IMG/VR virus record: IMGVR_UViG_3300037454_000319
From: a virus
Direction: 5' to 3' (one strand)
Length of the DNA: 64,000 nt
Each line of letters starts with the position of its first letter. Position 1 is the stretch's first letter. The position numbers were made by a program, and so were the translations under genes. Shown here one piece after another: positions 1 to 64,000 of the stretch. The notes under the pieces were generated by a model, which saw only the letters and a list, made by a program, of their open reading frames with translations, ran no database searches and was not told the origin of the DNA.

Positions 1-118
1 ACTGTCTCGTTCCAATTCTTAATGAGCGCCCCATTCATTTCCTGAATAGTGTTGAAACCTCTTGGACCGTAGACAAACTCACGGTCATGGTTAAAATGTG
101 TATCGCTTGTAAAATAAA

Positions 119-379
119 TCATTCATCATTCTCCTTATTCTTCTTATGGAAGCCTATTCTCCAGCACCAAAGGAACTCATCTATTACAAATCCCTCGCCC
201 CACTGGGAAGTATCTCTTTCGTTCACTGACTTAACCAGTTCCTTTATCATAGAACACTTATCCTCTGAACTATTATCAGAGCGTTGTATCTCATTTATTG
301 CCCAAACAACAGCATCATAAAAGTCTTCAAAAACTCGATATTCGCAGTCACTATCTTCTACCAGATAAACCTTATCCAT
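119..379 (-). CDS. hypothetical protein (start trimmed to MDKV, RBS GGAGGA)
   Basis: ORF 119..409 trimmed to internal ATG with SD; tandem minus-strand operon. Confidence 0.45.
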   Translation of the reverse strand: MDKVYLVEDSDCEYRVFEDFYDAVVWAINEIQRSDNSSEDKCSMIKELVKSVNERDTSQWGEGFVIDEFLWCWRIGFHKKNKENDE

Positions 380-687
380 TATATTTCCTCCCTTACTAAG
401 TATCCACAAAACTTATAGCTCTCTCCGTCATAGAGGTTGTCTTCTATTTCATCAGTGAAATAATTGACATATTCGCTCTTAATGCGCTTCCAGTCGTACT
501 CAGAAGCAAATTCTCTGATTATTGCTCCATAGCCAACCTCTCCAGCTTCACATGGGAGGTTAATATATTCATACTCATTAGTTAATGTATCTTCAAGAAA
601 ATCGTCTGACATTAAATCCCAAACGAACTCTTCTACTGAAGGGTATTCAAGTTCCATACTAAGAACTGGTTCAATTACTTTAATCAT
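379..687 (-). CDS. hypothetical acidic protein
   Basis: ORF track; operon context. Confidence 0.5.
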   Translation of the reverse strand: MIKVIEPVLSMELEYPSVEEFVWDLMSDDFLEDTLTNEYEYINLPCEAGEVGYGAIIREFASEYDWKRIKSEYVNYFTDEIEDNLYDGESYKFCGYLVREEI

Positions 688-702
688 GCTGTGCCGCCCT
701 CC

Positions 703-921
703 TTAATCATAGACGTAATGTACATAAACATCTGCGACATCTTCAATACCGAAGTCTTCCTCATCTCTATCGAAGGATGCCGCAAGCTCTTCTCTTAACT
801 CCTCAAAATCAGAGAACTGAGTTATCTTATCGAAAACCCAGTTATAAGCCTCTGCCGCCGAGTCAAAGACTCTTGTTTCAGCATATTTATGAAGCCATTC
901 AACTATCCATTTTCTTTTCAT
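703..921 (-). CDS. hypothetical protein
   Basis: ORF track. Confidence 0.45.
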   Translation of the reverse strand: MKRKWIVEWLHKYAETRVFDSAAEAYNWVFDKITQFSDFEELREELAASFDRDEEDFGIEDVADVYVHYVYD

Positions 922-1121
922 ATCTGAACTCCTCTCTGTCTCATTATTCTTCCGAAACGCTTTGCCATTCTTATCTTAACAAGTTTCTTACGAATGTAAC
1001 AGTTCTTAAATTGAAGTGCATCTTCAAAGGTATAATAACCGTCATCTATCGCTTTCATATAAGATGTAACAAGCACACGCGCTTTATAACTATATGAACA
1101 AGTTCTAAACATCTTTTTCAT
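918..1121 (-). CDS. hypothetical basic protein
   Basis: ORF track; 4-nt overlap with neighbour. Confidence 0.45.
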   Translation of the reverse strand: MKKMFRTCSYSYKARVLVTSYMKAIDDGYYTFEDALQFKNCYIRKKLVKIRMAKRFGRIMRQRGVQI

Positions 1122-1133
1122 AAGGTTCTCCTT

Positions 1134-1505
1134 TCAATCCCAGTAGTAGACATTGTGCATTGAGTAAGTATCGTGGCAATCTTCATCTCTTAAATGGAAA
1201 GATAGTACATAGATATCAAGTCCACAGCTCTCAAACACTTGGTCTATCCAAACTTCACAACTGAAGTCATACATATCACAAAGTTCTTTTATTATTTCTT
1301 CAATTTCGACCTCAAAACCAGTATCGCCCTCACATACGAAAGTCTTTATTAGTCTCTTTGCTTCGTCTGGAGTAAAACCATGCTCTGTAAAAGCCTTCTC
1401 TATATTATCCTCATAGTCATGAAAGTCAAAACAAAGATAATGTCCGTTCTCAGTAAAGAGTTCTTCTATTCTCTTCTGTAAATCCCAAATTTCAACTATC
1501 ATCAT
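1134..1505 (-). CDS. hypothetical protein (start MMIVEIW; ORF-track N-terminus is promoter sequence)
   Basis: RBS AAGGAG 10 nt upstream of ATG; upstream 30 codons of the ORF are the conserved promoter. Confidence 0.5.
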   Translation of the reverse strand: MMIVEIWDLQKRIEELFTENGHYLCFDFHDYEDNIEKAFTEHGFTPDEAKRLIKTFVCEGDTGFEVEIEEIIKELCDMYDFSCEVWIDQVFESCGLDIYVLSFHLRDEDCHDTYSMHNVYYWD

Positions 1506-1551
1506 AATTCCATTTCTCCTTTTAGATATTTTTCTTTTTCCTTTTTCCTTA

Positions 1552-1593
1552 TTTTCTATAATTATTATACCATAAATTTCAAAAAAAGTCAAA
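1552..1593 (-). promoter_or_regulatory. conserved sigma70-type promoter copy 1 (TTGACT-N17-TATAAT in gene sense)
   Basis: -10 at 1564-1569, -35 at 1587-1592 (reverse complement), motif repeated ~30x. Confidence 0.7.
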
Positions 1594-1619
1594 TATAATT
1601 TTTTCTAAAAAAGGAGAAA

Positions 1620-1640
1620 GGGCGGCACAAAATGCCGCCC
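1620..1640 (-). terminator. intrinsic terminator hairpin gggcggca-caaaa-tgccgccc followed by T-run on minus strand
   Basis: perfect 8-bp GC stem then TTTCTCCTTTTTT on minus strand, ends tRNA array 1. Confidence 0.65.
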
Positions 1641-1665
1641 AAGGTACTATGACTATTTGAAACTA

Positions 1666-1740
1666 TTGGCAGGTCGCCAAGGACTCGAACCCTGACCTTG
1701 CGGGTTGGAACCGCATGTGCTACCATTACCACCAACGACC
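1666..1740 (-). tRNA. tRNA-Trp (anticodon CCA)
   Basis: cloverleaf by eye; T-arm GGTTCGAGTCC; loop TTCCAAC. Confidence 0.65.
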
Positions 1741-1756
1741 TATGATTATTTTAAAT

Positions 1757-1830
1757 GGTGGGGCGGGCGAGACTTGAACTCACAACACCTTGGGCTTCAA
1801 CCAAGTGCTCTACCATTGAGCTACCGCCCC
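1757..1830 (-). tRNA. tRNA-Phe (GAA)
   Basis: loop TTGAAGC; D-arm AGCTCAATGGTAGAGC; encoded CCA. Confidence 0.65.
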
Positions 1831-1837
1831 ATTAAAA

Positions 1838-1913
1838 TGGTGCCTATAGCCAGACTTGAACTGACAACTTGTCGCGTATGAGACGACTGTTCTACCAATT
1901 GAACTATACAGGC
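1838..1913 (-). tRNA. tRNA-Met/Ile2 (CAT) copy 1
   Basis: loop CTCATAC; T-arm GGTTCAAGTC. Confidence 0.55.
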
Positions 1914-1916
1914 ATT

Positions 1917-2036
1917 TGGTAGAGTCAATGAGCCTTCCACTCATACCTCGGGGCACCCCTGCCCCGCGTGCTATCTAAATCGACTTCTCAGTGACGTCAC
2001 CTCTGATAGTTTCAATCGCCACTACACTTTGACTCC
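1917..2036 (-). ncRNA. 120-nt tRNA-like element (acceptor GGAGTCA/TGACTCT-ACCA, T-like arm, GC hairpin cggggca-gggg-tgccccg) with ~45-nt extra sequence
   Basis: 7-bp acceptor pairing and encoded ACCA but far too long for a standard tRNA; could not be folded into cloverleaf. Confidence 0.3.
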
Positions 2037-2046
2037 ATTAAAGAAC

Positions 2047-2123
2047 TGGTACTCACAGCCAGACTTGAACTGACAACTTCTTCCACGTCAAGGAAGCACT
2101 CTACCAATTGAGTTATGCGAGTA
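2047..2123 (-). tRNA. tRNA-Val (GAC)
   Basis: loop TTGACGT. Confidence 0.6.
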
Positions 2124-2127
2124 TTAA

Positions 2128-2204
2128 TGGCACCCCATGAAGGACTCGAACCTTCAACCTTCAGATTAGAAATCTGTTGCTCTGTCCAATTGAGCTAATG
2201 GGGC
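2128..2204 (-). tRNA. tRNA-Arg (TCT)
   Basis: loop TTTCTAA. Confidence 0.55.
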
Positions 2205-2207
2205 ATT

Positions 2208-2283
2208 TGGTTGCGGTGGCGGGACTCGAACCCACGGCCTTCAGATAATGACTCTGACGAGCTACCAACTGCTCCACACCGCG
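2208..2283 (-). tRNA. tRNA-Met/Ile2 (CAT) copy 2
   Basis: loop GTCATTA. Confidence 0.5.
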
Positions 2284-2579
2284 ATAAATATGCCTATTGA
2301 AAAGTTTGCAACCATTTCGGAAAGGCTGTCCAAGTCAATTTTACGTCTGAGGCTCAGCGACGGAAACACTGACGTGGTTTCGGGTAACGACTTTCTTCGT
2401 CCGAAAGCAAGACTGGAAATTCCTTTCAATTTCCGAAGTCAACTTATACTTTGCATAAGCAACTCAACCTAACTCAGCATAGGTCGCTGCTCCGTTACTC
2501 TACAACAGAGACAAAACTCATCACCTGCTACGACGGTGAAACGCGTACGTTTAGTGCTTTAAAGAGACACTATCTGAAC
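2284..2579 (-). ncRNA. ~295-nt noncoding element inside tRNA array (candidate structured RNA)
   Basis: no minus-strand ORF; flanked by complete tRNAs; shares motif GGAAAGGCTGTCCA with 5201-5215. Confidence 0.3.
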
Positions 2580-2582
2580 TCT

Positions 2583-2655
2583 TGGTTCCCGTTGAAAGAC
2601 TCGAACTCTCATCGCTGGCGTCAGAAGCCAGTGTCCTACCATTAGACGAAACGGA
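2583..2655 (-). tRNA. tRNA-Gln (CTG)
   Basis: loop TTCTGAC. Confidence 0.55.
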
Positions 2656-2723
2656 ATTATTGGAGTTTTAAACTCCAATCTTGTGAGTAAGTTTAATGTC
2701 CATTAATCTCACATTAGGACAAT

Positions 2724-2800
2724 TGGTCTCCCTGACGGGAATCGAACCCGTGTCTCTGGCTTGAAGGGCCAGCGTCTTTGACCGCTTGACTACAGGGAGA
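2724..2800 (-). tRNA. tRNA-Glu (TTC)
   Basis: loop CCTTCAA. Confidence 0.6.
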
Positions 2801-2832
2801 TTTCTGGCGGAGCTATTGCCCCGCCTTAGGGA

Positions 2833-3246
2833 TTAACCCTCAGTCTTCTCAGGGTTTGTCTTAGCAACGTAAGGTGTACCTGTGAAAGTATAACCCTTAA
2901 CCTTGCCCTTACCGTTTGCAGACTTCTGCTGCTCAGCCTCTACGAAGCAACCCTCTGTAACAAGTGCTCTAAGAAGAGCAGATGCCTTCTGAGTGTTCTT
3001 AAGGTTGAAAGCAGTTGCAATTTCGCCTGCTGTGTAAACCTTGTCGGCTACAGCGTTAGTAACAATCTGCTCCTTAACCTTCTCGTTCTCAAGCTGCTCA
3101 GGAGTAAGCTTTGCACGTCTGTTTGCGTTCTTCTGCTCAATGTCAGCAATTCTATTTGTTGCATAAGCAACAAGGTCAGGCTCAATACCCTCGATAGCAA
3201 GTACTGCATTAAGGAACGCTCTCTCAGTCATTTTCTCGTTAGCCAT
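2833..3246 (-). CDS. hypothetical protein (137 aa)
   Basis: ORF track; own promoter copy upstream; RBS. Confidence 0.55.
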   Translation of the reverse strand: MANEKMTERAFLNAVLAIEGIEPDLVAYATNRIADIEQKNANRRAKLTPEQLENEKVKEQIVTNAVADKVYTAGEIATAFNLKNTQKASALLRALVTEGCFVEAEQQKSANGKGKVKGYTFTGTPYVAKTNPEKTEG

Positions 3247-3317
3247 AATAGCCCTCTCTTTCTGTGGTTTTATCCACGTTTAAAATTGATTTTTGTTTTG
3301 AAAAGTCTTTCTCAACC

Positions 3318-3359
3318 TTTTCTATAATTATTATACCATGTTTTATAGAAAAAGTCAAA
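3318..3359 (-). promoter_or_regulatory. conserved promoter copy 2
   Basis: -10 3330-3335, -35 3353-3358, spacer 17. Confidence 0.7.
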
Positions 3360-3379
3360 TTTTTATTTTCCTTTCGGAA

Positions 3380-3455
3380 TGGTCGGGGTGGAGGGACTCG
3401 AACCCTCAACCTTCAGATTAAGAGTCTGCTACTCTGCCAGTTGAGTTACACCCCG
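3380..3455 (-). tRNA. tRNA-Lys (CTT)
   Basis: loop CTCTTAA. Confidence 0.55.
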
Positions 3456-3730
3456 ATTAATTGCTGTTTGATTGACTTGTATCTTATTCCTAACAGCTTA
3501 GGAAGGATATTGCCCATCAGTGAATATCCAAGACTGCTGGGGCTTTTCGCACCGCGGTTGCGCCAGTTTATTGTCAGTCAAACGGGGCACTGGAACCATT
3601 CCCCACGGATAACTATACCGCGAAGGCAGATAACAACTGCGTGTCCCCTCTTACAACGCCAGCGGAGTTTGCGTTGCTTTGTATGTTAAGGCTTCACAAA
3701 GCGGAGCCACCAACCCGTTTTTACTTCCTG
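3456..3730 (-). ncRNA. ~275-nt noncoding element inside tRNA array 2 (candidate structured RNA)
   Basis: no minus ORF; same size and position class as 2284-2579. Confidence 0.3.
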
Positions 3731-3745
3731 TCGGCACCAGAAGAT

Positions 3746-3820
3746 TGGTCACCCCTACGGGAGTCGAACCCGTGTCTTCAGATTGAGAATCTGACGTCTT
3801 CGCCACTTGACTAAGGGGTG
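3746..3820 (-). tRNA. tRNA-Glu (CTC)
   Basis: loop TTCTCAA. Confidence 0.55.
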
Positions 3821-3928
3821 ATTAGTTCGGTTTTACTTTGCTTCTTTATATAGCGTTTTCCACTAAGCCACATACCAGCTATGCTGTCGGTGGTAGTTTA
3901 AACCGTAAATCCATGTTAACGCTTCTGG

Positions 3929-3945
3929 TGGACAATATGGGAATC
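3929..3945. repeat. 17-bp direct repeat tggacaatatgggaatc (copy 1), truncated tRNA 3' segment flanking GIY-YIG gene
   Basis: identical 17-mer at 4659-4675 inside tRNA-like gene. Confidence 0.7.
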
Positions 3946-3946
3946 T

Positions 3947-4576
3947 TTATCCCCAAGTCCATTTATATCCATAAGCACTTTTTCTTTTACCTCTACAAAC
4001 TGAAGAAATATGAGAAGAAGCACCATTGGAAGTTGTAGTTATTTTTCCCAAAGCTATTGCTGCAGCCTTAGCCGATGGAAAAGATTGTATATATTCGCCA
4101 TCAAGAGAATACTGATTTACAATTTTACCATTAACTTTTTGACTAACTTGACTATGAGAAATTATATTTATTCCTTTTTCTTTAAGGATTAAATAAACAC
4201 TGTCAGCAGAAATATTCATAATTCTTGCAACTTCTTTACAATTCAATGTAGCTTTATATGTTGCTACCACTAAATCGTAATCAATATAAGGACGACCATC
4301 GCCGCCAGTTGTTGCATTATAACCATTTTTAAAAGAACCATAAAATTCAATCCAATACTTTTCTCTCTCTTCTGGAGAAGAAGTTTCTTCAATTAATTCT
4401 ACTGTAAAATTTTCAACTCCATATTTCTGCATAGCATCATATAAAGGTCTCTTTTCACATCGTTCTTTTAAACTATCTTGACAATGTTCTTTAAATCTTT
4501 CCTGAATGGTTTTATAGGTTTTCCCTATATAAATCTTACCATTGATAAGATTTGTAATTTTATAAACGTATGCCAA
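3947..4576 (-). CDS. GIY-YIG homing endonuclease with C-terminal HTH (NUMOD-like) DNA-binding region
   Basis: N-terminal YKITNLINGKIYIGKT (GIY...YIG), conserved R/E/N; C-terminal ...SSHISSVCRGKRKSAYGYKW motif; located in tRNA array like T4 segB. Confidence 0.8.
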   Translation of the reverse strand: MAYVYKITNLINGKIYIGKTYKTIQERFKEHCQDSLKERCEKRPLYDAMQKYGVENFTVELIEETSSPEEREKYWIEFYGSFKNGYNATTGGDGRPYIDYDLVVATYKATLNCKEVARIMNISADSVYLILKEKGINIISHSQVSQKVNGKIVNQYSLDGEYIQSFPSAKAAAIALGKITTTSNGASSHISSVCRGKRKSAYGYKWTWG

Positions 4577-4658
4577 AACTAATCAGCTCCTGTTATTTGT
4601 ATTCTACTACGTTAGTGTTAACCAAGAGTCACCGCGTGGAGGTGTAGTAACGACTCTC

Positions 4659-4735
4659 TGGACAATATGGGAATCGAACCCATCTGATTTCCTGTTTGCA
4701 AAACAGGCGACCACTCCATGCAGTCCCAAAGCCCA
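4659..4735 (-). pseudogene. tRNA-like gene (anticodon TGC, Ala-like loop TTTGCAA) with non-pairing acceptor stem; contains repeat copy 2
   Basis: good anticodon and T arms but 5'/3' acceptor strands not complementary; adjacent HE. Confidence 0.35.
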
Positions 4736-4763
4736 TTTAAAATTGTTTTTGTTCTCTCTTTAT

Positions 4764-4802
4764 TTTCTATATATTATATCATAATATATTAGAAAAGTCA
4801 AA
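4764..4802 (-). promoter_or_regulatory. conserved promoter copy 3
   Basis: -10 4773-4778, -35 4796-4801. Confidence 0.65.
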
Positions 4803-4839
4803 TTTTCTTTTTGCTGTGGGTTGCAGCCGTTATTTGTTC

Positions 4840-4913
4840 TGGAGCGAGATAAGGGAATCGAACCCTCGCCTCCTCCATGGCAAGGAGGAATTCTACCGCT
4901 AAACTAATCCCGC
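4840..4913 (-). tRNA. tRNA-Gly (GCC)
   Basis: loop TTGCCAT. Confidence 0.6.
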
Positions 4914-4919
4914 ATTAAT

Positions 4920-4994
4920 TGGTGGGCCTACGGGGACTCGAACCCCGAACTACTGATTAAAAGTCAGCTGTGTTGCCAATTACACCATAAGCCC
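4920..4994 (-). tRNA. tRNA-Lys (TTT)
   Basis: loop CTTTTAA. Confidence 0.6.
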
Positions 4995-5068
4995 ATTTCA
5001 ACGCTGGTGGTATCCAAGACACCTTTCCGCCGCCAGCTCGACGTTTCATAGGTCTTAAATTCAATAAT

Positions 5069-5155
5069 TGGTCGGCAGGGAAGGACTCGAACCTTCGATG
5101 TTTCAATGTCACGGATTTACAGTCCGCTGGTTTCGCCGCTTTCCACACCTGCCGA
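5069..5155 (-). tRNA. tRNA-Tyr (GTA), long variable arm
   Basis: 87 nt, loop CTGTAAA. Confidence 0.6.
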
Positions 5156-5251
5156 TATTTGCCTATTCATTTTCTACCTTTATAAAGGTACGTCTTATTG
5201 GAAAGGCTGTCCAGTTGACGGAAGGTTTATGAGTACAACCTACAAAACGAT

Positions 5252-5331
5252 TGGCGCCTCCAACGGGGCTCGAACCCGCAACCTCGCTGCGTGACAGGCA
5301 GGTGTTCTATCCTGATTTGAACTACAGAGGC
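5252..5331 (-). tRNA. tRNA-Asp (GTC)
   Basis: loop CTGTCAC. Confidence 0.5.
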
Positions 5332-5461
5332 ATCGTCAGTTGATTAAACGTGTTCATAGCAAATCTTCATTGACGGCGAGGGCTGACAAGTCTAATCTTG
5401 ACTCAGCTTTCCACAAACCACCGACGTGGGTGTGACCCACTACTTATGAACTTTTATTAAT

Positions 5462-5538
5462 TGGCGGGAAGTATAGGACTCGAACCTATGACACCGCGGT
5501 TAACAGCCGCGTGCTCTAACCAACTGAGCTAACAACCC
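5462..5538 (-). tRNA. tRNA-Asn (GTT)
   Basis: loop CTGTTAA. Confidence 0.6.
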
Positions 5539-5547
5539 ATTTTAAAT

Positions 5548-5622
5548 TGGCGGTCCAGAAGGGAGTCGAACCCTCGTCTTTCGGGAGACAACCGAACATT
5601 CTACACGTTAAACTACAGAACC
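5548..5622 (-). tRNA. tRNA, anticodon GTC? (loop TTGTCTC), encoded CCA
   Basis: cloverleaf plausible; pyrimidine at position 37 is unusual. Confidence 0.4.
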
Positions 5623-5666
5623 ATTTGATTGGAAGCTTTTCCTTCAGAGGACGGTTTACCAACCGA

Positions 5667-5708
5667 TTTTCTATATATATTATATCATGTTTTTCAAAAA
5701 AAGTCAAA
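5667..5708 (-). promoter_or_regulatory. conserved promoter copy 4 (drives tRNA array 3)
   Basis: -10 5679-5684, -35 5702-5707. Confidence 0.7.
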
Positions 5709-5715
5709 TTTTCTT

Positions 5716-6015
5716 TTAAAGTTTAATTACATCATCTTTCTCAAATCCTTCATCTTCAAGACGAGTGAAGAACTCATCTTCGTCTACTTCAGTTACTACA
5801 TAATCGCAGTTATCAAAGTAATAATCTTCATCTTCCTGAGAGTCGAAGCCTTCTCCAAAGGTATAGCCTTCAACTCCAATAACATTTTGTTCTGCCCAGT
5901 CATAAAGACCTTCTGCCATATAAGCATATACAGCATCTATATTATCTGCTTCAAAAAAGAAGACATTATCACTATTTTCGCAATAACCGTTATCGTATTC
6001 ACCAATAAACTTCAT
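5716..6015 (-). CDS. hypothetical acidic protein
   Basis: ORF track; RBS. Confidence 0.5.
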   Translation of the reverse strand: MKFIGEYDNGYCENSDNVFFFEADNIDAVYAYMAEGLYDWAEQNVIGVEGYTFGEGFDSQEDEDYYFDNCDYVVTEVDEDEFFTRLEDEGFEKDDVIKL

Positions 6016-6027
6016 TTCTTTTCCTCA

Positions 6028-6069
6028 CTTTCTATAATTATTATATCATAAATTCTAAGAAAAGTCAAA
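6028..6069 (-). promoter_or_regulatory. conserved promoter copy 5
   Basis: -10 6040-6045, -35 6063-6068. Confidence 0.7.
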
Positions 6070-6259
6070 TTTTTCTTTTTGTTTCTCTCCGTAAGCATCG
6101 GCGCCACGTAAAGGCGGAAACATTAGCCGATATTTCCTTACTACTCTCCAAATGGAGAACTTCAGCGGGCTTTCAACCGTACTACTGGCAGGTAGGTGTT
6201 ATAATACTGCCATACTATAACTGAGGGTTCATTTTCCTTTACTCACCCACAAGGGTAAT

Positions 6260-6336
6260 TGGTCCAGCCAGCGAGATTCGAACTCACGACCTCCGCGTTA
6301 TCAGCACGTTGCTCTACCTACTGAGCTATGACTGGA
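6260..6336 (-). tRNA. tRNA-Ile (GAT)
   Basis: loop CTGATAA. Confidence 0.6.
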
Positions 6337-6339
6337 TTT

Positions 6340-6415
6340 TGGAGCTGGTGGACGGATTCGAACCCCCGACCTGCTGATTACAAATCAGCTGCTCTACCGA
6401 CTGAGCTACACCAGC
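6340..6415 (-). tRNA. tRNA-Thr (TGT) copy 1
   Basis: loop TTTGTAA. Confidence 0.55.
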
Positions 6416-6474
6416 ATTTATGAGAGGCTGGGCTGAAGCTCCACTTAGTTTCCTCTCATTGAGGTTGTGCCCTC

Positions 6475-6552
6475 TGGAGGTAGCGGAGGGAGTCGAACCC
6501 TCGTCTTCGGTTTTGCAGACCGACGTCTTAGCCACTTGACTACGATACCTCC
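6475..6552 (-). tRNA. tRNA-Cys (GCA)
   Basis: loop CTGCAAA. Confidence 0.6.
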
Positions 6553-6573
6553 ACAGAGCACAACCATTAAAGG

Positions 6574-6741
6574 TTATGCACCTATTACATTCCAACACTC
6601 ATATTCGTATTTAATGTTCCAAGCACGCTCTTTTTCAAAAGCTTCTTTGTCTCGAAGCATTAAACCTTTGGTCTTATAGACGTCAATCACCTTTCTTGTT
6701 TTAGCAATTTCGTCTACCATATAAAGAATATATACACTCAT
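6574..6741 (-). CDS. small hypothetical protein (55 aa, MSVYILYMVDEIAKTRK...)
   Basis: not in ORF track (<60 aa); follows promoter copy 6 with purine-rich RBS. Confidence 0.3.
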   Translation of the reverse strand: MSVYILYMVDEIAKTRKVIDVYKTKGLMLRDKEAFEKERAWNIKYEYECWNVIGA

Positions 6742-6761
6742 GTTTCTTCTTTCCTTTCCGA

Positions 6762-6803
6762 TTTTCTATAATTATTATATCATAGATTTTGAAAAAAGTC
6801 AAA
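6762..6803 (-). promoter_or_regulatory. conserved promoter copy 6
   Basis: -10 6774-6779, -35 6797-6802. Confidence 0.7.
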
Positions 6804-6977
6804 TTTTCTTTTTGGTTTTTGAAATTCATACTCAGCCCCGCGCTTGCATCGACTTCCTTCTCACCGAATGAGAGCGTTCTACTTTATAAACTATCCCTGC
6901 GTTGGCTCATAAGCAAGGAGTGATAGGCTTAGAAACCTATTCCATATGAACTTCTGTGAGTTTGATTGGTAAACTCT

Positions 6978-7055
6978 GGTCTCCTCCAAGGGACTTGAAC
7001 CCTCATAAGACACAGCTTCGTAGGCTGCCGCATTCTCCATTATGCTAAGAGGAGA
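6978..7055 (-). tRNA. tRNA-Arg (ACG)
   Basis: loop CTACGAA; D-arm GCATAATGGAGAATGC. Confidence 0.6.
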
Positions 7056-7094
7056 TATTAGTGGGAATTAAAGTTTTTCCCACTCTTCATAAGT

Positions 7095-7170
7095 GGAGCT
7101 GATGACAGGAATCGAACCTGCAACCTTGTCCTTACAAGGGACCTGCACTACCTATTGTGCTACACCAGCA
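7095..7170 (-). tRNA. tRNA-Thr (TGT) copy 2
   Basis: loop CTTGTAA; same acceptor GCTGGTG as copy 1. Confidence 0.5.
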
Positions 7171-7200
7171 TAAATAAAAAGAGGGAGATTTTACTCTCCC

Positions 7201-7536
7201 TCAGACTTCATCAAACATCGGTGCATACTTACGAATATGGTCATGAATTACACTACCAAGTAATTTTTCCTTACCGCCCTGCTCTTTAACATAGATAAAG
7301 ACTTTATCTGTAGTTAAAGCGCCGCGTCCTTTTGGTTCGCTAATTCTTTTAGCTGTCTTTTCAACAGCTGCCATATCTAAAGTAGGCATCTCAATTCTCT
7401 TATTCTTAGAGAGTATTACAAATACAGGGAGATTATCCTTATTAAGTTCGATATTACAGTCTTTAATTCGACCTGTCCACTTGACTGTATAATTATCATA
7501 CTGGTCAGTGACGATAAGATGTGTTTTAACAAGCAT
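7201..7536 (-). CDS. hypothetical protein (start MLVKTH; RBS AAGGAGGG)
   Basis: ORF-track start lies in promoter; internal ATG has strong SD. Confidence 0.5.
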   Translation of the reverse strand: MLVKTHLIVTDQYDNYTVKWTGRIKDCNIELNKDNLPVFVILSKNKRIEMPTLDMAAVEKTAKRISEPKGRGALTTDKVFIYVKEQGGKEKLLGSVIHDHIRKYAPMFDEV

Positions 7537-7555
7537 TGTTCTCCCTCCTTTTTGA

Positions 7556-7597
7556 TTTTCTATAATTATTATAACACATTTTTTCGGAAAAGTCAAA
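7556..7597 (-). promoter_or_regulatory. conserved promoter copy 7
   Basis: -10 7568-7573, -35 7591-7596. Confidence 0.7.
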
Positions 7598-7660
7598 TTT
7601 TCAATTTTGCTTTTCCATTTGAAATAGTTGTACTTATATGTGATTTACTTGTGCCGCCCG

Positions 7661-7867
7661 TCAAAAAATTTCATCTTCGGGCACTTCAAGGGTTGCAGTC
7701 AAATTCAGAATGAACCTACTTCCATCTATTTTAGTCATAATTTCCTTACTAAAATAAGGGGCAAAGATAACTGCAGGTATAACCTTAGCATCTTCTGGAC
7801 AATCTTCATTTACTGCGCCAACGATTTTCCCATTTACAACAATGGGAGTAAAACGTCCTATTTCCAT
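7661..7867 (-). CDS. hypothetical protein
   Basis: ORF; RBS GGAGGT. Confidence 0.45.
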   Translation of the reverse strand: MEIGRFTPIVVNGKIVGAVNEDCPEDAKVIPAVIFAPYFSKEIMTKIDGSRFILNLTATLEVPEDEIF

Positions 7868-7870
7868 AGC

Positions 7871-8170
7871 TTACCTCCAGTATCTATCTATCATTCTCTG
7901 CATATTGTCTCGACCAACTATGTTTGCAGTATGGAGCTTAACAGGATAAAAACGCTCTGTCTCGACCATCCAGTCGAGGAGTTTTATTGCGTCGCCGCCG
8001 TCCTTAGCGTAATCGCCGAGGTCATGGTCGAGGTCAAGTTCAATCTGAACGTCCTCAAGTCCTTCGGCGGCACGGATTACAAGCTTTGCCTGATTTACGG
8101 ACTTAAGCGCCCACCATGTCTTGTCTGGGGCAGGACGAATATCGTCGAGCCATATTTTTACTATCTTCAT
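7871..8170 (-). CDS. hypothetical protein
   Basis: ORF track. Confidence 0.5.
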   Translation of the reverse strand: MKIVKIWLDDIRPAPDKTWWALKSVNQAKLVIRAAEGLEDVQIELDLDHDLGDYAKDGGDAIKLLDWMVETERFYPVKLHTANIVGRDNMQRMIDRYWR

Positions 8171-8190
8171 ATTCGTCCTCCTTTATAAAA

Positions 8191-8418
8191 TTATTCGTGG
8201 TATCTGCCGTCTCCCTTCTTTGACGGGAAAATAAAACCTGCAAGAATGAAGGCGATAAATGGAATTATCAATGGCAGAAATACTCCAAGCCAGCCAATAG
8301 TAGCCCAGCCTATAAGTTTTGCAATAATAAGGGCAATAGTTACGATGAAGCCTATCTTAAGACCTAACGTAGCTAATAGACCTATTATAAGGGAAGCCAC
8401 AATTCTAAATGAACTCAT
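8191..8418 (-). CDS. small membrane protein (2 TM)
   Basis: hydrophobic ORF. Confidence 0.5.
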   Translation of the reverse strand: MSSFRIVASLIIGLLATLGLKIGFIVTIALIIAKLIGWATIGWLGVFLPLIIPFIAFILAGFIFPSKKGDGRYHE

Positions 8419-8436
8419 ATTTTTCTTCCTTTCTGA

Positions 8437-8478
8437 TTTTCTATATATATTATACCATGAATTTTAAAAAAAGTCAAA
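8437..8478 (-). promoter_or_regulatory. conserved promoter copy 8
   Basis: -10 8449-8454, -35 8472-8477. Confidence 0.7.
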
Positions 8479-9286
8479 TTTCCTTTTTCTTTAAGATTAA
8501 CTGACAGTGGGTATTGTCAATGAGGTCAATATCAAAATCTTGTTTTACAGTTTCTTTAATGAAAGGAAGAGTGTAGTGATTGATATACTCTATATAATAG
8601 TTTCCATTCTCAGCAACATGATTTAAAAGCTGTTCAAGATATATAGGAAAATAAAATTCTCGTACCTCTCTATCCCAGTTCTCGATATAACGATACTTCA
8701 AAAGAAATTCCAGTTGATTTTTAACATCAAGTTCTGTAAATCCCTTATTGCCCAAATTACGAACTTCACAATAATCTGCTAACTGTGCATCATCCATACT
8801 ATTTCCATATGGATAATAGCCCCTTTTTCTTTGAACAGTTTTGCTAATCATCATATCTCGAATTGTAATATACTTAAAACCAGAATTAAACACATTATCC
8901 CAAAAGCTCAAAATCTCTTCAGCAGAACAATATGAATATACTTCATGTATAACACTACTCAAATTAAGCAAAGCATTTACTTTAAAGGTGCTTGGTACAT
9001 CTTCAAAGCTCTGTGCTCTAAGAATACAACTGTGCTTTTCTCCCATCTTTTTAAGCATTTCGGGGTTATTATCTATTCCTACTAAACACCATAAACGGTC
9101 TATTCGCTTTTCGTCTTTCAACTGTATCTGTTCTTTATCAATAGCATCAAGCAATGTGCCGTCGGCACAACCAAAATCTATAATTGTATCAATGTCATCA
9201 TGTGGGATAATCTTTGTCCAAAATAACTTATCCTGTAATGACATCTGCATACCATAAAGATATGCGCTATAATTACTTATTTTCAT
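8474..9286 (-). CDS. class I SAM-dependent methyltransferase
   Basis: motif I IIDFGCADGTLL. Confidence 0.55.
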   Translation of the reverse strand: MKISNYSAYLYGMQMSLQDKLFWTKIIPHDDIDTIIDFGCADGTLLDAIDKEQIQLKDEKRIDRLWCLVGIDNNPEMLKKMGEKHSCILRAQSFEDVPSTFKVNALLNLSSVIHEVYSYCSAEEILSFWDNVFNSGFKYITIRDMMISKTVQRKRGYYPYGNSMDDAQLADYCEVRNLGNKGFTELDVKNQLEFLLKYRYIENWDREVREFYFPIYLEQLLNHVAENGNYYIEYINHYTLPFIKETVKQDFDIDLIDNTHCQLILKKKEI

Positions 9287-9287
9287 T

Positions 9288-9992
9288 TTAACCTACCTTC
9301 CTTTTCTTAGCGAAGAAAACTGTTTTCGTATCATAACCATATGGCTCAAAGGCTTCGTCTAACTCATCAACTTCTCTTATTTGCTGTGGACCAAGCTTGT
9401 GAGTAATTGTATCTGTAAGCTGGTCATACTTAGCAAAATGGAAATCCCAGTCTGTGCCACGGTAGGCAATTCCATATTCATCAGGGTTGAGTTCATCAAA
9501 AGACTCAATTCTTCTCATGTCTGGAAATGCTTTAAGCATATTAAGGGCGGCGAGTTCCAGTGCCGTCTCTGAGCTGTAATCATGATGCCAGTACAACTGC
9601 TCTGCTTCGTCCATTTCCTCTTCCGAAGCATCGTCGTGAATATCACTTAGTAAATCATAGACATATTCAAGTCCATTATCGCTTTCTCTATCTACATAAT
9701 ATTGAAGTTCAAATTCTGCATCATCATATTCTTCACTCTCATAGAAATCATTAAAATCTGCATAGTTGTGCTCTTCAAGCCAACTTGCGGAAGCATTTTC
9801 TCTTACAGTGCTATCACAAAGTATTGGAAGAAACCAATTGTAAGTTTCAAGAGCATAGCCGCCGCAATTATAAAGAAAGTTATCTGTATTATCTGGTGTA
9901 CGACAATTACTATTATTGTAAAGGTCTTCAATATCACCCTCAAATCCAATCTCTGGAACGAGAGTTGAGTTTACAGCATACACACAGGTCAT
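9288..9992 (-). CDS. hypothetical acidic protein
   Basis: ORF track. Confidence 0.5.
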   Translation of the reverse strand: MTCVYAVNSTLVPEIGFEGDIEDLYNNSNCRTPDNTDNFLYNCGGYALETYNWFLPILCDSTVRENASASWLEEHNYADFNDFYESEEYDDAEFELQYYVDRESDNGLEYVYDLLSDIHDDASEEEMDEAEQLYWHHDYSSETALELAALNMLKAFPDMRRIESFDELNPDEYGIAYRGTDWDFHFAKYDQLTDTITHKLGPQQIREVDELDEAFEPYGYDTKTVFFAKKRKVG

Positions 9993-10459
9993 TAATCATA
10001 GTCCTCCTCATCGAAATCTACTTCGGACATATCGCAGTCCTCATACATTTGCGCTTTTACTTCAAGCTTATTATACTTATCTACAAGTTCGTTATACTCA
10101 AGACGAAGATTTTCATAGAGCGCTTCATAGTCAGGTTCAATATAACCGTATGCAAGACGAGATTCGTAAGACTCCATATCTGTATATTCTGTCTCTGCGA
10201 AGTATTTCTTAAGCTCTATAACCTTATCAATGTTTTCCTGAGTATCAGATAAATGACAAAGCTCAATCATAATTATCTTGGGCTGTGCCGCCACAGCAAG
10301 GTTGAGGACAGTTTTAATGTCGTCCATCTTATCTGTGTCATAGATTACGATACCAGCTAACTTGTTAAGAGAATTAAGGTCGGCAGTCATATCGTAATAA
10401 TCCTGTATTGCGAAAGCGTCCTCACCGAACTCTTCAAAAGTTTTATATTCTAAAATCAT
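9992..10459 (-). CDS. hypothetical acidic protein
   Basis: ORF track. Confidence 0.5.
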   Translation of the reverse strand: MILEYKTFEEFGEDAFAIQDYYDMTADLNSLNKLAGIVIYDTDKMDDIKTVLNLAVAAQPKIIMIELCHLSDTQENIDKVIELKKYFAETEYTDMESYESRLAYGYIEPDYEALYENLRLEYNELVDKYNKLEVKAQMYEDCDMSEVDFDEEDYD

Positions 10460-10477
10460 AATATCGCTCCTTTTTCA

Positions 10478-10519
10478 TTTTCTATATATATTATAACATA
10501 AAATATAAAAAAAATCAAG
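10478..10519 (-). promoter_or_regulatory. conserved promoter copy 9 (-35 variant TTGATT)
   Basis: -10 10490-10495. Confidence 0.6.
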
Positions 10520-10530
10520 TTTTTATAAAA

Positions 10531-10553
10531 AAAGAAGCGCACAAGGCGCTTCT
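10531..10553 (-). terminator. intrinsic terminator gaagcgc-acaag-gcgcttc + T-run
   Basis: 7-bp stem then TTTTTTT on minus strand just after CDS 10557..11168. Confidence 0.7.
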
Positions 10554-10556
10554 ATA

Positions 10557-11168
10557 TCACTTCAATAAATCCTTTAAGTCCATGCCATTCATGACTTCTA
10601 AAGTGGAGAAAGTCCAGTTAAGCAATGCTTCAACTGCTTTAATGAAGTCTTTCTTCTCCTTTGGTGTATCGCACTCATCGAACTTCTCTTCGATTTCTGC
10701 AATTATTTCGTGGAGCTTTGTCTTACTATATGGGTCAGTTTCATCTGCGGCTTTCTCCTGAACAAATCTAACGAGCTTATCTTTAGCCTCTATTGCTTCG
10801 TTCAATTCCTTATCATTTTCACAAAAATTGCTAAGCTTCTGTTCAATAGAGTTAATATCTACTGGCTTACCATGAAGAAATGCTTTACTAAGGTCGATAG
10901 GCTCCTTATCCTTAAGGCATGGACCTTCTGTAAGAACAAGTAACTTATTCTTATGAATAGTAAAGTCATAGTGATATTCTGTTGATATTGCATTATATGC
11001 ATCTACAGCTTCACGAACCTTGTCAATTGCATTGGTAAGGTCTCTATCAAGCTGCTCAAGCTTTCTCTCGTTAGCTTCCTTCTCTATCCTCTGGGCACAC
11101 TTTGTGGCACACTGAGCCATGTCAGTAGCAGTTTCATATGACTTATTACAAATTGGACACTTATACAT
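10557..11168 (-). CDS. hypothetical protein with N-terminal Cys4 zinc finger
   Basis: CPIC...C..C motif. Confidence 0.5.
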   Translation of the reverse strand: MYKCPICNKSYETATDMAQCATKCAQRIEKEANERKLEQLDRDLTNAIDKVREAVDAYNAISTEYHYDFTIHKNKLLVLTEGPCLKDKEPIDLSKAFLHGKPVDINSIEQKLSNFCENDKELNEAIEAKDKLVRFVQEKAADETDPYSKTKLHEIIAEIEEKFDECDTPKEKKDFIKAVEALLNWTFSTLEVMNGMDLKDLLK

Positions 11169-11279
11169 TATTATATTTCCTCCTTATATATGGCTAACAA
11201 TAGCCGTTAATGCTACAACAAAAGTTTCGCCCCATGATGCTACAACTGGGGCATTAAGAACAACAAAGTTCTTTACATC

Positions 11280-11446
11280 AAAAATCATAGTCCTCATAAT
11301 ATGACTCCTCTCTATCGCGCTGTTTCTTGCGGCGATACTGATTACCTCGCGGCATTTCGCCGCGCTCTCGCTGTTCCTTCTTCTTGAACTGATTAATGTC
11401 ACGGCGTTCTTTATTTTGTTCTTTCGTGTAAGTATTCTTAGCCATT
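11280..11446 (-). CDS. small highly basic protein (55 aa MAKNTYTKEQNKERRDINQFKKK...)
   Basis: unlisted small ORF; ORF-track 11184..11402 is a different frame and looks spurious. Confidence 0.25.
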
Positions 11447-11572
11447 AGAACTCTCCACCGTCTTCGACGTCGAAGCAGTCATCAGACCAACGGTCTTCAA
11501 ATAAACCGTCCTCGAATACCTCTTCACACTGTACAAAATCAAAATCGTCCATAAGATTTTCTCCTTTTCTTT

Positions 11573-11614
11573 ATTTTCTATAAATATTATATCATGTTTT
11601 TTAAGAAAAGTCAA
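11573..11614 (-). promoter_or_regulatory. conserved promoter copy 10
   Basis: -10 11585-11590, -35 11608-11613. Confidence 0.7.
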
Positions 11615-11619
11615 TTTTT

Positions 11620-12549
11620 TTATTGCTCTTCCCAAACATAAGAGTCATCGTAACCTGCATAGTCGAATATAACTGGAAGATTATCCTCTGCGAATCCGAA
11701 GTTACCATCATGCATATCGTCAATATTGAGGTAATCTATTGTATTGAGTATCTCATAAGTTGTATCTTCTCCATATGCATGGATTAAAGCATAGATAAAG
11801 CTGTCAGGGAAATTACCTGCCGCCTGAGAAAGTTGACGCATACGCATAATTCTCTCAGCATTTTTAGGCTCCTCCTTCTCCTCACGGAAGATAAAATAAG
11901 CATGGTCCATTGTCAGCTTTGCTTTTCTCTGAACATATACAGGGATTTCATTGTAGTTGCCCCAGAAGAAGTTAGGAAGTAATACCTCAGATATTTTTTC
12001 ACAGCCACCTTCAACGCCCTCTTCAACAAGAGCATTTTCTGTGTCCATGAGGTTATAATCAGAATTTCTCTTTTTGAGCATACAAAACTGTGAGCTATAT
12101 TCTTCCCAAGGAATATCTTCGTATTCATTTACCTCTTCCATGTAATCATCATAGTAATATTCTTTCCAAATATCCATTTCCTCATAGTCAGGACTGCCCT
12201 CAACCTTATCCTTCTCATCTGCGGGGCGGCGCAACGTAATTTTTGTACCACAAATACCAGTGAGCGGTACTTTAATGATAAAGTCTTCATTTTCGGGAAT
12301 GATTGTCAAACGTGATGCTCCACCATATAAGCTGTATTCTGATGTGTCGTCTATGTAGTGACCGAAACCGTTAAGGTTTCCGTCAGCATCGTAGCTAAGT
12401 GTTGAATAATACTCTGGGTATTCAGATTCCTGAGACTGAGTTGATTCAGTTGTATAGATACCTGTTGCATCAGTACCAAGAATTTCATCAAGGATTTCTT
12501 TGACTCTATCATGCACTCTTTCACTAACATAATTGAAATCAAGTTCCAT
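11620..12549 (-). CDS. hypothetical protein (309 aa)
   Basis: ORF track. Confidence 0.55.
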   Translation of the reverse strand: MELDFNYVSERVHDRVKEILDEILGTDATGIYTTESTQSQESEYPEYYSTLSYDADGNLNGFGHYIDDTSEYSLYGGASRLTIIPENEDFIIKVPLTGICGTKITLRRPADEKDKVEGSPDYEEMDIWKEYYYDDYMEEVNEYEDIPWEEYSSQFCMLKKRNSDYNLMDTENALVEEGVEGGCEKISEVLLPNFFWGNYNEIPVYVQRKAKLTMDHAYFIFREEKEEPKNAERIMRMRQLSQAAGNFPDSFIYALIHAYGEDTTYEILNTIDYLNIDDMHDGNFGFAEDNLPVIFDYAGYDDSYVWEEQ

Positions 12550-12570
12550 TTTTAAATACCTCTTTTCTCA

Positions 12571-12612
12571 TTTTCTATATATATTATAACATAAAATATA
12601 AAAAAAGTCAAT
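12571..12612 (-). promoter_or_regulatory. conserved promoter copy 11
   Basis: -10 12583-12588, -35 12606-12611. Confidence 0.7.
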
Positions 12613-12629
12613 TTTTTTATAAGGAAAAA

Positions 12630-12645
12630 GGAGCACAAAGGCTCC
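12630..12645 (-). terminator. intrinsic terminator ggagc-acaaag-gctcc + T-run
   Basis: hairpin then TTTTTCC on minus strand. Confidence 0.6.
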
Positions 12646-12647
12646 TT

Positions 12648-13205
12648 TTAGTATTGAATGGGTTCGTAGTGTTCTATTCTCTCTTGCATTTCATCGTAAA
12701 GAACTCGAAGGTTCTTTAACTCATCAAGCCATTTGGCAAGCTGTAAATAGTTGTAATAATGTTCAGCACATTCACGATAATCTCTTGGATTTGAAGGAAG
12801 GTCTTTTAGATATGGTCTTAAATTTAAAGCCTGTTTCTTGTAATATTCCATTGCTTCGTTTAAGGTACGTTTCTTTAAACCACTAAGGTCGGTAGAAATA
12901 TCTATGTTAATATCACTCCACCAACCTCCTGTGCCGCCCGCCGATACAACTCTCTCTGAACCGTCTCTCCAGTAAGTACATCTATCAGTTTCGCCTAACC
13001 AAGTTGACTTAACAATTAGCCCATCAACTGTTGTCGAATATGCATGGCCTGGTGTGCCTGCATTTGGAGAGTTTTTCGCTCTCCATTCAGCAATTTCTTC
13101 TAAAGCTTCCTTTACAGTAATGTCCTCTTTGGAGAACTTTACTTCATAAACATAGCTCCAGCCGCCACACATCTCTGGGTGTCCACCTATTTCTTTAACT
13201 TCCAC
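12648..13205 (-). CDS. hypothetical protein (185 aa), GTG start overlapping upstream stop
   Basis: ORF; RBS GGGAGG inside 46-bp repeat. Confidence 0.5.
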   Translation of the reverse strand: MEVKEIGGHPEMCGGWSYVYEVKFSKEDITVKEALEEIAEWRAKNSPNAGTPGHAYSTTVDGLIVKSTWLGETDRCTYWRDGSERVVSAGGTGGWWSDINIDISTDLSGLKKRTLNEAMEYYKKQALNLRPYLKDLPSNPRDYRECAEHYYNYLQLAKWLDELKNLRVLYDEMQERIEHYEPIQY

Positions 13206-13206
13206 A

Positions 13207-13356
13207 TTAATCCTCCCAACTTATTTCGCTTGTCTGAATTTGGATAGAATTATCCCCACCTACCTGTTTCTGTTTACGTCCGCCAAAGGTATCTCTATAA
13301 AGATATCCTGTGGCAAAGCCTAATACTAAGCAAAGGATAAAAAGAAATACAACCAT
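13207..13356 (-). CDS. small membrane protein (49 aa) with conserved tail DNSIQIQTSEISWED
   Basis: RBS AAGGAGGG; paralog of 13549..13716. Confidence 0.4.
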   Translation of the reverse strand: MVVFLFILCLVLGFATGYLYRDTFGGRKQKQVGGDNSIQIQTSEISWED

Positions 13357-13357
13357 A

Positions 13358-13546
13358 TTATCCCTCCTTGTATGGGTCTGTGGTGTCATGTTCATACGGA
13401 CATCCCTTGCATGAGGCACGGGTACACTCACCATGCCAGATACCATGAGGGTTCCAGCCAATAGCTGCATCATGGTAGCCACCGACCTCATCGTAGTATC
13501 CGTCATCATCATCGAACTCATGCTTATCCGTAAGATTTTCGCTCAT
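13358..13546 (-). CDS. hypothetical acidic Cys/His-rich protein (62 aa, MSENL...)
   Basis: RBS GGGAGGG; start trimmed from ORF 13358..13561. Confidence 0.4.
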   Translation of the reverse strand: MSENLTDKHEFDDDDGYYDEVGGYHDAAIGWNPHGIWHGECTRASCKGCPYEHDTTDPYKEG

Positions 13547-13548
13547 AA

Positions 13549-13716
13549 TTATCCCTCCCAACTTATTTCGCTTGTCTGAATTTGAATAGAATTGTCCTTT
13601 GCTTTCTGAATTTGTCGCTTAGTCTGTGCCCCAATTCGATATCCCAAAGGGATACCGAAGGCAGCACCTATAAGCGTTCCTATAAAAACTGCAAGAATTA
13701 TACCTAATACTTCCAT
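13549..13716 (-). CDS. small membrane protein (55 aa) with conserved tail DNSIQIQTSEISWEG
   Basis: RBS AAGGAGGA; paralog of 13207..13356. Confidence 0.4.
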   Translation of the reverse strand: MEVLGIILAVFIGTLIGAAFGIPLGYRIGAQTKRQIQKAKDNSIQIQTSEISWEG

Positions 13717-13717
13717 A

Positions 13718-14848
13718 TTAATCCTCCTTTGGCAGTTCTATCTTAAATAATGAAATGAACTTAGATGTGGTCATATCAGTAAATAAAGAATCTAAACGAC
13801 CGTCAAAAGCAGCGAAGTAAAGTGCCGCAGCCTTGTTCTTTCCGAAGTCCTGCGCGAACCACTTACGAGCAGTACGGTCGCCCTCTCCAAATGGGTGCTC
13901 CTTCTTCCATAATGATACAACTCTCTTTATTTCATATACTAATATATCTATTGCTTCAAGCTGTAATCTAACCTTAGTAAATGTATCCTCATACTCAGGA
14001 AAGTATGATAAAAACTCTGCGTCATCATTCTCACGAATTAAATCTACAATACGCTCTAAAGTAATTACTCCGTTGTTCTTTGCCTTGTGCATTTGGAAGT
14101 AAAGTAAAGTCTTAATCTTAACACGCTCATAGTTCTTGTCACATACAACAATACCTTCATGACCTTCAGGCATATTTGCGACAAGCTGACGATATTCTGC
14201 TTCATCTTCAAGGAGATATGTCTTAGGACAGCTAACTCCTAATTCTTTTGCAATTTGCCGAGCCGCAGGAGTTTCGTGAAGGTCTTCAGATAGCATATTA
14301 CGTGCAGAAAGAAGATATACCTTAGTCTCAGGATAGTCAATAACAACCTTGTTATAAGGAGATACAAGCTCGAAAGTTAAGCAATAAGGCTCATAACGGT
14401 TACCCACGAAGGCGGATAGAGGAAGTACAGACTCGAAGAGGTCTCCGAAAGTCTTATAAGGACCTACGCCGTTAAGCTCAGCCTTGAAAGCATCTATCTT
14501 GCCGTTTGTTGATATATGCCACTTGCCGCGAGCAAACCATACAGACATTATAGAGCCATCTATCTTCTCAGATGCAACGGCAGTATCCCAGTCTATATGA
14601 GCTGCATAGGACTCGTCTATATTGAAGAACTTCTTGAACGCATAGCGAACTACCTTGAAGTCATCACGAGCATCAAGGATAAGACCACGAGCCTCGCGGC
14701 AAATTTCCTCGTTAAAGTCAGAGTCTATCTGGCTATACTTGAAAAGAACGAAGCCGTCGTCCTCAGAAATTTTTAAGTTGTAAGGCGCATCAGCTAAAAG
14801 TTCACGCCAGTTATCATGTGCAAGGATAAACTCCTGTATTTTTAACAT
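13718..14848 (-). CDS. ATP-dependent RNA ligase, T4 Rnl1-like
   Basis: nucleotidyltransferase motif I EKIDGS (KxDG); ~375 aa like T4 Rnl1; genome rich in tRNA and other RNA-repair genes. Confidence 0.55.
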   Translation of the reverse strand: MLKIQEFILAHDNWRELLADAPYNLKISEDDGFVLFKYSQIDSDFNEEICREARGLILDARDDFKVVRYAFKKFFNIDESYAAHIDWDTAVASEKIDGSIMSVWFARGKWHISTNGKIDAFKAELNGVGPYKTFGDLFESVLPLSAFVGNRYEPYCLTFELVSPYNKVVIDYPETKVYLLSARNMLSEDLHETPAARQIAKELGVSCPKTYLLEDEAEYRQLVANMPEGHEGIVVCDKNYERVKIKTLLYFQMHKAKNNGVITLERIVDLIRENDDAEFLSYFPEYEDTFTKVRLQLEAIDILVYEIKRVVSLWKKEHPFGEGDRTARKWFAQDFGKNKAAALYFAAFDGRLDSLFTDMTTSKFISLFKIELPKED

Positions 14849-14849
14849 T

Positions 14850-15092
14850 TTATTTCCTCACTTTCTTATCAACTATTTTTTTACTAACAGTTATCCGTGC
14901 ATTATAAAATCTGTTACCACCCTCTTTTTTGCAATCCGCATAAGCTTTTTCAATTATACGATATGCTTCTATATCAAGAAAATTATTTTCCTTATAATAG
15001 CTTTCAACATACTGCCAAGCTTTTTCAATTGTTGAAAATACATCTGTAGCATAGGTATCACAATTAGAGAACTGTACTATCCAAACTTCCAT
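14850..15092 (-). CDS. hypothetical protein
   Basis: ORF. Confidence 0.45.
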   Translation of the reverse strand: MEVWIVQFSNCDTYATDVFSTIEKAWQYVESYYKENNFLDIEAYRIIEKAYADCKKEGGNRFYNARITVSKKIVDKKVRK

Positions 15093-15098
15093 TTTATA

Positions 15099-15383
15099 TT
15101 ACTCCTCTCCAACAACAACCCAAAACTTTTTCTTACCCCACTTTAACCAAAAGCAATCAGGCTGAGTAAGTGGTTCACAAAGCTTAGGCTGATTTCTCTT
15201 TACTTCACTAATAGATTTGACTACACCAAGCTCTTTTAAAATCTTGGCTGGTATACGTTCATTGGTAAATAAGGTAAAAGCTTTCTCAAACATGATTTCA
15301 TTTCCCGAAGGATTTGAAATACAACACACCTCATGCCACGGAACAAGTGGTTTACCAATGACGATATTAATAACATCACTCAT
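15099..15383 (-). CDS. hypothetical protein
   Basis: ORF. Confidence 0.45.
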   Translation of the reverse strand: MSDVINIVIGKPLVPWHEVCCISNPSGNEIMFEKAFTLFTNERIPAKILKELGVVKSISEVKRNQPKLCEPLTQPDCFWLKWGKKKFWVVVGEE

Positions 15384-15596
15384 TTATTTATTCTTCTCCA
15401 TTGGTCTCTTATAAGAAAACACAAAATCATAGCACTCTGGACACTGACATCTTCTTTGTCTTACTAAATGACCTTGCTTGTCCCAAAAATCGGGAAATTT
15501 ATCGCACTCTTTATCAAGAGCAATAAATTCACAACCACAGTGAGTGCACTTAAATTCTATTTCAGTATATCTCTTACCATGTTTAGTTACCTTCAT
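15384..15596 (-). CDS. zinc-ribbon protein (start MKVTKHGK, RBS AAGGAGAA)
   Basis: CxxC...CxxC. Confidence 0.45.
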   Translation of the reverse strand: MKVTKHGKRYTEIEFKCTHCGCEFIALDKECDKFPDFWDKQGHLVRQRRCQCPECYDFVFSYKRPMEKNK

Positions 15597-15597
15597 T

Positions 15598-15846
15598 TTA
15601 ATTCTCCTTAAAACCCCAAGCGTTACGCTTCTCAGCATAGACTATAATGCCATCAGAAAGCTCCACGCTCATCTCATCATCAGCGATAATTGCAAAGTCA
15701 TACATCTCCTTGAATGCCGCCCACTTCTCAGAATCGGACATATCATCTCCTGCTATTCTATTAATGAGATAGCACATTGCGGCTTCCTTAGTTTTATAAA
15801 CGTCAAAAACATTTCCATCGTTATCGCTTATAACCCAGCACTCCAT
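15598..15846 (-). CDS. hypothetical protein
   Basis: ORF. Confidence 0.45.
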   Translation of the reverse strand: MECWVISDNDGNVFDVYKTKEAAMCYLINRIAGDDMSDSEKWAAFKEMYDFAIIADDEMSVELSDGIIVYAEKRNAWGFKEN

Positions 15847-15847
15847 T

Positions 15848-16117
15848 TTAATCCTCCTTTATATAGCTTATCTCATAAAGACCTGTACAACCTATGCCGC
15901 CGTCTCTGAAGTCTGCATAAAGCTCTTCTTCAGTAGACATATACTTGCAGACTACTAAGTCCTCGAACTCTTCCAAAGCCTTTTTAACTACCTTTTTTGG
16001 AAATATGTCTTCGTGGTCTAAGAGATATTTCATCTCCTTATATGCAAAATCAATGGCTTCTTTCCAAGTCTTAAATGTTTTTGAGTTTCTGAAAAAATAA
16101 CCTTCATATAATACCAT
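15848..16117 (-). CDS. hypothetical protein
   Basis: ORF. Confidence 0.45.
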   Translation of the reverse strand: MVLYEGYFFRNSKTFKTWKEAIDFAYKEMKYLLDHEDIFPKKVVKKALEEFEDLVVCKYMSTEEELYADFRDGGIGCTGLYEISYIKED

Positions 16118-16138
16118 AATTTTACTTCCTTTCCTTAA

Positions 16139-16180
16139 CTTTCTATATATATTATATCATAAAATATAAAAAATGTCAAA
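16139..16180 (-). promoter_or_regulatory. conserved promoter copy 12 (-35 TTGACA)
   Basis: -10 16151-16156. Confidence 0.7.
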
Positions 16181-16194
16181 TAAAAAAAAGAAAA

Positions 16195-16210
16195 GGAGCA
16201 TTACTGCTCC
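16195..16210 (-). terminator. intrinsic terminator ggagca-ttac-tgctcc + T-run
   Basis: hairpin followed by TTTTCTTTTTTTT on minus. Confidence 0.65.
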
Positions 16211-16212
16211 TT

Positions 16213-16785
16213 TTAAAATCTTCTTCCAGAGAAGAAGCCTTCTTCTGTATAGTCAATATTGTGATTATATGGAACGACTCTTATCTTGAAACGATAGTGA
16301 GTGTCGTCAGGGTTAACGAATGAACGCTCTACTGTTAAATCGAAGTTATTATCTTCCTGCATAATATCACGTGCAAATTCCTGTGCCACCCTATCAAGGA
16401 ACTGTTTCTTGGCATCGGGCACGTTTAAGAAGAATGAGCCGTCAACATGGATATCACGCACATATTCAATTGGCTGTGTCATAAAGGTTTCAAACTTCAA
16501 AGGACGGTTTTTATATTCATTAATTTGGTCTTGAAGGAACGCATTATTACGAGACAGTTCTTTGTTATTTTTCTTCATACGGACGGCAGTTTCATATAAT
16601 TCACTAATTTCATGGTTTTTTTGCAAGATTATGTCGTTTTTATTGTCAATTCTTTTGTCTCTTATTTTTACTTCATTCTCCAAGTCAGCAATCTTTTCAT
16701 CTCTGTCGGCAATCTTTATAACGAATATACAACCTTCAATGAAGAGAAAACCTATTAATAGGATAATATCTAATACTGGGTTCAT
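16213..16785 (-). CDS. membrane-anchored coiled-coil protein
   Basis: N-terminal TM helix then heptad-rich region. Confidence 0.5.
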   Translation of the reverse strand: MNPVLDIILLIGFLFIEGCIFVIKIADRDEKIADLENEVKIRDKRIDNKNDIILQKNHEISELYETAVRMKKNNKELSRNNAFLQDQINEYKNRPLKFETFMTQPIEYVRDIHVDGSFFLNVPDAKKQFLDRVAQEFARDIMQEDNNFDLTVERSFVNPDDTHYRFKIRVVPYNHNIDYTEEGFFSGRRF

Positions 16786-17705
16786 TAACCTTCCTCCTTA
16801 TCTGCCTTACCCTCAACGAAATCCATGAAGTCAAGATGTCCACCTGTTGATGTGTATGCGTAGTAAGCCAATATCTGAGAAGCATCGACTGCATTGATGA
16901 AACCGTCATTATTTACGTCGCCGCGCTCAAGGCTTATATCCATTATAAGAATTTCATACATTTCTATTTCATCTTCATATGCCATTATCTGAGCGAGATA
17001 TGTTGCGTTTTGAGCTTTAAGCTTTTCATTTTCTGCTTCATACTGAGCTGTATCGGAATGATACTCCTCAATTTTATAACCGTCCATGTTGAGGATGTCT
17101 GGTGTGATTACAATTTCATGTCCGAAGATTTGGAAAGTATATGTACCTGTTGGCTCTACGGTTGGAGTAAATGTTATACTATGAAGCGCATTACCATTAG
17201 TTCCAGATTTAGGTCTCTCTTCAGAAAAACCTAATGTTGGAAGTGTTGTTGGCATATAAATTGAACCTACATCAAGTATCGCACAACCATTATAAAAATA
17301 TTCTTTTTTATATTCTTTAGGATACAAGTTAACATGGAAATCTTCAACATCAAATGGTGTTCTATCTTTTATTATTAAATCAATAGTTGCATCTAAATTT
17401 GCATCACCGTCTGGTTGCTGAGAAAAAGGGAGTTCGCCAAAAGTCAATCTATGTGAAATAGTTGCGAAACCATCCCACTCATGGGTATTCCACCAATAAA
17501 CCTTAACTTCTCCGTCATTATAAATATCCGCTTCGACAGCAATATAAGGATACTTCATATCTGCGTTGTCATCAATCCAATATGAAGTTGTCCACTTCTC
17601 TGTCTTAACAACCTCTGGCTCAATAACTTTCGCATCAACACTCAGCAAGCTGAGGTTGCAAAAAGCTATTGCAAATGCCATTAATATACCTATAAACTTC
17701 TTCAT
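16785..17705 (-). CDS. secreted protein with signal peptide and C-terminal dockerin-like repeat (GDVNNDGFINAVDASQILAYYA)
   Basis: N-term MKKFIGILMAFAIAFCNLSLLSVDA; C-term Ca-binding dockerin motif. Confidence 0.6.
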   Translation of the reverse strand: MKKFIGILMAFAIAFCNLSLLSVDAKVIEPEVVKTEKWTTSYWIDDNADMKYPYIAVEADIYNDGEVKVYWWNTHEWDGFATISHRLTFGELPFSQQPDGDANLDATIDLIIKDRTPFDVEDFHVNLYPKEYKKEYFYNGCAILDVGSIYMPTTLPTLGFSEERPKSGTNGNALHSITFTPTVEPTGTYTFQIFGHEIVITPDILNMDGYKIEEYHSDTAQYEAENEKLKAQNATYLAQIMAYEDEIEMYEILIMDISLERGDVNNDGFINAVDASQILAYYAYTSTGGHLDFMDFVEGKADKEEG

Positions 17706-17716
17706 AATACTTCTCC

Positions 17717-18046
17717 TTACTTATAAATATGGTTATCTTCGATTGAATTATCTTCCATTAGCTTATATCCGCAATTAGAACAGAACCTATCTTCTACTTC
17801 AATTACTTCCTCACATTTAGGACATCTTGGTTCTTCTTTTTTTAGTTTCAATTTCTCTCCTATATAAATAGGAGATATTAAGCCGCCTATTAATACTACC
17901 AGAGACAAAAATGTAAGAACGAATCCCATTATAGGATGCTCGTCTTCAATATCTAAAACTTTTTCAAAGATGAACATAAATCCAAAAAAGCCTATTGACG
18001 CACAAATAATAATCAAGATAAAGAATAAAATTAATTTTAAAATCAT
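17717..18046 (-). CDS. membrane protein with C-terminal zinc ribbon
   Basis: 2 TM + CPKC...CSNC. Confidence 0.5.
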   Translation of the reverse strand: MILKLILFFILIIICASIGFFGFMFIFEKVLDIEDEHPIMGFVLTFLSLVVLIGGLISPIYIGEKLKLKKEEPRCPKCEEVIEVEDRFCSNCGYKLMEDNSIEDNHIYK

Positions 18047-18693
18047 ACTCTTTTACCTGCCTTTCTGCCAAAAGTTATATCAAATAACTTATCGCCAAAT
18101 CTTAACTTTTTAAACTGTATTGTGCCGCCCTGCTCAATCTTCTCCCAATCAGCCTTATCAACTTCAAAGGTTGAAGTCTTTTCATTATAAAGTCCTATTA
18201 CTTCATAACGCTCCGTATGGTCGCGGCGGCGCAGGTCACCAAGCTGTGGATTGGGAACATCAAATGGCTTATCACATTCAGGCTCATGTGGTTTCTTATC
18301 AAAGCCCATTTCGCAAACTGAATGTGACTTACACCACTCATTTCTTTTATAATGATAACGTGTTGTGTAATAAACTTCTTGATGTGTCCGTGCTGCATGG
18401 TAATGTCCATCTGAGTCTGTATAAGCTGGACTATCTGTTACAGTTCGATAATGCGTATCAAGTGTAGTATAAACATCATATGCATCAGAAGGTGGACATG
18501 ATTCCGAAGAATGGGAGCAAACTTTGTATTCCTCAATAGGAATTGTCCATATCCACCGTGTACGGTCTACTTTCATTTCGCCACTGATTGGAATTGCAAG
18601 GAACAAAATTAGTGCGGCGAGCACTGTAAGTATCCCGCCGCCAATGCAAGCTTCCGAGTGGTCGTAGTAGAAATCTTTAATTTTCTCCCACAT
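18043..18693 (-). CDS. membrane-anchored hypothetical protein, Cys/His/Tyr-rich ectodomain
   Basis: ORF; N-terminal TM. Confidence 0.5.
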   Translation of the reverse strand: MWEKIKDFYYDHSEACIGGGILTVLAALILFLAIPISGEMKVDRTRWIWTIPIEEYKVCSHSSESCPPSDAYDVYTTLDTHYRTVTDSPAYTDSDGHYHAARTHQEVYYTTRYHYKRNEWCKSHSVCEMGFDKKPHEPECDKPFDVPNPQLGDLRRRDHTERYEVIGLYNEKTSTFEVDKADWEKIEQGGTIQFKKLRFGDKLFDITFGRKAGKRV

Positions 18694-18694
18694 C

Positions 18695-19006
18695 TTAATT
18701 CTCCTTTACTGGAAGTTCGAATGTTTTATCGCCAATTGTATAAGTAATTTTAACTACCTTATCATTCTCTCTGTACTCATTAACTTGTACCTGAGACCAA
18801 TCAATCGACTCAATTTTTGTAGCTGTTATCTGTTTATAAGCTGCAATGATACTGTCCATTGTGGCGAGACACATGAACACAGTTAAAGGAATACCAATAA
18901 AAGTTCCTAATTTATTTATATCGGTATCTTCACATGAGAGCATAGCAGTTAAAAGCATAGCAAGAAGTGGAGTGACGATTGTTCCTATTATTGCAATTAT
19001 TAACAT
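18695..19006 (-). CDS. membrane protein (start MLIIAII, RBS AGGAGGG)
   Basis: ORF trimmed. Confidence 0.45.
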   Translation of the reverse strand: MLIIAIIGTIVTPLLAMLLTAMLSCEDTDINKLGTFIGIPLTVFMCLATMDSIIAAYKQITATKIESIDWSQVQVNEYRENDKVVKITYTIGDKTFELPVKEN

Positions 19007-19007
19007 C

Positions 19008-19244
19008 TTAACCCTCCTGTGCTCTGAGGATAAGGAGAGTCTTATTATCATTCTTACTCCAAGAGTAATAACCTACCTTTGTGTCCTTAGAGTAGAAACC
19101 ACCAGAGATTTGAATAAATGTTCCATTTGCCCAATATGTGCCACCTATGAAGATTAAGCCATCACCATAGCGCTCATATTCCTTAATATAGATACCATTT
19201 GTACCTTCGAGGATTTCGCCTAAAGTCATTACCTTATCCATCAT
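19008..19244 (-). CDS. hypothetical protein
   Basis: ORF. Confidence 0.45.
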   Translation of the reverse strand: MMDKVMTLGEILEGTNGIYIKEYERYGDGLIFIGGTYWANGTFIQISGGFYSKDTKVGYYSWSKNDNKTLLILRAQEG

Positions 19245-19263
19245 TTTCTCCTTTCAGAAAATC

Positions 19264-19518
19264 TTAGTCGTTGCCCTTAACGTTCTTTACAATAGTTCTA
19301 AGGAAGCCCAGTGCAATCTCAATAACGAGCGCCCACAGTGCTGCCTGCTTCCATGTCCATGCGGCAATTACGCCAAGCTTACAAAGTGCCCACATTCCAG
19401 CTCCAACAAACAATACTGATATACCATAGCCAATGGCAAGGGCTACCAGAAGAATAAGAAGGAATACGAGACAACCTCCAAGTGTGTACTTTGAACCTCT
19501 GTTGTAATTAATTTTCAT
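19264..19518 (-). CDS. small membrane protein (start MKINYNRG, RBS AAGGAG)
   Basis: ORF-track N-terminus is promoter. Confidence 0.45.
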   Translation of the reverse strand: MKINYNRGSKYTLGGCLVFLLILLVALAIGYGISVLFVGAGMWALCKLGVIAAWTWKQAALWALVIEIALGFLRTIVKNVKGND

Positions 19519-19554
19519 AGCTTTACTCCTTTCAAATAAATGGTTTTCTTTAAC

Positions 19555-19596
19555 TTTTCTATAATAATTATACCATGATTTATAAAAAAAATCAAA
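19555..19596 (-). promoter_or_regulatory. conserved promoter copy 13 (-35 TTGATT)
   Basis: -10 19567-19572. Confidence 0.6.
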
Positions 19597-19607
19597 TTTT
19601 CTTTTCT

Positions 19608-19985
19608 TTACCACCAAACATGAAGTACAAATTCATCGGGTATTTCGCCATCTTCAACAAGTTTGATAACTATCCTATCTATTTTGTTAAAAAGTTCGGC
19701 TTCTTCTTCTGTTAAATTATAGCAGTAAGCGTCATCACGTGCTGTCCAATCTGCTCTAAAGTTATCTAAAACGTCCATATCATAGAAAGTTCCATTTCCA
19801 TATATGTCTACTATACTCCAGCCGATATGGTCACGAACCTTATCTAATGTAGAATAACTCTCATACTCTTCCTTACGCAAAGACTTATGAAAAGCATCTG
19901 TGTCCTCATAACCCATTTTCTGAGCTATGAGATTTTCAAAGTCATGAATATCTACAACTGGAAGCATCTTAACTATTCTGTTCAT
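19608..19985 (-). CDS. hypothetical protein
   Basis: ORF. Confidence 0.5.
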   Translation of the reverse strand: MNRIVKMLPVVDIHDFENLIAQKMGYEDTDAFHKSLRKEEYESYSTLDKVRDHIGWSIVDIYGNGTFYDMDVLDNFRADWTARDDAYCYNLTEEEAELFNKIDRIVIKLVEDGEIPDEFVLHVWW

Positions 19986-20217
19986 CTGTATCCTCCTTAA
20001 CCCAAGGGGTTATAACCTGTACCAAAATTGTCTTATACTTCTTCTTCTCTTTAAAGAAAAAGAGCTTTTTCTGCTTTACTTCAATTTCTTTTGCTTTAAT
20101 CACCTTAATATTGCCGCCATTAATAAGCTTAATAAAAGTATCATCAATTGCATTAGCAGTAATCCAATATAAATCACCTGACTCAATAGAAGCCAATCTT
20201 ATTTCTTGCTGTTCCAT
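19969..20217 (-). CDS. hypothetical protein
   Basis: ORF. Confidence 0.45.
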   Translation of the reverse strand: MEQQEIRLASIESGDLYWITANAIDDTFIKLINGGNIKVIKAKEIEVKQKKLFFFKEKKKYKTILVQVITPWVKEDTDEQNS

Positions 20218-20226
20218 TACTCCTCC

Positions 20227-20811
20227 TTACCAACCATTCTTTAGGTCGCATACAAGTTTATAAATCTCCGCCCAGTTCTTTGCCCAGTAAACGTGCCAAA
20301 GGTCCTGCATAGTGTACATCTCCACGGCGGCACCTGTATTCCAAGGATAAGCTAAACAGATAGAAGTATAAAGTCTTTCGCCAGTTAGGTTATCTAAGTA
20401 GTCGTCAATCATAATGTCAATGTTAAGGAGCTGCTTCTTCTTCATACTAATGGCGTGCTGTTTAACATATCCTTCGGGGAAGAAGGGGAAGCTTCTTGTT
20501 AAGAAGCTGACTTTCTTACGGAAATTATGCTCTGTTGTAGCAGTTACAAAGTAAATCTCATGTCCATCTTCATACAATTTCTGTATGTACTGTGCCGCCC
20601 CATCAATGAGTTTAACCTTTTTCCACATACGCGGGTCCTCAAAGATTAGAGGAATTACATTACTGTACTCATCAGGAATACAGCTCTCCATCCAATAGGC
20701 AGTAATATCTTCTATTTTTAAATCCAAAGCTGGGAATAACTCATTCATATGCTGAAGGACACATTCTGTAGTATTTGTTATAATGTTGTCAATATCTATA
20801 CCTATTTTCAC
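20227..20811 (-). CDS. HAD-superfamily 5'(3')-deoxyribonucleotidase-like phosphatase
   Basis: N-terminal MKIGIDIDNIIT (DxDxT motif I). Confidence 0.5.
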   Translation of the reverse strand: MKIGIDIDNIITNTTECVLQHMNELFPALDLKIEDITAYWMESCIPDEYSNVIPLIFEDPRMWKKVKLIDGAAQYIQKLYEDGHEIYFVTATTEHNFRKKVSFLTRSFPFFPEGYVKQHAISMKKKQLLNIDIMIDDYLDNLTGERLYTSICLAYPWNTGAAVEMYTMQDLWHVYWAKNWAEIYKLVCDLKNGW

Positions 20812-21363
20812 TTACATCTCACCCTTTTCAATCATTTTAAACCATTCTCTCTTGCTATAAACCTTACCCAAACGAGTATAAAGGTCTTGATAACATACTT
20901 CATAGATAACGGTATTGCAAAGAACTCTATTCATTGGCGCGGCATTATCACGGAGTATTCCAACTCTTCTTCCGCCATATCTTTCAATTAGCCAGTCATA
21001 AACTCCGACAGCTTCTTCATTATCCTCATAACAACGCCACTCGGCACTATGTATGCCATACTTCTCAAACATATCTTTGAACATCTGAACGGCATCTTTT
21101 ATAAAAGTTGTACTACCTTTCTTAAAAGACATAAGTCCGAAGTTTAGGGCGCGGCGGGACGGTTCATATACCCAGTATGAGAAGAAGCCGAGAACATTAC
21201 CGTTTTCGTCAACAGAAACGAACTGATACTGATTATCTGGTTTATCTGCAATATCGGGTATGCCAGGCGTGGTATCGTAGTAATACATATACTCAGGGTC
21301 ATACCAAGTTTCAGCGATTAGCTGAGCAAGCTGGTCTTTATAAAGAATTGCTGGTTTAATCAT
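20812..21363 (-). CDS. hypothetical protein
   Basis: ORF. Confidence 0.45.
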   Translation of the reverse strand: MIKPAILYKDQLAQLIAETWYDPEYMYYYDTTPGIPDIADKPDNQYQFVSVDENGNVLGFFSYWVYEPSRRALNFGLMSFKKGSTTFIKDAVQMFKDMFEKYGIHSAEWRCYEDNEEAVGVYDWLIERYGGRRVGILRDNAAPMNRVLCNTVIYEVCYQDLYTRLGKVYSKREWFKMIEKGEM

Positions 21364-21581
21364 TCCTTTTCCACCTTTCTTAAATAGAACTCATATCCAC
21401 AATTGCAAACGAAGCCCTTATAGAGTTTGCCTGAGCGAGGCGGCGAAAAGATTACGAACTTTAACCAATGCTTAGGCATTTTCTCTCGTCCTGTATTGCC
21501 ACCCTGTAGGCCCACGTGGGTACGAAATTCTTTACTTAATTCGTCAAGTTCCTCTTTAGAGAAACCATATGCGTCTTTCAT
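21360..21581 (-). CDS. hypothetical protein
   Basis: ORF. Confidence 0.45.
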   Translation of the reverse strand: MKDAYGFSKEELDELSKEFRTHVGLQGGNTGREKMPKHWLKFVIFSPPRSGKLYKGFVCNCGYEFYLRKVEKE

Positions 21582-21760
21582 TCGTCTTCCTCCACAAACT
21601 TGGCAGACTCAATATGTATTCTGGTATATCTCCAGTTGTTATCATTCTCTATACTCTGAGCGATAGCTACCGCTGTTGGATAGCTTTCACAGACCTTAAT
21701 AACCTCTTCTTTCGGTATTGCCTGATTAGTCTTGCCAAAGATTATATATACTTCTTTCAT
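21578..21760 (-). CDS. hypothetical protein
   Basis: ORF. Confidence 0.4.
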   Translation of the reverse strand: MKEVYIIFGKTNQAIPKEEVIKVCESYPTAVAIAQSIENDNNWRYTRIHIESAKFVEEDE

Positions 21761-22296
21761 TCCTTATCCTCCCTCTTGACAGGAACCCACTTCTTTACTA
21801 ATACTTCTCTAAGTTCGACCTCTTCAAAAATTAAATCATAATCATCTTCTCTACCATAGTCATCGTGGTAATATACTGTAGACAAATACTTCTTATCCCC
21901 AATTGAAACGATTATCTCTCTTTCTACCCAGCCATGATTCATGAAGTCAAGTGTGTCGCCATAGTCATAGTCATATTCATAATAACCATAGAGCTGTTCA
22001 AGCTCAACTCCATCAATGGGTTCTCCAGCTTCTATCCTCTTTGCCGCATGAAGTGCAAGATATACTATTTTATCGTCGTCTATCTTTCCGTCCTGCCACT
22101 CATCAAAAATAACTTCAAAATCGTAGCTATCATAGAGTTCTTTATCTGCTTTGAGAGCGTCCATTATAAATTTCTGCTTACCCTCTTCGCATCTCCATGC
22201 GAGTTCACGGTCACAAGTCATTCCTTCATCTTCAGTGAAATGAATACATTCATCACACCAATCATTTATCTTTGATTTGAGTTCTTCTTTAGTCAT
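21757..22296 (-). CDS. hypothetical protein (start MTKEELKS)
   Basis: RBS GAGGAGG. Confidence 0.45.
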   Translation of the reverse strand: MTKEELKSKINDWCDECIHFTEDEGMTCDRELAWRCEEGKQKFIMDALKADKELYDSYDFEVIFDEWQDGKIDDDKIVYLALHAAKRIEAGEPIDGVELEQLYGYYEYDYDYGDTLDFMNHGWVEREIIVSIGDKKYLSTVYYHDDYGREDDYDLIFEEVELREVLVKKWVPVKREDKE

Positions 22297-22681
22297 CGTA
22301 TTCGTCCTCCTCGTCCTCTTCATCATTTGCATCTTCAAGGTCTTTACAGTCTTCATACAGGTCTTCGATTCTATCTTTTAATCTCCACCCTTCAAATCCA
22401 AATTTAATAAGAACCTGATATTCATTTTCAGTTATTTCCTGAATATCAAATGCATTAAGATATTCTGCCCCAGTCTCATACTCTATGAACTCATTTGTGC
22501 CTACTCCATAAGATGTCTCTTCTCTATGCTTTCTTTTTATGACGTCAATATGCTCCATAAAGGTATTATACTCTTCTTCAGTCATTTCATATACCTCACG
22601 AGTATCAACATCAAACTCATCAGCATAATTATCACAAAATTCGATATAAAGATAAACCATATAATCTCTCCTTTTATTCAT
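22289..22681 (-). CDS. hypothetical acidic protein
   Basis: ORF. Confidence 0.5.
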   Translation of the reverse strand: MNKRRDYMVYLYIEFCDNYADEFDVDTREVYEMTEEEYNTFMEHIDVIKRKHREETSYGVGTNEFIEYETGAEYLNAFDIQEITENEYQVLIKFGFEGWRLKDRIEDLYEDCKDLEDANDEEDEEDEYDD

Positions 22682-22722
22682 TTTCTATAAATATTATATC
22701 ATAAAATAAAAAAAAAGTCAAG
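22681..22722 (-). promoter_or_regulatory. conserved promoter copy 14
   Basis: -10 22693-22698, -35 22716-22721. Confidence 0.7.
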
Positions 22723-22738
22723 ATTTTTCAATCTTGAC
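22717..22738 (-). terminator. terminator hairpin gtcaagatt-ttt-c-aatcttgac; 3' stem supplies the -35 TTGAC of promoter 14
   Basis: 9-bp stem followed by T9 on minus strand. Confidence 0.65.
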
Positions 22739-22748
22739 TCTTTCATAA

Positions 22749-22988
22749 TTAACCGTCACAGTAATCTGGAATTGGCATATTCTCTATCGCAATAACCCTA
22801 TCAATTGCGAGCTTCATTTCTGTGGGTGTTACGGGGTTGATTGCTGGAAGCTCAGCCAATGTGTCGATGATTTTAGTCTCTGCTTTTGCGCTTTCAAGCT
22901 CCCGCTGAAGCTGCTTAATGTAAGCAAATGCTTCAGTAGGACGAGTTGCTATCATATCTCTGATTTCCCAGTCAGTCATTTTATTCAC
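22749..22988 (-). CDS. hypothetical protein
   Basis: ORF. Confidence 0.45.
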   Translation of the reverse strand: MNKMTDWEIRDMIATRPTEAFAYIKQLQRELESAKAETKIIDTLAELPAINPVTPTEMKLAIDRVIAIENMPIPDYCDG

Positions 22989-22991
22989 TCC

Positions 22992-23876
22992 TTATTTATT
23001 TACATCAATAAGCATATTCGTACCGTCGCCACTAACAACGCTTGGGTACTGTCCATTCCACTTTCCAATAGCTTCATTCTGAAGAACCTTATCACTAAGT
23101 GAGTCATTAAGTTTCTTATTAGCTTCTGCCTGTGCCTCAGCTTCGGTCAAGATTGCCTTTGCATTACCCTCAGCCTTAATCTGAACAGCATAAGCTTCTG
23201 CATCAGCATCAATCTGCTTCTTCTTTGCATTAGCTTCTGAAATAGCAATCTCCTGCTCCTGCTCAGTCTTAGTCTTAATAAGGTTCTGCTCAGCAACGAG
23301 CTTCTGCTCAATAGCATCATCAAATGCCTTTGAGAAGCTGAAGTTAGTAATATTGAACTCATCAATTATAATTCCATAATTTGTAACCTTATTTGAAATC
23401 TCGTCCATAATGAGATTTGATACCTCGCCGCGGCTCTTAATGAGCTCCTCAGCGCGGAACTGTGCCATTACAGACTTAGTAGCCTCCTGAATAGCAGGCT
23501 GGAGGATAGTGTCTTCATAGCTAAGACCTACATTTCTGTACATATCAACAGAAGCTTCCTTAGCAAGATGGAAGTTTACAGCAAGTGTTGAGTCAACAGA
23601 CTGGAGGTCCTTTGATGTAGAGCCTGCATTAACCTCTACCTTCTGAACACGGTTATCCATCTCGATTACCTTTTCAATAAACGGAACCTTCATGTGAAGA
23701 CCTGCGGCATATGTATCTTCCTGTACTGCGCCCATATATGTTCTGACACCAGTATAACCTGTGTCTATCTTAGTGCATGATGAAAGTCCTGAAGCAAGTA
23801 AACCTAAACCAAGAATACCTGCAAAGATTGCTGAGCCAATGCGAATGTCTCCGTCCTTATTAGTAAAAATTCCCAT
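22992..23876 (-). CDS. SPFH/band-7 (prohibitin/HflK-C-like) membrane protein
   Basis: N-terminal TM, TGYTGVRTYMGAVQ...GLHMKVPFIEKV, C-terminal coiled coil. Confidence 0.6.
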   Translation of the reverse strand: MGIFTNKDGDIRIGSAIFAGILGLGLLASGLSSCTKIDTGYTGVRTYMGAVQEDTYAAGLHMKVPFIEKVIEMDNRVQKVEVNAGSTSKDLQSVDSTLAVNFHLAKEASVDMYRNVGLSYEDTILQPAIQEATKSVMAQFRAEELIKSRGEVSNLIMDEISNKVTNYGIIIDEFNITNFSFSKAFDDAIEQKLVAEQNLIKTKTEQEQEIAISEANAKKKQIDADAEAYAVQIKAEGNAKAILTEAEAQAEANKKLNDSLSDKVLQNEAIGKWNGQYPSVVSGDGTNMLIDVNK

Positions 23877-23893
23877 AATTATAATTCTCCTTA

Positions 23894-24070
23894 AACATAA
23901 ATATAGATTGTGTCGTTTCTCGATTTAATCATTTCAACGGTATAAGCATCAAACTGTTGCCAGTTGATGTCAAATCCCATACCTGCATATAGAGTTTCCT
24001 CTGTGAAGCGCCGCTTTATACAAAGTGGCGCAAAGCTTTCAAGTCTTTCTACTAAGTCACGAAGTTTCAT
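23894..24070 (-). CDS. small hypothetical protein (58 aa MKLRDLVERLESF...)
   Basis: unlisted ORF with RBS GGGAGG. Confidence 0.3.
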
Positions 24071-24266
24071 CCTCCCACTCCTTTTCTACCGTAACCATGT
24101 CCTTATTGACGCCTGTCTTCATTACGAAGTCGTTGAGCAAGGCGGCAACAGTGTTGTCAAACTCGACCTGAGTTTCCTTAGTAACGTAAGCCCAACTACG
24201 ATGGTTGAGATTACCGCCTACGCCCTCTACTGATGGTGCTGTAAAAATAACTTTTGCTGAATACAT
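24057..24266 (-). CDS. hypothetical protein
   Basis: ORF; RBS AAGGAGAGG. Confidence 0.45.
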   Translation of the reverse strand: MYSAKVIFTAPSVEGVGGNLNHRSWAYVTKETQVEFDNTVAALLNDFVMKTGVNKDMVTVEKEWEDETS

Positions 24267-24278
24267 ACAATCCTCTCC

Positions 24279-25211
24279 TTATCTATTCTTAAGCATATCT
24301 CTTACATATGTCATTGTAAGTGAACCACAAACCTTACCGAAGTTCTCGCAAGCGGTAACTACCTCTGGCTCCTCCTTACGGCAGTCCTCATACATCATCT
24401 TAGGAAGAACCTTTGCAATCGCACTCATGTCATGCTCGTCCCAATCAGGTCTGAGTTGCCCCTCGTCCACAAGCTTCTGGAGACACTTCTCAACTCTACG
24501 CTCAGTAGCGATTGATGCGACATACTGTCTCTCAGCCTCTCTCTTCTTAAGCTCCTCGGGGTCAACAGGCTTCTTATGGTCATGATGAACCTCAGAAAAC
24601 TTCTCTGCGACAATCTTGAGGTATGTAGGAAGTCTATTGCTCTTGTCATCAAGTCTATCCTGAGACTTAATTACAATACCCTCACCGCAAGGCTCTGCTC
24701 CGAGCATTGTTTGACCAACAAGCTCATATACAGTATCCCAACCTCTGAACTCGCCTGTGTAGAAAACAGGTACGAAACGGATTACTTGCTGTGTAAGCTG
24801 TGCCGCCTTCTCAAGTCCATTAAAGATTGCAAGTGTGTCGATATGTGGAAGGTATTGCTCAGTCTCAGTATCCCATACGTCGAACATATAGAAGTTCTTG
24901 TACTTGTCATCAGGATAACGGATAGTATGCTTTGTAAGCCACTCACCGAAGATTACGTATCTGCCGTGCTGAGTGAGCATGTCAATTTGAGATACCTTAA
25001 GTTGCTGTGCCCAATTCCAAAAACCATTGAGGTTATTGCTCTCATTGAGCTGGTTCTTACGAGAAAACGCAAGAACAGTATTTGTGTCGGGGTCGTATGT
25101 GAAGGAAGCGTTTGAACCGTCAACCTTCTCAGTAATTGTTATCTGCTCTCCAATGGTAAAAGCAACATCGTACTTCTCCTTGAAGCGCTCAATATCCATG
25201 TAATGCTTCAT
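24279..25211 (-). CDS. nucleotidyltransferase ligase, Rnl2-like RNA ligase (or ATP-dependent DNA ligase)
   Basis: motifs I EKVDGSN, III YVIFGEWL, IV EGIVIK, V YLKIVAEK. Confidence 0.55.
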   Translation of the reverse strand: MKHYMDIERFKEKYDVAFTIGEQITITEKVDGSNASFTYDPDTNTVLAFSRKNQLNESNNLNGFWNWAQQLKVSQIDMLTQHGRYVIFGEWLTKHTIRYPDDKYKNFYMFDVWDTETEQYLPHIDTLAIFNGLEKAAQLTQQVIRFVPVFYTGEFRGWDTVYELVGQTMLGAEPCGEGIVIKSQDRLDDKSNRLPTYLKIVAEKFSEVHHDHKKPVDPEELKKREAERQYVASIATERRVEKCLQKLVDEGQLRPDWDEHDMSAIAKVLPKMMYEDCRKEEPEVVTACENFGKVCGSLTMTYVRDMLKNR

Positions 25212-25227
25212 TATTTTCTCTCCTTAA

Positions 25228-25431
25228 TTAAAGTATTCCCCACCCTACCTTAAGGGAAGTAATACCCCTTAAAGCAACATTGTAATGTTCGTTCTTTAGC
25301 TTATGATATACAGTAGGAACTGCCTCTTCGAGGTCATCAATTTCAAAGAGGACAATAGTCTCTGTTTCTCCGCGGTCCGCCGCTTCCTTTATAGCTTTAC
25401 GAACAGTCTTTTCAAACTCTCTTACAGTCAT
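25228..25431 (-). CDS. hypothetical protein
   Basis: ORF. Confidence 0.45.
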   Translation of the reverse strand: MTVREFEKTVRKAIKEAADRGETETIVLFEIDDLEEAVPTVYHKLKNEHYNVALRGITSLKVGWGIL

Positions 25432-25452
25432 TTCCTTTTCTCCTTTCCTTGA

Positions 25453-25494
25453 TTTTCTATAAATATTATAGCATAAAATATATTAAAAATCAAG
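25453..25494 (-). promoter_or_regulatory. conserved promoter copy 15 (-35 TTGATT)
   Basis: -10 25465-25470. Confidence 0.6.
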
Positions 25495-25498
25495 TTTT

Positions 25499-25717
25499 TT
25501 ATTTGCTTTGTTCACGCATTTCACGCTTTAAACGTCGTACATATTTACCCCATTGTTCAGTAGCTTCTTTCAACGTCATTTTATACATATGCATTTCAGC
25601 GGGGCAATTAAAGGTTCTACACTTAACTCTCCAATAGAACATAGGACCTACTCCTACTGCATCATCAAGTCTTTTATTTATACTAACTTCATTTCCACAA
25701 ATTGGACATTTTTCCAT
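25499..25717 (-). CDS. Lar-like zinc-ribbon protein (restriction-alleviation family-like)
   Basis: MEKCPICGNEV...FYWRVKCRTFNCPAE...EATEQWGKY. Confidence 0.45.
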   Translation of the reverse strand: MEKCPICGNEVSINKRLDDAVGVGPMFYWRVKCRTFNCPAEMHMYKMTLKEATEQWGKYVRRLKREMREQSK

Positions 25718-25965
25718 TATTCTTTTTCCTCCTCAAAGTCTTTCACACCGATGCCAATAAGGTCGCCGATACCATAAAAAATATCGTCGTGAGAGTGCCA
25801 TGGAATACCCGAACATTTCTTATGTCTTACGGTATTTGGCGGTCCCATATCTCTGACTTGTGGCTCGAAACTTACTTTATCAATAGTAAATTTTTCAGTA
25901 AAGACAAGTCCACAACTTCGGCATCTGTAATAGCGTGTGCCGTCATAATATCTCTCTCTTCCCAT
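25717..25965 (-). CDS. zinc-ribbon protein
   Basis: CRSC...C..C. Confidence 0.4.
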   Translation of the reverse strand: MGRERYYDGTRYYRCRSCGLVFTEKFTIDKVSFEPQVRDMGPPNTVRHKKCSGIPWHSHDDIFYGIGDLIGIGVKDFEEEKE

Positions 25966-25975
25966 TATATTCTCC

Positions 25976-26338
25976 TTAAAAGCACCAAGCGGGTGGGTTA
26001 ATCCACCACGGGTAACAAAGTTCTTCTACTACAAAATTAGCTACATTAACAGTCCCGCATTTTGGACAGTTTACTCTCCAGTAATACTCACGACTTTCAA
26101 TTTTAAAATCTTCATCATGAGGTTGAAGACGTCTACATTTTACAACAGGGCGTCTTTCTTTCTTATTAGTAGGACGAATTTGAGAAAAATCTATGTCACA
26201 TGACTTGCAATGGAGAACTGTCTCTGTTGGTTCATTAAAATGTTTTATATACATTTTCTTAGAGACTTCTTCATTACTGATTTCTCTAACAACAGTTTCC
26301 CTTCCTGTTAATATATCCTCTTCAACAATTTTAGGCAT
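25976..26338 (-). CDS. zinc-ribbon protein, paralog of 25499..25717 (YYWRVNCPKCG)
   Basis: start MPKIVEED with RBS AAGGAGGAG. Confidence 0.45.
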   Translation of the reverse strand: MPKIVEEDILTGRETVVREISNEEVSKKMYIKHFNEPTETVLHCKSCDIDFSQIRPTNKKERRPVVKCRRLQPHDEDFKIESREYYWRVNCPKCGTVNVANFVVEELCYPWWINPPAWCF

Positions 26339-26349
26339 AGTACTCCTCC

Positions 26350-26754
26350 TTAATATACAAGACCAGAATGACACATTCCAAACACAAGAGTTTCGGGAGT
26401 GTTCATTATTTCCTTAAACATATTAACTTCTACAAGATAATCTTTGAAAGTCTTTGCGATGTGCCGCCCTGCCTTACCAAGTATGATATTCTTTGGCGGC
26501 TCATAAAAGCCGTACACACTCCAGTCTTCAGGCTCCTTCACGAAGAGATGGTCAACGTCAAGGATAACAAGCGCAATGCGACTCATTCCGATAAGTTTAA
26601 CCATATCCTGAATCTGAGCGTCACTGGTGTCTGCGTCAGGCTTAATGTAGATTGCGGAGTTTACTTCTGTATTAATCGGCAGTATAAACTCCTTCTTGTA
26701 CTTTTCAAGAATAGTACAGGGTATATCCTTTAATTTCATTACTGTAAACTCCAT
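26350..26754 (-). CDS. hypothetical protein
   Basis: ORF. Confidence 0.5.
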   Translation of the reverse strand: MEFTVMKLKDIPCTILEKYKKEFILPINTEVNSAIYIKPDADTSDAQIQDMVKLIGMSRIALVILDVDHLFVKEPEDWSVYGFYEPPKNIILGKAGRHIAKTFKDYLVEVNMFKEIMNTPETLVFGMCHSGLVY

Positions 26755-26764
26755 TTAGTCCTCC

Positions 26765-27178
26765 TTACTGGAAAGCGTTTTTGTTTTTAAAAGTATCTGA
26801 GTTCATTTCTTTTTGAAGCTGTCTTAAAACTTCAAATCCTGTCGTATCAAGCCAGTAATTCTTTTCAACCAAAATTTCTTGTGTAAGTTCAACAGGAAAT
26901 CCCATTGTATCAAACATTGTAAAACCAACGAAACCAGATACAACATTATCTCCTATAAATGGAGAAAGAACAATTGAGTCTTCATTTCGTCTTATTGATA
27001 AATGAGATATAACATCATTTTTGACTGTAAATATTCTATCTGTGTCAAGATAAAATTGGGTTTCATTTTTATTCTGTTTTGTCTTTGTAATTGTGCCGCC
27101 CACTGATAAAATACAGTCATTCTTATTAAATCTAAATATCACATGGCGGCCTTTCAGCATACCAAAATTATATTTCAT
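26765..27178 (-). CDS. hypothetical protein
   Basis: ORF. Confidence 0.5.
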   Translation of the reverse strand: MKYNFGMLKGRHVIFRFNKNDCILSVGGTITKTKQNKNETQFYLDTDRIFTVKNDVISHLSIRRNEDSIVLSPFIGDNVVSGFVGFTMFDTMGFPVELTQEILVEKNYWLDTTGFEVLRQLQKEMNSDTFKNKNAFQ

Positions 27179-27198
27179 TTTCCTTTCTCCTTTACTAA

Positions 27199-27240
27199 TT
27201 TTCTAAATATATTATATCATAAAATATCAAAAAAGTCAAA
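27199..27240 (-). promoter_or_regulatory. conserved promoter copy 16
   Basis: -10 27211-27216, -35 27234-27239. Confidence 0.7.
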
Positions 27241-27258
27241 TTCTTTTTAAAAGAAAAA

Positions 27259-27276
27259 GGGGCATTACTGCCCCTT
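27259..27276 (-). terminator. terminator ggggca-ttac-tgcccc + T-run (stop codon of upstream CDS inside loop)
   Basis: hairpin then TTTTTCTTTT. Confidence 0.6.
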
Positions 27277-27660
27277 TATATCTTCAATTCTTATTTCATC
27301 AAACTCTTGACAAATGCCTTCATTAAGCCAATTTGTCCATATATTCTCATTCCAATATTTAGCATTTCTGAGTTTGATATTATATTCTTGAATATCATGT
27401 CCTAACATATCATCAGGTATATCACATGAGCATCTTGCTAAAAGATTATCACGTTCTGCTTGCCATTCAAGACGATGGCGTTCATCACAAGTATTCTCAA
27501 TTATTATAATTGGAGATATAGAAATTAATGCAATACTGCCCATACCAATTAGAAATACAGCAGTTATACCGAGAGCTGTAAAATCCCAGTCCTTTCCTGC
27601 TATCTTAATTAGGATAGCTCCAATAATAATCAATGCAATGAATAATAAAACTAACAGCAT
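27265..27660 (-). CDS. membrane protein (3 TM) with Cys-rich C-terminal domain
   Basis: ORF. Confidence 0.5.
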   Translation of the reverse strand: MLLVLLFIALIIIGAILIKIAGKDWDFTALGITAVFLIGMGSIALISISPIIIIENTCDERHRLEWQAERDNLLARCSCDIPDDMLGHDIQEYNIKLRNAKYWNENIWTNWLNEGICQEFDEIRIEDIKGQ

Positions 27661-27674
27661 ATTATTTTCCTTTC

Positions 27675-28892
27675 TTACTTGTTCTGATTAAAAGCGTTCA
27701 TAAGCATGAATGTGCTAAGAAAATCATTGTCGCCGCCCTTATTCATAAGCAGGAATGGAAGCATGTTATTACCCTCGAAGGCTGTGCCGCCACCCATCAT
27801 AGCAAGCATAAGCATTGCATTGTCATCGAACTTGCCATCACCGAGCATAAGGAATGGGAGTATATTACCAAAAGGATTGTCAGCATTTGCAGTTGCTGCG
27901 CCGCCAAACATATCCATTGGAGTTACAATCTTAGTATAGAAGTCAAAGCCGAAGATAGACTTTCTTGGAACGAATGTCTTAACCTGAGTTGTATAAGGCT
28001 CAACTGCAACTATCTGCTCATCGCTGATTTCCTTAACAACAAGTGGCTTATTACCGTCTGGAGAAAGGATTACATCACCGACAGCTATCTTAGTCTTAGA
28101 AACAGGCATAGCAAATACAGGAATATCCATTACCAAATCTGATACATTGGTAAGCGAGCCGTCATTTTCATATACATTATATGTACCATCGGCACCAAGA
28201 AATGCGATACCGTTAAATGAATACTTGATAGTAGAACTGTCATACTTACCAAATAATACATTACCCATAATCTTCTTCATATTCATATTATTTTCCTCCT
28301 CAGAAATTTCATTTGTATTAACTCTTATTAATCTGCCGTTTTCAAAATGTATTAAAGGACTTTCTGCCATTTTACGCAATTCTTCTAAGTTCTTCTCTGA
28401 TACTTTTATTTCTACATTTCGTGGAGAGAAGTCCATTAATTTCTCGCCATTATGTCCATAAGCTATTCCAGATTTAAGCTCAAGCTCAGCAAATACATCG
28501 CCAACTGTTTTCATTCCCTCAGTATCTTTAGGAATACAATCTGTATTTCTTCCAACTTTTGTCCAGCTTGTGATAATTCTCCATGCGCCCGTTGCTGCAA
28601 TATGGGACATCTCAGTAGGCATTTTCCCTATATCGACATCACGCCATATATTTTCAATGTAAATATAATCTTCATCTTCTGGTATTTTTGTCTCTGTTCC
28701 ATAAGTTAATTTATAAGGTTCTACTAAATCCTGCTTGACATTCCGAACGTAGTGGCGAGTAAGTATATCACCAATTTCAATTTTTAAATCCTTGCTGTCT
28801 CTAACCTCATAAATATAGCGTTTACGATTAGCAACTGAACTCATAGATGGAGCTACAGAGTCTACAAAAACTACACTAATAAAACTATGCAT
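27675..28892 (-). CDS. hypothetical protein (405 aa)
   Basis: ORF. Confidence 0.55.
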   Translation of the reverse strand: MHSFISVVFVDSVAPSMSSVANRKRYIYEVRDSKDLKIEIGDILTRHYVRNVKQDLVEPYKLTYGTETKIPEDEDYIYIENIWRDVDIGKMPTEMSHIAATGAWRIITSWTKVGRNTDCIPKDTEGMKTVGDVFAELELKSGIAYGHNGEKLMDFSPRNVEIKVSEKNLEELRKMAESPLIHFENGRLIRVNTNEISEEENNMNMKKIMGNVLFGKYDSSTIKYSFNGIAFLGADGTYNVYENDGSLTNVSDLVMDIPVFAMPVSKTKIAVGDVILSPDGNKPLVVKEISDEQIVAVEPYTTQVKTFVPRKSIFGFDFYTKIVTPMDMFGGAATANADNPFGNILPFLMLGDGKFDDNAMLMLAMMGGGTAFEGNNMLPFLLMNKGGDNDFLSTFMLMNAFNQNK

Positions 28893-28896
28893 ACCA

Positions 28897-29739
28897 TCAC
28901 TCCTTTAATTCCTTCTGTAAAGCTAACTTAATAATTGCAAATTTATATCTATCCATCTTTCCAATAAGCTCTTCATTTACCTTTGGTGCAACTTTAAGTA
29001 ATTCATCAACCTGTGCCTTAGACCAATCTCTTAAAGCCTGACCGAAAGCAATAGCCTCTTCTTTTGAAAAGCAACCTTTCTGTGTCTTTACGGCATAAAT
29101 ATCATCCCACTCTTTAAGAGCTTCCTCATCAATACCAGATGGCTTCAATAACTCTGCATATGAGCTATGCATAAATCTTTTCAACATTGAAGCCAATCTC
29201 ATTTCGTGAGAAAGTTGCTTTGCCGCGTAACCAAACTTATTTACCTCATCAACTTGAACTGGGTATGGGTGGTCAAGAGCATGGAACTTTTCCTCAATCA
29301 TACCGCCCATTGCCTTGACAGCAGATGGAGCATTTGCAAAAGCAATTTGTTCTGCATTTTCTCTAAACCATGACATAAGCAAGTAGTATTCTGGGTTAAT
29401 CCAAAACCAGTCTGAGAACAAAAGCTCAACAAAGTTTGAAGCGCCCTTCTTCCACTGGTCAATCATAAGACGAATATCCTTAACATCAACCTGACCATTA
29501 ATCTCAGGAAGGTCAAGTGTTACACTTGTAGGTTTAACATTAAATACTACATCTTCAAGCTTAGGAACAACTACTGCCTTATAATCGAAGTCACTACCTT
29601 CTCTTTGGAGGTTGTAGTTCTGAGCACCGTAGAGCGCGACATAAACTACTTCGTAACCTTGGTCTTTAAGAAACTCTACTGTTTTAAGCAAGTTCTGACC
29701 TTCAAGAGAAGCCAGTGCCTTTGAACGCATTTCTTCCAT
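28897..29739 (-). CDS. putative minimal nucleotidyltransferase (Pol-beta-like GS...DxD)
   Basis: YGAQNYNLQREGSDFDY motif. Confidence 0.4.
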   Translation of the reverse strand: MEEMRSKALASLEGQNLLKTVEFLKDQGYEVVYVALYGAQNYNLQREGSDFDYKAVVVPKLEDVVFNVKPTSVTLDLPEINGQVDVKDIRLMIDQWKKGASNFVELLFSDWFWINPEYYLLMSWFRENAEQIAFANAPSAVKAMGGMIEEKFHALDHPYPVQVDEVNKFGYAAKQLSHEMRLASMLKRFMHSSYAELLKPSGIDEEALKEWDDIYAVKTQKGCFSKEEAIAFGQALRDWSKAQVDELLKVAPKVNEELIGKMDRYKFAIIKLALQKELKE

Positions 29740-29759
29740 TCACATTTCTCCTTTCCATT

Positions 29760-29801
29760 TATTATACATATATTATATCATATAATATAAAAAAAGTCAA
29801 A
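29760..29801 (-). promoter_or_regulatory. conserved promoter copy 17 (spacer 16)
   Basis: -10 29773-29778, -35 29795-29800. Confidence 0.6.
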
Positions 29802-29803
29802 TT

Positions 29804-30289
29804 TTAACTATATTTGTAAGCAACAAAAATAACGTTTTGGTCTTTCTCAATTTCCTCAAGTACACTTTTCATAATTGACCAGTCGCCGCCACCAAGACCG
29901 CAACCAAAATAACAAGGTATTGCTATTGGAATTTGGTTTTCCCAGTTACAATGTTCACTACATCTCCAATTCTCTATTTCATTAGTAAATGCTTTCTTAA
30001 CTGCATCATAATCAGTATAACACTTATCTGTACCATAATCTTCTTGTCCGAAAACATTCCAAATACATCTATTTTCGTCAACACGATAATAGCATACAGT
30101 TCCAAGAGGTGACTCGCCATAGTTACACTCTTTATAATCTTGAATAAAAGTAGCATATTCTTTAAACACATTTGGATAGCGGTCTCTTATCTGCTTTGCT
30201 AAGCCGCCACCCATAACTCCTTTACAGTTGACTTGATGAGCTATGATTTTAATATCTGTATTTAATAAATCACCATGTGTAATTATCAT
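29804..30289 (-). CDS. macro-domain protein (ADP-ribose binding/processing)
   Basis: MIITHGDLLNTDIKIIAHQVNCKGVMGGGLA classic macro motif; RBS GGGAGGAA. Confidence 0.65.
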   Translation of the reverse strand: MIITHGDLLNTDIKIIAHQVNCKGVMGGGLAKQIRDRYPNVFKEYATFIQDYKECNYGESPLGTVCYYRVDENRCIWNVFGQEDYGTDKCYTDYDAVKKAFTNEIENWRCSEHCNWENQIPIAIPCYFGCGLGGGDWSIMKSVLEEIEKDQNVIFVAYKYS

Positions 30290-30624
30290 TCTCGTTCCTC
30301 CCAATTTACAATTACTCTGAAACAGTCTGGTATGTCATATCCATGGAGAACATGATAATCTGCTTTATACCCAACTGATGCATATATGGTCACAAGGTCA
30401 TCAGCAATTTTTCTATTCTCTTCTGTAGTATTTCCTTGTGGCCATATATCTACTGAAGCTTCAGTCATTCCACTAAAACTACATTGAGCAATTTCATTTT
30501 TTAATTTCTCATTATACACCCATAAATCTCGCATTACCTTATCAGAAAAATGCTCTGTCCTCATTCTTGCCAATGTTATATCATAAGCACCAATACTATC
30601 CCAAAAAGCATTAAAACTATTCAC
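30286..30624 (-). CDS. hypothetical protein
   Basis: ORF. Confidence 0.45.
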   Translation of the reverse strand: MNSFNAFWDSIGAYDITLARMRTEHFSDKVMRDLWVYNEKLKNEIAQCSFSGMTEASVDIWPQGNTTEENRKIADDLVTIYASVGYKADYHVLHGYDIPDCFRVIVNWEERE

Positions 30625-30626
30625 TC

Positions 30627-30902
30627 TTATTCCTCCTCAAACCACAAATGTGTTCCGTCCATTGCGTTAATCCTATCCAGTGCCGCCTCAAGGCTCATTC
30701 CGCCATCATAATATAACTCGCCGTCTTCTTCTATGCGACCTATACCATAATGAACGAGTTCATCTTTAAGTTCATTTAGTTCACAATCAAGTCTATCATG
30801 TGGAGTTAAATACTGTATATTTGATTTTACATATCCGACAGCATATGCCAGACAATCAAATCCCTCATTATATCCTATGCTAATGCAATTATACAGTGTC
30901 AT
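30627..30902 (-). CDS. hypothetical protein
   Basis: ORF. Confidence 0.45.
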   Translation of the reverse strand: MTLYNCISIGYNEGFDCLAYAVGYVKSNIQYLTPHDRLDCELNELKDELVHYGIGRIEEDGELYYDGGMSLEAALDRINAMDGTHLWFEEE

Positions 30903-30920
30903 AATTAGTCCTCCTTTTTA

Positions 30921-30962
30921 TTTTCTAATAAAATTATACCATAAAAAATAAAAAAAGTCAAG
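30921..30962 (-). promoter_or_regulatory. conserved promoter copy 18
   Basis: -10 30933-30938, -35 30956-30961. Confidence 0.7.
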
Positions 30963-30977
30963 GTTTTTAACCTTGAC
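30957..30977 (-). terminator. terminator gtcaaggtt-ttt-aaccttgac fused to promoter 18
   Basis: stem + T-run. Confidence 0.65.
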
Positions 30978-30979
30978 TC

Positions 30980-31234
30980 TTAGAAAATGTGATAAGGCGG
31001 CACAACCATATCTCCGCCACTCGTGTCCCAATAGAATCTTCTCCACATGGATTTAGAATCCCATTGCATTTCACTAACTTTTATATGTCTTTTCTTAAGT
31101 TCTTCTTTCATCTCAGAAGTTAATGGCGGTAAGTACAATGCATAATAAACTGTAACTCCACCGTAACCATTCGAACTTGCTTTGTTAAGCCAGTGCTGTA
31201 TCTGCTTTTTTCGCACAAGTTCTACAAGCCCCAT
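30980..31234 (-). CDS. hypothetical protein (start MGLVELV, RBS AGGAGGAA)
   Basis: ORF trimmed. Confidence 0.45.
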   Translation of the reverse strand: MGLVELVRKKQIQHWLNKASSNGYGGVTVYYALYLPPLTSEMKEELKKRHIKVSEMQWDSKSMWRRFYWDTSGGDMVVPPYHIF

Positions 31235-31252
31235 TACTATTCCTCCTACCAA

Positions 31253-31616
31253 AAAAAATAGAGCAAACTAACGTCTGCTCTTTTTAAAACGATAGTTAAA
31301 ACTCGACTCAGTACCGCTCTCGGATTTCGGTGTCTCTCTGTTCGACACTAACAGAATAAGCTTACTACCCTTATTCATCAATGCAATTCATTCTGAATTG
31401 CCAAATATCAGGTTGTTCTAACCTGCAACTCTGGTAGTTCCACTTTCGTGTCGCCGAAGCGATAAATCACTATTCGCTCCCTACCTCCTTGTTATCATCT
31501 TTTATACTTTCAAAAAATGATTTGCTGATGAGCCGAAAATATATATACAAAGACTATTGCCCTCGTAACTTTGTATAGAGAGGTAGTCTTTTTAAACTAC
31601 CTCTCTAAATTTTTCA
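31253..31616 (-). ncRNA. 364-nt structured noncoding region without the canonical promoter (candidate ncRNA or long leader)
   Basis: no ORF; UUCG tetraloop hairpin atcgcttcggcgac; bidirectional terminator-like hairpin 31262-31283; hairpin 31588-31613. Confidence 0.3.
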
Positions 31617-33065
31617 TCACTTCCAAGAGAACTCTGGACGGCTAAGTATTTCTACCATAGCCTGATAAGCGTTCTTCTCAATGAGTTCAAGCAAGAACTT
31701 GAAAGGACCTACACCAGCACCACTACAGTAACTGATGTTATCTGAAGTTGTAGCCATATAGTTATCCTGACGAGCATCAACATTCCAACTTACGACCTTA
31801 GTCTCTGGAAGACCAGCTTCACGGAGTCTTCTGTTCCACTTACCAACAATAGACTCGCCCTGATTACGGCCACAGTCATAGTCAAACTGACCATCTGAAA
31901 TTACAACAAGAGCCTTTGGTACTTCTCTTGTTCTAACTGCAACCTCATAAATCTTTGCGAAAGCCTTATCGAGGTCTGTATTGTAACCAACACCGACACT
32001 CTTAGCTCTATTTACGCAACGAGTGATGTCCCAGCTATCCTCAATCTTGACAAAGTAAGGGTCACGAGAATAAGTCATATACAAACCATGATATGCACCC
32101 TTATTACGCTGAGCGAAATAAGTTGCAAGACCAATAGATGTAGCCATAGGCTTACCAGTCATAGACTCAGAAACATCTGCCATAACAACAACGTCAAAGT
32201 CGCCCTTTACATAGTTAGGAAGTTTGTTCCACTGAGCCTTATCAAGAACACTATTTGTATCATTCTTATAAAGTATATTGTATACTATATCATATGGATA
32301 AAGAGTTGACGCTTTTACATCAGCTTCACCCTTATCAAGGGCCGCCATGTAAGCTGAATATCTTTCATTGTCATTCTTATTAAATGCCTTAGAATATCTA
32401 CGTGCAGCAATTGATGGAACAGTCTCGTAGTTAATATTACTCCAGTTCTTAGCACTCATATCTACCTCAACAACGTCAAGATACTTACGAAGCTTAGAAA
32501 GAGTCTTACGATATGTTCTTGGCTTAATACCAGCTACCTTACAAATACGACGTGCGCGAGCGCAAGTCTCCTTAGATGAAGTGTTAATAGAAGGCATCCA
32601 CTTAGCAAGAAGTGAAATAGGAGCTTTTGCGGCTACACCTTCGATATCCTTCATAAGCTGTGCAATAACAAAGTTAATTACATCATCGCCGATAGAAGTA
32701 TCAAGCAACTCAAAAAGGTCATCATATCTACCAACATTTACAAGAGTCTGGAAATTACGCTTTACCTTCTCAGGGTTAAGACGTACAAGCTCCTTCAAAA
32801 GGATACGACCGATACGTCTCTCACCAAGACCAGCATTACGAATATCACGAGCATAAAGAATGAGGTTGTCTGCCAACTCTTCATTCTCAAGACGAGCATC
32901 TCTCCAGTCCATTATTATATCCTGCTCATTACGATTTCTCATGCCACCTATCTTAGCATAAAAATCAAGAAGTGCGCCGCCATTTGTAGAACGATATGCT
33001 ACAGCACCATTCTCAGTATAAGTCTCATTAGCCATTGTCTTACATACATTTGCAAAATTACTCAT
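31617..33065 (-). CDS. DUF2828/TROVE-like N-terminal domain + C-terminal von Willebrand A (vWA) domain protein
   Basis: vWA MIDAS DVVVMADVSESMTG...ALVVISDGQ; N-term TENGAVAYRSTNGGALLDFYAKIGG. Confidence 0.55.
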   Translation of the reverse strand: MSNFANVCKTMANETYTENGAVAYRSTNGGALLDFYAKIGGMRNRNEQDIIMDWRDARLENEELADNLILYARDIRNAGLGERRIGRILLKELVRLNPEKVKRNFQTLVNVGRYDDLFELLDTSIGDDVINFVIAQLMKDIEGVAAKAPISLLAKWMPSINTSSKETCARARRICKVAGIKPRTYRKTLSKLRKYLDVVEVDMSAKNWSNINYETVPSIAARRYSKAFNKNDNERYSAYMAALDKGEADVKASTLYPYDIVYNILYKNDTNSVLDKAQWNKLPNYVKGDFDVVVMADVSESMTGKPMATSIGLATYFAQRNKGAYHGLYMTYSRDPYFVKIEDSWDITRCVNRAKSVGVGYNTDLDKAFAKIYEVAVRTREVPKALVVISDGQFDYDCGRNQGESIVGKWNRRLREAGLPETKVVSWNVDARQDNYMATTSDNISYCSGAGVGPFKFLLELIEKNAYQAMVEILSRPEFSWK

Positions 33066-33107
33066 TACACATTACTCCTTCAAGATAAATTATTTTTAGT
33101 TTGCTGT

Positions 33108-33153
33108 TTTATCTTACTTATATATTATACTATAAAATATTAAAAAAGTCAAA
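33108..33153 (-). promoter_or_regulatory. conserved promoter copy 19
   Basis: -10 33124-33129, -35 33147-33152. Confidence 0.65.
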
Positions 33154-33343
33154 TTTTTGGGGGGAAAATAAGGGCAACGTCGCAACGCCACCCTTACTCG
33201 GCTACTGCCGATAGTGCTTATCTCCCTGCACGGGCTCGCTATCCTTACGAATAGCTATCCTTTTAACGTCTTGATGGACGAGCGTGGATTTACCACATAC
33301 GCTACCACTTAATTTTTTATAGACGGAAATTAAGAAAACCAAC

Positions 33344-33436
33344 TGGCGCCTACTCTCGGACTCGAACCGAGACACCGCTTGCGCGACTACTACTGGTTTT
33401 CAAGACCAGTCCCTTACCAGTTAGGGTTAAGTAGGC
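33344..33436 (-). tRNA. tRNA-Ser (TGA), long variable arm
   Basis: 93 nt, loop CTTGAAA. Confidence 0.6.
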
Positions 33437-33457
33437 AAAAACAAGATACGTTTTTTC

Positions 33458-33488
33458 TCGTGCCTCTACCAATTGGGCTACTCCCCGA
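33458..33488 (-). pseudogene. tRNA 5'-half fragment (acceptor CGGGGAG + D-arm GCCCAATTGGTAGAGGC)
   Basis: D-arm identical to tRNA 34495..34571; no anticodon or T arm follows. Confidence 0.5.
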
Positions 33489-33491
33489 TAT

Positions 33492-33568
33492 GTTGCCCAT
33501 GACGGACTCGAACCATTATTCTCCCTACTTTCGTAGGGCGTAAACACCATGTATACTACATAGGCAAT
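33492..33568 (-). tRNA. atypical tRNA-like gene (acceptor GCCTATG/CATGGGC, TA at 8-9, GNRA hairpin CCCTAC-GAAA-GTAGGG, T-loop GGTTCGAGTCC)
   Basis: cloverleaf-like fold but anticodon loop CGAAAGT lacks U33. Confidence 0.3.
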
Positions 33569-33569
33569 C

Positions 33570-33615
33570 TGGTCGGGGAGGATGGGATTCGAACCCACAC
33601 TCTCGTGCTCCTAAA
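33570..33615 (-). pseudogene. tRNA 3'-half fragment (TAG loop, T-arm GTGGGTTCGAATCCCAT, acceptor CTCCCCG-A-CCA)
   Basis: 3' acceptor strand perfectly complementary (8 nt) to 5' fragment 33458-33488 located downstream: permuted order. Confidence 0.45.
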
Positions 33616-33644
33616 CGCAATAGATAGTTGCTGACGTATCTTTA

Positions 33645-33720
33645 TGGTGCCGAGGGGGAGACTCGAACTCCCAACGCGAGGCTCTTCAGGCCTCCGCTCT
33701 ACCGTTGGAGCTACCTCGGC
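33645..33720 (-). tRNA. tRNA-Phe (GAA) copy 2
   Basis: loop CTGAAGA. Confidence 0.55.
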
Positions 33721-33744
33721 ATTATCAAGACAGTTATACTTATA

Positions 33745-33805
33745 ACTCTACCATTGAGCTACGCGGCACTCTCGTACCACGGTGGGATTCGAACCCACAT
33801 CCTCC
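33745..33805 (-). pseudogene. tRNA fragments: 3'-like (GTGGGTTCGAATCCCAC) followed by 5'-like (GCCGCGTAGCTCAATGGTAGAG)
   Basis: partial arms only, no complete cloverleaf. Confidence 0.35.
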
Positions 33806-33859
33806 TTCAGACAAAAAGAAAAAGTTAAATGTTTTAAATGTTTTGCTGAACTGTCTTAT

Positions 33860-33936
33860 TGGTCGGAGCGGCGGGATTCGAACCCGCAAGAAACTGTTTT
33901 TGAGACAGCCGTGTCTGCCAATTGCACCACGCTCCG
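33860..33936 (-). tRNA. class-I (short variable arm) tRNA with anticodon CAA (Leu codon UUG)
   Basis: acceptor CGGAGCG/CGCTCCG perfect, A73, loop CTCAAAA, 5-nt variable loop. Confidence 0.5.
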
Positions 33937-33939
33937 ATT

Positions 33940-34015
33940 TGGGTGGAAAGATGAGACTCGAACTCACACCTTCATGGGCCACAACCATGCGCTCTACCGT
34001 TAAGCTACTCACCAC
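33940..34015 (-). tRNA. tRNA-His (GTG)
   Basis: loop TTGTGGC, C73. Confidence 0.5.
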
Positions 34016-34170
34016 ATCAATAAGACATACTATTGCGAACTTGCCGTATGTCAGGGCGGCTCATTTAATTTCTCCTCGTTAGGGATGTGCCGCGATGCCA
34101 TAACCGCGGAGTTGTCATATTGATTCTCCCAAACCAATAGGACGTAATAAAAATGCAATTGCCTTTCGGC

Positions 34171-34244
34171 TGGTCGGCACAGGAAGATTCGAACTTCCGC
34201 TCCTTTCTTGTAAGGAAAGGTGACTCCCTTTATCGTATGCGCCG
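34171..34244 (-). tRNA. tRNA-Val (TAC)?
   Basis: loop CTTACAA; atypical D-arm. Confidence 0.4.
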
Positions 34245-34271
34245 ATTAACAAGACTCTTTATACCTTTACG

Positions 34272-34345
34272 GTCCGGAAGAGGGATTCGAACCCTCATAT
34301 GTACGATTTTAGGTCGTATGACTTAGCCACTTTGTCTATTCTGGA
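34272..34345 (-). tRNA. class-I tRNA with anticodon TAA (Leu codon UUA), C33
   Basis: stem TACGA/TCGTA, loop CCTAAAA. Confidence 0.4.
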
Positions 34346-34494
34346 AAGAAATGTTGCTGAAGAGTCTTTAATTTGGTTCGGGTATGCTTATCGGAGTCAA
34401 GTACTCGCAGTTCCTCTTTCGAGGTATTTTCTTCGGAGTAAAGACCTTAAGGTTCGCGTAACCTCTTGTGCCCTAACCCATATCCGAAACCCGA

Positions 34495-34571
34495 TGGTGC
34501 CGATAGAGGGATTCGAACCCACACTGTCCAGTTCCTAAGACTGGTGCCTCTACCAATTGGGCTATGTCGGC
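34495..34571 (-). tRNA. class-I tRNA with anticodon TAG; D-arm and anticodon arm resemble bacterial tRNA-Leu(TAG) but long variable arm absent
   Basis: GCCCAATTGGTAGAGGC + CCAGTCTTAGGAACTGG, A73, 77 nt. Confidence 0.5.
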
Positions 34572-34594
34572 ATTAATGTCGGACAAACCGACAT

Positions 34595-34846
34595 TTATTT
34601 TGCTAATACTACTATTAGTGGAATGTGTCCTGTTTTATCATATGCCATAGCTAAAGGATATTTTTCAATTAGTTCTTTGTTATTTACTACTATCTGAGTC
34701 ATCACCATAGCAATACTTTCTTTTAATCCATCTTCATTGCAGAAGTAAGGACCGCCAGAATCTCCGCCATGGTCTACAGCATCTATAATAGTGCTATTAT
34801 AGGCTTTTATAAAATTAAGAAGGTCATAACTATCTTTAAAAACCAT
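34595..34846 (-). CDS. hypothetical protein
   Basis: ORF. Confidence 0.45.
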   Translation of the reverse strand: MVFKDSYDLLNFIKAYNSTIIDAVDHGGDSGGPYFCNEDGLKESIAMVMTQIVVNNKELIEKYPLAMAYDKTGHIPLIVVLAK

Positions 34847-34857
34847 AATATTCTCCT

Positions 34858-35412
34858 TTACTTAGAAAGCATATTTGCGATACCAGAAGCCGCATAGCTG
34901 TCTGGCTTAATACGAGACTCAAAACCCATGCTATCAATATAGCCACAGATTTCTGTAATCATCTCATGTGTCTTGCCGCGCTTACCAATGTCAGCGTGAA
35001 TAGCAAAACCAAGCTGTTCCTTATTGTGCATCTCGTCAAGGTCAATATCATAATCAATTAACTCATATGCAAGAGCATCATAGAAACCTGTTGCATTTTG
35101 AATAGAACGGAATGTCTCTTCATAAATTTTTGTCTTTAAAACAGATATTCTTGGAATATCCTCTACCTTGTAAAAGAAAATGCCGCCATCACCAACACGG
35201 CAGACAGCAATTACTTCTACCATTCTTGTATACTTGTGGTTCTGAGAGTCAGTTCCTATTGTAATATCATATTCGGCATCAGGCTTATCTGCAATAAATT
35301 TTGCAATAATCTTAATAACCTCATCAAACTTTACCTTAGTCTTTGCTCTGTTGCCACGAGTAAATATCTTGTCGGCAATCACGTCAATCTCTCCTTTTCT
35401 AACTATATTCAA
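34858..35412 (-). CDS. hypothetical protein, possible RNase H-like fold (motif ITIGTDSQ)
   Basis: ORF; weak motif only. Confidence 0.4.
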   Translation of the reverse strand: MNIVRKGEIDVIADKIFTRGNRAKTKVKFDEVIKIIAKFIADKPDAEYDITIGTDSQNHKYTRMVEVIAVCRVGDGGIFFYKVEDIPRISVLKTKIYEETFRSIQNATGFYDALAYELIDYDIDLDEMHNKEQLGFAIHADIGKRGKTHEMITEICGYIDSMGFESRIKPDSYAASGIANMLSK

Positions 35413-35546
35413 GACGATTTTATAAATTGGGCTCTTCTTAATGGAAAAAAAAGAAATTCAATTTGAAAAGTTTGCAGAAATCGTCTTAGTGGTGATAATA
35501 CGTGCCGCGGCACCACAGACCGCTATATGTGGTCGCACGTATTCTC

Positions 35547-35632
35547 TGGTCGGCTCGGTGGGACTCGAACCCACATGCCCTTACGGGCACCAGAACCTTA
35601 ATCTGGCGCGTATACCAATTCCGCCACGAGCC
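35547..35632 (-). tRNA. tRNA-Leu (AAG), class II with Leu-type variable arm; A34 unusual for bacteria
   Basis: 86 nt, loop TTAAGGT, variable arm GCCCGTAAGGGCA. Confidence 0.5.
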
Positions 35633-35711
35633 GTTGGTTGCTGATAAAGTCCAGCTTACTACATATCTGTCTTTAATAAACGAGGACAACATTTGTTCTT
35701 ACACTCGTAAG

Positions 35712-35787
35712 TGGTCGGAGATGCGGGACTCGAACCCACAGCCTCTGCGTCCCAAGCGCAGCCGTCTACCAAATTGGCGTAATCCCC
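35712..35787 (-). tRNA. tRNA-Pro (TGG)
   Basis: loop CTTGGGA. Confidence 0.6.
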
Positions 35788-35796
35788 GATTTTAAA

Positions 35797-35872
35797 TGGT
35801 GGACCTGAAGGGAGTCGAACCCTCGACCTCCTGCTTGCAGGGCAGGCGCTCTCCCAATTGAGCTACAGGCCC
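35797..35872 (-). tRNA. tRNA-Ala (TGC) with G3-U70
   Basis: acceptor GGGCCTG/CAGGTCC, loop CCTGCAA. Confidence 0.55.
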
Positions 35873-36490
35873 ATTAATTCTTGACAACTTTATAAAAAGA
35901 ACATTGTCGGTTTTTATTCGCCGTACTCATACAACGCTGCACATTATTCAGTCACAGTGGCGATAAGTCTGAGCCCCAGAGCCGTCGCTCTGAAACTTCT
36001 TACCGCGAGTCCGAAGACTCCAAGCACTGAGGGGAATCTTTCTACCCCCAACTTTCACCCATCATTCAGAATTTGATAATTATAATACTTTCTATCATCA
36101 AAACCAAATCTGAGCCTTGGGCTACTCGTACCACCATCGGGTTTCCTTTCCATTTCTGAAAAGGTTATAGGCTCAACCCCATTGCTTTGCATTCCCTGTA
36201 TTTGCTCACATCTTGCGGACGTGGTCTGCAGGGTTCTTCCCATCTGGGCGTCTATTGTTGGGGCAACCAGTTTAGGTGTACCATTGCTTCACGTTGCACC
36301 TGTGCCACTACTTCTTCATTGGTGGCTGGTATACCACCTGCCCATATCCCCTTTCGGTTCAATGGCCGCTCCCGTTTTGAGGTATCCCTCTGACGAAAAC
36401 GAGACAGTTCCATAGTGCCCATGCAGAGTTGATTAGACCCTCATTTTAACACATGGTTACAACATACTTTTTATGAAGTTGTCAAGATAA
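35873..36490 (-). ncRNA. ~620-nt GC-rich (~48%) noncoding island between tRNA-Ala and a tRNA fragment; possible TTGACA-N17-TTGTAA promoter near 36440-36470
   Basis: no ORF >62 aa in any frame; many GC hairpins; adjacent HNH endonuclease. Confidence 0.3.
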
Positions 36491-36491
36491 G

Positions 36492-36560
36492 TGGTCGGCG
36501 AGATGGGATTCGAACCCACACTGAATGGATTTTCGTACTACTCTATATCGCTATAGCCGC
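36492..36560 (-). pseudogene. tRNA 3'-fragment / pseudo-tRNA (GTGTGGGTTCGAATCCCATCTCGCCGACCA)
   Basis: good T-arm and CCA but 5' half not tRNA-like. Confidence 0.4.
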
Positions 36561-36608
36561 ATAATGCGTTGTAGTCTGGACTTAGTCTTTACCATATTCA
36601 TATAGAAC

Positions 36609-37124
36609 TTAGGTAGCTGGTGTAAAGTCTCTACACATAGATTTTAGACGTACATTTCTACCACGATAAGTTTCTGTAAGAGCATGACAATTTGGGCATA
36701 AATAACGAAGATTAGATAATTCATTATTAGTATTATCTCCATCAATATGGTCAATTTCTAATGAAATTATCCCACCTTGCCAAGAACCATCACAACCACA
36801 ATTAATACATTTATAATCAAGAAGTTTATATCTTTCAACATATCCTCTTAATCCTTTTTGGCTAATTGGGCTGTTTTTAATGAAGACTTCTTCTAATGTA
36901 TATTTCTCTTTACGTTTAAGTGAAGCATTATCATCTTTTGTAAGACCTTTACTCCAACCTTGACCTTTAAAATGAGAAACATCAATTCCAAATTCTTCAA
37001 TTTTGTTCTTTAGAGTTTTTTGTGCTCCACCGCCTTGTGCACGTCCCGATTTTCTCAGAACTTCTGCATAAGAAAAGCTTTCTGCACAAACTTTCTCTAA
37101 CCACTCTTTAGTATATTTCTGCAT
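36609..37124 (-). CDS. HNH homing endonuclease
   Basis: C-terminal EIDHIDGDNTNNELSNLRYLCPNCHALTE HNH motif; sits in tRNA region. Confidence 0.75.
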   Translation of the reverse strand: MQKYTKEWLEKVCAESFSYAEVLRKSGRAQGGGAQKTLKNKIEEFGIDVSHFKGQGWSKGLTKDDNASLKRKEKYTLEEVFIKNSPISQKGLRGYVERYKLLDYKCINCGCDGSWQGGIISLEIDHIDGDNTNNELSNLRYLCPNCHALTETYRGRNVRLKSMCRDFTPAT

Positions 37125-37420
37125 TTTATCACCTCAATTATAAGGTAGGAAGACGCAGAAATTACTCAAAACTTTTCGTCTGCCTAAAATCCTTGCACGG
37201 CGTTCTGTGTTCGCCTTCGCCGTTTTAGCCAGCTTCTACTCTCAGAGTTTTCCTCTGAGGCACTCTCTACTATTGAAGTAGCATTACATAGTAACAGAAC
37301 ACATCAAAGTCCATTGCCTCTGCCTGTTGCGCTACTCGCCGTTTGGTTGCCATAAGGTTCGCAAGCCACACATCAACTTTTTATTAAAGTGAGAGTTTCA
37401 TTTGTTCTAAAACTCACTAT

Positions 37421-37494
37421 TGGTTGCGGCCCAAGGATTCGAACCAAGAACTTCTGGTAATGAGCCAGATATTATGCCTTTTCACTAAACCGCA
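37421..37494 (-). tRNA. tRNA (CAT) copy 3, weak T-stem
   Basis: loop CTCATTA, acceptor TGCGGTT/GGCCGCA. Confidence 0.4.
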
Positions 37495-37510
37495 ATATAT
37501 TCTCTTTAAC

Positions 37511-37552
37511 TTTTCTAAAATTATTATATCATAATTTCTAAAAAAAGTCAAA
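37511..37552 (-). promoter_or_regulatory. conserved promoter copy 20
   Basis: -10 37523-37528, -35 37546-37551. Confidence 0.7.
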
Positions 37553-38290
37553 TTTTCTTTTGTCTAAGTCATTTCGTAAGCACTCTCACCACGTGAAGGT
37601 AGACTTAATTGAGAGTATTTTTTGTTAATGTCTGGTGCCGCCACATCATCCTGCACACAGGAGACAGGGTACTCGAACCCCTCAACAACCTTAACAAGGG
37701 AATTTCAACCCATCTTGACAATTATAAAGCCGCCAAGCGAAACGGCTTTGGCATTTTATCCTCTTAATCGAGAGGCGCTTACCATCGCGCGGTCATACCT
37801 TCTGTATGAGCCTTTGTAATGTCGTCAGGTTCCCACACTATCGCAGTAAACTCGCCGCTTAACCATCAAGTTTAAGGATTATAATATATTCAAACTTGAA
37901 AAATATATACTTCATTCTTCCTTTTTACATCGTCAGCAGTAGATGTGTAGCATATTATCGAAATGCCATCACGCCGCTTATCCAACAGCGGTAGTAGAAC
38001 CGTATCGTAGGCAAACGCCGCTTAACCAACCGCGGTAGTAGGAAAAGAGAAACAGTTTATACTGCCATCACACAGTCGGGTAGGTCTGTGATGGGTACTA
38101 CCCAATTAGGGCTTTTAGAGTTTGGTACGGTCTCAAAAGATAAACCCATAGAACTCATACCGTGGCAATTTAGTGTCATCGTCTCGCACGACGAGAGTTT
38201 TAACGTCTTTACTTTGACAGCGCCGCAACCAGCAACGTTGCACTTGTTTTGCATTTCATTTTGCAGGTCTGTGAAAACAAGAAACCTTTG
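37553..38290 (-). ncRNA. ~740-nt noncoding region upstream of tRNA-Gly with tandem hairpin repeats (acgccgcttaaccaaccgcggtagtag x2-3 at 37850-38045)
   Basis: no credible ORF; direct repeats 37971-38002 and 38014-38045 each form CCGC...GCGG hairpins. Confidence 0.3.
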
Positions 38291-38294
38291 ACCT

Positions 38295-38369
38295 TGGAGC
38301 GGAATACGAGACTCGAACTCGCAACACCTGCTTGGAAGGCAAGGATGTTCCCAATTACACCAATTCCGC
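38295..38369 (-). tRNA. tRNA-Gly (TCC)
   Basis: loop CTTCCAA. Confidence 0.6.
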
Positions 38370-38449
38370 ATTAACAAGACACTTATAAATAGCTACTTTT
38401 GATTAACCGTCAAATGCTTTTTTCTATAAGAAATTTGCTGAATGTGTCT

Positions 38450-38490
38450 TTCAATATAAATATTATATCATAATTTATTTTAAAAGTCAA
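38450..38490 (-). promoter_or_regulatory. conserved promoter copy 21 (spacer 16)
   Basis: -10 38462-38467, -35 38484-38489. Confidence 0.6.
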
Positions 38491-38504
38491 ATTTTCGACT
38501 TCTA

Positions 38505-38790
38505 AATTTCTTTAAAACCCTTGCTTGTACATCGAATCCTCGTATTATATCCACAGTCACATCGTGATTTACTCCCACACAAGAGGGCTACCATGGAGAA
38601 GGGGCACGCCCCGAGGTGGGCGGCAATTACAGAGAGCGCTATATTGGCTGATATAACGCCCAAAGGAACTCTGTCTACACGTGGTAGATGAGCTATCGCA
38701 TTTCTGCGACCCCGCACAGCGGGTAGCGGTGTCGGATACTCCGCCTTAAGAGATGAACTACATATCATCGTAGAGGTTATAATAACCTCT
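38505..38790 (-). ncRNA. ~285-nt GC-rich noncoding region downstream of promoter 21 and upstream of tRNA-Ser (candidate structured RNA / leader)
   Basis: ORF 38502..38768 has implausible composition; hairpins ggggcacgcccc, cccgcacagcggg. Confidence 0.3.
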
Positions 38791-38884
38791 TGGCGCGGAG
38801 AGAGGGACTCGAACCCTCGCGGCGGTTATTAGCCGCCCTACTCCCTTAGCAGGGGAGCCTCGTCACCAACTTGAGTACCTCCGC
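38791..38884 (-). tRNA. tRNA-Ser (GCT), long variable arm
   Basis: 94 nt, loop CTGCTAA. Confidence 0.6.
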
Positions 38885-38985
38885 ATTAATATCCGCTGAG
38901 CATCTTATTGGAACGCTTTCACCTTGCGAGACCTCTATTGTTTATTTGCTGGCAGAATTTGAACCATTAACCATAGCGAATATCT

Positions 38986-39058
38986 GGTGGGACTGGGAAG
39001 ATTCGAACTTCCGTACGACCGTTATGAGCGGTCAGTCCTGCCATTAGACGACAGTCCC
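38986..39058 (-). tRNA. tRNA-Met/Ile2 (CAT) copy 4
   Basis: loop CTCATAA. Confidence 0.55.
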
Positions 39059-39113
39059 ATAAAGAAAGGAAAGGGGCATACTTTACAAATGGCTATGCCA
39101 GACCAGAATCAGT

Positions 39114-39187
39114 TGGCTTCTGCGAAGGGAGTCGAACCCCTATTCTAAGAGCCAAAATCTTATGTCCTACCATTAGACGACGCAGAA
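39114..39187 (-). tRNA. tRNA-Gln (TTG)
   Basis: acceptor TTCTGCG/CGCAGAA, loop TTTTGGC. Confidence 0.5.
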
Positions 39188-39203
39188 ATAAATTTGTGAC
39201 TGA

Positions 39204-39253
39204 TTTTCTCAATCACTATAAATATTATATCATAAAATTATAAAAAAGTCAAA
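39204..39253 (-). promoter_or_regulatory. conserved promoter copy 22
   Basis: -10 39224-39229, -35 39247-39252. Confidence 0.7.
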
Positions 39254-39713
39254 TTTTTGAGAACTCTTTTATATCATAATCGTGGCTATTAAACCACTTA
39301 TGTATCATTATTCTTTCTGAACATAGTTGCTCAGGCTTCTCATAAACTATCAGTGCCGCCACGGGGTCGCCTTCAAATCCCAAGAACTCTTTTGCTCGTT
39401 TACCAAATGACTCAAATCGAGAGATAATATCTTCATAATCTAAGTATTTTAGCTGTACATAATAATCATGTAAAAACGGACAAACTTGAGGATTCGACTT
39501 ACAACCCTTGCCGCCACATTCTGCGATGTTCTGAAAGTCTGGTACGAAAGGCTCAGCGCGGCAACCAATTAAAACTCCATTCTTATCAACATAAGTTGAC
39601 TTCATATCTCCATTGATATGATACCACGCTGGGTCAAATGCCGCCGTGCTAAGTGGAATTATATTAGGAGTAAAAAATCTTATTTGATAGAAGTATGAAG
39701 TTATAATTTCCAT
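39249..39713 (-). CDS. hypothetical Cys-rich protein (start MEIITSYFY)
   Basis: ORF trimmed. Confidence 0.45.
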   Translation of the reverse strand: MEIITSYFYQIRFFTPNIIPLSTAAFDPAWYHINGDMKSTYVDKNGVLIGCRAEPFVPDFQNIAECGGKGCKSNPQVCPFLHDYYVQLKYLDYEDIISRFESFGKRAKEFLGFEGDPVAALIVYEKPEQLCSERIMIHKWFNSHDYDIKEFSKI

Positions 39714-39838
39714 TACTCGCCCTTGCCTTCTCCTGCGATTATCTTCTCCCAGCAGTCTGGGCAAAGAGTAGCTTCCTCGTCAACTGACTCAAATGTCTTT
39801 CCACATTCGCTACAAATTATCTCATAAGTATCACTCAT
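39713..39838 (-). CDS. small zinc-ribbon protein (MSDTYEIICSECGK...)
   Basis: RBS AAGGAGGA. Confidence 0.4.
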   Translation of the reverse strand: MSDTYEIICSECGKTFESVDEEATLCPDCWEKIIAGEGKGE

Positions 39839-40154
39839 TTGTTTCGTCCTCCTTAGACTTCTCAGTATATACCCATGCCTGCTTACCGTCAGCAAGAATA
39901 TATATAGCATTAAGTTTAAATGTTTCAGGCTTCTGATTTACTATTTCAACAGTATGCTTTACGCCTGCGAGTCTGTCTTCTTCAAGACTTACTCTAAATT
40001 CCTTTCCACTCATGTTCTGGACGATGGATTTTGTACTTGAAAGTGACAACTTGCCATCTACTCCTACAATTTTTTCGACCACATTTATATGGAAACGAAT
40101 TTTTGCTTTAACAATATCCCAAGGCTGAAATCCTCTTGTTCCTTTTGGTTCCAT
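39831..40154 (-). CDS. hypothetical protein (start MEPKGTRGF, RBS AGGAGGAG)
   Basis: ORF trimmed. Confidence 0.45.
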   Translation of the reverse strand: MEPKGTRGFQPWDIVKAKIRFHINVVEKIVGVDGKLSLSSTKSIVQNMSGKEFRVSLEEDRLAGVKHTVEIVNQKPETFKLNAIYILADGKQAWVYTEKSKEDETNE

Positions 40155-40175
40155 GTGTTTTCTCCTCCTGTTTGA

Positions 40176-40216
40176 TTTTCTATATATATTATACAATAAA
40201 ATATAAAAAAAGTCAA
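40176..40216 (-). promoter_or_regulatory. conserved promoter copy 23
   Basis: -10 40188-40193, -35 40210-40215. Confidence 0.65.
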
Positions 40217-40233
40217 ATTTTTAGGAAAAGAAA

Positions 40234-40257
40234 AGAGGGGTTATTGAAAACCCCTCT
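40234..40257 (-). terminator. terminator agaggggt-tattgaaa-acccctct + T-run
   Basis: 8-bp stem. Confidence 0.65.
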
Positions 40258-40262
40258 CGCTA

Positions 40263-40784
40263 TTAACCAGTAATAGCAGTCTCTGTGCCGCCACCTGCTT
40301 CTACTTCGTCATCGAGCTGGTCTGCGAGACTCTTAATCTGAGCCTGGATGAGACTGCGCTGATGTTCAAGAATAGGAAGAATTGTAGCTGCATAGCTTCC
40401 ATCTGCCCAACCGCTTATCTCAGCGTCAATGTTACCGAAGTCGTAACTTGCGTCACCAATCTTAATGATAACATCTTTCTTCTTTTCATTGAGATTATCA
40501 ATCATACGATTGATAACGGCTGCTTTCTTAGAAAGTTTGCAGATTTGTCCTTCAATACTACTCTTCTTTGGCTCTGGCTCAGGTTCTGGCTGAGGAGCTG
40601 GTGGAAGAGGAGGTACAGGACAAGGAGGAAGAGGGTAATATGGAGGTGGAGGTGGGAATGGAGGGCATGGACATGCCGGTCCGTACACGAGTCCACTTGG
40701 ATTTGGGTTAGCAGGAACTGCTGATTGCCCATTCTGTCCATATATTGCTAAGTCGCTGTTATGTACACAGTCAATTTGTGGCAT
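40263..40784 (-). CDS. proline-rich hypothetical protein
   Basis: PPFPPPPPYYPLPPCPVPPLPPAP low-complexity. Confidence 0.5.
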   Translation of the reverse strand: MPQIDCVHNSDLAIYGQNGQSAVPANPNPSGLVYGPACPCPPFPPPPPYYPLPPCPVPPLPPAPQPEPEPEPKKSSIEGQICKLSKKAAVINRMIDNLNEKKKDVIIKIGDASYDFGNIDAEISGWADGSYAATILPILEHQRSLIQAQIKSLADQLDDEVEAGGGTETAITG

Positions 40785-40822
40785 TTAATCTACCTCCCTT
40801 AAATAAATTTGGGTATCCGAGG

Positions 40823-40841
40823 ATACCCTTCTTTATTAAGG
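40823..40841 (-). terminator. hairpin gggtatcc-gag-ggataccc (possible terminator)
   Basis: 8-bp stem, weak T-run. Confidence 0.4.
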
Positions 40842-40870
40842 TGAAATTTTAAATCAAATTATCTAATAAA

Positions 40871-41788
40871 TTAGTGCGCTGCTCTATCTGCTTCGTTAAG
40901 TAATGCAAGGTGTGCCATAAATTCTGCATCAAAACGCTGAGCAAGTTTCTCTACATAACCAGACTTATAGTGGTCCATATGGTGTTGAATTAAGTTTGCA
41001 ATGTATAAGCTCTGCCACTGGTCTGATGCATGAGATAAGTACATATATGCACTAACGTTTTCGTGATTGTAGTAGTGAGCTTCTTCTGTCGGCTCATTAC
41101 GTGCATTATGGAATACCTTACAATAAGGCTTTCCAAGGTCATGATAACGTGCCGCCACCTGAATCCACCAGAACTCTGCCCCTGGCATACGGTTATTGAG
41201 CTTAAGTTCCTGACGCTTTCTCTTTATAATGAAGTCCTCTGCAAGAACCATGTGGTGTCCGATTGTCTCAGAATGGTGGTGATTATCATGGGAAATTTTC
41301 ATTGCCTTAGCAAGTTCATCTTCCAAATATTCATTATCTAATGAGTTACCGTACATAACGATTTCATCCCAACCCTCAGACTCATGTGGCACTTCGAAGT
41401 TTCTCAACATACGGTCAAGAGCATAATCAGGAACTTGACGCTCACGACCTGCATTCTGCTCCTTCACAACCTCGAAAGGCGGCACAACAAGTACGCAAAT
41501 CTTTTGAACATTAGGAATATGTGAAAGTTCCTTTAATAAGTTAATACGACGCTTAGCATTAATGTTTGTTGCATCATAGAATACATCTGCACCCGCCTTT
41601 AAAAATTCTCTTGTTCTCTTTAACATTATGTCAAATACTTCGCCATTATGCTCTTGGTCATTTACATCTCCGAATACTTCTTCACGAATTGCATCTGAAG
41701 AAACATACTCAGCATATAAATAATTTTCAGCATAAACCGTGGACTTACCAGCTCCTGCAATGCCAACAGCCATATAAAATCTTGCCAT
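40871..41788 (-). CDS. polynucleotide 5'-kinase (P-loop) fused to HD phosphohydrolase domain; putative RNA-repair kinase-phosphatase
   Basis: Walker A GIAGAGKST; HD motif HSETIGHHM...HDLGK. Confidence 0.6.
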   Translation of the reverse strand: MARFYMAVGIAGAGKSTVYAENYLYAEYVSSDAIREEVFGDVNDQEHNGEVFDIMLKRTREFLKAGADVFYDATNINAKRRINLLKELSHIPNVQKICVLVVPPFEVVKEQNAGRERQVPDYALDRMLRNFEVPHESEGWDEIVMYGNSLDNEYLEDELAKAMKISHDNHHHSETIGHHMVLAEDFIIKRKRQELKLNNRMPGAEFWWIQVAARYHDLGKPYCKVFHNARNEPTEEAHYYNHENVSAYMYLSHASDQWQSLYIANLIQHHMDHYKSGYVEKLAQRFDAEFMAHLALLNEADRAAH

Positions 41789-41791
41789 ATT

Positions 41792-42016
41792 TTAATCTCC
41801 TTTCCACTTTAAAAATCCGCCTATATTAATAATGAAATAAACTATATACATTAATACCATAGGGAGATTAAATACTCCTATAATATTAACTGCAATCCAA
41901 AGAAAATTTCCTACTATCCAAGCAAGCCACCCACTACGCTTTTTCAGCATAATTAAGATGTTGCCACCAATAGAAAAGATAAATCCTAAGATTGAAAGAA
42001 TTAAAATCCAATTCAT
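41792..42016 (-). CDS. small membrane protein
   Basis: ORF, 2-3 TM. Confidence 0.45.
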   Translation of the reverse strand: MNWILILSILGFIFSIGGNILIMLKKRSGWLAWIVGNFLWIAVNIIGVFNLPMVLMYIVYFIINIGGFLKWKGD

Positions 42017-42025
42017 CTAATCACC

Positions 42026-42067
42026 TTCAATATAAAAATTATATCATAAATGAAAGAAAAAGTCAAA
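42026..42067 (-). promoter_or_regulatory. conserved promoter copy 24 (upstream half divergent)
   Basis: -10 42038-42043, -35 42061-42066. Confidence 0.6.
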
Positions 42068-42085
42068 GGTTTTATTCCTTTGACT
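42061..42085 (-). terminator. terminator agtcaaagg-ttttatt-cctttgact fused to promoter 24
   Basis: 9-bp stem + T-run. Confidence 0.65.
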
Positions 42086-42098
42086 TTTAAATAATTAG

Positions 42099-42419
42099 TT
42101 ATGCCTCTGCGTCATCTTTCTTAGGCTCTTCCTCTTCCTTGTTATCTTCAGCAGGAGCAGTAGCATTTGCAGCGAAAACCTGTGCCGCCTCAGCAACACA
42201 AACTACGCCAGCACCCATCAATTCCTGCTTAGTACCAGGCTGTGGATAGATTGATTTTTCAAAGCCTTCAATTGTGTTCTTCTCTAAATTGCCAACTGCT
42301 AATGCCTGTGCCTTTTCAGGTTTACCTGAAGCCGCCTGCTGGTACTGAGCTTCTGCATATGCAGCAGGTCCATAGAAAGACTGCTTAATACCATAGGTTG
42401 GTCTTGAGTTATATGTCAT
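42099..42419 (-). CDS. hypothetical protein
   Basis: ORF. Confidence 0.5.
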   Translation of the reverse strand: MTYNSRPTYGIKQSFYGPAAYAEAQYQQAASGKPEKAQALAVGNLEKNTIEGFEKSIYPQPGTKQELMGAGVVCVAEAAQVFAANATAPAEDNKEEEEPKKDDAEA

Positions 42420-42643
42420 TTATATCCCTCCTTTATAAAATTAGCAGAAACTCTGCTTCATTATAAAGTGAAATTAGACATATTCTCCTCTAATTAAAGG
42501 CTGTTTCTCAACGTAATAATAGCCAATTTGCCCCATAGCTTGCAAATAAATTCCCGTATCAATGGCAAAGCACTCTTCTTCATATACACTATGAACCCTT
42601 GCTGTGCCGCCGTTCTTGTCTCCTACGTAAAGTAAATAAACCA

Positions 42644-42979
42644 TCACTTCTCATCTCCATAAATAAAATATCCCAAACCTTTTGATGTCATGTAGTTGAC
42701 ATAATTAGTCCAGTTTGTGTTTATAATTGTACATATTTTTTCAGCCTTTGCCTTAGAAGGAAAGACTACATATATAAAGTTGTCTACCTTTCTAATTACA
42801 GCACCATTGACGGCACAATAACGGATATAATCTGCATAAGAAAATCCAAGAAGTCGTGCCGCGAGGTTGGAATATGAGAAAGGCATTACTACTTTGGGGT
42901 AATGTGCAAAGAAGTCTTCATCAAGACCGATTATATAATTTTTGAGGTTATTGTCCTCTCTTACTGTAAATGCTTTCAT
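42644..42979 (-). CDS. hypothetical protein
   Basis: ORF. Confidence 0.45.
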   Translation of the reverse strand: MKAFTVREDNNLKNYIIGLDEDFFAHYPKVVMPFSYSNLAARLLGFSYADYIRYCAVNGAVIRKVDNFIYVVFPSKAKAEKICTIINTNWTNYVNYMTSKGLGYFIYGDEK

Positions 42980-43323
42980 GCGTCTACCTCCATTGGTAAG
43001 AAATGATATTCTAATGTTTCGGGGTCAATAATTGCTTGATAGCATTTAACATCATACTCATAACAGCAATTAAATTCAATTCTACACCCACGAGACTTTT
43101 CCCAATTTGGAGCAAAGATTGCGATAGCTGCTTTTGAAAGCTCTTGTATAGCATGACCAAGACAGAATAAAGGATTTACATTCTCTGCGCCCTTTATAAA
43201 TGAGTCAAGGAAATAATTTGTGCCGCCAAAGACATCATTAAAAGCTTCTATCATTCTTGTTCTTTCTTCAAGTATTTGATTTTGTGTTAAGCCATTCATG
43301 GGCTGAGATATAAATACATTCAT
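42976..43323 (-). CDS. hypothetical protein
   Basis: ORF. Confidence 0.45.
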   Translation of the reverse strand: MNVFISQPMNGLTQNQILEERTRMIEAFNDVFGGTNYFLDSFIKGAENVNPLFCLGHAIQELSKAAIAIFAPNWEKSRGCRIEFNCCYEYDVKCYQAIIDPETLEYHFLPMEVDA

Positions 43324-43652
43324 TACACTTCTCCTATTAATTTAATCATATCCTGAAATTCATCATTCTTTGGGCGGCACACTTCTTCATAAAGAAATTC
43401 AGAGTCAATCGGCTGAATAGGAGCATTATTAATCATTGCTTCGATTTCTTTAATAAAAGCTGTGCCGTCGTCAGGCTCACCGTCAAAAGTTATTTCAACT
43501 CTTTCAGATTTTGGTTTATAGTCTTTAATAATGTATTTTGATACCGTAGAAGCAGAACAGCCAATGATTTTAGCAACCTGAGACTTTACGCCTATCTGAC
43601 AATAGAGTTCATTAATCTGTTCGATTATTTCTGGTGTAACTTTAATTGCCAT
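43323..43652 (-). CDS. HTH DNA-binding protein (possible transcription regulator)
   Basis: SQVAKIIGCSASTVSKYI helix-turn-helix. Confidence 0.45.
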   Translation of the reverse strand: MAIKVTPEIIEQINELYCQIGVKSQVAKIIGCSASTVSKYIIKDYKPKSERVEITFDGEPDDGTAFIKEIEAMINNAPIQPIDSEFLYEEVCRPKNDEFQDMIKLIGEV

Positions 43653-43849
43653 TATCTTCTCGCCTTCCTTTTCACAAAGTCACGAAACTCCTGTTTATTT
43701 TTCTCATGTATACTGTCTGAATTAGAAGCTTTTTCTCTTAAAGGGGTAGCGTCTAAAATTTCAGTCAACAAGTTAATAGAATATACTGCATCTTCAGCTG
43801 CATCTTCTAATTCATCTGTAGCTTTTATAAGTCTTTTTGCTTCTTCCAT
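43652..43849 (-). CDS. hypothetical protein
   Basis: ORF. Confidence 0.4.
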   Translation of the reverse strand: MEEAKRLIKATDELEDAAEDAVYSINLLTEILDATPLREKASNSDSIHEKNKQEFRDFVKRKARR

Positions 43850-44044
43850 TTACTTCTCCTCCCTCATATTTTCTATATGTTGCTTTATAATTATTGCAGG
43901 AGTGTTTGTATGCGGTTCAAGATATTTCATTATATCTGTTATTGCTTCTATATATCCATCTCTTTTTCCTACATAATATCCAGCATCATATCCTCTGTCA
44001 TAAGCATCTTCCCGCGCCATTCTTTCTTCAAATGTCCTACTCAT
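43850..44044 (-). CDS. hypothetical protein
   Basis: ORF. Confidence 0.4.
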   Translation of the reverse strand: MSRTFEERMAREDAYDRGYDAGYYVGKRDGYIEAITDIMKYLEPHTNTPAIIIKQHIENMREEK

Positions 44045-44245
44045 TTACTCATTCTCCTCCCAATCTTTCTTGGTTTTATTACTCATCTTTTCAAGAAGCT
44101 CTCTTAATTCCATTACATCTGATGAATAAGCTGAAATACGATAATTCCTCTGCTCTGTAACGATAAGAACTTCTTGGTCGTGCGGGATAATACTTATAGC
44201 ATTATCAAGATTAACATACTCTTTACCAATTCTAATAATATTCAT
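44045..44245 (-). CDS. hypothetical protein
   Basis: ORF. Confidence 0.4.
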   Translation of the reverse strand: MNIIRIGKEYVNLDNAISIIPHDQEVLIVTEQRNYRISAYSSDVMELRELLEKMSNKTKKDWEENE

Positions 44246-44523
44246 AGTTCCTCCTTGTATGATAACACAAGGTCATTCCAGTCTACAATAGCATACATAT
44301 ATGCTCTTTCCCAAGATGCCTTGCCCTCTTCTACTTTTAGATGTGGTTTACCAAATAATGGTTTGCATTGAATTGTACACCATGCCCCGAATGACATTGA
44401 CTCGTATTCAGTGTCTCGAATAACTCGCGGCATTTTACCGCAGATTGGGCAAGGCATTAATTTGATTTTATGTTCTTGAGCCATTACTCTACACCAGTAA
44501 ACAAAGCGCCACAATTTGCACAA
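44242..44523 (-). CDS. Lar-like zinc-ribbon protein (third paralog)
   Basis: LMPCPICGKMPRVI...FGAWCTIQCK...AIVDWN. Confidence 0.45.
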   Translation of the reverse strand: MCKLWRFVYWCRVMAQEHKIKLMPCPICGKMPRVIRDTEYESMSFGAWCTIQCKPLFGKPHLKVEEGKASWERAYMYAIVDWNDLVLSYKEEL

Positions 44524-44771
44524 TAATTGGTTCTAAAACCAAATTCATAATGACACGCTTTGCACTCATAACAAGTATCTCCTGCTCTTGTGCTCCATTT
44601 TATCATCTTTGTTTCAGTTTTATAAGGTGGATGAACTTCATTAAGAGTTGCAAGAACTTCACGGATTTCTTTTCCATTTAACTGCCACTCTTCACCTATA
44701 TGAAATCTTTTTGAGTGCTGTCCTTTTTCTATAAAAAGAACTTCTAATTCATCTTTTGTAATTGCTATCAT
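44484..44771 (-). CDS. zinc-ribbon protein
   Basis: CYECKAC...CANCGAL. Confidence 0.4.
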   Translation of the reverse strand: MIAITKDELEVLFIEKGQHSKRFHIGEEWQLNGKEIREVLATLNEVHPPYKTETKMIKWSTRAGDTCYECKACHYEFGFRTNYCANCGALFTGVE

Positions 44772-45259
44772 TCTAATTCTCCTTCTCCTAAGTAATACTG
44801 CATACCGCAGAACTTACAAGTTAATGTCTGAAAATCTATTGTGCCGCCACAGCATGAGCACTGTAATGGTTTAAGTTCCTTGTATTCAATACGAGGTTTT
44901 CTGCCGCCCTGTACTCTTTTAATGAAATCTTCAATAAGTTCTATTAAAAAAGTTTCTTCAAACTGCTGTCTGGAAGGCTCTATGGCTATATAATAACCAA
45001 TTATTTTATCATCGCAGTCTATACAAAATTCACTTCTACCATAATAACGGTCAAAATAATAATGAACAAGAACCTCTCTTTTAATTCTCGTTTCTATTGC
45101 TTTTTTAAGCATATTCTGTATTCGTTCTATTGCATCACACCAATCATCATATGGCTTATTAAAATAGTAATAGTCATACTTAGGTACTTTAATTTGAATT
45201 ATTTCATGTCCGTCCTTATGATAAGATGTACTTTCCCACATACGGAAATCTCCCTTCAT
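44768..45259 (-). CDS. hypothetical protein with zinc ribbons
   Basis: ORF. Confidence 0.45.
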   Translation of the reverse strand: MKGDFRMWESTSYHKDGHEIIQIKVPKYDYYYFNKPYDDWCDAIERIQNMLKKAIETRIKREVLVHYYFDRYYGRSEFCIDCDDKIIGYYIAIEPSRQQFEETFLIELIEDFIKRVQGGRKPRIEYKELKPLQCSCCGGTIDFQTLTCKFCGMQYYLGEGELE

Positions 45260-45263
45260 TTAA

Positions 45264-45305
45264 TTTTCTAATAAAATTATACTATAAAATAAAAAAAAAG
45301 TCAAG
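45264..45305 (-). promoter_or_regulatory. conserved promoter copy 25
   Basis: -10 45276-45281, -35 45299-45304. Confidence 0.7.
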
Positions 45306-45322
45306 GATTTTTAATCCTCGAC
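45300..45322 (-). terminator. terminator gtcaaggatt-ttt-aatcctcgac fused to promoter 25
   Basis: stem + T9. Confidence 0.6.
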
Positions 45323-45634
45323 TTTTTCCTCAACTTCCTCTTCGGGCTGAACAAGGTCCATATACATCTCGTCATCAACGATATTCGCCATACGAATAAC
45401 TGCGTCATCAGTAACGTCAATTCTTATTGGCTTACCTACGAGATTCTCCCAGTAGCCTGCTTCTGTCATTGCTAAAATCATTGCAATAGCCTGTACATTA
45501 TCTATCGGAACTGGACCTATCTGATACTGTTTATCCTTTGTTCCAACCAATATGCTTACCCCAACATATGAGTTTTTCTCTTCTGCGTCGGTTACCTTAC
45601 CAAGGTATGTACCTACAATCTTTGCATTAATCAT
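45311..45634 (-). CDS. hypothetical protein
   Basis: ORF. Confidence 0.45.
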   Translation of the reverse strand: MINAKIVGTYLGKVTDAEEKNSYVGVSILVGTKDKQYQIGPVPIDNVQAIAMILAMTEAGYWENLVGKPIRIDVTDDAVIRMANIVDDEMYMDLVQPEEEVEEKVED

Positions 45635-45716
45635 AAAACAATTCCTCCTTCATAATTTGATTTAGTCTTATATCTTCAGTTATATTACAAACTGCTCCGA
45701 GATATAGCTCGTCCTT

Positions 45717-46430
45717 TCATGTGTTTGGCTTATCAAGTGCTATTAATAATACATCATTAAATAAAATGCGTGTATCTGCCGCCATCATATCTTTATGATA
45801 ATGACCGCAAAAATGCTTTTGATAAATAGCCTTATCCAAAATTCTGTCGAGCCTTTTATCAGAAATTGTCGGTTCAAAGCCAAGATAATTACAAACCTTT
45901 GAACCTCCAGTATGACTGAACACAAAATCTACTGTGCCGCCAGCCCTCTCCAAATTGATTTCGGCGACGGCAATGTTCTCTTCGGTAATCTGCTCCTGCT
46001 CCCACCAAGACTCGTGGGGCCAACGATAACGCTTACCATTAACGAAGATGTCATGTGACTCTGCTCCATTAACAACAAGGCACTTCTGACCGCAAAGGTC
46101 ATATACCTTGCCACTTATTGCATAGAAAATAGAGTCAGCAACTTGATAACACATCTCGCCACCGAAAGTTGTTGTTGGAAGGTTCTCAATTCTATCATAG
46201 TTTTCGTGATTACCAAGTACACAAAAAGTAGTCCAAGGCTTAGAATTAAGCCAATCTATCCACCACTGTTCTCTTGGTGTACTCTTATCCTTAGACCAGA
46301 TAAGACCTGCGTCACCCATTATAACGAGTATATCATCTTTAGTTAAACCATCACATTTAAAATGTGCAGTATTAAGTTTATCAATATTAATGCTCTGGTG
46401 TATATCACCAGTTACGAATAATCTTCTCAT
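45717..46430 (-). CDS. calcineurin-like metallophosphoesterase
   Basis: GDIHQ...GDAG...GNHE motifs. Confidence 0.6.
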   Translation of the reverse strand: MRRLFVTGDIHQSINIDKLNTAHFKCDGLTKDDILVIMGDAGLIWSKDKSTPREQWWIDWLNSKPWTTFCVLGNHENYDRIENLPTTTFGGEMCYQVADSIFYAISGKVYDLCGQKCLVVNGAESHDIFVNGKRYRWPHESWWEQEQITEENIAVAEINLERAGGTVDFVFSHTGGSKVCNYLGFEPTISDKRLDRILDKAIYQKHFCGHYHKDMMAADTRILFNDVLLIALDKPNT

Positions 46431-46514
46431 TTCTTATCTCCCTTTCCAAAAATCGCATCTAAAAACTCTGCTGTAAAAAATGCGATAAATATAAATAGTA
46501 TAATGTAGCCCATA
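46428..46514 (-). CDS. small hydrophobic peptide (28 aa MGYIILFIFIAFFTAEF...)
   Basis: unlisted; RBS GGAGAA; ATGA overlap with downstream start. Confidence 0.25.
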
Positions 46515-46530
46515 AAATTCTCCTTTCGAT

Positions 46531-46573
46531 TTTTACTATAATAATTATAGCACATCGAGAGGAGAAAGTCAAA
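46531..46573 (-). promoter_or_regulatory. promoter variant copy 26 (spacer 18)
   Basis: -10 46543-46548, -35 46567-46572. Confidence 0.5.
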
Positions 46574-46580
46574 TATTTAA

Positions 46581-47621
46581 TTATCCTTTTCTAATGTTAT
46601 ATCCATATTGGTCAGAGTGATAGAACTCAATCCAGTATTTTTCTTTTTCAGTCTGCTCTTCTTTTGGACAAACTTCAACTATTTCCCAAGTAAAGTTTTC
46701 TAATCCTTCATCAAACATAGCGTCATATATTTGACCGCTTATACGCTCGATATTACAACCGCGCTTCGCATGGGTGCGCCAACGGTCAATGAACTTGGTA
46801 GTCTTACCAATATAAACCTTTTCGTTATTTATGTTGGTAATCTTATAAATGCCGCCCTTCTCTTTATTTTCTCCAAGAACTTGTTTGAAAAGATTTTCGA
46901 TTGCTGTTTTATAGTAAGTCTCATATAAAAGTTTGTAGAATATCTCAGGGCGGGAAAACCCAGGCGCCATCGACTTCAGCTTCTTAATATCGCTCTCAGA
47001 AAGAGAGTCAATAGTTATGTGATAGAAGTCACGTTGTTTTCTAAGTTCTTCATCTTTCTTAAACTGCTCAACGATTGCTGCTTGTTTTTGTTCAAAGGCT
47101 TTAATTTCTTCAGTCAACGCCGCCTTTTTCATATTTATCTCGTCGCTGAAGTTCAAAAAATTTACACGGAGTTCCTCCTGTTTCTTTTCATAATCAGCAT
47201 TGAGACAAGCAAGTTTAGCTTCTCTTGATTTTGTTGCTTTAGAAATTATCTCGGCGTTTTCTTTCTGACGTTCAAGTTCAAGTTGTTCGTCCATTTCTTG
47301 ATAGCGCTGACGAGTTTTTTGATAATCTTCCTCAAGTTGCTGTGCCGCCTCTTGATAAGACTTTTCCTTATAATCATATTCTTTCTCTACTTCATGTAAA
47401 GCTTCTTTCTTTTTCTGAATAACTGCTTCAATTTCATCGGACATTTCCTTTTCTGTCGCAGTTTTCTTTTCAACCAGCTCTTGCTTAACTTTCTGCTGTT
47501 CTGCGGTAAAGTTAATAGACTTACTCCACTTCCTTGCAGCCAAGTAATCGTAGCCAGCGTGGAGTAAAACGCCGACTACTAAACAGGCTATACCAATTAA
47601 AATAATCATTATCGCTTGCAT
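46581..47621 (-). CDS. N-terminal TM helix + long coiled coil + C-terminal GIY-YIG nuclease domain
   Basis: C-term GGIYKITNINNEKVYIGKT...YWIEFY paralogous to 3947..4576 N-domain. Confidence 0.6.
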   Translation of the reverse strand: MQAIMIILIGIACLVVGVLLHAGYDYLAARKWSKSINFTAEQQKVKQELVEKKTATEKEMSDEIEAVIQKKKEALHEVEKEYDYKEKSYQEAAQQLEEDYQKTRQRYQEMDEQLELERQKENAEIISKATKSREAKLACLNADYEKKQEELRVNFLNFSDEINMKKAALTEEIKAFEQKQAAIVEQFKKDEELRKQRDFYHITIDSLSESDIKKLKSMAPGFSRPEIFYKLLYETYYKTAIENLFKQVLGENKEKGGIYKITNINNEKVYIGKTTKFIDRWRTHAKRGCNIERISGQIYDAMFDEGLENFTWEIVEVCPKEEQTEKEKYWIEFYHSDQYGYNIRKG

Positions 47622-47624
47622 ATC

Positions 47625-47822
47625 TTACTCCTCTTTATGATTTTCTTTATAAAACTCAACAAACTTCTCGTACCATTTTTGAGCACAAGCCGCACACATC
47701 ATTTTTTCTAATTCATTATTTAAAACAATTCCATTAATTTGAGTTGGAACAAACAATCTACGAAGCTCATGTTTATCAAGGTCTATTTCTTTTTCGCATA
47801 TATCACAAAAGTATTTAATCAT
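47625..47822 (-). CDS. zinc-finger protein
   Basis: CDIC...CAAC. Confidence 0.4.
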   Translation of the reverse strand: MIKYFCDICEKEIDLDKHELRRLFVPTQINGIVLNNELEKMMCAACAQKWYEKFVEFYKENHKEE

Positions 47823-48610
47823 TTCTCATACCCCGTCATTTCGGCGCCACAACATGGGCAGAAAGCAAAGTTACCATCTACACCACTACCGCACGCACTA
47901 CAATACCACAAGAATGTATCGCGACCCTGCCACACAGCCTTTGGACGCCATACAAATTCCTTAAGTGGCTTATGTCTGCCACAGCCTTTAAATTCTGGAC
48001 AAGCCTTAATTACTCCTGCTTCACACTTTGGTACAAGAACTTCACTGAGAATTGTTTTTTCTTCAATCGAAATATTCTCTGCCCACATTACTTGTTCTTT
48101 CATTAGAGAAGCAACTTCACGAATTTCTTTCTGTGCTCTTGTACACATACGCTCGTTACAGAAGTGCATTAATGCTCTTAAATTAAATGTAACATAGACA
48201 ATTGTTGGAGTTGCATTTGGAAGAACTTCGCGAGCATCTTCGGGTTTTACCCCTTTCTTAATCATTAGTTTATACTCAGTAAGAGCATTATCACAATAAT
48301 ATTCAAGTTCTTCCTTAATGTCTTCTGGTGTTCCATCTAATGCCCATTCTAAGTCATCATATGTAACATAGCGCTGAGACTGCTGTGAATATGAAGCAAT
48401 TCTATGTCTTACAAGCTGATGACTACAAGCTCTTGAAATTCCCTCTACTTTAAATGTAAAACTACAATGTTCAAGAACTGATTGATGACCTGAACGAATA
48501 CAACCTTTAACTATCTTTAAGTCAGGTTCGCTATCATAACAAACCGCTGCCGCCTCAGCACAAACATAAAGCGGATTAGGTGTATAGCCGACTAAAGTAA
48601 CTTTAATCAT
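47819..48610 (-). CDS. thyX: flavin-dependent thymidylate synthase ThyX with C-terminal zinc-ribbon extension
   Basis: ThyX signature LVRHRIASYSQQSQRY (RHRxxxxxxxS); C-term WYCSACG...CPCCG. Confidence 0.75.
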   Translation of the reverse strand: MIKVTLVGYTPNPLYVCAEAAAVCYDSEPDLKIVKGCIRSGHQSVLEHCSFTFKVEGISRACSHQLVRHRIASYSQQSQRYVTYDDLEWALDGTPEDIKEELEYYCDNALTEYKLMIKKGVKPEDAREVLPNATPTIVYVTFNLRALMHFCNERMCTRAQKEIREVASLMKEQVMWAENISIEEKTILSEVLVPKCEAGVIKACPEFKGCGRHKPLKEFVWRPKAVWQGRDTFLWYCSACGSGVDGNFAFCPCCGAEMTGYEK

Positions 48611-49173
48611 TTTAATTCCTCCTTTTCTACATTTTCCATTCTTTCATAAGTAAGCATACCATCAATTAAATATGGGATTGATTTATATTCAACAGGAGAA
48701 TAACCCCAATGTTTAATTGATAAATTCAAAACATTCTTATCAAAACGTTTCTTACTCTTAATAAGGTGTTGTGCCGCCACGTAATAATCTGCCTTGATAT
48801 TAAAATCCTTAGACGACATTGCAAGAACGATTGAACTCGGTTTCCCATCGACAGTACCTTGCATCCACCCGCCGGTCGAAGCAACACGATTTATGCCGAT
48901 TTTTAGCCACTCGTTTTCGGAAAATTTTTTTGAATAGAAAAATTGTCCATAGTCTATGAGGTGCTTAGTGCCTGTGAGCTGCGTTATGACGTTTTTTGTT
49001 TCAGTTAATAAACCTGATGTAACATTTCCGATTAGAAGAACTGTATCTTCTGGTTGAACAATGCTGTTCCAGTTTTTAATAATCATTTGATTATACGCAG
49101 GAACTTTATCTTTTCCGCCAGCCTCTATGGAACTAAACAGGTTTAAATCTGCACATATATATAGATTTCCCAT
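48607..49173 (-). CDS. hypothetical protein
   Basis: ORF. Confidence 0.45.
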   Translation of the reverse strand: MGNLYICADLNLFSSIEAGGKDKVPAYNQMIIKNWNSIVQPEDTVLLIGNVTSGLLTETKNVITQLTGTKHLIDYGQFFYSKKFSENEWLKIGINRVASTGGWMQGTVDGKPSSIVLAMSSKDFNIKADYYVAAQHLIKSKKRFDKNVLNLSIKHWGYSPVEYKSIPYLIDGMLTYERMENVEKEELK

Positions 49174-49188
49174 TACATTCCTCCCTTT

Positions 49189-49230
49189 TATTTTCTATTA
49201 TTAGTATATCATAGATTGTTAAAAAAGTCA
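49189..49230 (-). promoter_or_regulatory. conserved promoter copy 27 (-10 TATACT)
   Basis: -35 49224-49229. Confidence 0.6.
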
Positions 49231-49238
49231 AATAAAAA

Positions 49239-49263
49239 AGAGTAGCCTTATTAGACTACTCTC
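49239..49263 (-). terminator. terminator agagtag-ccttattaga-ctactct + T-run
   Basis: 7-bp stem. Confidence 0.55.
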
Positions 49264-49372
49264 CTGTTTGCGTGTTCCCATTCGATATTTTCTGTTTTTG
49301 TCTTTGAGCAATTTTCTTGCTTACGCAATTGAAGTGCCAATTTCAATCACATATCTTTTCTACTGGGTCTTA

Positions 49373-50311
49373 TTATTGATAATAGAAGTGGTTCTGGTAC
49401 CCATCGCCCCACCAGCTATTATCTGAATTGAACTCATTAGTATGAGCAAAGTAATAGTCTACTGCGTCATAGCACGCCTGTGAAGGAGTGCAACAACCTG
49501 GCCAATAACCTGTAAATTGATTTGGCGCTACCAATACAGAATAAACTGTATTTGGGAAACGTGGGTCATTAACGCGGTTCATTACACCAGCAACGACTTT
49601 TGCTTTGTTATACTGACTTATCCAGTTTGAGCCTGCCTCATGCCAAGTAATCTCAGCGAGAAGCTGTCTACTGTAATCATCAATTCCTGCCGCAACAGGA
49701 GTAGGCTCTACATAAGGTGTTATAATTTCTATCTCTGGATTACATTCTGTACATTTTCGACATTCAATTCCTTCTGTTGTTTCAATTTCAATTAACTGTT
49801 CATTCGCCCCAAGGTCTGCATTACACCAATGGCAAGACGCTTTATGAATGTAATGTGTGTTTGGTTTGAAATAGATTTTTTCTTTTGTTACTGCTGAAAC
49901 CTTCGGGTGAGCATTAATATAATGGCTCTTAACACACAAAGGCTCCTCATCAGTAGTCGTAGATATATAGCAGTAGTATGAGAGGATTGCGGAAGCATCA
50001 ACTGAGTCGATACTCCCATCCTCATTTACATCTGCTGCTTTTTTCTGCGCATCTGTTAATATGTTTTTGTCTGTTGAAGAAGCTGCATATGCGCTTAATA
50101 CATATGAAGCATCAATTGCATTTACATATCCATCTCCATTTACATCACCGAGGCTTAGTTCTTTTTCAACAGTTGTTTCCTCAACTATTTCGGTAATAGT
50201 TGTTTCTGAAATAAGATTTTCAGACCCCGCTGTTGTTAACGGTTTAGTTGCCAGCATAAGCGCGATAAATGCTATCACGCATAGGGCTACACATATAATT
50301 TTCTTTTTCAT
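49373..50311 (-). CDS. secreted dockerin-containing SleB/CwlJ-like cell-wall hydrolase
   Basis: signal peptide MKKKIICVALCVIAFIALMLA; two dockerin repeats DVNGDGYVNAIDASYVL / DVNEDGSIDSVDASAILSYY; C-term AEITWHEAGSNW...VVAGVMNRVNDPRFPNTVYSVLVAPNQF (Hydrolase_2-like). Confidence 0.65.
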   Translation of the reverse strand: MKKKIICVALCVIAFIALMLATKPLTTAGSENLISETTITEIVEETTVEKELSLGDVNGDGYVNAIDASYVLSAYAASSTDKNILTDAQKKAADVNEDGSIDSVDASAILSYYCYISTTTDEEPLCVKSHYINAHPKVSAVTKEKIYFKPNTHYIHKASCHWCNADLGANEQLIEIETTEGIECRKCTECNPEIEIITPYVEPTPVAAGIDDYSRQLLAEITWHEAGSNWISQYNKAKVVAGVMNRVNDPRFPNTVYSVLVAPNQFTGYWPGCCTPSQACYDAVDYYFAHTNEFNSDNSWWGDGYQNHFYYQ

Positions 50312-50416
50312 TATAAATTCCTCCTTTTCGGTCCTTTCGGACTTCGAGGGGAACACGCAATTTCGTCTCGCGACGATATATTTAAGTAGATATTTAATGG
50401 GTTTTATCTACAAAAA

Positions 50417-50929
50417 TCATTCAACTTCAAAGTCTTCAATGATTAAATCATTGAATCCCCAGAATAGAATTAAACATTCATCATCAATGATATGAGCACA
50501 ATATCCTTTTATTCCAAAAAGTTCTTCGTGAAAAATGGCAACTTGAAGGTACTCATTTTCATTTTCAGTTGGTGGATATAACCCACTAATTTCATCTACT
50601 ATTTGCTGATAGTCGTCAGGGTTATCCAATGTGTTGTAAGTCGTCAGCCAATTTAAGGCTGTCGTAAATATATCAAAAGGTTGGTCAAAAAATAGTTCTG
50701 TACCGGGCTCCAATAGCGGGGCTAAACCACTGATACTAAATTTAGTTTTATCAGTAATATGCCCCTGCTCAAAGAGCCACTTCCTAACCATACCCATTAA
50801 AACTATTTTATGTTGTTTTGTTAATGGAATTAACGGAGAAGTAGCTCCCACTAAAGCTTCATGGAAACCTATTTGTATACCAATCTTCATATTTTCATCT
50901 GAATAAATAACCTTAGCTTTCAAAGTCAA
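50417..50929 (-). CDS. hypothetical protein
   Basis: ORF. Confidence 0.45.
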   Translation of the reverse strand: MTLKAKVIYSDENMKIGIQIGFHEALVGATSPLIPLTKQHKIVLMGMVRKWLFEQGHITDKTKFSISGLAPLLEPGTELFFDQPFDIFTTALNWLTTYNTLDNPDDYQQIVDEISGLYPPTENENEYLQVAIFHEELFGIKGYCAHIIDDECLILFWGFNDLIIEDFEVE

Positions 50930-52040
50930 TCATCCCTATCGCAGACTTATCGAATAATTTTCCAGCTTCAGCACTACGTGGAACTGGGTGACCATTCTTA
51001 CGTCTAATTTTAGAAACTCTGCTACACCAATACAAAGCATTTTCTGCTCTTGTCGCGGCAACGTATGCAATCTTACGCTCCTCCTCACTATAAAGAAGAG
51101 CACCTGTTACAATAACATTTTTATTCTCAAGTCCTTTTGCAGAATGAATTGTAAGAACTTTAACTCTGTTGTCTTTCATTAAAAGCTGAAGCTCTTCTTC
51201 ATCAAGGTCTCCCTTTTTAAATGTTACGTTTGGAATTTCTTCGTCGTCAAGAAGGTCTTGTACAGCCGCGAGGTCTTCATTTGTTCGAGTTAAAATGAAC
51301 CATGAACCCCATTTCTGAGAGTCCTTTAAATCTTCAAGAGCATCTCTAAATGGGAACAAGTCGCCAGGTCTTCCTTCAACTATTCCATTCTTTGTTTTTA
51401 CGGCACTTGAAGAAGGACTTAATTTAATAGAAGTAGATATAAGCCCCTCGGCAAATGCTACAATATTTGGTGCATTACGATAATTTTCCGTTAAATAATA
51501 CTTGGTGAAATTAATATCTTCATACATACTAACAAGGTATTCATCTGAACAACCTCGGAAACCGTAAATTGCTTGTCGGTTGTCTCCTACGAAGAAGATA
51601 TTTTCAGTCGGAATTTTGGTTAAAAACTTATACTCCAACGAACTCAAATCCTGACACTCATCAATTAAAAGATGTTTTATCTTTGGATATTTTGATGAAG
51701 GGATTTTTGAAGCTTTTAAAAGTATATTATCAAAATTATGATTTAATAAATCATCATCAGTATCTACACCATTTAAAATACAAATTTTATTTGCATAGGA
51801 ATGAATAGTTCCAATGAAACTGGATTGTGCCACGTCGCCTATACGACGGCGCATTTCCTCTGCCGCCATATTTGTAAATGTAATAGCAACAATATCTTCT
51901 GGCTTATTTCCTTTTTCTTCTATTAGAACTCTAATTCTTTCAGTAAGTACACGAGTCTTTCCACAAGCGGCACAAGCTAAACAAAGAATTTTAGGTTCTT
52001 CAGCATAGATAACTTTAGTTTGTCTTATGTTAAAATTCAT
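50913..52040 (-). CDS. UvrD/PcrA-like SF1 DNA helicase (compact)
   Basis: Walker A ACAACGKT, Ia ITFTNMAAEEMRRR, II LIDECQD, III VGDNRQAIYGFRG, IV ENYRNAPNI, V IHSAKGLE, VI YVAATRAENAL. Confidence 0.7.
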   Translation of the reverse strand: MNFNIRQTKVIYAEEPKILCLACAACGKTRVLTERIRVLIEEKGNKPEDIVAITFTNMAAEEMRRRIGDVAQSSFIGTIHSYANKICILNGVDTDDDLLNHNFDNILLKASKIPSSKYPKIKHLLIDECQDLSSLEYKFLTKIPTENIFFVGDNRQAIYGFRGCSDEYLVSMYEDINFTKYYLTENYRNAPNIVAFAEGLISTSIKLSPSSSAVKTKNGIVEGRPGDLFPFRDALEDLKDSQKWGSWFILTRTNEDLAAVQDLLDDEEIPNVTFKKGDLDEEELQLLMKDNRVKVLTIHSAKGLENKNVIVTGALLYSEEERKIAYVAATRAENALYWCSRVSKIRRKNGHPVPRSAEAGKLFDKSAIGMIDFES

Positions 52041-52057
52041 TCGCTTTCCTCCATAAC

Positions 52058-52100
52058 TTTTATTATCATAATTATATCATAGAAAAAAAGAAAAGTCAAT
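52058..52100 (-). promoter_or_regulatory. promoter copy 28 (spacer ~15, weaker)
   Basis: -10 52073-52078, -35 52094-52099. Confidence 0.45.
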
Positions 52101-52113
52101 CTTTTGGATTGAC
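52095..52113 (-). terminator. terminator gtcaatc-ttttg-gattgac fused to promoter 28
   Basis: 7-bp stem + T-run. Confidence 0.55.
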
Positions 52114-52124
52114 CTTTCTATTTA

Positions 52125-52646
52125 TTATCTCATTTCATCTCTTGTCTGCTGAATTAAAAGAATAAGTTGATTTAAACTTGCCGCAGGTCCATGAAAGGTT
52201 TCGTCATATCTTTCGAGTAACTGTTCTTGAGTTGGTTCGTCAGGATTAAACCAAGGACGTGTAGGGTCTGTATACCCCTCTGTTATGAAGTAAACATAGC
52301 GACTGTTTTCATCAGTAAACATAGAAGGAAGTTCCTGCCATTGCTGATATGTAACGTCGAAGTGGAAACCCTGTGGGTCCCATTGGTACTGTACTTCTTC
52401 AGCTCCTCTATCCTTTAAAATCTCATACTCCTGAGCAATTTGTTCTTTCTTTGCGTTAGTAAGTGCAACCATAAAGTTGTACATTGTGCCGCCCGGCACA
52501 TTAGGAAGTTTAGTATCGAATACGAATCCGATACTAACTTCTTTTTGAGCTTCTGAATCAAGTTCTATTTGAGGCGGCTCAGAGTCTTTTTCAATGGTGT
52601 CGTAACTAAAATCGACATCATTTTCCATTAATTCATCTCTGTTCAT
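52125..52646 (-). CDS. hypothetical acidic protein
   Basis: ORF. Confidence 0.5.
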   Translation of the reverse strand: MNRDELMENDVDFSYDTIEKDSEPPQIELDSEAQKEVSIGFVFDTKLPNVPGGTMYNFMVALTNAKKEQIAQEYEILKDRGAEEVQYQWDPQGFHFDVTYQQWQELPSMFTDENSRYVYFITEGYTDPTRPWFNPDEPTQEQLLERYDETFHGPAASLNQLILLIQQTRDEMR

Positions 52647-53758
52647 TTAAGCCCTCCGTATAATTCTTTAAGGTAATCTTCTGTCACCTTTCCATGAATA
52701 TAGAAATCCTTTCCAAGAGTATCAGGAAGAATTGTAGGCCAATCCCACCAAAATACGCCAGCGAAGTATGGGTCGTTTAAAAATACTTCCATACATGACT
52801 CATAGAAGTGCTTCTGTTCCCACTCATCATATGCAAGGTCTGCTGTGAAGTCCCAAGGATGACGAGAAGCACCCATTACTGAACGACAGCCAATCTCCAT
52901 AAAGATAAACTGTTTATTACGCTGTGCCGCGATAGAGTCGAGACGATAACGAACTTCCCACCAACCTTTAACCATTTCTTCATATGAAGTAACATGAGCA
53001 TTTTCACAGATTGGGTAGTATGCAGAAGTTGCAATATAATCAAGAGTATCGAACCAGCCTTGGTCATCTTCGTGTCCATGATTTGTATTATAAATGATAA
53101 TACCTCTATAAACACGACGAACCTCACTAATTAAGTAAAGCCAATCATCTTTTCGATTTTCTGAACCAAGCATTTCACAGCCAATACAAAGCATTTCAAT
53201 TCCACAATGCTGAGCAAGTTCTGCATAGTGAAGAAGGAAGTTCTTATAGCTCTCAAACCAAGGGCCCCAGTAAGAATTTTTGTCGTCCATATCGAGTTCA
53301 GGGAATGAGATATATGCTCTCCAAACATTATCTTCGCAATGAACCATAGGCTTTAAGCAGACTTTTACTCCCCTATCATGTGCCGCCTTAGCAAATGTTT
53401 CTATGTCATGGTCTGACGGTGTACGAAGATGGTCTGCATATATACGTGTTGAATGATATGTTTCTTGATAATTTACTACTGTTAAACAAGTCCAGTTAAT
53501 GTTTAAGTCATACATTGCAGCCTGTGACTGCTGCCCTTTTATAGAAGTTATTTCTCCACGATTGGCAAAGTATCCATATGACATACCAAGAAATTTCTCG
53601 GATTTATCGACTGGCGGCACAGTAGCCTTTGCGGTTTCAAAAGGTTCCCATATTAATTGACCATCTGAATAGCCAACTTCACGATGTTTATGATTATTAA
53701 ATTCAATGTCTCCGCCATCTGAGCCAAATGTAGCATTATGTTTGAAATCATACTCCAT
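52643..53758 (-). CDS. TIM-barrel glycoside-hydrolase-like protein
   Basis: Trp/aromatic-rich, NTNHGHEDD and MEIGCRS motifs typical of (beta/alpha)8 glycosidases; family unassigned. Confidence 0.4.
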   Translation of the reverse strand: MEYDFKHNATFGSDGGDIEFNNHKHREVGYSDGQLIWEPFETAKATVPPVDKSEKFLGMSYGYFANRGEITSIKGQQSQAAMYDLNINWTCLTVVNYQETYHSTRIYADHLRTPSDHDIETFAKAAHDRGVKVCLKPMVHCEDNVWRAYISFPELDMDDKNSYWGPWFESYKNFLLHYAELAQHCGIEMLCIGCEMLGSENRKDDWLYLISEVRRVYRGIIIYNTNHGHEDDQGWFDTLDYIATSAYYPICENAHVTSYEEMVKGWWEVRYRLDSIAAQRNKQFIFMEIGCRSVMGASRHPWDFTADLAYDEWEQKHFYESCMEVFLNDPYFAGVFWWDWPTILPDTLGKDFYIHGKVTEDYLKELYGGLK

Positions 53759-53760
53759 TA

Positions 53761-54744
53761 TTATCCCTCCATTTCTTCAATATGTTTAAGCCATGCGTCA
53801 ATAGTAATAGCTTCCATCATCATTCCTTCCATTACAACTCGTCCTCTTATCTGATTACTAATTATAACTTTATCTTGTGGAGTTAAGCTATCCCATAATT
53901 CTTTTCTTTTTTTATAATAAGTAGAAAAACGTTTCTCTGTTTTATCTCGATATTCTTTATTTTCTTGGTTTATCCATTCTGGTTTATTCATCATATAATA
54001 AGCGTCAAAGATAAGGGTTGCAACAAAAACTATTGCTTTATCCATTACGCCGCGCTTAATAAATTCATCAATTAAAGCATCATTTGAATCTATCATATTA
54101 TTATATGTTTTAAGTATGTACTTTGGGTCATGACGACAAACTGAATTATCTCTCCATTTCCATAAGTAGAATGGAGTTGGACAGAATTTAACATTCTTAG
54201 AAAGATTTTGACAGAGTATATTGAAGAAACTATCTTCATGTATTGTTAAATTATTATTCCAACGAATTTTATTATCAAGAAGGTATTGACGTCTATGAAC
54301 CTTACCATGAACGAATGTCGAGTCTGTTTGATGAGTGATATAATCAACTGACTTATCAGATTTCCTTGATTCTTCAATGAATGAAGAAACAAGACTATCA
54401 AAACCTCCATTATCAAATTCTCGATATAAAATCCACAATCCACAAACATTGCAGAACATATCATCTGCATCACAGAACATTACATAATCACCTTGTGCTG
54501 CGTCCAGTGCTGCATTACGTGCCGCACTTACCCCTGGAATTTCTGCTTGGGTATAGCGAATTGCAAATGGATAATGATAACCATTCATTATGGTTTTTGA
54601 TAATGGCCTTCCTTTTGCGTCATCTGCAATTATAACCTCAAGAGTTGAAAAGTCTATATTCTGTTGAATTGCTATACTATCAAGTAAAGGTTTAATTATT
54701 TCAAAACCTTCATCATAATGAGGTATTAATATACTTAATTTCAT
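53761..54744 (-). CDS. family 2 glycosyltransferase (start MKLSILIP, RBS AAGGAGGAA)
   Basis: LSILIPHYDE, IIADDAKG, DAAQGDYVMFCDADD (DxD). Confidence 0.65.
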   Translation of the reverse strand: MKLSILIPHYDEGFEIIKPLLDSIAIQQNIDFSTLEVIIADDAKGRPLSKTIMNGYHYPFAIRYTQAEIPGVSAARNAALDAAQGDYVMFCDADDMFCNVCGLWILYREFDNGGFDSLVSSFIEESRKSDKSVDYITHQTDSTFVHGKVHRRQYLLDNKIRWNNNLTIHEDSFFNILCQNLSKNVKFCPTPFYLWKWRDNSVCRHDPKYILKTYNNMIDSNDALIDEFIKRGVMDKAIVFVATLIFDAYYMMNKPEWINQENKEYRDKTEKRFSTYYKKRKELWDSLTPQDKVIISNQIRGRVVMEGMMMEAITIDAWLKHIEEMEG

Positions 54745-54784
54745 ACCTATTCCTCCTTTTATATTAAAATGCGGTATTACATTC

Positions 54785-54825
54785 CTTATAAGAATATAAT
54801 ACCACATATAATATAAAAAGTCAAG
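54785..54825 (-). promoter_or_regulatory. promoter variant copy 29 (-10 TATTAT)
   Basis: -35 54819-54824. Confidence 0.5.
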
Positions 54826-54828
54826 AAA

Positions 54829-56484
54829 TTAAATCATTGAAACGAATGTGCCTGGATGTGATGTTTCAATTGCTGCCCAAGAAGCATTTGCTAAATAATC
54901 ATTATAAAGTGCCGCAGGAACATAAATTGAACCATAGACTCCATTAAGTCCGCCTGGTTTTAATGGCGAACTGTTAAATACATTTGCAGCAGAACTATTA
55001 AGTTGTATTATTGCATCTGTATTAAGTAAGTATAATGAAGTTAATACCGTGCAACCAGCAAATGCCGATTTTCGTATATAACCAAATGTGCCGCCCAATG
55101 AAACCGTTTGTAAACTCTTACAATCCAAAAAGTTATTTCCACTTGTTGACATTGTAGAAAGATTAGGCAAATTAACTTCAGAGAGTCCAGTATTTTGTAA
55201 TGCTCCATATCCAAGATTTGTTACATAACTTAAATTAGTAATTTCTGATAAACTTACACAACCAATAAAAGCGCCTTGACTTAATGTAATGTTATTAGTT
55301 CCAAATGAAACTTTTGATAGAGCTATACAGTCCATAAAGCAAGAATAAGGAACACTCGAAACTAATGATAAATTAATCTCTTGTAACATTTTGCAACTTT
55401 GGAAAGTATATTGATTAAGATTTTGAAGTGAAGGAAGATTAACTGTAGTTAAAGAGCTGCACATAACAAAGCATCTATCATAAAGTGAAGTTATTGAAGG
55501 ATGACTAACAAGGGTTAATGATGAATTTCCATAAAAACAATATTGTGGGAAGGTTGTCATTAATGGAAATTCTGTATCAGTAATTTCTGAAAAACCGCAA
55601 TTTCTAAATGCATAACCAGCAATTGAAGTTAAATTTGGAGCATAGAAATCAGATAATGATATACAACCATCAAAAGTATTGTTGCTTATAGCTGTTAATA
55701 TTGGAAAACTTGCACTACAAAGGCTCTTGCAACCAGCAAAAGTTGAACTATTAAAAAAGGATGATAATATTGGTAATTCAATTGAAGTAAAACCAGTATT
55801 ACCAAAGGTAGTTGTTCCAATATAATCCATGCTTTCAAAATTCAAACTTGTTAATCTTGAGCAATTTGCAAAAGCTTCTTTATACGCCCTTGATAATATA
55901 CCTTCTACTTTTGAAAGTTGCGAGCAACCAGTGAAAGCATTTGAACCAATAGAAGCACAATATTCAAATGTAACTTTTTGTAAGGCAGAGCAGCTACCAT
56001 TAAAAGCGGCATCATCAATTTTTGTAAGAGAACCAAATGTTACCTCTGATAATTGACGACAATTTGCAAAGGCATTCGTTCCAACAAATGCACAACTTGG
56101 AGCACTGAATTCCGATATTGCCGCTCCATAAAATGCATTACTTCCAACATATTCACATTTAGGAAAACTTGCTGTAGCAAGACTTGGACAATTAAAAAAA
56201 GCAGAACTTCCAATTGTCAATACATTTTCAAAATTTACGCCCGTTACCTTCGGGTCGCTATAAAAACAATATGGCTTTAATACACTACATTGAGTATCAC
56301 TTAATGAATAATAATCAATAGCTTCTATTTCTAATTTAAAATTACCATTATCGCCGCCAGTAGGAATTGATAATATATCTGAAGCCATATCAGTTGTCAG
56401 AATGGGAGCTACTGTCCCATTCTGACTTCTTATTGCATCAGCGATATCTGTCAATATAGAGCCATCAATTTTATAATAGCTCAT
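54829..56484 (-). CDS. tail fibre / receptor-binding protein with BspA-type leucine-rich repeats
   Basis: repeats IGSSAFFNCPSL.../VGSNAFYG.../IGSNAFTGCSQL (LRR_5-like). Confidence 0.55.
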   Translation of the reverse strand: MSYYKIDGSILTDIADAIRSQNGTVAPILTTDMASDILSIPTGGDNGNFKLEIEAIDYYSLSDTQCSVLKPYCFYSDPKVTGVNFENVLTIGSSAFFNCPSLATASFPKCEYVGSNAFYGAAISEFSAPSCAFVGTNAFANCRQLSEVTFGSLTKIDDAAFNGSCSALQKVTFEYCASIGSNAFTGCSQLSKVEGILSRAYKEAFANCSRLTSLNFESMDYIGTTTFGNTGFTSIELPILSSFFNSSTFAGCKSLCSASFPILTAISNNTFDGCISLSDFYAPNLTSIAGYAFRNCGFSEITDTEFPLMTTFPQYCFYGNSSLTLVSHPSITSLYDRCFVMCSSLTTVNLPSLQNLNQYTFQSCKMLQEINLSLVSSVPYSCFMDCIALSKVSFGTNNITLSQGAFIGCVSLSEITNLSYVTNLGYGALQNTGLSEVNLPNLSTMSTSGNNFLDCKSLQTVSLGGTFGYIRKSAFAGCTVLTSLYLLNTDAIIQLNSSAANVFNSSPLKPGGLNGVYGSIYVPAALYNDYLANASWAAIETSHPGTFVSMI

Positions 56485-56497
56485 TTAATCACCTCAA

Positions 56498-59400
56498 TTA
56501 AAATTGCTGGTCAGCAGCATTAGGTAATTGGGCGCCGCCTCCTGAGATTGCTGCAGCAAGCTGAGCAAGTGTGAAGGAAACGGGTGGTTCATTTGATGTT
56601 GTTGAACCGAATGTAAATACTGTCTCACCATATTTTGTCTCGCCTTTGATATATGCGCCGCCATACATACGGAGTTCTGAACGACCAACCATTTCGAGAA
56701 CAGGGTCATCTGTTACAGGTGTCTTGATATATTCAGTATATGAAGCGTCCTTAAGAGTAAAGCGAATTATTAAATCTCCGCCTGTGCCAGAAGCTATATC
56801 AACTATTCTCCAAAGCTCTTTATCTGGATAAGTTGTTGTTAAATATGTTGTAAATGCTGAATAGTCAGCACCATTGATAAATGTATTAAGTTGAGTACCA
56901 ATTGCAGTCTTCTGACTTAATTTCTTATATGTTACAGTATAAGCATAAGGACTTGATGAATTTGTTCTCTCAATACTTGTAATACCCCAAACACCATCAT
57001 GTTCAGTTGTTTTAACATATTCGACAAAATCCTTATAGTCAGTTGCAGTTCCATATGTGCCACCTTGGATAAACATATTAATTCCTGATTCTGATGTTAT
57101 AACGCCAGAGCCATAACTTGTAGTAGATGTAAATTGGTATGTGCTATCTGTTGGAACTGTGTAAGTTTCAGATGGAGTAAATGTATACTCATAAACATCC
57201 GTACAAGGTCTTTGTACATATTCATTACAATATGGCTTGTTAATAGTATCAGCACGCATCATTAAGTTTGCACGGTTATACATCTGAAAAATAGTTTTTG
57301 TATCTCCGCTTTCTCCAGTCTGAACTGGCTGTGACCATGCTACATTAGCTTGCGGGTCATTTGTATAATTAACGTATGCTCCTCTTCTCCATTTATCTAA
57401 ACCAGTTACACTACCTGCTTCATATGTTTGAAGTCTCCAACGAGTATGTATTGTACCACTCTTTTGGTTTGTATATAATTCCCAGTTAGCAGGTAATGTA
57501 TTAGAATTATATAGTGCTGCAATTGATGTATATGGCTCATCATAAGTAGGTATTTGATATCCGCTTGATGGAGCACCTGGAGTAGCAGTAGAATCCCACA
57601 ATTTATGTACAGTAAATGATTGATGTAAAATTACACACATATAAGCAATTTTATAATGATAACCATTTTCTGTTGTAGTTCTTTGATATTTAGCATTATA
57701 AAAATCAAGTTCATATTTATATTGCCAAATGTCTGCTCCCAAAAGTGTTGAAAGAGCACTTATAAAATCTGCATTATTGACAATAGCATTTTTAGTTGCA
57801 GTCTGCATACTATACCAATATGAATAATCACTTGTACCAGCTATTGCTTCTGTAGAGTCAAATTCTACATTTACAGCAGAATCTGCGCCCTTTAATGTAA
57901 TACGCATTGGATATACAAAATCAAAATAACGATAATAATTAGTATTATATGGACTATAATAAGTATCTGGTTTTCCATAATAATTCAATTTAGCATAGAA
58001 TACTACATCAGGATTATCTATATATGCTCCATTTGGTAAACTACTTTTGGCACTATTAAACTGTGCCATTGCAGTTGAATACATATCTGAAGAAACAAAA
58101 GCTGCCTCATCTGCTGGTAAAGATGTAATATCTTGAAGAGCCGTTCCACTTGGCTGATAGCCGCCCCTAAATGCATATCCTGTATAACTTGGGTCTTGTC
58201 CTTCTCTTTCGGCGTAAAGTTCTTTAGTAGTATCATCTCTCATAATAAAAGCATTACCAACATTCTCAAGGTGAGTTTGAGCACCATCAAGTAATGCATA
58301 GTTATTATTACCTTGGAAGAAACCATACATTCCAGTCCATTGGAATAACATTTCTGTATTAGAGCAATCCACATTTGCAAGAAATTTTTCTTTAGGATTA
58401 AATCTAAACAATGTATTTCCATGAGGAGTAAATTCGTATTTTGTTGCCGCGTTAGGTCCTGCACCATGATGGAATGTTGTAAATGAATTAGATTCATTTG
58501 CTATATTAATTACATCAGCAGAATATCCTGCAGAAGCCATATAAATTTCAGTAGATGACATAGATTGTGGTTCCATAGAAATTGAAACATTACCCATTCC
58601 GCCAAGTACAGCTGAAAATGTTCCACCGTCACCTATCTTTATTCTTGATTTTCCTTGCATCCAAACAACTGGACCTACATTCTTCCCAGGACCATCGCCC
58701 CAAACTCCGCTATATGCCCATGAACCTATTCTGTTATTCATGGTAGATGCATCCCACTTAGCTATAGGGCCACTGTAAAAATTAAACAAACCAGATGTAC
58801 CACTATTCGATGTATACTTAAATGGGAATAATTCACCTTCATAGCTTGTTGCATAACCATTTGTTGTATCCATATATAATTGAGAAATACATGATGTACT
58901 TGAAACATCTGTCTCTTTTGGTAATGCAGATGCTACAACAAGTTGATTTTTTGTAAGTCTTATCATTGAAGTTGTAGGATTTGATGAAGTTGATTCTTGA
59001 CCAGTACCAATTTGAATTGCTGTACCTGGTCTTATATCAATTGCTACGTCTCCATAACCGGCGCCCGCGCTGCCAAAAGACCCTCTATTAATCGGATTTC
59101 TACCATTAATATCAATACAAACATCACCATTAATACTTAACATTGAATTACCGCGCATATTTAAAATAGGTGCGCCATCCATTAATATAGTACTCTCATC
59201 ATGCATATGTAAGTATGGATAAGCAACAGTATTAGTATTTAGACGTTTTGTTGAGTCAAATGGGTCTTGCTCATATGAGTCCATAGCATGAGGCCACCAT
59301 GAAGCAGTTCTTGCTCTACCATATCCAACTTCTTGAGTTCCTGTTACACGAGAACCGCACATATCAACAAGACATCTACCTCTCATTGAAAGAACTGGAG

Positions 59401-60055
59401 TGTCGCTATCAGAGCTGCCTTTACCAGTTCCGTTCATTTCAATAACTGCTGTGCCGCCAATATCAATCTTTGGACCAGTTAAACTTGTACTCCAAAACTT
59501 TCTATTATCTGAAGTATAATCAGAACCAATATCGCCAATATTAATTTTAGCAGCACCAGCTATTCTTTGTGAAGCGCTATTCTGAACAATATATCCGTTC
59601 TTAAAAGAAGGAACAGAAGCTGGTGTAGTAGTTGAAGGTCCGATATAACCAAAAGCTGCTGGATAATAGTCTGAACTAACATCTGTACCAACCACGAACT
59701 CAGTTGGCGCTCCAGGTAATGTCTCTCCTGTTCTTGTTCCCATAACATAATAGTTATATCCATTTTGAACTGCCCAATTTGCAGGGTTACCGCTTGGTCC
59801 AGTTGCTACAAGTATTTTATTAGCATCTCCTAAAATTGTTGATATTGGTTTAAAAGCTTCTTCAGTTGCATCGTAATAATAAGCTTTATTAACCTTATAG
59901 TTAGCAGCACTTGTATTAGTAGCATTTTTTACAATGTATATGTGGTCTGACTGTTTAACTGCCAAATCTGCAAGGTCTGAATACTTTTCAACAGTAGTTA
60001 CGTCTTTAGAATCTGCCGCACCATATGGAATTCCATTACGGATTATAATTCCCAT
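56498..60055 (-). CDS. large tail fibre / host-specificity protein (1185 aa)
   Basis: size, Gly/Ser/Thr/Tyr-rich beta composition, position in structural block. Confidence 0.55.
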   Translation of the reverse strand: MGIIIRNGIPYGAADSKDVTTVEKYSDLADLAVKQSDHIYIVKNATNTSAANYKVNKAYYYDATEEAFKPISTILGDANKILVATGPSGNPANWAVQNGYNYYVMGTRTGETLPGAPTEFVVGTDVSSDYYPAAFGYIGPSTTTPASVPSFKNGYIVQNSASQRIAGAAKINIGDIGSDYTSDNRKFWSTSLTGPKIDIGGTAVIEMNGTGKGSSDSDTPVLSMRGRCLVDMCGSRVTGTQEVGYGRARTASWWPHAMDSYEQDPFDSTKRLNTNTVAYPYLHMHDESTILMDGAPILNMRGNSMLSINGDVCIDINGRNPINRGSFGSAGAGYGDVAIDIRPGTAIQIGTGQESTSSNPTTSMIRLTKNQLVVASALPKETDVSSTSCISQLYMDTTNGYATSYEGELFPFKYTSNSGTSGLFNFYSGPIAKWDASTMNNRIGSWAYSGVWGDGPGKNVGPVVWMQGKSRIKIGDGGTFSAVLGGMGNVSISMEPQSMSSTEIYMASAGYSADVINIANESNSFTTFHHGAGPNAATKYEFTPHGNTLFRFNPKEKFLANVDCSNTEMLFQWTGMYGFFQGNNNYALLDGAQTHLENVGNAFIMRDDTTKELYAEREGQDPSYTGYAFRGGYQPSGTALQDITSLPADEAAFVSSDMYSTAMAQFNSAKSSLPNGAYIDNPDVVFYAKLNYYGKPDTYYSPYNTNYYRYFDFVYPMRITLKGADSAVNVEFDSTEAIAGTSDYSYWYSMQTATKNAIVNNADFISALSTLLGADIWQYKYELDFYNAKYQRTTTENGYHYKIAYMCVILHQSFTVHKLWDSTATPGAPSSGYQIPTYDEPYTSIAALYNSNTLPANWELYTNQKSGTIHTRWRLQTYEAGSVTGLDKWRRGAYVNYTNDPQANVAWSQPVQTGESGDTKTIFQMYNRANLMMRADTINKPYCNEYVQRPCTDVYEYTFTPSETYTVPTDSTYQFTSTTSYGSGVITSESGINMFIQGGTYGTATDYKDFVEYVKTTEHDGVWGITSIERTNSSSPYAYTVTYKKLSQKTAIGTQLNTFINGADYSAFTTYLTTTYPDKELWRIVDIASGTGGDLIIRFTLKDASYTEYIKTPVTDDPVLEMVGRSELRMYGGAYIKGETKYGETVFTFGSTTSNEPPVSFTLAQLAAAISGGGAQLPNAADQQF

Positions 60056-60255
60056 TAAGCATTACCTCCGTGTATAAATTCGTCGACTTGGTCTTTAAGA
60101 GCCTGTACTTCCGCGATTAGTTCCGCAACAATCTCGTTGAAGTCCATATCTGTTATAAAATATATATAATCTTCGGCTATCTGATTGTTTTCAACAATCT
60201 GTCTATACTCGGCCCAAGTCAAGTCTCTATGAAGTCTGTTTTGTTCGTCTGCCAT
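60055..60255 (-). CDS. small acidic protein (possible fibre assembly factor)
   Basis: ORF directly upstream of fibre gene. Confidence 0.4.
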   Translation of the reverse strand: MADEQNRLHRDLTWAEYRQIVENNQIAEDYIYFITDMDFNEIVAELIAEVQALKDQVDEFIHGGNA

Positions 60256-60319
60256 TTAAACACCTCCATTGTTTATTCCTACATAATAAAGTATTTTTCT
60301 TTAGAAGGTCGTCTAATAC

Positions 60320-60362
60320 CTTAATTATTTATATTATAACATAAAAATCGAGAGAAGTCAAG
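60320..60362 (-). promoter_or_regulatory. conserved promoter copy 30
   Basis: -10 60333-60338, -35 60356-60361. Confidence 0.65.
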
Positions 60363-60376
60363 TGAAAGACTTCTCT
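60351..60376 (-). terminator. terminator agagaagtc-aagtgaaa-gacttctct fused to promoter 30
   Basis: 9-bp stem + T-run. Confidence 0.6.
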
Positions 60377-60384
60377 CTTTAATT

Positions 60385-62826
60385 TTATGAGTATTGATAG
60401 TTACCTGCACCAACGCCACGATTGAATAAACGACAACCACTACGATAGCCATTCATTGTCGGAATTGTATTCTCAGGTTTAACATTATCAAGTGCCGCCT
60501 GCTGAGGACCGCTTATAGAAGGACCACTAATATTCTCATAACGAAGATTAATTGTTCCTGCATTTTGGTCTTGAGGCTGAGTAATAAAGTTTCCACCAAA
60601 GATTAACTGTGAGCCATCTTCAGCAACACTGAATGTGTAATCACAAATCTTTAATGTATTTCCAGCTTGTGCATTTATATCATTGATAGTAACTTTACCA
60701 TCATTAACAATTAAACGTCCTGATGTTGGGTCGTATTCACCATCGGTTACTGTAAAGATATATTGTCTTGCTTTTGTATTTCCTTGTGAAACATAACGAG
60801 GACGCCATAAAGCTTCATTCCAGAATCCTTCAACTCTCTTTACGAAGCCAAGATGTTTAACCTCTCCATTTAAGACGCCAACTATCGTTCCATAGTAGCC
60901 TTTATACCAAACACATGTGCCGCCACTCATCCAAGGTTCAATACCCATATGAGTGAGGAAGATTTTTAATGTTGAAGTATCAGGCTGAACATCGTTTATA
61001 TAGTCTTGAACTATTTTAACACCGAGGTTCTTTAGGTAATTGTCATCATTAAATATCTTATCACAACTTACAAGATTATTTCTACTAAGAGGAACTGTAC
61101 GGTCATTAGGAAGGAACTTGATAGCTCCAAAACATTGGCCGCCGACACCGCTTGTTTTAATAGTTCTTGCATAGACACCATATTTACTAACTTCGCCGCC
61201 CTCAACCCATTCTGCATTGTAGTTGAAGACTGACTCAGGTACAATATGTCCAATATTAATTGTTTGGAAGTCAACATTCTGAACTGGAACTAATGAACCA
61301 GTCAACTTGTACCATGACATTACTTCACCCATATAAACCGCATCTTTAATCTGATTATAGTTTATATCATGGAATGTTTGGTAGTAAGGGAATGGAGGTC
61401 TTTCAGTTATTAGTTTAACTAAATTCATTGAGCAAGTTGTATTATGCTGTATTGATGTAGGTTCAACTTCAAGTTTAAATACAGTCTTATCATAACTTGC
61501 TTTACTTCCCCATACCTGTGCCGCGGCATCAATGTACTTCAACTCAAACTTATCTATTCTCAAATTATCTCCGTCAAATCCTACTTCGATATCTGGTATC
61601 ATTCTAAGCATAGCATACATGCGTTTACCAGCATTTGCATAAGCTTCTACATCTGAATATGGAGAAAATGCCTGATATGTAACCTCTTCTTCTCTTATTG
61701 AGACAAGATATTTCTCATATTCATAATCAACAATAGTATGCTGTCTAAGGTCTATTGTCGGTTCTAAGTTGTTGATATTTAAACGAGCATATTGCCATCT
61801 ACCGAGTCCTCTAAAGTACCAGAAGATAAATGGATAATTTTCTGCTGAATACCAGTTTCTTTGATAGTTATTCTTTCTTATAACTGGAAGAACTACGAGG
61901 TCTTGGTTACTATATTTTTCTTTTAAATAATCAATGCGGTCAATTATATCTTGAACATTTAATGTTTCAGTCTCAAAGTTATCAAACTTTCTATAAGGCT
62001 GGAGTTCATTATTTGAAAGATAAACAACTTGAATAGAAATCTCCTTACCAGTTTTTTGAGTAATTGAAGCATATTCCATCCAAAGGTATGCAATGTTTTC
62101 CCAAAGCTGAGTACACTCATCGAATACTCTCTTCATCATCTCTTTCAATTCACTCTCAGGGTCAAATAAATACTTACAAAGTGCCGCGAGAACCTGGGCA
62201 ATAACCCAAAAGTTTCTATTCAAATCCTCAACCTCAACATGGTGAGAGTTCTGAGGCATTAGTAAACGTATCCATTTGCTGTTCTCATTATCGGGTGGCG
62301 GCAAGGTCTCAGGCTGAGTATGTGTATACTGCATAGCGGCATATTTCTTTAAAGCGTCAAGTGCCGCGTCGTCACCACGAATTGACTCATACATACGTCT
62401 ATCAACATTTCTACTTGGTTCAACCCAAGGCCAGTCTATGAAACTAACACCTGCATCAGCTTCCTTAAGGTCTTGAATTATATCTTTTGTAATACCCTGA
62501 TAATCGGGGTCTTCATAGTTTGCAATATTATCATTGAAATACTGAATAGCACTCTCTACTGACTCATTCCAAAAGTCAGTAGAGGTATCTTCAATGTCTC
62601 TATATAAAACACTATTTGTTAAGTGATTAGCATAGTCAGAATAGGTCTGAATGTAATCAAGAACAGAATCAGCGGTTGGAGGATTAATACTCATATTACC
62701 ATTTTTAATTTCATCGAGTATTTCTTTCCAAACCTTTGCAATATCTGCTGGACCTAAGTCTAATTCTTTAGCGAGGTTAGTGATTAGACCATCATAATCC
62801 CTCAATTTTGCAATTATATTTTCCAT
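60385..62826 (-). CDS. large tail/baseplate protein (813 aa)
   Basis: central region paralogous to 62838..>64000 (EDLNRNFWVIAQV...). Confidence 0.55.
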   Translation of the reverse strand: MENIIAKLRDYDGLITNLAKELDLGPADIAKVWKEILDEIKNGNMSINPPTADSVLDYIQTYSDYANHLTNSVLYRDIEDTSTDFWNESVESAIQYFNDNIANYEDPDYQGITKDIIQDLKEADAGVSFIDWPWVEPSRNVDRRMYESIRGDDAALDALKKYAAMQYTHTQPETLPPPDNENSKWIRLLMPQNSHHVEVEDLNRNFWVIAQVLAALCKYLFDPESELKEMMKRVFDECTQLWENIAYLWMEYASITQKTGKEISIQVVYLSNNELQPYRKFDNFETETLNVQDIIDRIDYLKEKYSNQDLVVLPVIRKNNYQRNWYSAENYPFIFWYFRGLGRWQYARLNINNLEPTIDLRQHTIVDYEYEKYLVSIREEEVTYQAFSPYSDVEAYANAGKRMYAMLRMIPDIEVGFDGDNLRIDKFELKYIDAAAQVWGSKASYDKTVFKLEVEPTSIQHNTTCSMNLVKLITERPPFPYYQTFHDINYNQIKDAVYMGEVMSWYKLTGSLVPVQNVDFQTINIGHIVPESVFNYNAEWVEGGEVSKYGVYARTIKTSGVGGQCFGAIKFLPNDRTVPLSRNNLVSCDKIFNDDNYLKNLGVKIVQDYINDVQPDTSTLKIFLTHMGIEPWMSGGTCVWYKGYYGTIVGVLNGEVKHLGFVKRVEGFWNEALWRPRYVSQGNTKARQYIFTVTDGEYDPTSGRLIVNDGKVTINDINAQAGNTLKICDYTFSVAEDGSQLIFGGNFITQPQDQNAGTINLRYENISGPSISGPQQAALDNVKPENTIPTMNGYRSGCRLFNRGVGAGNYQYS

Positions 62827-62837
62827 TCACTCACCTC

Positions 62838-64000
62838 TTAAGTAGTTATTATTTCTGAACTAACAAGCTCTCCTTGATAATAACCTTTGGTTATATCTAA
62901 AAGAGTTTTATTTGCACTTGGTGCTTCAGCAGGAGTTACAAATGAACCATTCTGCCATATTACTGTAGACTCACCTGTTATGATTTCCTGTGCCGCGTCG
63001 CTATATGAAATATCTACATTAACTGTAAATAAATCATTATCGGCATCATACTCTGCATCAATCTCATATGTAGGTCTAAGCAACTCAAAATATACATCTC
63101 CTGCAACATCAGTAGGTGCTGCACTGAATGGAGCATAGTATTCATATTGGCTTTCAGAATATTCTCTAATACCATATGTATAATCCTTATGTCCAGACTC
63201 AGTAAGGTCAATTGTATAATTGATAGTCTGCCAACTTGTTACTCCAGTATTGCGATTTGCAATGAGAACGCCGGGATATATAACCTTTGAGTAATAATTA
63301 CTACGATAATTATTAACACGGACTTCAGGAATAATTACAAGATGACACTCTTCATATTGCTTAAGCAAACCTTCAAGTCTTTCTTCACAAAGCTCTTGTA
63401 AATCACCAATTGAACTAATATCAAAGTTATCATACTTTAAATATGGGTATTCAGCGCCAACAGTAAGCGGCACAACTTCTTTGTGGATTTTAGTTACTAC
63501 TGGGTCTTGACCTAAAACAGCAAGTGCCGCCCAAAGACCGTCAACATTTTCCCACATATCTATAATTGCTTCGGTTAAGTCTTTAAAAGCCTTACCCATG
63601 CCGCCGCCCTCATCAAAAAGATAAGCACTAATACCTGTTATAACTTGAGCAATAACCCAGAAGTTACGATTAAGGTCTTCAATCTCTACATTTCGAATAT
63701 TCTCAGGCATGATTAAACGAACCCACTCTTGGTCTACATCATCTTGTGTAAATTGAAGATTTACAGCATTTGTTAATGCATTAAGGTTCTTATCATTTCC
63801 ACGAACTGTTGCATAAGATTTTCCATTGATATTATACCAAGGGATAACCCAAGGTGCTGTTACAGGATAACAAGCAATGCCAGGTTTTATATCATCGAGA
63901 TTATCAACTGGATTTACCTTTATTGTATATTGGTCATTAAACTGGTCAATTAAAGCAATCCACTTGTCATGGCTTTCTTGTGCATTTTCTAAGAATTGAA
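62838..64000 (-). CDS. paralogous large tail/baseplate protein, 5' end beyond window (ORF-track 62838..63710 is truncated at an internal Met)
   Basis: open frame continues upstream of 63710 to window end; ...EWVRLIMPENIRNVEIEDLNRNFW aligns with ...KWIRLLMPQNSHHVEVEDLNRNFW of 60385..62826. Confidence 0.5.
   Translation of the reverse strand, partial: QFLENAQESHDKWIALIDQFNDQYTIKVNPVDNLDDIKPGIACYPVTAPWVIPWYNINGKSYATVRGNDKNLNALTNAVNLQFTQDDVDQEWVRLIMPENIRNVEIEDLNRNFWVIAQVITGISAYLFDEGGGMGKAFKDLTEAIIDMWENVDGLWAALAVLGQDPVVTKIHKEVVPLTVGAEYPYLKYDNFDISSIGDLQELCEERLEGLLKQYEECHLVIIPEVRVNNYRSNYYSKVIYPGVLIANRNTGVTSWQTINYTIDLTESGHKDYTYGIREYSESQYEYYAPFSAAPTDVAGDVYFELLRPTYEIDAEYDADNDLFTVNVDISYSDAAQEIITGESTVIWQNGSFVTPAEAPSANKTLLDITKGYYQGELVSSEIITT

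Follow-up and report, generated by a model that had tools for sequence, protein, structure and literature searches.

The 64-kb window, meaning the whole stretch of phage DNA that was analysed, contains 38 tRNA genes identified by ARAGORN, all of which are encoded by the minus strand, as well as phage genes. A non-coding island of 619 nt separates the gene for tRNA-Ala from the 3′ half of another tRNA, which starts at position 36492. The island proved to be a ROOL RNA gene of full length, encoded by the minus strand. In the adjoining tRNA(UAA), a group I intron belonging to the tRNA-Leu(UAA) lineage is inserted between positions 34 and 35, and the intron carries an HNH homing-endonuclease ORF. 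The features of the locus are listed in Table 1.

Table 1. Features of the ROOL gene, the split tRNA(UAA) and its group I intron; positions are those of the 64-kb window
Feature	Position	Strand	Basis or remark
tRNA-Ala(UGC)	35797..35872	minus	ARAGORN; Rfam tRNA 67.9 bits; 6 nt downstream of ROOL 3′ end
ROOL RNA gene	35879..36487	minus	Rfam match 35889..36480, lengthened by the terminal closing helix
AU-rich variable linker in ROOL	36040..36125	minus	aligned to unstructured model positions ~345-410
Exon 2 of split tRNA(UAA), tRNA positions 35-77, encoded CCA	36492..36533	minus	ARAGORN with introns
Group I intron, 773 nt	36534..37306	minus	between U34 and A35 of the UAA anticodon, CUU/AAAA
Omega-G	36534	minus	
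P9b, GNRA loop	36556-36543	minus	
P9a	36568-36558	minus	
P9	36575-36571 with 36541-36537	minus	
J8/7	36595-36586	minus	
P8	36608-36596	minus	
P7	36629-36625 with 36583-36579	minus	
J6/7	36636-36630	minus	
HNH homing-endonuclease ORF, 171 aa	36609..37124	minus	terminal loop of P6
Ribosome-binding site of HNH ORF, GAGGUG	37135-37130	minus	
P6b	37181-37177 with 36650-36646	minus	assigned by eye and folding
P6a	37192-37188 with 36643-36639	minus	assigned by eye and folding
P4	37222-37218 with 37202-37198	minus	
P3	37234-37229 with 36620-36615	minus	
P2	37259-37241	minus	
P1	37309-37307 with 37265-37263	minus	
Exon 1 of split tRNA(UAA), tRNA positions 1-34	37307..37341	minus	ARAGORN; anticodon-stem covariation
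Promoter-like site TTGACT-N17-TATAAT, upstream TG	37523..37551	minus	promoter scan, 11/12 consensus matches

The original prediction described a GC-rich non-coding stretch of about 620 nt with dense hairpins. The measured length agrees with this description, and so does the predicted folding: the minimum-energy structure of the island has an energy of −210.4 kcal/mol (z = −6.65), which was not equalled by any of 20 shuffled sequences. The enrichment in GC is also real, with the difference smaller than the roughly 48% in a genome of roughly 35% that had been given, since the island contains 45.1% GC and the window 37.9%. Among segments of 619 nt, approximately 7% have a GC content as high as or higher than that of the island, and nearly all of these are located inside tRNA arrays.

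The island matches the Rfam ROOL model (RF03087) between positions 35889 and 36480, covering model positions 1–574 of 574 with a score of 263.2 bits and an E-value of 5.8e-60; the gathering score of the model is 99.1. The same match was obtained when the whole window was scanned with Rfam. The alignment takes in the pseudoknots and conserved motifs of the family. The ends of the RNA are joined by a terminal helix with 29-nt arms (35879–35907 and 36459–36487) that are 86% complementary, and this helix is recovered in the minimum-energy fold of the island. The ROOL RNA is thus 592 nt long by the Rfam match and 609 nt long with the terminal helix. The AU-rich linker has a GC content of 36%, as compared with 45.6% across the ROOL RNA. 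The ROOL linker is disordered and not conserved (PMC12286853), and in the solved ROOL it is a loop that faces the cage interior. The ROOL copy has no close DNA relative in GenBank phages or IMG/VR: searches of GenBank phages with the island and its flanks, using blastn and megablast, returned no match, and an exact 40-mer from the ROOL is absent from IMG/VR.

The terminal helix also contains the TTGACA that had been proposed as part of a TTGACA-N17 promoter at 36440–36470. The hexamer (36485–36480, minus strand) is located inside the 5′ arm of the helix and has a mirror-image TTGACA at 35881–35886 on the plus strand. It was rejected as a promoter because it belongs to this helix arm. The corresponding −10 sequence, TTGTAA, is poor, and the promoter scan made no call at this position.

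Three other identities of the island had been put forward, the leading one being an intron of group I or group II, since decayed, with which the HNH gene had arrived. The idea draws on the position of the HNH endonuclease gene and a tRNA half next to the island, and a genuine group I intron is indeed found next door. However, that intron is bounded by positions 37306 and 36534, inside a tRNA with its CCA end at 36492, and the island lies beyond it. Delivery of the HNH gene by an intron is therefore correct for the neighbouring segment and incorrect for the island. Searches with the intron models gave no match in the island at E-values of up to 1, whereas ROOL matches over its full length, and there is next to no chance that the island is an intron remnant. 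The large size, GC richness and structure of the island and its position among tRNAs speak for an RNase P RNA, a tmRNA or a different RNA of the housekeeping kind. Nevertheless, neither RNase P nor tmRNA models match the island, the only tmRNA match in the region being a 17-nt T-arm-like sequence at 33782–33798, and the ROOL match covers the whole length, which leaves this identity a negligible probability. The Rfam comparison that had been suggested as a check, with group I, group II, RNase P and tmRNA models, thus produces no match in the island for any of the four and finds a full-length ROOL.

The remaining proposal, a pseudogenised protein-coding gene, is in line with the presence of short ORFs of 56–77 aa on both strands of the island. 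The statement that no ORF exceeds 62 aa holds for ATG starts and fails for TTG starts, with which the plus strand has ORFs of 77 and 68 aa. Even so, no protein remnant was recognised among the ORFs: none of them matches Pfam, and the single match in PHROGs, that of a 56-aa ORF, is non-significant (E = 0.11). Furthermore, the RNA model explains the island from end to end (E ~1e-59), and the GC content of the island is above that of coding regions. A pseudogene is thus extremely improbable. No observation spoke against the assignment to ROOL. We are highly confident that the ROOL gene and the adjoining tRNA(UAA) split by the HNH-bearing group I intron are two separate, known RNA elements.

The sequence at 36492, which had been regarded as a pseudo-tRNA or a tRNA 3′ fragment, turned out to be the 3′ exon of a tRNA that contains an intron. 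When introns are allowed, ARAGORN joins the two tRNA halves (36492–37341), and the spliced exons are called as a 77-nt tRNA-Leu(taa). The anticodon stem formed by exons 1 and 2 covaries across the homologues (helix 1, 97% paired). The D stem of the tRNA, of 3 bp, includes a G–G mismatch, and there is no variable arm; the tRNA is a derivative of tRNA-Leu that has lost the long variable arm. Because of the mismatch and the missing arm, splicing and the aminoacylation identity of the tRNA are only putative. The placement of the splice sites by ARAGORN, CU/.../GAAAA (Phe-GAA), was rejected because it would make C the last nucleotide of the intron. The rule that position −1 is U and omega is G, as well as the homologues, gives the junction CUU/AAAA. 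Neither the split tRNA nor the subtype of its intron is picked up by standard annotation.

The last nucleotide of the 5′ exon is U and that of the intron is G, and the junction is that of the classical tRNA-Leu intron. The splice-site pair is U–G in 13 of 14 sequences and C–G in the homologue L027. In every member of the intron family, G is the last nucleotide before the 3′ exon, which starts with AAAA except in L023, where it starts with AUAU. The secondary structure of the intron is borne out by covariation among 14 homologues, in which 94.2% of the cells are paired, as opposed to 27.8–41.3% in slid controls. Thirty of the 49 pairs have changed on both sides, and none of 500 shuffles came out as high. 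Two-sided changes affect seven pairs in P2, four in P3 and three each in P7 and P8, and the P3/P7 pseudoknot covaries. In the subtype to which the window intron belongs, P4 closes a loop of 14–15 nt, AAGGCGAACACAGAA, and there is no obvious P5, whereas L023, L027 and L006 have a P5. The P6 hairpin, which carries the ORF in the window, is closed in ORF-less relatives. The pair ACUAC/GUAGU was considered as P7 and rejected; it forms P9, and the true J6/7-P7-P3′ segment is located in the 3′ end of the ORF and is kept even where the ORF is antisense.

The Rfam group I intron model (Intron_gpI, RF00028) does not match the window intron in the segment 36480–37420 at E-values of up to 10, nor does it match L033, the closest ORF-less phage relative, or L009. 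The homologue L023, which can be aligned with the window throughout the core, reaches 63.3 bits with this model, for which the gathering score is 50. The membership of the window intron in group I is thus assigned by its homology to L023 and by covariation, not by a direct match to RF00028. The intron would be expected to splice itself out and leave the 77-nt tRNA.

The HNH ORF was predicted correctly and is located on the minus strand. Its product matches the Pfam HNH family (PF01844) with 22.5 bits, at a cutoff of 21.4, and phrog_10822 with an E-value of 1.5e-52, and contains the HNH motif with flanking pairs of cysteines (EIDHIDGDNTNN...CPNCH). The last approximately 14 codons of the ORF overlap P6′, J6/7, the 5′ strand of P7 and the 3′ strand of P3, and the stop codon is positioned in J3/8. 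Relatives of the HNH protein with 67–68% identity occupy the same intron in L001–L004, and the same intron is found with an intact, truncated or antisense ORF, or with none. This patchy distribution lends indirect support to homing. The endonuclease would cut intron-less alleles in co-infecting relatives, which would enable the spread of the intron.

Alternatively, the HNH gene could be a free-standing endonuclease gene that inserted into the tRNA and destroyed it, so that the flanks are those of a dead tRNA and the ribozyme is not functional. The absence of an Intron_gpI match for the window intron and for L033 is consistent with such an insertion, as are the reduced P5 and the altered D stem and variable region of the tRNA. 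In opposition to this, conservation extends over approximately 260 nt of the intron outside the ORF, where P2, P3, P7, P8 and P9b show compensatory changes across phages and bacteria, and the core is retained by relatives in which the ORF is missing, truncated or antisense. The same subtype is present in the chromosomal tRNA-Leu(UAA) of Ruminococcus albus 8, and the exons in the window rejoin to a recognisable tRNA, with U at −1 and G at omega. The destruction of the tRNA by a free-standing endonuclease gene is quite unlikely.

The ROOL gene starts 4 nt after the 3′ exon of tRNA(UAA) and ends 6 nt before tRNA-Ala. The promoter-like site at 37551–37523 has three near-identical counterparts on the minus strand, and the promoter scan detected no comparable site between it and the ROOL gene. 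ROOL is probably made from a tRNA transcript that starts at this site. The transcript would contain tRNA-Met, the split tRNA, ROOL, tRNA-Ala, tRNA-Pro and tRNA-Leu, and ROOL may be freed from it by ordinary tRNA processing. The 3′ maturation of the upstream tRNA(UAA) would set the 5′ side of ROOL, and RNase P cleavage at the 5′ end of tRNA-Ala would define its 3′ end. Co-transcription of ROOL with tRNAs has been described as possible (PMC5737381). The tight flanking by tRNAs is not general, because in the related phage contig L018 a ROOL that scores 290 bits is positioned within a tRNA array at distances of 355–473 nt from the nearest tRNAs. L018 is the only one of the relatives examined that contains both a ROOL and an intron-bearing tRNA, approximately 2 kb apart, and therefore the adjacency of the two elements in the window is probably incidental.

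Other genes in the neighbourhood encode a Ro-like protein, a candidate Y RNA, an Rnl1-type RNA ligase and an RNaseH-like protein, all of which are associated with RNA handling. A pattern-based search of IMG/VR found no relatives of the Ro-like protein. Two further GC-rich, unannotated gaps, 38491–38790 and 37552–38294, have predicted folds that are marginally better than those of shuffled sequences (z = −2.05 and −1.43, respectively).

ROOL RNAs are carried by phages and prophages, where tRNA islands are often close by, and form an octameric cage; protein-free assembly into a homo-octamer of D4 symmetry is known for ROOL env-120 alone, from cryo-EM (PMC12286853). By analogy, the ROOL RNA of the window would close on its 29-bp terminal helix and assemble without protein into a homo-octameric hollow cage. 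The most likely role of the cage is that of a phage-encoded RNA container or scaffold in infection, possibly acting on tRNAs or ribosomal components. It is a more speculative, and on balance unlikely, proposition that ROOL is a working part of a phage tRNA-supply and RNA-repair unit. The unit would be expressed from the shared tRNA transcript, including the self-splicing tRNA, ROOL would be released by tRNA-processing enzymes, and its cage would bind, protect or deliver phage tRNAs or repair factors against host anticodon nucleases. The candidate factors would be the Ro-like protein with the candidate Y RNA, the RNA ligase and the RNaseH-like protein.

ROOL is among the very few natural RNAs that build a protein-free cage. 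The copy in the window is suited to experiments, as the flanking tRNAs fix its likely ends to within a few nucleotides, and it has a candidate promoter and defined RNA-handling neighbours. The locus thus offers a compact and testable setting for the action of ROOL cages on phage tRNAs. The ROOL copy itself is ordinary, and the less expected part of the locus is the presence, in a phage tRNA gene, of a group I intron with an HNH ORF. According to a review from 2014, all phage introns then known were in protein-coding genes, despite the many tRNA genes of phages (PMC3984707), and we found no report in the literature consulted of HNH-bearing introns of the tRNA-Leu(UAA) lineage in phage tRNA genes. 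Such introns circulate among the tRNA genes of uncultivated gut or rumen phages. The identity of approximately 80% to a chromosomal intron of Ruminococcus points to an exchange of tRNA-plus-intron cassettes between phages and hosts, and provides a clue to the host.

The ROOL copy of the window shares the RF03087 fold, closing helix, pseudoknots and variable linker with ROOL env-120 from cow rumen (PMC12286853) and with the ROOL of Ligilactobacillus salivarius. Its size of about 600 nt is similar to the family mean of 581 nt (PMC5737381), and in common with the family it is encoded by a phage, within a tRNA island and on the strand of the tRNAs. It differs in having tRNAs only 4 and 6 nt away, unlike the copy in L018, and in lacking a close DNA relative in GenBank phages or IMG/VR; an octamer is predicted for it by analogy. 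GOLLD is, like ROOL, a large ornate RNA of phages and prophages that is encoded near tRNAs and forms an RNA-only cage, but it is unrelated in sequence and fold and assembles into a 14-mer. The Rfam scan of the window returned no GOLLD match.

The window intron has the insertion site and the CUU/AAAA junction of the classical tRNA-Leu(UAA) intron, which are also found in cyanobacterial and Clostridia examples, and the core sequences J6/7-P7-P3′ and J8/7-P7′ are common to both. The pre-tRNA of Nodularia is 65.2% identical to that of the window. Unlike the classical intron, that of the window has a P5 shortened to a loop, additional hairpins in the P1 loop and an HNH ORF in P6, and it resides in a phage tRNA gene that lacks the long variable arm. 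The tRNA-Leu(UAA) introns of R. albus 8 (NZ_ADKM02000023.1) and related gut or rumen Clostridia are of the same subtype as the window intron, including the reduced P5. The R. albus 8 sequence is 79.6% identical to the window pre-tRNA from which the ORF was removed, whereas its intron is chromosomal, is 238 nt long without an ORF, and interrupts a normal tRNA-Leu with a long arm. In the T4 td intron, which has I-TevI in P6, and in the HNH introns of SPO1 and Twort-like phages, the endonuclease ORF is looped out from a peripheral helix. These introns are self-splicing, and the 3′ end of the ORF overlaps the ribozyme core, as it does in the window intron. However, the T4 td, SPO1 and Twort-like introns are located in protein-coding genes, whereas the intron of the window is located in a tRNA gene.

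The GC-rich island of the window is 619 nt long, lies between tRNA-Ala and the 3′ exon of a split tRNA, and is without a tRNA or a convincing ORF. In a covariance-model scan of positions 33000..40000 against all of Rfam, the one outstanding match is the large phage RNA ROOL (RF03087), which covers model positions 1-574 of 574 with a score of 263.2 bits (gathering score 99.1, E 5.8e-60) and is reproduced by a scan of the whole window. The original prediction listed a decayed group I or group II intron, an RNase P or tmRNA-like RNA, and a pseudogenized protein gene as candidates for the island. This interpretation is wrong, as the RF03087 match is full-length, and the Rfam models of group I intron, group II intron, RNase P, and tmRNA do not match the island with E up to 1. 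The claimed absence of ORFs over 62 aa does not hold for two TTG-start ORFs of 77 and 68 aa on the plus strand, but none is convincing; the island ORFs have no match in Pfam, and their sole match in PHROGs is non-significant (E 0.11). The enrichment in GC is real, but with 45.1% in the island vs 37.9% in the window it is milder than the ~48% in ~35% first estimated, and it is typical of tRNA arrays, not unique. Overall, the observation is partly confirmed.

The identification of the ROOL RNA is secure. It is also ordinary: because a phage tRNA island is the textbook setting of ROOL, the island is a member of a known family and not a new kind. ROOL RNAs, described in 2017 as large and ornate, have a mean length of 581 nt, are often found near tRNAs and in prophages, and may be co-transcribed with tRNAs (PMC5737381). 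In the window, a 29-nt inverted repeat with 86% complementarity lengthens the outermost ROOL helix past the Rfam boundaries. The fold of the 609-nt RNA has an energy of -210 kcal/mol vs -169 ± 6 for shuffles (z = -6.65), and the terminal helix is recovered. An AT-rich dip in the middle of ROOL, with 36% GC, aligns with the unstructured linker of the family. The cryo-EM structure of ROOL env-120 is a protein-free homo-octameric cage ~280 Å across with the disordered linker inside, and its authors suggested that ROOL may encapsulate molecules, e.g. phage tRNAs or ribosomal components (PMC12286853). For the ROOL of the window, our analysis shows the match in sequence and structure; a cage that may enclose phage tRNAs or ribosomal components is adopted from that study as a working mechanism.

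The window is phage DNA. Its 38 tRNA genes, organized into two arrays, are all on the minus strand (ARAGORN), as are nearly all ORFs of at least 150 aa (ORF listing of the window). Four near-identical promoter-like sites, three of which have an upstream TG, are spread through the tRNA island and would split it into several transcription units. The site starting at 37551 is positioned just upstream of tRNA-Met, and the promoter scan detected no comparable site between it and ROOL. It is likely that a transcript from this putative promoter contains tRNA-Met, the split tRNA, ROOL, tRNA-Ala, tRNA-Pro, and tRNA-Leu. The TTGACA-N17 promoter of the original prediction was rejected as a by-product of the ROOL terminal helix: its TTGACA (36485..36480, minus) is within the 5′ arm, a mirror-image TTGACA on the plus strand (35881-35886) is part of the other arm, the -10 partner would be TTGTAA, and the promoter scan made no call at the site.

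A gap of 4 nt separates the start of the ROOL helix from the encoded CCA of the preceding tRNA, and 6 nt lie between the end of the helix and tRNA-Ala. With tRNA ends so close, ROOL would be released nearly free of flanks once the preceding tRNA has undergone normal 3′ maturation and RNase P has cleaved tRNA-Ala. Such tight flanking is not general, as the ROOL of the related contig L018 (290 bits) is 355-473 nt from the nearest tRNAs. Two further segments of the tRNA island have no Rfam match. The 300-nt segment between tRNA-Ser and a promoter-like site is the most GC-rich of the island, reaching 53-54%; its fold has a z of -2.05, and 5 of 200 shuffles fold equally well. The 743-nt unannotated gap between tRNA-Gly and the promoter-like site at 37551 has a fold that barely beats shuffles (z = -1.43). 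It contains three copies of GGNTAAGCGGCG (chance expectation 0.19), at least two of which appear by eye within similar short CCGC/GCGG hairpins.

The pseudo-tRNA, or tRNA 3′ fragment, of the original prediction is actually the 3′ half of a 77-nt split tRNA. The complement of its acceptor strand CTCGCCG is located ~850 nt upstream (by eye), and when introns are permitted, ARAGORN assembles a single tRNA from 37341..37307 and 36533..36492. We rejected the splice placement of ARAGORN, by which the intron would end in C. Under the group I rule, which requires U before the 5′ splice site and an intron ending in G, the junction becomes CUU|AAAA and the anticodon UAA; spliced in this way, the sequence is identified as tRNA-Leu(taa). 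Its D arm is of the Leu type, with one G-G mismatch in the stem. The tRNA is one of four leucine-anticodon tRNAs of 75-77 nt that are without the long variable arm normal for bacterial tRNA-Leu; tRNA-Leu(AAG) is the only leucine-anticodon tRNA of the window that has it. Short leucine-anticodon tRNAs also occur in the related contigs L006, L009, L010, and L033. An ARAGORN tRNA call of undetermined type at 33492, with a 6-nt anticodon loop ('anticodon aa') and no Rfam tRNA match with E up to 1, may be a decayed or unusual tRNA.

Rfam does not detect a group I intron in the 773-nt insert of the split tRNA, which was therefore examined by comparison. The HNH relatives in IMG/VR with 67-68% identity (L001-L004) all occupy this site in tRNA-Leu(UAA) genes. 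L009 retains the intron but has lost most of the ORF, and a conserved core pattern retrieved 16 viral loci. Among these are the ORF-less introns of L018, L023, L027, and L033 (~204-268 nt) and of L032. In L006 (the same contig as L024), L019, L025, and L030, an endonuclease ORF is likewise located between P6 and J6/7 but runs antisense, and conservation of the core extends to these members too. The structure scored in an alignment of 14 distinct ORF-less constructs comprises the anticodon stem, P1, P2, P3, P4, P7 as a pseudoknot, P8, P9, P9a, and P9b. Standard pairs are present in 94.2% of cells vs 27.8-41.3% with partners slid by 1-3 columns, 30 of the 49 pairs exhibit both-sided changes, and the covariation score of 0.513 (at most 0.095 in slid controls) was reached by none of 500 shuffles. 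Both P3 and P7 of the defining pseudoknot covary, and the splice-site pair is U-G in 13 of 14 sequences. L023 scanned alone matches Rfam Intron_gpI with 63.3 bits (gathering score 50, E 5.6e-16), and the Rfam assignment of P3, P4-P6, P7, and J8/7 agrees with the proposed structure. The model misses L033, which belongs to the same subtype as the intron of the window, probably because of a P5 that is no more than a 14-15-nt loop and of extra hairpins in the P1 loop.

Introns seem common in this phage group. The same family is present in an apparent tRNA-Ile(UAU), not tRNA-Leu, of L023 (2766-3046), and Rfam identifies further group I introns in the tRNA-Tyr anticodon loop of L006 (2259-2461, minus; 59.5 bits) and in L026 (11677-11986; 73 bits). 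In L027 (10192-10497), the base preceding the 5′ splice site is apparently C and not U (CUC|...G|AAAA, anticodon CAA), as in the C(-1) class of Williams 2020.

An intron-delivered HNH gene, wrong for the island, is right in spirit for the neighbouring segment, where the HNH ORF is located in the 773-nt insert. In relatives without the ORF, P6 is a plain hairpin situated between P4′ and J6/7. The ORF of the window, along with its ribosome-binding site, is flanked by P6a (GGAUU/AAUCU) and P6b (AGACG/CGUCU), which were assigned by eye and by folding. The last ~14 codons overlap P6′, J6/7, the 5′ strand of P7, and the 3′ strand of P3, and the stop codon is in J3/8. The HNH motif is intact (Pfam, PHROGs). 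Among relatives the ORF is intact, truncated, antisense, or absent, a patchy pattern that a mobile endonuclease gene would produce. The HNH ORF of L003 and L004 (start 3001) contains an in-frame TAG ~300 nt in, where L001 and L002 have CAG, and a tRNA with anticodon CUA is encoded in L002, L013, L026, and L033, which suggests that those phages translate TAG as an amino acid, probably Gln. The HNH gene of the window has no internal stop.

The recognizable phage genes of the window include homing endonucleases, an RNA ligase, and a PHROG 850 RNA-binding protein (Pfam, PHROGs). The latter is a Ro-like protein encoded ~650 nt from a 139-nt candidate phage Y RNA (fold z = -4.40), which has a 10-bp closing stem, a T-arm-like hairpin (GUGGGUUCGAAUCCCAC), a second hairpin, and a D-arm-like hairpin; its Rfam YrlA match of 31.5 bits is below the gathering score of 69. 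The genes of the ligase, an RNaseH-like protein, and the Ro-like protein form an RNA-handling set around the tRNAs and ROOL. This cluster and the split tRNA with its mobile intron are of moderate added value beyond the ordinary ROOL identification.

Coordinates of features in the window
Feature	Position	Strand	Source
GIY-YIG + NUMOD1 homing-endonuclease ORF, inside first tRNA array	3947-4576	minus	Pfam, PHROGs
Rnl1-type RNA ligase (PF09511, phrog_562)	13718-14848	minus	Pfam, PHROGs
Ro-like DUF2828/VWA protein ORF (phrog_850 'RNA-binding protein', 1.3e-109)	31617-33065		PHROGs
Promoter-like sites TTGACT-N17-TATAAT, 11/12 matches	39252-39224, 38490-38462, 37551-37523, 33152-33124	minus	promoter scan
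tRNA call of undetermined type	33492-33566	minus	ARAGORN
Candidate Y RNA	33721-33859	minus	
YrlA match	33744-33803		Rfam
Short tRNA, anticodon CAA	33860-33936	minus	ARAGORN
Short tRNA, anticodon UAA	34271-34345	minus	ARAGORN
Short tRNA, anticodon UAG	34495-34571	minus	ARAGORN
RNaseH-like PF04308 protein, inside tRNA island	34858-35412	minus	Pfam, PHROGs
tRNA-Leu(AAG)	35547-35633	minus	ARAGORN
GC-rich island	35873-36491		
Inverted repeat	35879-35907 / 36459-36487		
ROOL RNA	35889-36480	minus	Rfam
AT-rich dip	36040-36125		
Split short tRNA, anticodon UAA	36492-37341	minus	ARAGORN, introns allowed
Unannotated gap	37552-38294	minus	
GGNTAAGCGGCG copies	37853-37864, 37972-37983, 38016-38027		
Most GC-rich segment	38491-38790	minus	

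The intron of the window belongs to a known lineage, and its location in a phage tRNA gene is less expected. In the review of Hausner et al. 2014, the phage introns then known were all in protein-coding genes (PMC3984707), and a limited literature search, which is not proof of novelty, yielded no paper describing a group I intron in a tRNA gene of a phage. A survey published in 2026 reported that tRNA introns of complete bacterial genomes seldom contain endonuclease genes; the HNH types were in tRNA-Asn of Patescibacteria and in tRNA-Leu(UAA) of Bacteroidota (PMC13011429). Bacterial genomes were scanned with a looser core pattern, which matched numerous cyanobacteria and numerous Clostridia of the gut or rumen, and the checked bacterial examples are in split tRNAs; L037, L070, L075, L077, L098, and L096 are called tRNA-Leu(UAA), with the intron at the same site. 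The Nodularia locus L034 has the classical layout, and its splice junction, judged by eye, is CUU|AAAA; its Ser label comes from ARAGORN, a program that is poor at placing splice sites. The junction of the split tRNA of the window is the same as that of the classical cyanobacterial tRNA-Leu intron, CUU/a...g/AAAA (Williams 2020). The Nodularia gene is 65.2% identical to the ORF-removed pre-tRNA of the window, and the tRNA-Leu(UAA) gene of Ruminococcus albus 8, with a 238-nt intron of the same reduced-P5 subtype, is 79.6% identical, which suggests, but does not prove, a Ruminococcus-like host of the phage. The main difference from the R. albus gene is that the long variable arm of the tRNA is deleted in the window.
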